A stretch of 22,142 nt of DNA. Source: Promethearchaeati archaeon (GTDB lineage: Archaea; Asgardarchaeota; Heimdallarchaeia; Heimdallarchaeales; Heimdallarchaeaceae). Both the position numbers and the translations under genes were made by a program. Each line of letters starts with the position of its first letter. Within the stretch, counting starts at the first letter, position 1. Positions 1-22,142 of the stretch are shown in pieces. The DNA is taken from the NCBI GenBank assembly GCA_013166775.1, contig JABLTJ010000043.1, positions 1 through 22,142 of the forward strand, read 5' to 3'. The notes beneath the pieces are model-generated. The model saw only the letters and a program-made list of their open reading frames with translations. It was not told the origin of the DNA and did no database searches.

Positions 1-671
1 CTTTCTATTGTTAGTTGAAAGTGATCTATACCTGCAGTTATCAAGGCATCAACAAGTTTCTTATCTTTCAATTTTCTTCCATTAGTAACCAATCCGGTGA
101 TTATACCCAAATCCTCCGCATATTCTACTAGCTCGGGTAAATCACCTCTTAATGTTGGTTCCCCTCCAGTAAATATTACATGAGGAATTCCTTTATCCCA
201 TAGCTTATCCAAAGCTGCTTTCCAATCTTCTGTAGATAATTCTTGTATTTCTCGAGGACTCTCAACATAGCATTTGGTGCACTTATTGTTACAATCATAA
301 GTGAGAGCTAAATCCATCCTAAGAGGTGCAGAGAAAGGAGTTTCATGAAGCGGAAGAATATCTTGATCTAAATCTTGCACTGGATCAATATCTGGTTTAA
401 CCATTAATTCGTTAATGTTCTGTTTCAAAGCATTCAAATCAGATTCTAATTGATCACTTGAAACCCTATATTTCCTTTTCATTTCACGAATTATTACTTC
501 ATCATCTTTTCCTGCAATTATCTTTTCGATAAATTGAGTAGCAGTTTTGTTTAAGTGAAATATTCTTGTAGCATTTACTAATAATATACCTTTACCTTTT
601 TTCTCTTTTCTTAGATGCATTCTAGCAAAAGAATCTATATTTCTCAAATGTTGCATTTTAGATTTAGACAT
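1..671 (-). CDS. Radical SAM enzyme with N-terminal PqqD/RRE-like domain (PqqE/SPASM-type peptide maturase-like); 3' end runs off the window
   Basis: Not in the ORF track; translated by hand. ATG at 671 overlaps the upstream TAA (TAATG), with an alternative in-frame ATG at 656. Sequence: MSKSKMQHLRNIDSFARMHLRKEKKGKGILLVNATRIFHLNKTATQFIEKIIAGKDDEVIIREMKRKYRVSSDQLESDLNALKQNINEL...APLRMDLALTYDCNNKCTKCYVES...VIFTGGEPTLR...LVTNG. It contains CxxxCxxC (CNNKCTKC, nt 293-270), GGEP and TNG motifs. The N-terminal 'LNKTA..I...I...M...Y.V......D' pattern fits PqqD/RRE. The frame is open to position 1. A SPASM domain cannot be seen because it would lie outside the window. Confidence 0.93.
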   Translation of the reverse strand, partial: MSKSKMQHLRNIDSFARMHLRKEKKGKGILLVNATRIFHLNKTATQFIEKIIAGKDDEVIIREMKRKYRVSSDQLESDLNALKQNINELMVKPDIDPVQDLDQDILPLHETPFSAPLRMDLALTYDCNNKCTKCYVESPREIQELSTEDWKAALDKLWDKGIPHVIFTGGEPTLRGDLPELVEYAEDLGIITGLVTNGRKLKDKKLVDALITAGIDHFQLTIE

Positions 672-2335
672 TATCTACCGCCTCCTGCACAGGCACATGC
701 ACAAGCACATGCACAAGCACAACCTCCTCCACTATAGCTTCTACCTCCACTTCTAGAGGAACTTGCTGGTCGAGTTATCTTTTGAATTGATTTATGAAAT
801 GAACTTGGCTTTTGTATTAAACCTCTCGAAAAGCTTCGAATTGGTGCCATAGTTTTGATTTTTCCAGGAGACGTAATTCTTCTGAAAGCTCCAGCACTTG
901 ACCCTCTAGTATAAGGTCTTCCTATGAAAATAAAGTAATTTCTAGTATACCAGTGTGGGTAATAATAAGTATCATACTGTTTCTCGAGTCTTCCTTCATA
1001 ATCTGCATCAACCATTATCCACAGAAAAGCATTTTGTAATTCAGGATTTGATTTCTGCATATCTAACCATGCTTTTTCAACAATTTTCTCATAATAATTT
1101 CTAGTCTTTCTTGCTGAAAATCCTTTCATCTGCAGTGTAACATCTTTAATTAAAGCTTCAATTGATTTCTTTAATTCAGTTTGATGAATAGGTTCTGGTT
1201 CAATAGCACCAGATTTTGATCCTCTTTTAAATTTCTCATCATCCGCATTTCTTCTTTTAATCCCTTTTATTGCTAATAGTTGGTATTTTGGAAGTGCTGT
1301 AATCTTGGTTTCATCGATTAAAACATCTAATCTTAAAGGAGCTCTTTGTTTTATTGCAACATGCCCTTTTTCCATCATTTCAAAAAGTAGCAAAGAAGCC
1401 ACTTGAGTAAGAGGTCTTTCAAGAAGAATAGCCACTGCCGAAGGATTCAGATTTTCCCTTACTCCACCGCCTAATGAACTGATAGAAGGAGGAAGGTATT
1501 TTCTAGATATTCTTATTTTATTTATGAAAATTAATGCAATTATTGCAAATATGATTATAATAAAAACTGTTGTTCCCATATTTTCATAAATAGTACCAAA
1601 GACTTGTAATGTCCAGAAAGGATCATATACTTTAGCATATTCTTCTGGAAAAGCTACTCCAACTTTATAAGACGAAGAAGGTGATCCTGCGGGTTGATTA
1701 AATTCTACATAGGGTCCTTCAGAAGAGCTATCATAAGTCAAAGCTGAGCCAAAATCTATTCTTCTTTGAACAACAGAAGTATCATCTAGATCATCAGGAA
1801 AATAGAAACGCACAGTTCTATCTGTGCTACCAGAGGTAAACGGACCATAAAACCATGTCTGAAAGAAGACCACAGAAGCACGACCTTCAGTTTCATCTGG
1901 GTAAACCATTTTAGGATTCTTACATTCAACTTTTAGTGTGGCAGAGTCTCCTAGTAAAATATATCCCACATTGTCTAGATGTATCTCCACTCCAATTTCT
2001 ACATATTCACTTCTTCTAATATCTGTTACTTCCTCATCATCTAACCAAGCTTTTACGGACTTCAGTTTATAATAAATATTAGGAAATCCGATGTCAATAA
2101 TATCAATTGATCTTGAATGACCATTTACGAAATCAACTTCATAGTATATGTCTATTGAACCATCCTCATTAATTTTGATTTCAGTATACATCTTAGGAAC
2201 TTCAAATTCATAATCCCATTGATCGAAATATTCGCCATCATTATTTGTTGTTTCTTTTGCAATACTCATCCCTGATAGTGATATAATAATACAGAAAATA
2301 ATTCCAGAAAATAACATATTTTTCTTTGATTTCAT
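671..2335 (-). CDS. DUF2207-like signal-peptide/single-TM membrane protein with C-terminal GGG-(CA)6-GGGR tail
   Basis: 554 aa with an N-terminal signal peptide and a beta-rich ectodomain (IKINEDGSIDIYYEVDF). A TM helix (TTVFIIIIFAIIALIFI) is followed by a cytoplasmic 'LNPSAVAILL...LLLFEMMEKGHV' segment and a Ser/Gly/Arg-rich tail, as in DUF2207-type proteins. It ends CACACACACACAGGGR. SD-like GGGGAGA at 2347-2341. Confidence 0.85.
   Translation of the reverse strand: MKSKKNMLFSGIIFCIIISLSGMSIAKETTNNDGEYFDQWDYEFEVPKMYTEIKINEDGSIDIYYEVDFVNGHSRSIDIIDIGFPNIYYKLKSVKAWLDDEEVTDIRRSEYVEIGVEIHLDNVGYILLGDSATLKVECKNPKMVYPDETEGRASVVFFQTWFYGPFTSGSTDRTVRFYFPDDLDDTSVVQRRIDFGSALTYDSSSEGPYVEFNQPAGSPSSSYKVGVAFPEEYAKVYDPFWTLQVFGTIYENMGTTVFIIIIFAIIALIFINKIRISRKYLPPSISSLGGGVRENLNPSAVAILLERPLTQVASLLLFEMMEKGHVAIKQRAPLRLDVLIDETKITALPKYQLLAIKGIKRRNADDEKFKRGSKSGAIEPEPIHQTELKKSIEALIKDVTLQMKGFSARKTRNYYEKIVEKAWLDMQKSNPELQNAFLWIMVDADYEGRLEKQYDTYYYPHWYTRNYFIFIGRPYTRGSSAGAFRRITSPGKIKTMAPIRSFSRGLIQKPSSFHKSIQKITRPASSSRSGGRSYSGGGCACACACACACAGGGR
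686..721 (-). repeat. Coding (Cys-Ala)6 repeat, TGTGCN x6
   Basis: The minus strand reads TGT GCT TGT GCA TGT GCT TGT GCA TGT GCC TGT GCA. The Ala wobble positions vary. Confidence 0.95.
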
Positions 2336-2408
2336 TTATGTCTCCCCTTGCATAATATTCTTTATGCTCCCAATTATGACTTACCAAGTAATTAAATTTT
2401 CTCTAACC

Positions 2409-2416
2409 TATTTATA
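2409..2416 (-). promoter_or_regulatory. Putative TATA box for the (CA)6-protein / radical SAM operon
   Basis: TATAAATA on the minus strand in the 97-bp gap upstream of the ATG at 2335; the SD-like GGGGAGA suggests a leadered transcript. Confidence 0.4.
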
Positions 2417-2432
2417 GATAACTAAACAAGTT

Positions 2433-3383
2433 TCATTTTTTCTTCTTGGGACTAGCTTTCTTAGTTGTTTTTTGTTTTACTGTTCTTTCTCCCTTAACTA
2501 GTTTTTTTCCATTTTTAGGAGTTGGAGTTTTTTTCATGATTTTATAAGTTATTCTTTGTTTTGCTTTATCGACTTCTATTTCGATTATTAGCTTATGTTT
2601 TTTTATTCTTTCTTTCCACTGATAAGCAATTAAATCCAAGTATTCTTTTTCAGTCATCTTATTCATTTCTGTGAGAGATTCTAGAGCTTCTAAATCTCGA
2701 TAACCATCAAAAACTACTTCATAACTCTCATTCTTCTTCATGATTACACCATTCCATCCATAAACATTTGATCCAATGACAGCAATATAAGCAATTATTT
2801 TATACTGACCTTCTAGAAAACCAAACAAATTATCTAATTCCTCTTCAAATTCTCCTATATTTTTGAAAAATGCTTTGGCTTTTGTCTTTCCTTGATCTTC
2901 TTTTATTTTCATATAAATTCTGTTGATCAGTTTTACTTTCTCAATAGCTCGCATGTATCCTTTCCAGTTCTCATCTTGTCTTGGTATTTCAGTTCTTTCT
3001 CTTTGTGATTCTCCATAAAGTGGTACAGTCATTGAATTTATACTTTCGATAGCAAGCTTCTGAAACTCTCCTTTAGGGTGTTTAAGTGTCCAAGTTATAT
3101 CTACGTTATCAGTGGGGGAGATTCTTGTCGAACTATGTATTCTGAATTTACCAGTTTCAAATTTCTTTACAAACCTAGGATAGACTCTGAATCTAGCAAG
3201 TTCTTTGTCAAAATTTGCCATAATCATACTTAGAAAAACTTGAATTGCCCCCTCTAATCCTTCTCCTTCAATTATTGTCTCAATTTCCCATTGTCTTTGT
3301 TCATTAATAATTGTTTCAAGGCTTACCAGAAATTGATTGACAAGTTCTAACTCATTCTCAGAAATATTAACACTTTGAGCCAT
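2433..3383 (-). CDS. Hypothetical soluble protein with Lys-rich C-terminal tail
   Basis: 316-aa ORF with no TM segment and no motif recognised with confidence; ends KKTPTPKNGKK...KKASPKKKK. Confidence 0.8.
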   Translation of the reverse strand: MAQSVNISENELELVNQFLVSLETIINEQRQWEIETIIEGEGLEGAIQVFLSMIMANFDKELARFRVYPRFVKKFETGKFRIHSSTRISPTDNVDITWTLKHPKGEFQKLAIESINSMTVPLYGESQRERTEIPRQDENWKGYMRAIEKVKLINRIYMKIKEDQGKTKAKAFFKNIGEFEEELDNLFGFLEGQYKIIAYIAVIGSNVYGWNGVIMKKNESYEVVFDGYRDLEALESLTEMNKMTEKEYLDLIAYQWKERIKKHKLIIEIEVDKAKQRITYKIMKKTPTPKNGKKLVKGERTVKQKTTKKASPKKKK

Positions 3384-3521
3384 TCAAATCATCACAGTCT
3401 ATATTTTAGTTATTTGTTTGTATTTATTTGGTTTTTGTTTTTTTAAAGATTGATATTCAAATTATTAAAGAAAAGAATCTTATCAAATTAATTTGTTAAT
3501 TTCACTTTATTATTAGAAATT

Positions 3522-4238
3522 CTAGAAATACAAGTATTCCTCATCTTTCTTCTTTTTCACTTTTTTTCGGCGTTTTCTTCTTTTCTTCTTTTCTGTTTCC
3601 TCTTCCTTTTCTTCTATAGGTTCTTCTACATCTAATTCAGTTTGCAAATTTGAAGCAATATTCATCATTGTCTGGTGAAGAAGCTGTTTCATCTTGAACT
3701 TCTCTTCTCTCTCAAAAATAAGTTTCAGTTTATCTAATTCTTCTTGTTTAGCATATGAAGATATTACACTTAGTGCTATTTGTTTTGGGAAAATTGCTCT
3801 ATCATTTTGGATTACATCCAGTAAAAGATTCTTCATTTCTTTTTGATCTATCTTTGCTCTTTCATGGAGATGTTTTATTGCCATTGACCGAATAATATCA
3901 TTGCTATCTTTTTTAGTAGCATTAATTAACACTTCTTCTATTTCTTCAGAAGATGCACTACCAAGTACTTCTATAAGTGCAAGACGAACACTGTTATCTC
4001 GCTCGAAAGAGAAAAATTCGCTTAGTTTTTGAACTATCTTTTTATCTTCAAACTCCTTCAGAGTTAGGATTGCTTTAATCCTGATTTTTTCATATTTCTC
4101 TACTTCAATTACTTTCAAAAGAAACTCTATATTTTCCTTACTTTTTTTCTGTTCTGAAATTGATACTAGGATTTCAAATTTTACTCTGTCAGGTGAGTTA
4201 TTGAATTTCTTTATTCTTCCCTCTAAATCGTTTACCAT
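3522..4238 (-). CDS. HEAT-repeat (PBS lyase-like) protein with acidic/basic tail ending YLYF
   Basis: Repeated HEAT-like units (EKYEKIRIKAILTL, ERDNSVRLALIEVLG, DSNDIIRSMAIKHL, DRAIFPKQIALSVI), then EEKEEETEKKKRRKRRKKVKKKKDEEYLYF. Confidence 0.85.
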   Translation of the reverse strand: MVNDLEGRIKKFNNSPDRVKFEILVSISEQKKSKENIEFLLKVIEVEKYEKIRIKAILTLKEFEDKKIVQKLSEFFSFERDNSVRLALIEVLGSASSEEIEEVLINATKKDSNDIIRSMAIKHLHERAKIDQKEMKNLLLDVIQNDRAIFPKQIALSVISSYAKQEELDKLKLIFEREEKFKMKQLLHQTMMNIASNLQTELDVEEPIEEKEEETEKKKRRKRRKKVKKKKDEEYLYF

Positions 4239-4260
4239 TATAGTTGATATTCATTCTACT

Positions 4261-4336
4261 TTTTTATAAGTTGTGAAATAGAAATAATCTGAAAGATTTC
4301 GAAAAAGCACAGAATTTTCGGGGTTTTTATATTTAT
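4261..4336. promoter_or_regulatory. Divergent promoter region with two TATA-like boxes
   Basis: Minus-strand TTATAAAA at 4269-4262 lies about 24-31 nt before ATG 4238. Plus-strand TTTATATT at about 4326-4333 lies about 28-35 nt before TTG 4361. This spacing is typical of leaderless archaeal transcripts. Confidence 0.5.
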
Positions 4337-4360
4337 ATTGAGTAGAAATAGTGAAGAAAA

Positions 4361-4927
4361 TTGACTACTCTAGTTGACACTGATAATGCCCAAGAAGAAG
4401 GTTTCGCAATAGTATATTTTGGTGATAGTGGATTTGAATTGTTTGCATCTAGTATAACAGATATCAATCTTGAGACTATGCTGATAAATTATCCAACATT
4501 AATGGGTATGCTTCAAAATCAAAAAATCGAGGGATTAGCAACAACTAGAATTAACAGGAATCTTTTTCTCTTTGCGTTTGCAATTGATGTTAAAAATCTT
4601 GATGCAAGAGATATGAGATTGAAACGAAAGACAATCACTATTATTAATTTCGTTGTATCAAGGGAGAATTACAAAGAATTAATGATGTATTTTGATGAAT
4701 TTGAGGAATTCTTGGAAGATTATTTTAAACCCATTGCTTTTATTTTTGATTTATACGCAATTGACTTTACAAGTATTGTACCGAAATTTCTAGAGAGACA
4801 AAAACAATTGGAAAAGATAAAGAGAAAGAATAAAGATCCTGAAGCTGAAAGTTCGATAGCTGTTGAGTTTAACAGATGGCTTTTTGATGCTAGATTCAAT
4901 GAACCCGAAAAACAAAAACAAGAGTAA
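4361..4927 (+). CDS. Hypothetical protein, possible longin/uDENN-like fold
   Basis: 188 aa, TTG start. The pattern 'AIVYFGDSGFEL...LFLFAFAIDVKNLDARDMRLKRKTITIINFVV' resembles small longin/uDENN-like domains. The fold call is by eye only. Confidence 0.6.
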   Translation: MTTLVDTDNAQEEGFAIVYFGDSGFELFASSITDINLETMLINYPTLMGMLQNQKIEGLATTRINRNLFLFAFAIDVKNLDARDMRLKRKTITIINFVVSRENYKELMMYFDEFEEFLEDYFKPIAFIFDLYAIDFTSIVPKFLERQKQLEKIKRKNKDPEAESSIAVEFNRWLFDARFNEPEKQKQE

Positions 4928-5044
4928 GGAAAATTTAAATAATTCGAGGTTAATATATTTTTAAATAAAACTGATAGTTTTATATAATAGACAATTTCAA
5001 CTATTCTAACTATATTCATCAATCACAAAAATAGTGAAAATTCA

Positions 5045-5959
5045 ATGCTCGAAATTAGGTTTCATGGAAGAGGTGGTACTGGTTCTGTGTTAGCTTCTAG
5101 AGCTCTAGCAAAAGCAGTTTTTTATGCAGGAAAACACGCAGTAACTTTTCCATCATTTGGAGCTGAAAGGAGAGGAGCACCAGTTGTACCTTTTGTTAGA
5201 ATCAATGAAGAACCAATTTATCAACGAACACAGATTTATGAACCCGATATGATTGTAGTTTTAGATGAATCGCTACTTGAATTAATTGATGTAGCAAAAG
5301 GTCTTAAATCCGATGGAGTTGGGGTTCTTAATTCAACAAAAAAACCAGAGCAGATAAAACTATCAAAACCAGTAAATGCATGGGTTCTAGATGCGAATAA
5401 AATCGCTTGTGAAACTTTAGGACATTCAATTACTAATAGTGCAATGTTAGGTGCACTTATTCAAGGAACAAAAATTGTATCTCTTGAAAATCTTGAAAGG
5501 GGGATGCTTTCTGTTTTCAAAGCAAAGCTTGGAGAGAGTGTCGCACGTAAGAATGTTGAAGCTGCAAGGATAGCTTATGATAACACGATTTATGGTACAA
5601 CAAAAGGAAGTCGAAATTATTCTGATATGCAACCATGGTTACCTGATATAAACGAATTACCCATTGGAACCATTATCCCTAGAACACAAGTTAATGGAGG
5701 GCAAGAAATAGGACCAGGTTCAGCAAAAACAAGAATTACAGGTAGTTGGAGTAATTATAAAGCAGAGATTAATCAGGATAAATGTATTCAATGTCTTCAA
5801 TGTATGTTTCATTGTCCAGAAGGAACAATTCAACAAAACTCTGATTATCTTGTTGTCAACAGAAGATATTGTAAAGCGTGTAAAATCTGTGAGTATATTT
5901 GCCCTGAAAAAGCTATTTCAATGGTAAAAATCAATGGATTAGCAGAGATTATAAAATAA
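5045..5959 (+). CDS. 2-oxoacid:ferredoxin oxidoreductase gamma subunit fused to delta (2x[4Fe-4S] ferredoxin) subunit
   Basis: Gamma motifs EIRFHGRGGTG, FGAERRGAPV, PDMIVVLD and NSAMLGAL. Delta motif TGSW followed by CIQCLQCMFHCPE and CKACKICEYICPEKAI. Confidence 0.93.
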   Translation: MLEIRFHGRGGTGSVLASRALAKAVFYAGKHAVTFPSFGAERRGAPVVPFVRINEEPIYQRTQIYEPDMIVVLDESLLELIDVAKGLKSDGVGVLNSTKKPEQIKLSKPVNAWVLDANKIACETLGHSITNSAMLGALIQGTKIVSLENLERGMLSVFKAKLGESVARKNVEAARIAYDNTIYGTTKGSRNYSDMQPWLPDINELPIGTIIPRTQVNGGQEIGPGSAKTRITGSWSNYKAEINQDKCIQCLQCMFHCPEGTIQQNSDYLVVNRRYCKACKICEYICPEKAISMVKINGLAEIIK

Positions 5960-5966
5960 TTACATG

Positions 5967-6836
5967 TTATTTATACTTATCAAGATCATCTTTGTTATTT
6001 CTGAAATTTCGATTAACATCACGAGACCTTGAGGAATATTGTTTACTATCTCTTGCTTGTTCATCATAATTCTCAAATCCCTCATCGAATTCCTCTTCAA
6101 ATTCTTCATATTCTTCTTCTTCTTCTTCATCATAATAATCGAAATAGTTCTCGAGAAAAGATGAATCAAATTCTGTAAGATTTTCAGATTCAAGATTCAG
6201 ATTTGTATGAATCTCAAGCTCCTTTAAAGCCATTAATCCAGCATCAGTATCAATATCATAAGTATTACAATAAGAGAGTACTGCTAAAACTGGAACCTTA
6301 AAAGCTGTTCCTTCAGTTAAGAGAAAACTTATTGGACCTTTGATTGAAAGATCATCTTTGAATGTACGTTTGGTTTTGAATTGTTTTGTATATTCAGCTG
6401 TTGGAATTAAAGTAATCCAAGAATCATTTGATGAATTCCTTACCTCTTCTCTCAATCCACCAATTATAATATAACGTTTAGCATTCCAAGAGAGAATCTC
6501 AGACGACAACCATCGCCAAAAGGCATCAGGTAATGCTTCATACCCTACCACAGGGATTGGTAATCGAGATGTAATTAGAACAAAATTCTCTTTTTCATCC
6601 TTGGACTTCATATGAAGTTTGTAGATTGTAATTGGAGCTTCCAAAATTCCTTTATGAAACCAGCTCATGTTTCCCCAATAACCTATTGAATCCACTTGGA
6701 GTTCTTCAACCATATGGTTTAAAACAGTAGTTCCAACTGATCCGTATCCTGAGAAACCTATTAAAACAGTTGTATTTGAATCTATAAGGTCTCTGTCAAG
6801 AGTAAGATTATTAAGAAAAAGCCATGGATTTTTCAT
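5967..6836 (-). CDS. PAC2-family (proteasome assembly chaperone PbaA/PbaB-like) protein with acidic tail
   Basis: N-terminal 'VLIGFSGYGSVGTTVLNHMVEEL' (GFxGxGxVG), 'IIIGGL', 'IKGPISFLLTEG...VPVLAVLSY' and 'DTDAG' match the PAC2 layout. Confidence 0.8.
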   Translation of the reverse strand: MKNPWLFLNNLTLDRDLIDSNTTVLIGFSGYGSVGTTVLNHMVEELQVDSIGYWGNMSWFHKGILEAPITIYKLHMKSKDEKENFVLITSRLPIPVVGYEALPDAFWRWLSSEILSWNAKRYIIIGGLREEVRNSSNDSWITLIPTAEYTKQFKTKRTFKDDLSIKGPISFLLTEGTAFKVPVLAVLSYCNTYDIDTDAGLMALKELEIHTNLNLESENLTEFDSSFLENYFDYYDEEEEEEYEEFEEEFDEGFENYDEQARDSKQYSSRSRDVNRNFRNNKDDLDKYK

Positions 6837-6888
6837 CTTTAGCCAGCTTTTTTTTACTAGGTTAAAAGATTGATGGTAAGTCGATAAT

Positions 6889-8376
6889 TTAGTTTTCTGT
6901 TTTTCTTCTTACCTTAACCTTTTCAAGAAATTCTCCTTCTTCTGGCCATAGAAAAGATGCAATAGTTGTTAATATTAACAACGCTATAATTGGAACTAAC
7001 AATCCTATCATATTATATGCAAAATTTGTATCAGTTCCAAAAGTAATACTTACTACCATTAAAGCCAAACCACCAAGCACTATCCCAATAATCTCACTTA
7101 CTGACATAATGGTTTGTTGAATACTCATTGTTGATCCATGTCTCTCTTCCTTCAATCCCATTGAGCTACTATCACCTAATCTACCACTTATTGCAGGAAA
7201 ATATGCAGAGCCTATAAACAAAGCAAATATTATGAGAATTAAGAGCCAGATGTTTTCAAGAAAGCCAGATGTATTAAATTGGGAAGTAGAACTATACCAT
7301 GGTTCCCCTCCAGTCAAGAAGTTTCCAAAGAAAGCTATAAGCAAAAATATTAGCATGAGTATTAGACCAGATACACCAATCCAGAGAGTTTTCCTTCTAC
7401 CAATCTTATCAGCAACCCAACCCCATAGAGCCATAGGAACGCCCATTGCTAGAGTTATTGCGATAGTCGTTAAACCTGCAGTTCCAGGGGATGTTTCAAT
7501 TGACAAGACAAGAAATGCCCAGTTGTTTAAAATACCTATAATGGATGCTACTCCAAGCAAAGGAAGAACTATTCCACGTCTATTTTTATTTGTCATCAAT
7601 TGCCAAGAGGTAAGCAATTCTTGCTTCAAATTATAATCTTCATCTTTAATCATAGATTTTGTTTTATCTAGAAAGAAGTAAACTAATACGGCTGATATAA
7701 CAATCGCAAAAGCGAATAACAAATATAGATAAACTAATCTCTGAGGATAAAGAGGTTCCCAAGTAGTCGCAGTTTCCTGTGGTTGGACAATGAGATCATA
7801 TAGAGTTCCTGCAAGAACTACACCAACAGATCTTCCTCCTGTAACTGCAACATTGTAAAAACCGATTCTTCTTCCTCTGTTTTCATATACAGAAAATCGG
7901 GATAAATAACCATATGATGCATTTACTTTACATGATCCTGCAACACCATGTAGAAAATGAAAAAGACTCATTCCAAATATTAGCAAGCCATTAGCTAGTG
8001 GAATTATACCTATCCATCCTTGCCAATTTAAAGCACAAAATCCATATCCGGCAAGTATTAATCCCCCAGCAGCTGTACCGAATAAGATCCACTTACGAGC
8101 ATCTGTTGCATCTGATTTAAAGCCAAAAAATCCTGAACTTATAATTACTGCAATTGCGTATGTTACTTCAACAATAATTATTGAGATATCTGCATTTGTT
8201 CCTTCCATTTGCAAATGATAGTAAATGAAAATAGGCATTAATACAGTTGTACTTCCAAAAGCTACTCGTAGAAAAAATGTTGAGATGAGAATACCCCACA
8301 AAGAACGAATAGGATGGGGTATTGAGAATAAATCTTCATCTCTTTCTTCAGGAATTTCAGAAAGATTGTGACTCAT
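6889..8376 (-). CDS. MFS transporter
   Basis: 495 aa with about 12 hydrophobic segments; MFS motif A 'GWVADKIGRRK' and the N-half equivalent 'GFKSDATDARK'. Confidence 0.92.
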   Translation of the reverse strand: MSHNLSEIPEERDEDLFSIPHPIRSLWGILISTFFLRVAFGSTTVLMPIFIYYHLQMEGTNADISIIIVEVTYAIAVIISSGFFGFKSDATDARKWILFGTAAGGLILAGYGFCALNWQGWIGIIPLANGLLIFGMSLFHFLHGVAGSCKVNASYGYLSRFSVYENRGRRIGFYNVAVTGGRSVGVVLAGTLYDLIVQPQETATTWEPLYPQRLVYLYLLFAFAIVISAVLVYFFLDKTKSMIKDEDYNLKQELLTSWQLMTNKNRRGIVLPLLGVASIIGILNNWAFLVLSIETSPGTAGLTTIAITLAMGVPMALWGWVADKIGRRKTLWIGVSGLILMLIFLLIAFFGNFLTGGEPWYSSTSQFNTSGFLENIWLLILIIFALFIGSAYFPAISGRLGDSSSMGLKEERHGSTMSIQQTIMSVSEIIGIVLGGLALMVVSITFGTDTNFAYNMIGLLVPIIALLILTTIASFLWPEEGEFLEKVKVRRKTEN

Positions 8377-8531
8377 GAATATAATTCCCTAGGTTTGAAA
8401 ATAAGAGTGTCTGAGAATTATTAAAAGTTATTGCTTATTTCGTAAGAATGCTGTTTTCTTTAAAATAGACAGATTAGAAGAGAAAATATTAATAAAAAAA
8501 GAAACTCTAGTTGATAAAACAAAATAGTAAA

Positions 8532-8595
8532 AAGTATACGAGAAGTAGCGTAAAGTATATAAGAAAGGCATAAAGTATTTAATACTGTAATTACA
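8532..8595. promoter_or_regulatory. Candidate operator region: phased AAGTA direct repeats plus two abutting palindromes
   Basis: AAGTA at 8532, 8543, 8553 and 8573. GCGTAAAGTAT (8548) and GCATAAAGTAT (8568) are 20 bp apart. AGTATT-T-AATACT at 8574-8586 and TGTAATTACA at 8586-8595. Confidence 0.35.
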
Positions 8596-8618
8596 TAAAA
8601 TAATTAATAATAGAACAG

Positions 8619-9062
8619 ATGGAGAAAAATAAAATGAGCAGTGATAAGCAATCAGTAACAATCGCAAAGATGGTGAAATTAGAGGCTGAAAAGCCAATCG
8701 AACTCCCTGAGGAATTTTTATCAGCTCTCAAACCAGATGGTAAAACATTCGCTGTTTTAATTCTTGCGCCAAATACTCGTATAATTAGGATCATTCCAAC
8801 AAGCACAAACGAAGTTGCGAAAATCAATATTAACATAGGAAAACTATCACCTGATTTCCTTAGAAAAATGGGTTCTATCTTCATCAGACTTGGTATAAAG
8901 ACACTTTACAGTACTGGTCTTTGTTTTACTCAGTCTGCCTGTGTATACGAGGGCTATATAGATTCTGACGAACTTAAGGAAGTTAGTATAGATCAAATTA
9001 AAGATGAGCTTGAGCGTATTGAAGGAGTATCGAGCGTAGAAGTAGATACACTTACCGTCTAA
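8619..9062 (+). CDS. Hypothetical protein with probable C-terminal ACT-like domain (start may be ATG 8634)
   Basis: 147 aa. The C-terminal 'DQIKDELERIEGVSSVEVDTL' and beta-alpha-beta-beta-alpha-beta-like pattern resemble ACT domains. The N-terminal 'KPIELPEEFLSAL' is weakly AbrB-like. Confidence 0.65.
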   Translation: MEKNKMSSDKQSVTIAKMVKLEAEKPIELPEEFLSALKPDGKTFAVLILAPNTRIIRIIPTSTNEVAKININIGKLSPDFLRKMGSIFIRLGIKTLYSTGLCFTQSACVYEGYIDSDELKEVSIDQIKDELERIEGVSSVEVDTLTV

Positions 9063-9078
9063 GAGGAGCGATCCTTTT

Positions 9079-9795
9079 TTGGCCCAGCGGAGAAGAAGAA
9101 CAAAGGAAAAACGTCTCACTTTGCTTCTCCATCCATTGCGAAGAGAAATCTACCGTATTGTTTGTGAGACACCTGGGTTGTATTTTTTTGAATTATCTAG
9201 TGAATTGACGGCTCCTCATGGAACTGTCAACTGGCATTTAAGAAAATTAGAAGAAGCAAATTTAATTAAGTCTACTAAATTCGGAGGGAAAAGAGTCTAT
9301 TTTTCCAGAACACTTCGTTCAGAGGATGTTGAGAAAGCTTTTGTTGTTTTAAAACATTCAACAGCAAGGAAGATTTTCATTCACATTATAAACAACGAAG
9401 AATGTCATCAAACACAAATTGCTAAAGCACTTCATGTCCATCATGACACGATACGACATCACACTCTCCGCATGGAAACAGCTGGTTTAGTTGAGAGCTT
9501 TAAAGATGGACGTAAAACTTGTTATAGGCTTGGGGAGGTAGGATTGAAAATTCAGGAAGAGAGTATTAACACTATTTCTAGTACTTATGTCGCAGCTCTA
9601 ATGGACATTTTGGAAGAAAATTGTCTACATCCCGAAATAGAGGAAGTTACAAAAGATCATCTAACTCTGAGAATAGAATGTCCAGGAAAAGAAGATGCAA
9701 CATTCAGCATTTCTCTTTCTCAATGGACATTTGATGAAGAATGGGAAGATGCAGCTATTACACAGGAAGAGAAAAAAGCTGTAGAAGAAACTTAG
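9079..9795 (+). CDS. Double winged-HTH transcriptional regulator (ArsR-like, archaeal two-HTH type)
   Basis: Two wHTH units: 'HPLRREIY...PGLYFFELSSEL..PHGTVNWHLRKLEEANLI...GGKRVYF' and 'STARKIFIHI...QTQIAKAL.VHHDTIRHH...ETAGLV...DGRKTCY'. TTG start with GAGGAG upstream, 16 nt after the previous gene. Confidence 0.88.
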   Translation: MAQRRRRTKEKRLTLLLHPLRREIYRIVCETPGLYFFELSSELTAPHGTVNWHLRKLEEANLIKSTKFGGKRVYFSRTLRSEDVEKAFVVLKHSTARKIFIHIINNEECHQTQIAKALHVHHDTIRHHTLRMETAGLVESFKDGRKTCYRLGEVGLKIQEESINTISSTYVAALMDILEENCLHPEIEEVTKDHLTLRIECPGKEDATFSISLSQWTFDEEWEDAAITQEEKKAVEET

Positions 9796-9819
9796 ATTGT
9801 TGTCAATTTAATTTCAAGA

Positions 9820-9829
9820 TTTTTTTTTT
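9820..9829 (+). terminator. Oligo-T (T10) archaeal terminator after the wHTH gene
   Basis: Run of 10 T about 25 nt downstream of the stop at 9795. Confidence 0.6.
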
Positions 9830-9866
9830 GTTATTCCGTTAGTTTTAATTTCTTTGATTCTGATAC

Positions 9867-9875
9867 TTTTATAAG
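9867..9875 (+). promoter_or_regulatory. TATA box of the MoxR operon
   Basis: TTTTATAAG about 26-34 nt before GTG 9901, downstream of the T10 terminator. Confidence 0.55.
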
Positions 9876-9900
9876 TATATAATTCTCTCTAATCCATGGA

Positions 9901-10926
9901 GTGTTGGATATGAGTTCTAAAAAGAAAACAACAACCAGTAAAAGTACAAAACCTATTAAAGGGGATTTAAAGTCAATTTCAAAAAAAATCAAAGATATAA
10001 AAGAAAACATTAGTAAAGTAATTGTTGGTCAAGAGGAAGTAGTTGAAGCATTAATTGCCGCAGTTCTAATCGATGGGCATGTTCTTCTTGAAGGTGTTCC
10101 TGGAATTGCAAAAACATTAATGGTCAGATCATTAGCCTGTGCAATTTCATCGGATTTCAAAAGAATACAATTTACTCCAGATTTAATGCCATCAGATGTT
10201 ACAGGAGTTATGGCTTTCAAACCTGAAACTGGAGAATTTTACTTTAAACAGGGACCAGTTTTTACTAACATCTTACTAGCAGATGAAATTAACAGAGCCC
10301 CTCCAAAAACACAAGCAGCTATGCTGGAAAGCATGCAAGAAAAACAAGTTTCAGTTGAGAAAAGAACCTATGAACTTCCAAATCCTTTTCTTGTATTTGC
10401 AACACAAAATCCAATAGAGCAAGAGGGAACCTATCCTCTACCTGAAGCTCAAATTGATCGTTTTGCCTTCAAAGTTCTTGTCACTTATCCAGAGGAAGAT
10501 GAAGAAGTAGAGATAGTTAACAGGTTTACAGGAGAGTATGATTCTTATGATAAACTAGGGGATATTGCTCCTATTCTTTCTGCAGAAGAAGTCATTACAT
10601 TACAAAAGGCTGTCAGGAAAGAAGTAACTATCTCTGATGAACTTGCAAAATATATCGTGAGGATTGTTGGTCTTACTCGTGAGAGTGAAGAAGTAAGCAT
10701 GGGTGCAAGTCCAAGAGCAAGTCTTTGGATGACTATTGCAGCCAAAGCATCTGCTGCTATGGAAGGTAGAACCTATGTGAATCCGATGGATATACAAAAA
10801 ATCGCTAAGAATGTTCTACGCCATCGAGTTATCATAAAACCTGAGTATGAATTCGATGGAACAACATCTGAAATTATAATTGACAGAATTCTTAAACATA
10901 CACCCGCCCCAAGCATTCAAACATAG
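9901..10926 (+). CDS. moxR: MoxR-family AAA+ ATPase (start GTG 9901 or ATG 9910)
   Basis: Walker A GVPGIAKT, RIQFTPDLMPSD, Walker B ILLADEINRAPPKTQ, ATQNPIEQEGTYPLPEAQIDRF and GASPRAS. Confidence 0.97.
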   Translation: MLDMSSKKKTTTSKSTKPIKGDLKSISKKIKDIKENISKVIVGQEEVVEALIAAVLIDGHVLLEGVPGIAKTLMVRSLACAISSDFKRIQFTPDLMPSDVTGVMAFKPETGEFYFKQGPVFTNILLADEINRAPPKTQAAMLESMQEKQVSVEKRTYELPNPFLVFATQNPIEQEGTYPLPEAQIDRFAFKVLVTYPEEDEEVEIVNRFTGEYDSYDKLGDIAPILSAEEVITLQKAVRKEVTISDELAKYIVRIVGLTRESEEVSMGASPRASLWMTIAAKASAAMEGRTYVNPMDIQKIAKNVLRHRVIIKPEYEFDGTTSEIIIDRILKHTPAPSIQT

Positions 10927-10938
10927 AGCCTGAGAAAC

Positions 10939-13107
10939 ATGAAGATGAATAGAAGGGTAGTTTTCCTTTTAATCATAGGTATAGAAGTAGTTACTTTAAT
11001 TGTAATTAGTGGTTTTGTTCTTAACTCTAAGACCAATCATGTTACATTCCAAGCTCAAGCACAAGTGGATGATTTAACTGTAGTTATCGATAGAGATCAA
11101 TATTATTACATTGACAATACAATGAAAACAAACGGATATCTTTATTGGGCTGAGCTTTCAGGAAATACTTTGATACTCTATGGAAACACTTCTGATATGT
11201 TTGAAATTGCTTTCTGGGATCAGATGGGTAATCTTACAGAGACTAATGATTATACAATGTATGATGACCGTATTGAGATAAGAGTTCGGACTACAGAACT
11301 CTATTATGAAATCAGAAGTAATTATTACCCTGACTATTTTCTAGATACTAATTTCATAGTCATATTTGACACATTCTGGGCTCAATTCAGCTACCTTACA
11401 CCTGAAAATGAGGAGAGATATGCTCCAATAAACTATCATAATAAACAGATAATTCCTGAAGGAGCAGGATTAGTTAGTTATGCTCCGACAGATGGTGCAA
11501 TTATAGTAAAAGAGGGTGATTCTTTTGGCATTGTTTGGGAATATCAGGAGAAACCAATGGATCCTTTTCATGAGCCTTTGACTTATGAAATAACATATAA
11601 TTTTGATCCTATTTATTTGCAATTTACTGAACAAATGTTTCAGAATCAACAGCAACAACAAGAAAGAGAACAAATAGACAATTTACTAGATTTACTCCAA
11701 GTCTATTTCCGAATAATTACTTTTTTCGCTATCATACTAAGTTTAGTTGCAGCTCTATATGGTTACTTAAGAGCTAAGAGGAAATTCAAATCCAAATTAA
11801 ATGAAGCACGAAGTATGCCAAAAAAAATGTTGAAAGATATCGAAGCTGAAACTGAGTCTAGTAAAAGAGTTTCAGCAATGTTTAGTGCATTTATTTTAAT
11901 TCTCATAATATCACCTATCTTTCACACAAACGCTAAAACCTCTATAGACTTCAGTGTTGCAACAAATGATAGAAAAGTTGTTTTGGAGGGTATTGATTTC
12001 CAGGCAGATCCTAGTCGAAATATACAGTATTCTGCAACAATGGATTTAGGAAGAGATGGAATTGCTGTTGAAGAGATTATTATGGACATGCCTTTTTCAG
12101 TTGATAATTTCAGTATTTGGGCAAATACGGCAGAAGTTCTGGACTTTCGAGCATACAATGATTTAGGAGCTCCTGTTTCTTTTCAAGAATACTCTGATCA
12201 TTATCTCATTAGGAATGTCCAAGGCTATATTAGATATGAAGTCGTTAGACCCTATATTTATCATAATAATAGTAATATTCTAGTTTATCTTGATATGTTT
12301 TGGTTACTCTTCTTCGATCCAGAATTAGAAGAATATTCTAGAGCTGATATTAAGTATACCGTAATCATTCCTGATGGAGCAATTCTCTACAGTGCATCAC
12401 CTGAAAATATTCTAACTCTATCAGAAACTCCTGAAGGAAGAAGGAAAGTAGTTTTTGAAGATTATAATAGAGAGATAGATCCATATCATGACTTATTTTC
12501 TACACAAGTAACGTTTTCTTATATCGATGTAATAGATGCAATAGAGAATCAATCTGCAAGATTTGAACATTTTAGAGTAGAAACTGAGATTTCAAAGGAA
12601 CAACAAGCATCTCTTACTCGCAATTTAATCTTCATCAGTCTTTTAGGTTTAATAGCACCCCTCTTAGCTTTTCTCTTAACATATTTTATAGTCCGTAGAA
12701 GAATGCTTCGGAAAATTCAGGAAGAGGAACAAAAATATGAAATGTTGATTTCTGTTGAGGAAACTCAGATTCGAGCAATGAAAGAAGCGTTGAATATTGA
12801 TTTAGCAAAGGAGCCTTGGAAAGCTATGATTGGAGAATACTGGGAATTACTTGCGTATCTTAGTCGTCTAACTCCAGTAAACTTACTAGCAATGAACGAG
12901 GATTTACATGATAATATAATTGGAAAATATGTTCCCTCATTCCTAATTACAGAAACCCTGGAGTTAATTTCTACAGGTAGAACTCTAGCACAGAGTTGGC
13001 TCAATAGTGAGCAAATATATTATAATCGACAACAGGCTCGAGATTATCTTGAATCTATTATAAAATTAATCGAGAAACTTGAAAAATGGAGGAAAGAACA
13101 ACAATGA
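10939..13107 (+). CDS. Membrane protein made of two tandem homologous ectodomain-TM modules
   Basis: 722 aa with four hydrophobic segments. Internal duplication: FIVIFDTFW/ILVYLDMFW, IIPEGAGLVSYAP/IIPDGAILYSASP, MDPFHE/IDPYHD. Confidence 0.85.
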   Translation: MKMNRRVVFLLIIGIEVVTLIVISGFVLNSKTNHVTFQAQAQVDDLTVVIDRDQYYYIDNTMKTNGYLYWAELSGNTLILYGNTSDMFEIAFWDQMGNLTETNDYTMYDDRIEIRVRTTELYYEIRSNYYPDYFLDTNFIVIFDTFWAQFSYLTPENEERYAPINYHNKQIIPEGAGLVSYAPTDGAIIVKEGDSFGIVWEYQEKPMDPFHEPLTYEITYNFDPIYLQFTEQMFQNQQQQQEREQIDNLLDLLQVYFRIITFFAIILSLVAALYGYLRAKRKFKSKLNEARSMPKKMLKDIEAETESSKRVSAMFSAFILILIISPIFHTNAKTSIDFSVATNDRKVVLEGIDFQADPSRNIQYSATMDLGRDGIAVEEIIMDMPFSVDNFSIWANTAEVLDFRAYNDLGAPVSFQEYSDHYLIRNVQGYIRYEVVRPYIYHNNSNILVYLDMFWLLFFDPELEEYSRADIKYTVIIPDGAILYSASPENILTLSETPEGRRKVVFEDYNREIDPYHDLFSTQVTFSYIDVIDAIENQSARFEHFRVETEISKEQQASLTRNLIFISLLGLIAPLLAFLLTYFIVRRRMLRKIQEEEQKYEMLISVEETQIRAMKEALNIDLAKEPWKAMIGEYWELLAYLSRLTPVNLLAMNEDLHDNIIGKYVPSFLITETLELISTGRTLAQSWLNSEQIYYNRQQARDYLESIIKLIEKLEKWRKEQQ

Positions 13108-13805
13108 AACATCATAAAGGGGTAAAATTCGTCCTTCTAGTATCAGTTATAGTTATTGGCAACATTTTTGCTTTTGATATATTAGCACAAGACTCAGTGT
13201 ATACATCTCCTAAATCCACTTTTGTTGTAGATAGTAACACGAATTTTACTGTACAATCTGCAGCTCCTCTAACATGGAATCTAAATCAAAGAGTAAACCT
13301 TACAATAGAGATTGAAGCAACAGGGTTGCCTGTGGGTGAGAATATATCTATTGCTACAATTTCAATTTATTATAATATACCAGATGATCCCCACAAGAAA
13401 TATCAAGCTTCTATTGTTCCAAAAAATAATTTTACAGAGCTAGATCAGGTTCAGTTATTTAATTCTTCTTTGTTTGCTCCAGATGATACTAAGGAGTTTA
13501 ATATTACTTTGGAGTTTGTAGTTTATAGCTCTTCAATCCCAGAAAATCAGTTCTTTGAAGCTGAATTTCCAGGAGATGTAGAGTATATTGAAGTAGAGGA
13601 AGATAGAACTCTTCCGATAATTAATCTACCAGGATTCCCAGATGCTCAGACTTTTTTGCGTTGGATATTCATATTTGCTATATCATTCATACTTATTGCT
13701 ATGCCTTCAATCTTTGTTGTATCCTTTAAAATAAAAGATACTGTGCAAAATCGAAAGAAAAATCGAAAGAAAAATCGAAAGAAAAAAGGAGGGAAGAAAC
13801 AATGA
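13104..13805 (+). CDS. Signal peptide + beta-sandwich-like ectodomain + C-terminal TM anchor protein
   Basis: ATG 13104 overlaps the upstream TGA (ATGA) and has GGAGG at 13088-13092, so it is preferred to the ORF-track start at 13086. Six N-x-S/T sequons; basic cytoplasmic tail. Confidence 0.85.
   Translation: MKHHKGVKFVLLVSVIVIGNIFAFDILAQDSVYTSPKSTFVVDSNTNFTVQSAAPLTWNLNQRVNLTIEIEATGLPVGENISIATISIYYNIPDDPHKKYQASIVPKNNFTELDQVQLFNSSLFAPDDTKEFNITLEFVVYSSSIPENQFFEAEFPGDVEYIEVEEDRTLPIINLPGFPDAQTFLRWIFIFAISFILIAMPSIFVVSFKIKDTVQNRKKNRKKNRKKKGGKKQ
13749..13784 (+). repeat. Perfect 12-bp tandem repeat x3 (AATCGAAAGAAA), encoding NRKK x3
   Basis: Units at 13749, 13761 and 13773 are identical. Confidence 0.95.
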
Positions 13806-15394
13806 GTACGAAAGAAACTACAACACCATTGGAAAGATCCATGAAAAAAATGGATGTTCTTATGAGATCTTTTGGGATGCGAACCCGTATCTTCAAAGGA
13901 TCAAATAGAGCAATCGTAAAAGGAACTAGAAAAGTTTATCCCTATGAATTAAATGCAACTCTTGTTGAAACAGCAAGAGGAGTAGGTATAAGAATAAGGT
14001 TGGAAAAAATTTGGTATAGTTTTCTTAAACTCATCCCCTTCTTCATAATCTTGTTATTCTCTGTATTGCAGTATGTGGTTCCTCAAGCTGGAGAAGCTAT
14101 TGCAAGCGCAACAGGAATAAATCTATTTCTTGCACTTCTTGGTCCAAACCCTAAATTCATAGGTCTTTGGATAGTTTTACCAATTTTAGCAATTGTAGTT
14201 GTTGGTTCAGAAATACTGGAGAAAGTTATACGTGCTAGATACATACAAGATAGAATGCCACGTTTTCTTAGTGGAGCTGAATGGAATGTAGCAGAACCAC
14301 CTTTAGCTCTAGATATAATCAGCATTTCCAATAACCTATTGTGGTTAATCTATACTGTACTGATTATAGTATTTGCACCTATGTCTTTTTCAGACTGGAT
14401 TTTCGAAGGATTTCTAGAAGTTTACAATGTCGATTCCTCTGCATTGATCAACACTACAGCATTAATTTCAATTTTAGATATAGGAATCATTGCAGGAATG
14501 TTATTTGCTGTTCTTCTACAGAATTATGAAAAATTCAGAGGTAGTTTAGATCGACAACAAATTAGACATGATATAAAATTGGAAAGTCAAACAAGACAGA
14601 TGGTTCAAGCTGCAATAGGAGCAACATTACTTGCTACAATGATGATCTCCATCTACTATTTCACATTTTGGTCAAGCATCTCTATTATATACATAATAAT
14701 GTTTTATGGCGTAATAATCACTTCAACTGTCTTAGGAGTTTGGATTTTTTGGCAGAAGGAGAATTACATTTTCATCGCATTAGCTATATGGTTATTCCTT
14801 AGTGATGTTGTAATGATTTTCCTTAATTCGAATAATCCTTCTTATTCTTGGATGATTATATGTCATTTATTCCTAATACTTATTGTTATCGTTTTATCTT
14901 TGAATAAATATTTTGAGAGATATTTGGCTGAGAAAGGTGTTTATGAACCTAGCTGGATGTTCAATCTTCTCCCATTGTTCTCATATATTGCTGTCTTCTG
15001 GAAGAAGAAAGTGAGGATAACAAGAGGTGTTGAACGAGAGCTAGAAGAGATTCTAGATGAGGAAATGAAAGACAAAGTCAAAGAAAAACAACCTCTTTTC
15101 ATTGATATAAAGAAAATTAAAAAGAAAGGAAAAGAAGCAGAAAAAATAATTCAAAATTACCAGAAAGTTGTCGCAAGAATAGTTAAAGGTGAACTCAATA
15201 TTCTTTCTTTGGTCAATATCAATATGCAAATTTTGGACATTATTAAAGAAAATGAGAAACTTCACAAAGAAGCTTCAAAATTCTTACAAACTGTAGATAG
15301 TTTGCTTTGGGATGATGAATACAAGTTAAAAGAAGGTAAGGATATTCTAGAAATTTCAGAAAGAGTATATGATGAAATCGTAAAAATGGGTTGA
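13802..15394 (+). CDS. Polytopic membrane protein, unknown function
   Basis: 530 aa with about 8-10 hydrophobic segments and a charged helical C-terminal domain; ATGA overlap with the upstream gene. Confidence 0.85.
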   Translation: MSTKETTTPLERSMKKMDVLMRSFGMRTRIFKGSNRAIVKGTRKVYPYELNATLVETARGVGIRIRLEKIWYSFLKLIPFFIILLFSVLQYVVPQAGEAIASATGINLFLALLGPNPKFIGLWIVLPILAIVVVGSEILEKVIRARYIQDRMPRFLSGAEWNVAEPPLALDIISISNNLLWLIYTVLIIVFAPMSFSDWIFEGFLEVYNVDSSALINTTALISILDIGIIAGMLFAVLLQNYEKFRGSLDRQQIRHDIKLESQTRQMVQAAIGATLLATMMISIYYFTFWSSISIIYIIMFYGVIITSTVLGVWIFWQKENYIFIALAIWLFLSDVVMIFLNSNNPSYSWMIICHLFLILIVIVLSLNKYFERYLAEKGVYEPSWMFNLLPLFSYIAVFWKKKVRITRGVERELEEILDEEMKDKVKEKQPLFIDIKKIKKKGKEAEKIIQNYQKVVARIVKGELNILSLVNINMQILDIIKENEKLHKEASKFLQTVDSLLWDDEYKLKEGKDILEISERVYDEIVKMG

Positions 15395-15398
15395 GTAG

Positions 15399-16340
15399 AT
15401 GACTGTAGCAGATGAGCCAAAAGTAGTTCGTGAGGAAAAAGAAAGAATCAGAATTCCTGTGAAGAAGTTAAAACAACTTGAAATAATAGCAAAGGAGAAA
15501 TCAACGAGCTTTCTTCAAGGACATCGAAGATCAATCTTTAGAGGCCCAGGAACAGAATTTGCAGATTTAAGAGAATATATTGAAGGAGATGATCTTAGAT
15601 TCGTGGATTGGAATGCTTCTTCACGAGTTCCATTTAAGCTCATTGTAAGAGATTATGAACAAGAAAGAAACACAAACGTCATTTTGATGATGGATACTAG
15701 TTATTCGATGCTTCTAGGGGATCCTGTTCCTAGAATCAAAATGTCAGTTGAAGCTATTGCTACACTTGCTTATACTGTTATGAATAATAGAGACAATTTT
15801 GGTTGGGTGTCTTTTTCAGATAAAATCCACAAATACATCCGTCCTCGGGGAGGAAAATTGCACTTGTATCATATATTCGATGAGATGCTCAAAACATCAC
15901 CTATTGGAAGAACAAATATAGGAGAAACAGTTAAAGAGATAGCACTGGCTCAAAAAAGAAGATCAATCATTATAATCCTAACAGACTTACATGGAGATCT
16001 AGAAGGTGCGATGGATGGGTTTAAGGTTGCTAACATAAAAAGACATGAAATTAAACTAATTCATATTCATGATCCTGAAGAATTTCTCTTCCCAAAGCAA
16101 CCAAGACAAGTTAAATATCAAGATCCTGATACAGGTGAAATAAAAGCAGTCAATTTCAGCAATCTTCTAGAGAGAGGAAGATTCATGTTTGAATTAGGTT
16201 TACAAATTAGGGAGATAAACAATTTCAAACGAAATATTAGAGGATTAAACATAGATGTAATAGATGCCCCCACTACAGTTCTTACAGAGAAACTGTTGTT
16301 AGCATATTTTGGAACAAAAAGAAGGGGGTTTATGCGTTAA
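15399..16340 (+). CDS. DUF58 domain protein (vWA-like MoxR partner)
   Basis: GPGTEFADLREYIEGDDLRFVDWNASSR, MIDAS-like DTSYSM, GRTNIG, IIILTDL and DPEE. Confidence 0.95.
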   Translation: MTVADEPKVVREEKERIRIPVKKLKQLEIIAKEKSTSFLQGHRRSIFRGPGTEFADLREYIEGDDLRFVDWNASSRVPFKLIVRDYEQERNTNVILMMDTSYSMLLGDPVPRIKMSVEAIATLAYTVMNNRDNFGWVSFSDKIHKYIRPRGGKLHLYHIFDEMLKTSPIGRTNIGETVKEIALAQKRRSIIIILTDLHGDLEGAMDGFKVANIKRHEIKLIHIHDPEEFLFPKQPRQVKYQDPDTGEIKAVNFSNLLERGRFMFELGLQIREINNFKRNIRGLNIDVIDAPTTVLTEKLLLAYFGTKRRGFMR

Positions 16341-18196
16341 TGGTCAATAAGGTAAAATCATTCGTAATTATCTTACTCTTAGCAGCGAGTTCATTTAATC
16401 TCATAGTTACAATCTCAACGAATTATGTTTATGGAGGAAGTTCAAGTTCAGGAGATATTCCTCCTCCAGGAGGTAATGGAGATGATACAAGTGGTGGAAG
16501 TTCTGCGGGAGGATTGTATCTTAATTATCGAATTCCTTTGATTTTTATAGATGGACCATATGGACCAACACTCATCTCAATAACTACAGTTCAAAATAAT
16601 ACTTACATTATATTCGATTTTGAATCCATTCTATTTCCAGATAATTCAACATATTTGAATGTTGGAGAGACTTTAATCTTAGATCCAACAATAGAAATTA
16701 ATCTTAAGAATGGCTCTCTAATTCAAGCTTTTACTCCACTTCAGATTGATGTTTATAACCAACCTTCTGAATCAAGTAATGATGTCACTTATTCATATTC
16801 AGTTTTAGTTATGTCAATGTGGGGAAAAACTCATCAAGCGCCTTTTGATAATCTCAGAGCAATAATAGTTGCTGGCTTCAATCAAACTGAAATCGACATT
16901 TATACTCCAGGTGAGGAAACCCAATATTTAGAGATTAATGAAGTTGGCAATACTATAGTTGTAGAGCTGAAAAAAGGATCTATTATTGAAGCTAATGGTC
17001 CTATAGGAGTAGTATTCTTTTCACTTTCGTTAGAAGGATCATTTGCATTCACAGGTATTCCGGAATATCTTTGGGGAACAGAATATTTTGTTCATCCAAC
17101 ACCTTCGACCAGCGGAATATCATTTCTCGAAGATTATACTGAAATTGTTCTCTCAACAATCAATTTAGGAGAGAATATTCATGCAGATACTGATTTTGAT
17201 AATAGTTTTCTGGTGAATTTACCAAACAATGGAACTGTTGAATTACCAACTCATCTTCTACAAGCGGAAGAGGATTTTGATCACATTTACAGTTTATACA
17301 CAGAATTTTCCCTAAATATCATGTTTAATTATACAATAAATAGTACTCAGCACAAAGCAGCTATTTCATACATTGCTTTAGACAAGATGAGATGGGCAGA
17401 ATTATTTTTAACAACAACAGATTATCAGAACCAGAAACTTGAAAGCGTAGTTTATGAAAATAACGCACACATCCTACCGCTTCTGATATATGATCTTCAA
17501 ATATATGTAGATCTAGGAAATTATACAATTAAAAACAAAGGGGAATTCTTCGATTATTATGCGAATACATCATACGGTTTTCTTGGGAATGGTTCGTACT
17601 TTAGTTATCTTACAACTTCTCCTCCAGAACAGGGAATATGGAACAGTTCAGTAAATATTCTTTATCCCTTAAATTTGTATTCATATTTTGATAATACTTC
17701 TACAATTTTCCCATCATGGTACAGGTTTCCTAATATCAACGTAAAGGAAATCATCGTTAGTCCAACACAACCAACTGAATTAAGGAGATTACAATTGGAT
17801 ATAATTGTTCAGAATAATGGATCAATACCTTCAGCTCCTTTTTGGGTTGCAGTAACTGTTAATGATACAATTAAAATACACAAGAAATTAGAAGGATTAG
17901 ATATAAATGAGACTCTACCTGTAGTTTATGAAGAGTTTCAAGGATTTGGAAAAAAAATTCTTAATATATCTGTATTTACGGATTCATTAAGCCAGATTTT
18001 TGAACTGTACGAATTTGATAATTCTTACGAATTTTTCGTAGAAATTACCCGTAATTGGAATATAATATATATTTCAGTTGCAATAGGTGTAATGATAATA
18101 GGATTTGTAATTTATAGTATTTCCAGGAGAATAATTAAGAAGAGAAAGAAAAGCAAAACGCAATTTGATGTCATACTCAGTGATATAGAGGTTTAA
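16340..18196 (+). CDS. Membrane-anchored surface protein with IgGFc-binding-N-terminal-like repeats and a CARDB-like domain
   Basis: Signal peptide and Gly/Ser/Pro linker. 'MSMWGKTHQ', 'IEANGPIGV' and 'IPEYLWGTEYFV' resemble IgGFc_binding motifs. 'VQNNGSIPSAPFWVAVTVND...DSLSQIFELYEFDN' is CARDB-like. C-terminal TM with a basic tail; about 16 N-x-S/T sequons; TAATG overlap with DUF58. Confidence 0.8.
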   Translation: MVNKVKSFVIILLLAASSFNLIVTISTNYVYGGSSSSGDIPPPGGNGDDTSGGSSAGGLYLNYRIPLIFIDGPYGPTLISITTVQNNTYIIFDFESILFPDNSTYLNVGETLILDPTIEINLKNGSLIQAFTPLQIDVYNQPSESSNDVTYSYSVLVMSMWGKTHQAPFDNLRAIIVAGFNQTEIDIYTPGEETQYLEINEVGNTIVVELKKGSIIEANGPIGVVFFSLSLEGSFAFTGIPEYLWGTEYFVHPTPSTSGISFLEDYTEIVLSTINLGENIHADTDFDNSFLVNLPNNGTVELPTHLLQAEEDFDHIYSLYTEFSLNIMFNYTINSTQHKAAISYIALDKMRWAELFLTTTDYQNQKLESVVYENNAHILPLLIYDLQIYVDLGNYTIKNKGEFFDYYANTSYGFLGNGSYFSYLTTSPPEQGIWNSSVNILYPLNLYSYFDNTSTIFPSWYRFPNINVKEIIVSPTQPTELRRLQLDIIVQNNGSIPSAPFWVAVTVNDTIKIHKKLEGLDINETLPVVYEEFQGFGKKILNISVFTDSLSQIFELYEFDNSYEFFVEITRNWNIIYISVAIGVMIIGFVIYSISRRIIKKRKKSKTQFDVILSDIEV

Positions 18197-18199
18197 AGA

Positions 18200-20422
18200 A
18201 TGTCTCAATCAAAAGAAGATTCAATAATCAAAATAACTAATGGAGAGGAAGAATACACTCCTTTTAGTGTAATCTTAGGTAGAGATTTAATCTTCATGGA
18301 TTGGACAGTTCAATTTGGAGGGCAATTATTAGGAATAATTGTTGGAGGGTTGCTAGGATTTCTATTTGGTGTAAATGTGTTTAAATCATTATTCAGTTCG
18401 ACTGAAGCAATGCCTGCAAAAGCTTACATAGTTTTCCAAATTGGCATTGGTTTGGCAGTATTAGGGTTATCGTTGTTCTTTATCTACCGAATGGGAGTAA
18501 AAATCAATGCGCCAAGAAAGATTTCTGGTAACAAAATAAATGTAATCAAGATAGCATTTTTTGGTCTTTCTTTTATTTTTGGAATGTCTTATCTATATAA
18601 TAATCATCTTTCCCCTGCAGTGAATAGAATAGCAGGAATTCAAACACCAATAGACAATGGAGGAACTAATGGTGAAAATGGAGGAACTGATGAAGCAGGA
18701 ACTGTTGATTTTCGAACCACTAATGAATATATAATTCTTCTAATGATCATCTTTTTGTCTGCTGCCATTTTTGCTTTGCTTTATGCAGGCATAATTTATT
18801 CAGTCAATAATAAAGTTAAAACTATGCCAGGAGTAGCTATAGGTTCCGCTACTATCTTGTTAATGTTTTATCTCTTATCACAGTTTTCCTTTGGTCAATA
18901 TTTACTAGGAGCCTTTCAAGATGGGAATTATTCTTTGATACTAGTTTTTCTTACAGATTTGTTTTATTATTTAATGGTTTCATTAGTCACGATTTTGGTT
19001 TACCATACTAGCAGAAGAATCGAATTATCTATTCTAGTTCTTTTCTTTGGTTTCATGTTTGGTTTTGGAGAATCTTACAATATTGTTATTCAGATTATAA
19101 CTTTAAAATGGGGATTTCCCAATCTTTCAGATAATATTACAACAAATTCTGATATTGTAGCTCGAACTCTACAAGGTTTAGAATTTGCAGGATTGTTTGG
19201 AATGATAATTTATCCTATTCTCTTCTATAAAGATACAGTGAAATTTGCTAAAGGATTTTGGAGAACAGCAAAAAAACAAGGATTAGCATTATTGCTCTTC
19301 ACATTAGTGGTATTTATTATTGAACTATTAGTTCAGTGGGTAAGTCAGCTCTTAGGTATCTTCTTATTCTTGATAATTTTTATCGTACTTATTGGATTGA
19401 TAAATAAAATCATTTCATCACGTTATGGAAAACAAAGCTATACTGCACTCTTGACTGCAATGACTCAAGCAACATTACAGATGAGTGAAGCTATTATTCC
19501 AGGAGTAGATAAACAAATTAGATTTTTACAGGAGAATCAAAAACGAAAACAAAGACTACTGATAGCTCTTGGAACTTGGATTCCTTTAATTATTTATTTC
19601 TTGGTAATGTATATAACAACTGCAATCACAGCTCAAACTACTACAGGAACGATAGTCTTTCTAGTTACTGCTCTTCCTTTATCAATTGGTTTTATATCAT
19701 TTGCAGTTTCTTTCTATTGGGTAAAAGATCCACTAATAAAAAATCATTTCAATTATCCAATAAAAGCTGTAGGCTTTATTGGGGGGATAGTATATTTCTT
19801 CTATTCATTTTATGGTTTGGTTTATAATGAATCCGGATATTATCCTCTAATTGCCATACTCTTTACACCACTAATTGTATTGCCTTTAATCACAAAAAGA
19901 AAAATGGGGACGCTCCTTCTTACAATTTCAGGAGAGAACAAACCCAAAGCTTTAAGGGAATTTATACAAAGAAAGGATTTGGATTTTAAGAAGTTGGAAG
20001 ATAATTTCTACCAATCGCCTGCATTGCTCAGGATATGGCTTACGCTCATACTAACAAAAAGAGGAGAGAAGGTAACAACTGTTCAGAATTTAATGTCTAT
20101 GCTTACTAGTGGATTTCCTTTAGAGAGAGCTACTGGAGCACTCTGCTTACTTTATTTGAATAATGAAGAAACTATGGAAAGAATAGTTAGAATTCTGGAA
20201 AATGATAATGATCCTAGAGTAAGGGATGCAATTGCTTATGGAGTAAGATTCTATCAGGATATCACTGAAGAAACTTACAAACGGATAATTGATTCGCAAC
20301 ATTATGAAGATGATGCTAAGGTTCTGGAAACCTTAAAACAAACAATTTCAATTCTGGATTTAAGATTTTCTGGATCAGAAGAAGAAGTTGGGGAAGAAGA
20401 GGTTGGTTTGGAAGAAATCTAA
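18200..20422 (+). CDS. Polytopic membrane protein with C-terminal HEAT repeats
   Basis: 740 aa with about 14 hydrophobic segments; C-terminal HEAT-like units 'PLERATGALCL', 'DNDPRVRDAIAYG' and 'EDDAKVLETL'; acidic end. Confidence 0.82.
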   Translation: MSQSKEDSIIKITNGEEEYTPFSVILGRDLIFMDWTVQFGGQLLGIIVGGLLGFLFGVNVFKSLFSSTEAMPAKAYIVFQIGIGLAVLGLSLFFIYRMGVKINAPRKISGNKINVIKIAFFGLSFIFGMSYLYNNHLSPAVNRIAGIQTPIDNGGTNGENGGTDEAGTVDFRTTNEYIILLMIIFLSAAIFALLYAGIIYSVNNKVKTMPGVAIGSATILLMFYLLSQFSFGQYLLGAFQDGNYSLILVFLTDLFYYLMVSLVTILVYHTSRRIELSILVLFFGFMFGFGESYNIVIQIITLKWGFPNLSDNITTNSDIVARTLQGLEFAGLFGMIIYPILFYKDTVKFAKGFWRTAKKQGLALLLFTLVVFIIELLVQWVSQLLGIFLFLIIFIVLIGLINKIISSRYGKQSYTALLTAMTQATLQMSEAIIPGVDKQIRFLQENQKRKQRLLIALGTWIPLIIYFLVMYITTAITAQTTTGTIVFLVTALPLSIGFISFAVSFYWVKDPLIKNHFNYPIKAVGFIGGIVYFFYSFYGLVYNESGYYPLIAILFTPLIVLPLITKRKMGTLLLTISGENKPKALREFIQRKDLDFKKLEDNFYQSPALLRIWLTLILTKRGEKVTTVQNLMSMLTSGFPLERATGALCLLYLNNEETMERIVRILENDNDPRVRDAIAYGVRFYQDITEETYKRIIDSQHYEDDAKVLETLKQTISILDLRFSGSEEEVGEEEVGLEEI

Positions 20423-20448
20423 CTCTTACAAATGTGTCTTTGATTTAA

Positions 20449-21132
20449 TCATTTGAGTATTATTCTGGCATCTACAGGAAAGATCCCTTCTTCATTCGCA
20501 ATTATGGGATTAATATCCATTTCAGCTATATATTTTCGATGTTCCCAAGCTAGATTTGAAATTTTTACAATAAATTCTGCTAATTCATCCTTGTTAACTA
20601 TAGGAAATCCTCTATATCCGTCTAGAAGAACCTTAGCTTTTATCTCACCTATGGCAGACAGAGCTTGTTCTTTAGTTGTCGGACACATTCTAAAAACTAC
20701 ATCTTTCAAAGCTTCTACTAACACTCCACCAACTCCAAAGAGTATAACAGGACCGAAGGTAGAATCTATGTTTGTTCCTATTATCAATTCTAAACCGCTT
20801 TGGACCATTTTTTCTACCAATATACCATGAATATCTACATTATCGAATTTTTTCATAAAATCTAGGAATGTTTTTTCTACATCTTGTTTATCTTTCAAAC
20901 CGATAACTACTGCTCCGAAATCTGTTTTGTGTAGTACTTGAGGAGACATTAATTTCATTACAACAGGAAAACCAATTTCATTTCCTGCATGAATGGCTTC
21001 ATCCAATGTTTTAACTATCCTTAATGGGGGTATTTCGACACCTATACTTTTCAAAATCTGTTTAGCTTCATGTTCCAACAAAGCAGTTCTATTTTCTTTT
21101 TTCACGTTTTCAAAAACACTTACTATATCCAT
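20449..21132 (-). CDS. acdB: ADP-forming acetate/acyl-CoA synthetase beta subunit (ATP-grasp)
   Basis: LLEHEAKQIL, IGFPVVMKLMSPQVLHKTDFGAV (conserved His), ELIIG...DSTFGPVILFGVGGVLVE...KDV and EMDINPI...VDARI. Confidence 0.93.
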   Translation of the reverse strand: MDIVSVFENVKKENRTALLEHEAKQILKSIGVEIPPLRIVKTLDEAIHAGNEIGFPVVMKLMSPQVLHKTDFGAVVIGLKDKQDVEKTFLDFMKKFDNVDIHGILVEKMVQSGLELIIGTNIDSTFGPVILFGVGGVLVEALKDVVFRMCPTTKEQALSAIGEIKAKVLLDGYRGFPIVNKDELAEFIVKISNLAWEHRKYIAEMDINPIIANEEGIFPVDARIILK

Positions 21133-21598
21133 GACTATAAACTCCGATATTTCAAGTAATAATTTTAGTTCTCTTCACAAAGTTGGAATATTTAACCTTA
21201 AAAACACTTTGCAATTATACAACTTCTCCGAGTTTAAATAGCAAACTGTGGATTATTTTAATGAGACTTAGGTTTCTTACTGAGTTAAGCCATTGACTTA
21301 AGTAAAAGGAAACTTGCTGAAAGATCTAGAAGACAGAAAGAATTGGATAAACGGAAATCAATGGTTCAAAACAAGGTTTAGTTATAGATCTTCGCTAAAC
21401 AATAGAACTTGTTTGTTTCTTTACCTCCTGAAATGAACATGAATTCTGTTAGAATGGATCTTTCAGCACTTTCTTCATTATAATTTAAGAGTAACTTTGA
21501 TATCAAATTTGGGATAGAATGATAGGAGAAGCAATACCCCATTAAAAAACAAAAGTTAAGTTAGAATTGAAAACTATCTTAAATCTAGACTAAAGAAA

Positions 21599-21871
21599 CT
21601 ATTCAATTCCTTCATTCAGAAATAGATTTATCATCTGTTTAAACATTTTTCCATGATTGGGATAACGGAAATGCAGGAGTTCATGAACAATTGATTTATC
21701 CTGAAAGTTTCTATCCTTTTCTAAAATTTCTGGATCAAAGGTTAATCTCCCTCTAGTTGAACAAGATGCCCACTTTCTTTTCATGTGTCTAAAATGGATT
21801 TCTTTGTAATTAACACCTATTTTGGTGCTCCATTTTTCAACTCTTTCAATGAATTCTTCTTTAGTAGTCAT
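21599..21871 (-). CDS. Short M48/YgjP (DUF45, SprT-like) zinc metalloprotein
   Basis: MKRKWASCS, IVHELLH (HExxH) and NHGKMF; 1 nt downstream of the hsdR-like stop. Confidence 0.88.
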   Translation of the reverse strand: MTTKEEFIERVEKWSTKIGVNYKEIHFRHMKRKWASCSTRGRLTFDPEILEKDRNFQDKSIVHELLHFRYPNHGKMFKQMINLFLNEGIE

Positions 21872-21872
21872 C

Positions 21873-22142
21873 TTATTCCTCTTTTAATACTTTCATGATT
21901 TGTTTAACTACATCCATCATTTTATCTTTACTATCAATTAATGTCTTGTAAAGTGCTTTCCTCATCTCAGCTTCATGTTGTTTACTCGTTTTCCAATGTT
22001 TATAGACATCCATAACTTTACTTACTTCCACAGCTTTATCTTCAGGTTTTTCTATTCCATTCTGTTTCATAATCCAATAGATAGTAAAAGCTTCTTTGGG
22101 AATACCTTTGCTTTCTTCATCAGTTCTTGCTTCATTCATTTC
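21873..22142 (-). CDS. hsdR: C-terminal end of probable type I restriction enzyme R subunit (5'-truncated by the window)
   Basis: The frame is open to the window edge (GAA before ATG 22139). 'EAFTIYWIM...YKHWKTSKQHEAEMRKALYKTL' resembles HsdR C-termini, and an hsdR followed by an M48/YgjP gene is a common arrangement. No helicase motifs are visible in the window. Confidence 0.65.
   Translation of the reverse strand, partial: EMNEARTDEESKGIPKEAFTIYWIMKQNGIEKPEDKAVEVSKVMDVYKHWKTSKQHEAEMRKALYKTLIDSKDKMMDVVKQIMKVLKEE

Follow-up and report, generated by a model that had tools for sequence, protein, structure and literature searches.

Does a radical SAM enzyme modify the Cys-rich tail of a large membrane protein encoded next to it? 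The question arises at one edge of the window, by which we mean the whole 22,142-nucleotide stretch of DNA that was analysed. Its host is a Heimdallarchaeia-type Asgard archaeon. A 554-aa protein encoded there ends in GGG-(CA)6-GGGR directly before its stop codon, and the TAA of its gene (673-671) overlaps the ATG (671-669) of an enzyme gene. Its Cys residues occupy positions 15, 138, 539, 541, 543, 545, 547 and 549. The earlier note had described this tail, the placement of six of the eight Cys in the last 16 residues and the TAATG overlap, and the sequence confirms all three.

671..2335, minus strand: 554-aa single-pass membrane protein, the proposed substrate, a distant DUF2207 relative (homology, including hhalign)
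2261..2317, minus strand: N-terminal hydrophobic stretch, signal peptide or anchor, aa 7-25 (hydropathy)
1643..2218, minus strand: extracytoplasmic beta-sandwich with a ribophorin-I / M1-aminopeptidase N-terminal fold, aa 40-231 (AF2 model)
1520..1579, minus strand: transmembrane helix, aa 253-272 (hydropathy and helix in the AF2 model)
1472..1498, minus strand: juxtamembrane YxxPxI motif and next strand, predicted internal RRE recognition sequence, aa 280-288 (conservation and complex model)
824..1453, minus strand: cytoplasmic helical domain, weakly GOLPH3/Vps74-like, aa 295-504 (structure comparison)
722..763, minus strand: Ser/Gly/Arg-rich flexible linker, aa 525-538 (sequence; low pLDDT)
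674..721, minus strand: (Cys-Ala)6-GGGR tail, proposed modified core, aa 539-554 (conservation; complex model)
669..673, minus strand: TAATG stop/start overlap, translational coupling (sequence)
3..671, minus strand: first 223 aa of a 434-aa RRE-radical SAM-SPASM enzyme (profile matches and contig overlap)
426..581, minus strand: RRE / PqqD domain, aa 31-82 (PF05402, 26.1 bits against a cut-off of 23.4)
270..293, minus strand: CxxxCxxC SAM-cluster motif, C127/C131/C134 (invariant in 69 family members)

The enzyme reading frame runs past the contig end. Its remainder lies on a second contig (C29:1-778) that joins through 144 identical overlapping bases to give the complete 434-aa protein, and a methyltransferase gene follows at about C29:810-1567. 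Independent contigs from four sequencing runs also extend beyond window position 1. The PqqD/RRE-like N terminus recognized in the earlier note exceeds the PqqD cut-off here and scores 29.5 bits in the relative from locus L004. PF04055 (Radical_SAM) scores 68.3 bits on the window part and 97 bits on the same relative. The part on C29 contains a SPASM domain (PF13186, 40.9 bits against a cut-off of 21.5), which answers the earlier note's question about a SPASM or twitch domain in the rest of the enzyme. Residues C350, 368, 405, 408, 414 and 418 are invariant in the family alignment. The best solved relative is the sactisynthase SkfB (E 1e-25). In an approximate mapping by motif, the active-site-proximal residues are Y,T,N/V,T,Q,S versus Y,T,F,S,Q,L in SkfB (three identical, one conservative) and are closer to SkfB than to CteB, PqqE or SuiB. 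The enzyme falls below the NCBIfam cut-offs of the named synthase families SkfB, AlbA, StsB and PapB (score/cut-off of 108/300 for SkfB, 80/625 for StsB and 69/850 for AlbA), and no NCBIfam sacti/ranthi model attains its cut-off.

The tail is far better conserved than the protein that carries it. It forms the C-terminal end in 118 of the 120 top homologues, and columns C541-R554 are invariant in a 104-sequence alignment while the rest of the membrane protein is about 30% identical among homologues. The distance between the final Cys and the C terminus does not vary, nor does the AGGG ending. No NCBIfam model matches these tails. A low-complexity tail in a gene at a contig end could reflect a DNA microsatellite artefact or chance adjacency. 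However, this is the sole (CA)n tract in the six-frame translation of the genome, and the five tail differences in a relative about 91% identical are all synonymous changes in Ala codons, so the tail is not a product of chance or slippage. Together with conservation over dozens of lineages and the co-occurrence counts, these observations already refute such an origin, to which we assign a vanishingly small probability.

Tail and enzyme genes travel together in both archaea and bacteria, the association that the earlier note had suggested looking for. Among 80 genome loci chosen through tail patterns, the enzyme adjoins the tail gene in 73 and is elsewhere in the genome in four; contig ends cut the other three, and the enzyme is thus found for 77 of the 77 loci that can be judged. 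A survey from the enzyme side of 300 Asgard genomes, which include kin and hence give non-independent counts, found both genes in 106, neither in 177, only the tail gene in four and only the enzyme in 13. Within a single Asgard family, nine of 19 genomes (72-89% complete) contain the enzyme and no tail gene that we could find, and the genes are unlinked in this family. A genome assembled as one contig (77% complete) carries a tail gene and gives no full enzyme match. Clustering of neighbouring ORFs of at least 70 aa revealed no conserved small precursor, peptidase, transporter, LemA or SPFH protein. In a single case (L080), a pseudo-enzyme is fused to a tail protein at a truncated junction.

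The membrane protein itself is predicted to have an N-out/C-in topology because basic residues follow its second hydrophobic stretch (about aa 253-272), which would place the tail in the cytoplasm. Its beta-sandwich resembles Ost1 (6c26; VIA-align Z 15.6, rmsd 2.7, 178 aligned). The cytoplasmic domain weakly resembles GOLPH3 proteins (3kn1, Z 6.2, rmsd 4.0, 157 aligned; 2zih, Z 5.2; the only two rows with Z of at least 5), a match of middling Z that yields no function. The window protein is below every Pfam and NCBIfam cut-off, and its relatives match PF09972 and PF20990 at E 0.003-0.14, also under the cut-off. By profile comparison, however, hhalign against 30 DUF2207 proteins gives 98% (E 3e-13) over 434 columns, and the atlas neighbours of the protein carry DUF2207. 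The DUF2207-like label of the earlier note therefore survives as homology and not as a Pfam assignment. This homology to DUF2207 / YciQ-like proteins is collinear through the ectodomain, TM, cytoplasmic domain and Gly-rich end. Compared with these proteins, the window protein is without an extra TM pair and has gained a strand insertion, a Cys tail and an enzyme partner. Thirty true DUF2207 controls lack Cys throughout their 25 C-terminal residues and also lack an enzyme match in their 1.5-kb flanks, YxxP spacing in the segments that could be read and an equivalent of the eight-residue strand inserted after YxxPxI.

This insertion is part of the predicted recognition sequence of the RRE. The YxxPxI motif has Tyr in 198 of 198 sequences, Pro in 85% and a hydrophobic residue at +5, and YxxPx[LVIFA] is a known RRE motif of lasso systems (PMC13381572, PMC12710340). 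A complex was modelled with the L004 pair, whose proteins are 80% and 54-66% identical to those of the window. It scored 0.70 versus 0.00 for the best control, and one of three runs scored 0.49; the score mark is reached by 58 of 80 solved pairs and two of 110 mismatched pairs, a calibration that is only rough for this case. The runs share at least 36% of contacts, with partner pLDDT of at least 69. In the model, the RRE sits on the juxtamembrane motif (RRE residues 37-44 and 67-85 against partner 3-19) and the tail enters the active site (tail residues 273-279 near C350, C368, Q369 and S370). The model may owe its high score to solved RRE-leader and enzyme-peptide structures that the predictor had learned. 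If the predicted handle is correct, it lies next to the membrane at aa 280-288 and not within the last 60 or so residues, which the earlier note had suggested co-folding with the RRE, so neither that co-fold nor co-expression of the enzyme with just the tail is likely to capture it. The central proposal of that note, that the tail is a substrate of the radical SAM enzyme, gains support from both the co-occurrence and this controlled model.

Two variant forms exist. Proteins with (CHSA)n tails have their own diverged enzyme, in which Q369 is replaced by S, and a different gene order. Tail type and enzyme thus covary. The gut form also has its own diverged enzyme, which bears a twitch-like auxiliary domain and lies next to the tail gene in 59 of the 60 loci that can be judged. 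The membrane protein of this form has neither the cytoplasmic helical domain nor the YxxP motif. Every form retains the ectodomain and TM, and every tail form retains Cys. Asgard homologues considered as a tail-less control (family f11, G004, G285) actually have (CHSA)n tails and the enzyme.

We propose that the radical SAM enzyme is probably a dedicated maturase that acts on the membrane protein in place, through an internal leader, to give a thioether product. The RRE would bind YxxPxI and the short strand on the cytoplasmic side, just past the transmembrane helix, and this binding would tether the enzyme at the membrane. The flexible Gly/Ser linker could then let the Cys-Ala tail, about 260 residues further on, enter the active site. 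There, the 5'-deoxyadenosyl radical would abstract hydrogen from the tail, with the C-alpha of an Ala or Gly as the likeliest site, and a thioether ring would be closed by a tail Cys whose sulfur is bound at the first auxiliary cluster. The membrane protein would keep the product as a rigid terminus rich in sulfur, plausibly a metal-binding or partner-binding element. Some covalent change of the tail is quite likely; if it occurs, we favour a thioether with moderate assurance, and Cys thioether crosslinks are the likeliest chemistry predicted. The putative register could take more than one form. Ala is at both i+3 and i-1 for 63-81% of Cys in both tail types, so Cys-offset counts cannot separate a Cys-to-Ala(i+3) link from one to Ala(i-1). 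A StsA-like hairpin register (i+5, +9, +13) can be drawn for the six-Cys tail and fails for the forms that carry spacers.

A variant of this maturase explanation has the enzyme modify the tail without making a thioether, either by epimerising every second residue, with hydrogen donated by C336/C353, or by oxidising Cys at C-beta to an anSME-like thioaldehyde or a formylglycine. PoyD and EpeE give alternating L/D patterns. The strict Cys-Ala alternation would suit such a pattern, but the (CHSA)n form does not alternate. The shortfall of the sacti/ranthi models also favours this chemistry, whereas the proximal residues and best structure match are sactisynthase-like and Cys is kept throughout. 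In all three subfamilies, one more Cys, a fourth, is conserved close to the first auxiliary cluster (C336 in 97%; in the gut form, C353) and could occupy the position that stays open in thioether synthases. Fully ligated clusters typify the anSME and BtrN oxidases, yet SkfB has four Cys there as well and still has an open site (PMC6231123). As a share of the total, this variant is a minority reading with appreciable weight.

A slightly less probable alternative is an unmodified tail that serves as an arm for binding metal or Fe-S, on a membrane protein that anchors the enzyme through the RRE. The enzyme would then act on a lipid, a cofactor or a different protein, and the tail might supply it with sulfur, metal or electrons. 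Repeats of the Cys-x-Cys or Cys/His type commonly form metal sites, and Cys-x-Cys tracts can bind metal without modification. A 2-TM zinc-ribbon protein is present in 62 of the 80 loci and the ribbon is fused in 16 of 88 gut proteins; the window's own genome has only a weak, unlinked match (E 0.007). A catalytically dead paralogue that keeps the RRE and barrel suggests that binding is valuable in itself, and the nine genomes with enzyme and no detected tail gene point the same way. Such an arm fits poorly with the fixed tail end, the active-site change that accompanies (CHSA)n tails or the modelled position of the tail's end, and to our knowledge each RRE-SPASM enzyme characterised so far modifies the chain that its RRE binds. 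The modified tail might instead be cleaved and released as an ordinary small RiPP, with the membrane protein as a very large leader. The core-like tail does follow a disordered Gly/Ser/Arg linker with Arg sites, and large leaders are known in RiPPs (cited in PMC12710340). However, no peptidase or transporter is conserved nearby in any of the three forms, the ectodomain and TM are always kept and DUF2207 ancestors work without a tail. The cleavable product considered in the earlier note is consequently improbable.

The maturase reading probably amounts to a hitherto undescribed route by which an entire membrane protein is chemically modified. More tentatively, it could be a widespread undescribed class of protein modification: a RiPP-type enzyme would recognise a leader inside the protein, close to the membrane, and modify a core at the distant terminus of that same uncleaved membrane protein, with a folded domain in between. 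The Cys-Ala repeats might undergo a chemistry new for such sequences, such as the formation of neighbouring Cys-Ala rings or an alternating epimerisation, and the dead paralogue might serve as reader or chaperone. If true, RiPP logic would no longer be confined to small secreted peptides and would take in an intact membrane protein that thousands of anaerobic bacteria and archaea retain, Asgard archaea and gut microbes among them. The leader-then-core layout would be broken by an internal handle with a whole domain between it and the core, an arrangement of use where crosslinks are to be engineered at defined sites of a protein. The large DUF2207 family would also gain a first point of access. 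With three natural tail types, each paired with its own enzyme, the chemistry lends itself to direct testing.

The literature within reach, which covers few subscription papers, gave only primer or linker matches for the tail motifs and no account of DUF2207 with radical SAM or of Asgard membrane-tail systems. The earlier claim that no such system is characterised holds to that extent, but protein substrates have precedents in QhpD and CrpC (PMC13692751). Sactipeptide and ranthipeptide systems use a short precursor with an N-terminal leader, whereas here the Cys core ends a 554-aa membrane protein. The hairpin sactisynthases SkfB, AlbA and StsB (PDB 6EFN; PMC6231123; PMC10288494) share the RRE-rSAM-SPASM/twitch layout, SkfB has similar proximal residues and the CxCxC core of StsA is linked to Gly (PMC10288494). 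They differ in having small free peptide substrates with peptidases and transporters, and their family cut-offs are far above the enzyme's scores. Lasso peptide / LPP recognition (PMC13381572) relies on the same YxxPx[LVIFA] motif, which is likewise predicted to add a strand to beta3 of the RRE. Here, the motif is internal and follows a TM helix, the RRE is fused to a radical SAM enzyme and there is no lasso cyclase or leader peptidase. In quinohemoprotein amine dehydrogenase (PMC7876137; PMC13692751), the RRE-rSAM enzyme QhpD likewise makes Cys thioethers that are retained in a functional protein subunit. QhpC, however, is a small subunit with a cleaved N-terminal leader, Cys-Asp/Glu acceptors and a known enzyme cofactor role, and no QHNDH genes are present here. 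CrpC of Methanococcus voltae (TIGR04463; PMC13692751, 2026) is a different system from the present one, and its family is not among the best 25 NCBIfam matches of our enzyme. It is also an archaeal RRE-rSAM-SPASM enzyme, and it crosslinks Cys in the C-terminal Cys-rich region of the adjacently encoded 28.8 kDa CrpA, a product that is no small peptide and is suspected of metal binding. CrpA has an N-terminal leader, 17-residue C-X-X-Q/D repeats and no described membrane anchor, whereas the substrate proposed here is a 554-aa membrane protein with an internal leader and a Cys-Ala core free of Gln and Asp.

The tail protein and the RRE-radical SAM-SPASM enzyme proposed as its maturase form a system that is real, widespread and uncharacterised. 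The window is contig C38 of a genome 3.85 Mb in size and 89% complete, and the closest homologues in a homology search are labelled Heimdallarchaeota. The following features of the window are relevant here.

671-2335, minus strand: 554-aa ORF of the tail protein, C-terminus GGG-(CA)6-GGGR
2433-3383, minus strand: 316-aa protein with a Lys-rich end
3522-4238, minus strand: HEAT-repeat protein with a Lys/Arg-rich end
9901-20422, plus strand: MoxR-type AAA ATPase, then six large genes (239-740 aa)

The tail ORF reads as the earlier note described it, with six of its eight Cys in the final 16 residues, and its TAA does overlap the ATG of the next ORF at 671. This ORF, which had been called an RRE-radical SAM gene, leaves the contig end and is completed by contig C29 of the same genome through an identical overlap of 144 bases. 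The resulting 434-aa enzyme matches PqqD (26.1 bits, cut-off 23.4) and Radical_SAM, and the SPASM domain sought in the rest of the gene is also present (40.9, cut-off 21.5). A class I methyltransferase gene comes next. The two genes upstream of the tail gene, on the same strand, do not recur in related loci, and a Pfam search with the 316-aa protein gave no match. None of the six large genes matches an NCBIfam family, and those compared with Pfam reach no family cut-off there. Elsewhere in this genome, a 137-codon frame (contig C75:28281-28691, plus strand) has a CDCDCDC tract among DQDR-type repeats.

At least 3,639 homologues of the tail protein exist. CACAGGGR ends 118 of the 120 best (the remaining two are incomplete or divergent records), and C541-R554 is invariant across 104 aligned sequences, where mean identity is 39%. 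Five tail positions differ in a relative of ~91% identity, each synonymously, which indicates that the (CA)n tract is kept by selection at the protein level. In an AlphaFold model (pLDDT 84) the ectodomain is predicted to adopt the N-terminal fold of ribophorin-I and M1 aminopeptidases (Z 15.6, rmsd 2.7, 178 residues). A single TM helix separates it from a helical domain on the cytoplasmic side, with weak, middling likeness to GOLPH3/Vps74 (Z 6.2, rmsd 4.0, 157 residues), and the linker and tail are disordered. Profile comparison with 30 true DUF2207 proteins (hhalign 98%, 434 columns) shows that the tail protein is a distant relative of DUF2207. These controls have poly-Gly ends without Cys, and none has a radical-SAM match in the 1.5-kb flanks of the matched domain. 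The ribophorin-I-like (1643-2218) and weakly GOLPH3-like (824-1453) domains, folds both known from eukaryotic endomembranes, occur in one prokaryotic protein; this architecture is not Asgard-specific because it is common to bacterial DUF2207.

The earlier note asked whether such an enzyme is consistently adjacent to these tails, and it usually is. Among 80 loci picked by tail patterns (Asgard archaea, Bathyarchaeia, Methanomassiliicoccales, Chloroflexota, Planctomycetota and others), 73 have the enzyme no more than 7 kb from the tail gene (70 intact, 3 frameshifted); another three are truncated by a contig end, and in the remaining four it is found elsewhere in the genome (E 1e-178 or better). 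In separate searches of 300 Asgard genomes with tail-protein and enzyme profiles, 106 genomes proved to have both genes and 177 to have neither, with the tail alone in 4 and the enzyme alone in 13. The main anomaly is nine enzyme-only genomes from one Asgard family (f17): no tail gene was found by profile or pattern in these 9 of its 19 genomes, which are 72-89% complete. In this family the enzyme and methyltransferase share a conserved locus apart from the tail gene (L253, L256-L258).

Two other tail forms each have their own enzyme. In a second Asgard family the homologue is 720 aa long, its (CHSA)n tail finishes in CVSGGFR, and its gene is transcribed away from that of a diverged enzyme; two further genomes have related tails with the enzyme adjoining.

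L082-L100, L254:8608-11382 and L255: homologues with a (CHSA)n tail, 11-12 Cys and numerous His

These loci combine the diverged enzyme with a 131-aa unknown protein and a metallophosphoesterase. The third form, from gut metagenomes (L102-L221), has the ectodomain and TM helix without the GOLPH3-like domain, and its CACACAGGGR is followed by AGCS and ~20 more residues. Its enzyme adjoins the tail gene in 59 of 60 loci with room and is twitch-like, lacking the Cys of the second auxiliary cluster; the N-terminus does not match Pfam PqqD but shows homology to the RRE of the main form (hhalign 95.6%, E 1e-8). Comparison of the three forms leaves tail, TM helix, ectodomain and enzyme as the constant core. 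An AAA ATPase gene is next in 32 gut-form loci.

Other neighbours recur in the 80 loci. A 120-aa two-TM zinc-ribbon protein (62 loci, e.g. L020:6509-6877), with a C-terminal CxxC..CxxC and the ending EEPKW, is mostly encoded directly upstream of the tail gene; it is absent beside Heimdallarchaeia loci. Of 88 gut tail proteins, 16 contain a fused zinc ribbon. The methyltransferase gene occurs in 47. A radical-SAM-like paralogue in ~43 (among L010-L080, e.g. L026:10117-11277, L033:5486-6850) keeps the RRE and barrel and has lost CxxxCxxC and, for the most part, the SPASM Cys; it is a pseudo-enzyme that may act as reader or chaperone. The downstream peptidases or transporters that the earlier note proposed to look for do not recur, as no peptidase, exporter or small precursor is found among the conserved neighbours of 70 aa or more. 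Single loci show a pseudo-enzyme running in frame into the tail protein (L080:5291-8776, likely a deletion), tandem tail genes (L010:5016-8797), a tail gene flanked by two enzyme copies (L101) and a second ectodomain gene behind the tail gene (L096:8148-8534).

To model binding, the enzyme of a close relative (L004), with three clusters and SAM, was co-folded with its partner's cytoplasmic part (280 aa). The complex scores 0.70, against 0.00 for the best of three controls; at least 36% of contacts agree between runs, and partner pLDDT is at least 69. Of 80 solved pairs, 58 reach the mark used, as do 2 of 110 mismatched ones; these counts apply only roughly here. The model supports binding of the tail protein, but CteB, SuiB and lasso RRE complexes have been solved, and its pass may therefore reflect those known structures. 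RRE residues 37-44 and 67-85 are predicted to contact partner residues 3-19, directly after the TM helix, which correspond to amino acids 280-288 of the window protein and have the sequence YxxPxI, a motif known for lasso RREs (PMC13381572; PMC12710340). The Tyr is present in all 198 CA-type proteins and the Pro in 85%; the full motif occurs in 150 of these 198 and in 13 of 15 CHSA-type proteins. The RRE-pairing strand is an 8-residue insertion missing from the DUF2207 controls, and in the gut form the motif is missing and the RRE strand is changed. The final tail residues (273-279) are placed near C350, C368, Q369 and S370.

Covalent modification of the tail is probable, and a thioether would then be the somewhat favoured product. 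The six active-site-proximal positions (set of PMC10288494) are Y,T,N/V,T,Q,S. They come nearest to Y,T,F,S,Q,L, the residues of SkfB, which among solved structures also matches best. In thioether synthases, the Cys of the substrate is bound to an auxiliary cluster (PMC10177961). A fourth conserved Cys close to that cluster (C336; in the gut form, C353) may complete its ligation or serve as hydrogen donor, which would argue against a simple thioether; SkfB has the same Cys count there, yet an open site. In both tail types most Cys have Ala at -1 and +3, making it the likeliest acceptor, and this pattern allows more than one register.

A literature search found no paper in which the substrate is an intact membrane protein, the leader is internal or the core is Cys-Ala. 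The enzyme would work in like manner to sacti/ranthi maturases; the system is not a member of theirs because it has no small precursor, no peptidase and reaches no family cut-off. Radical-SAM enzymes are known to crosslink the protein QhpC (PMC7876137; PMC13692751) and, since September 2026, CrpA (PMC13692751), and crosslinking of a protein is therefore not new in kind.
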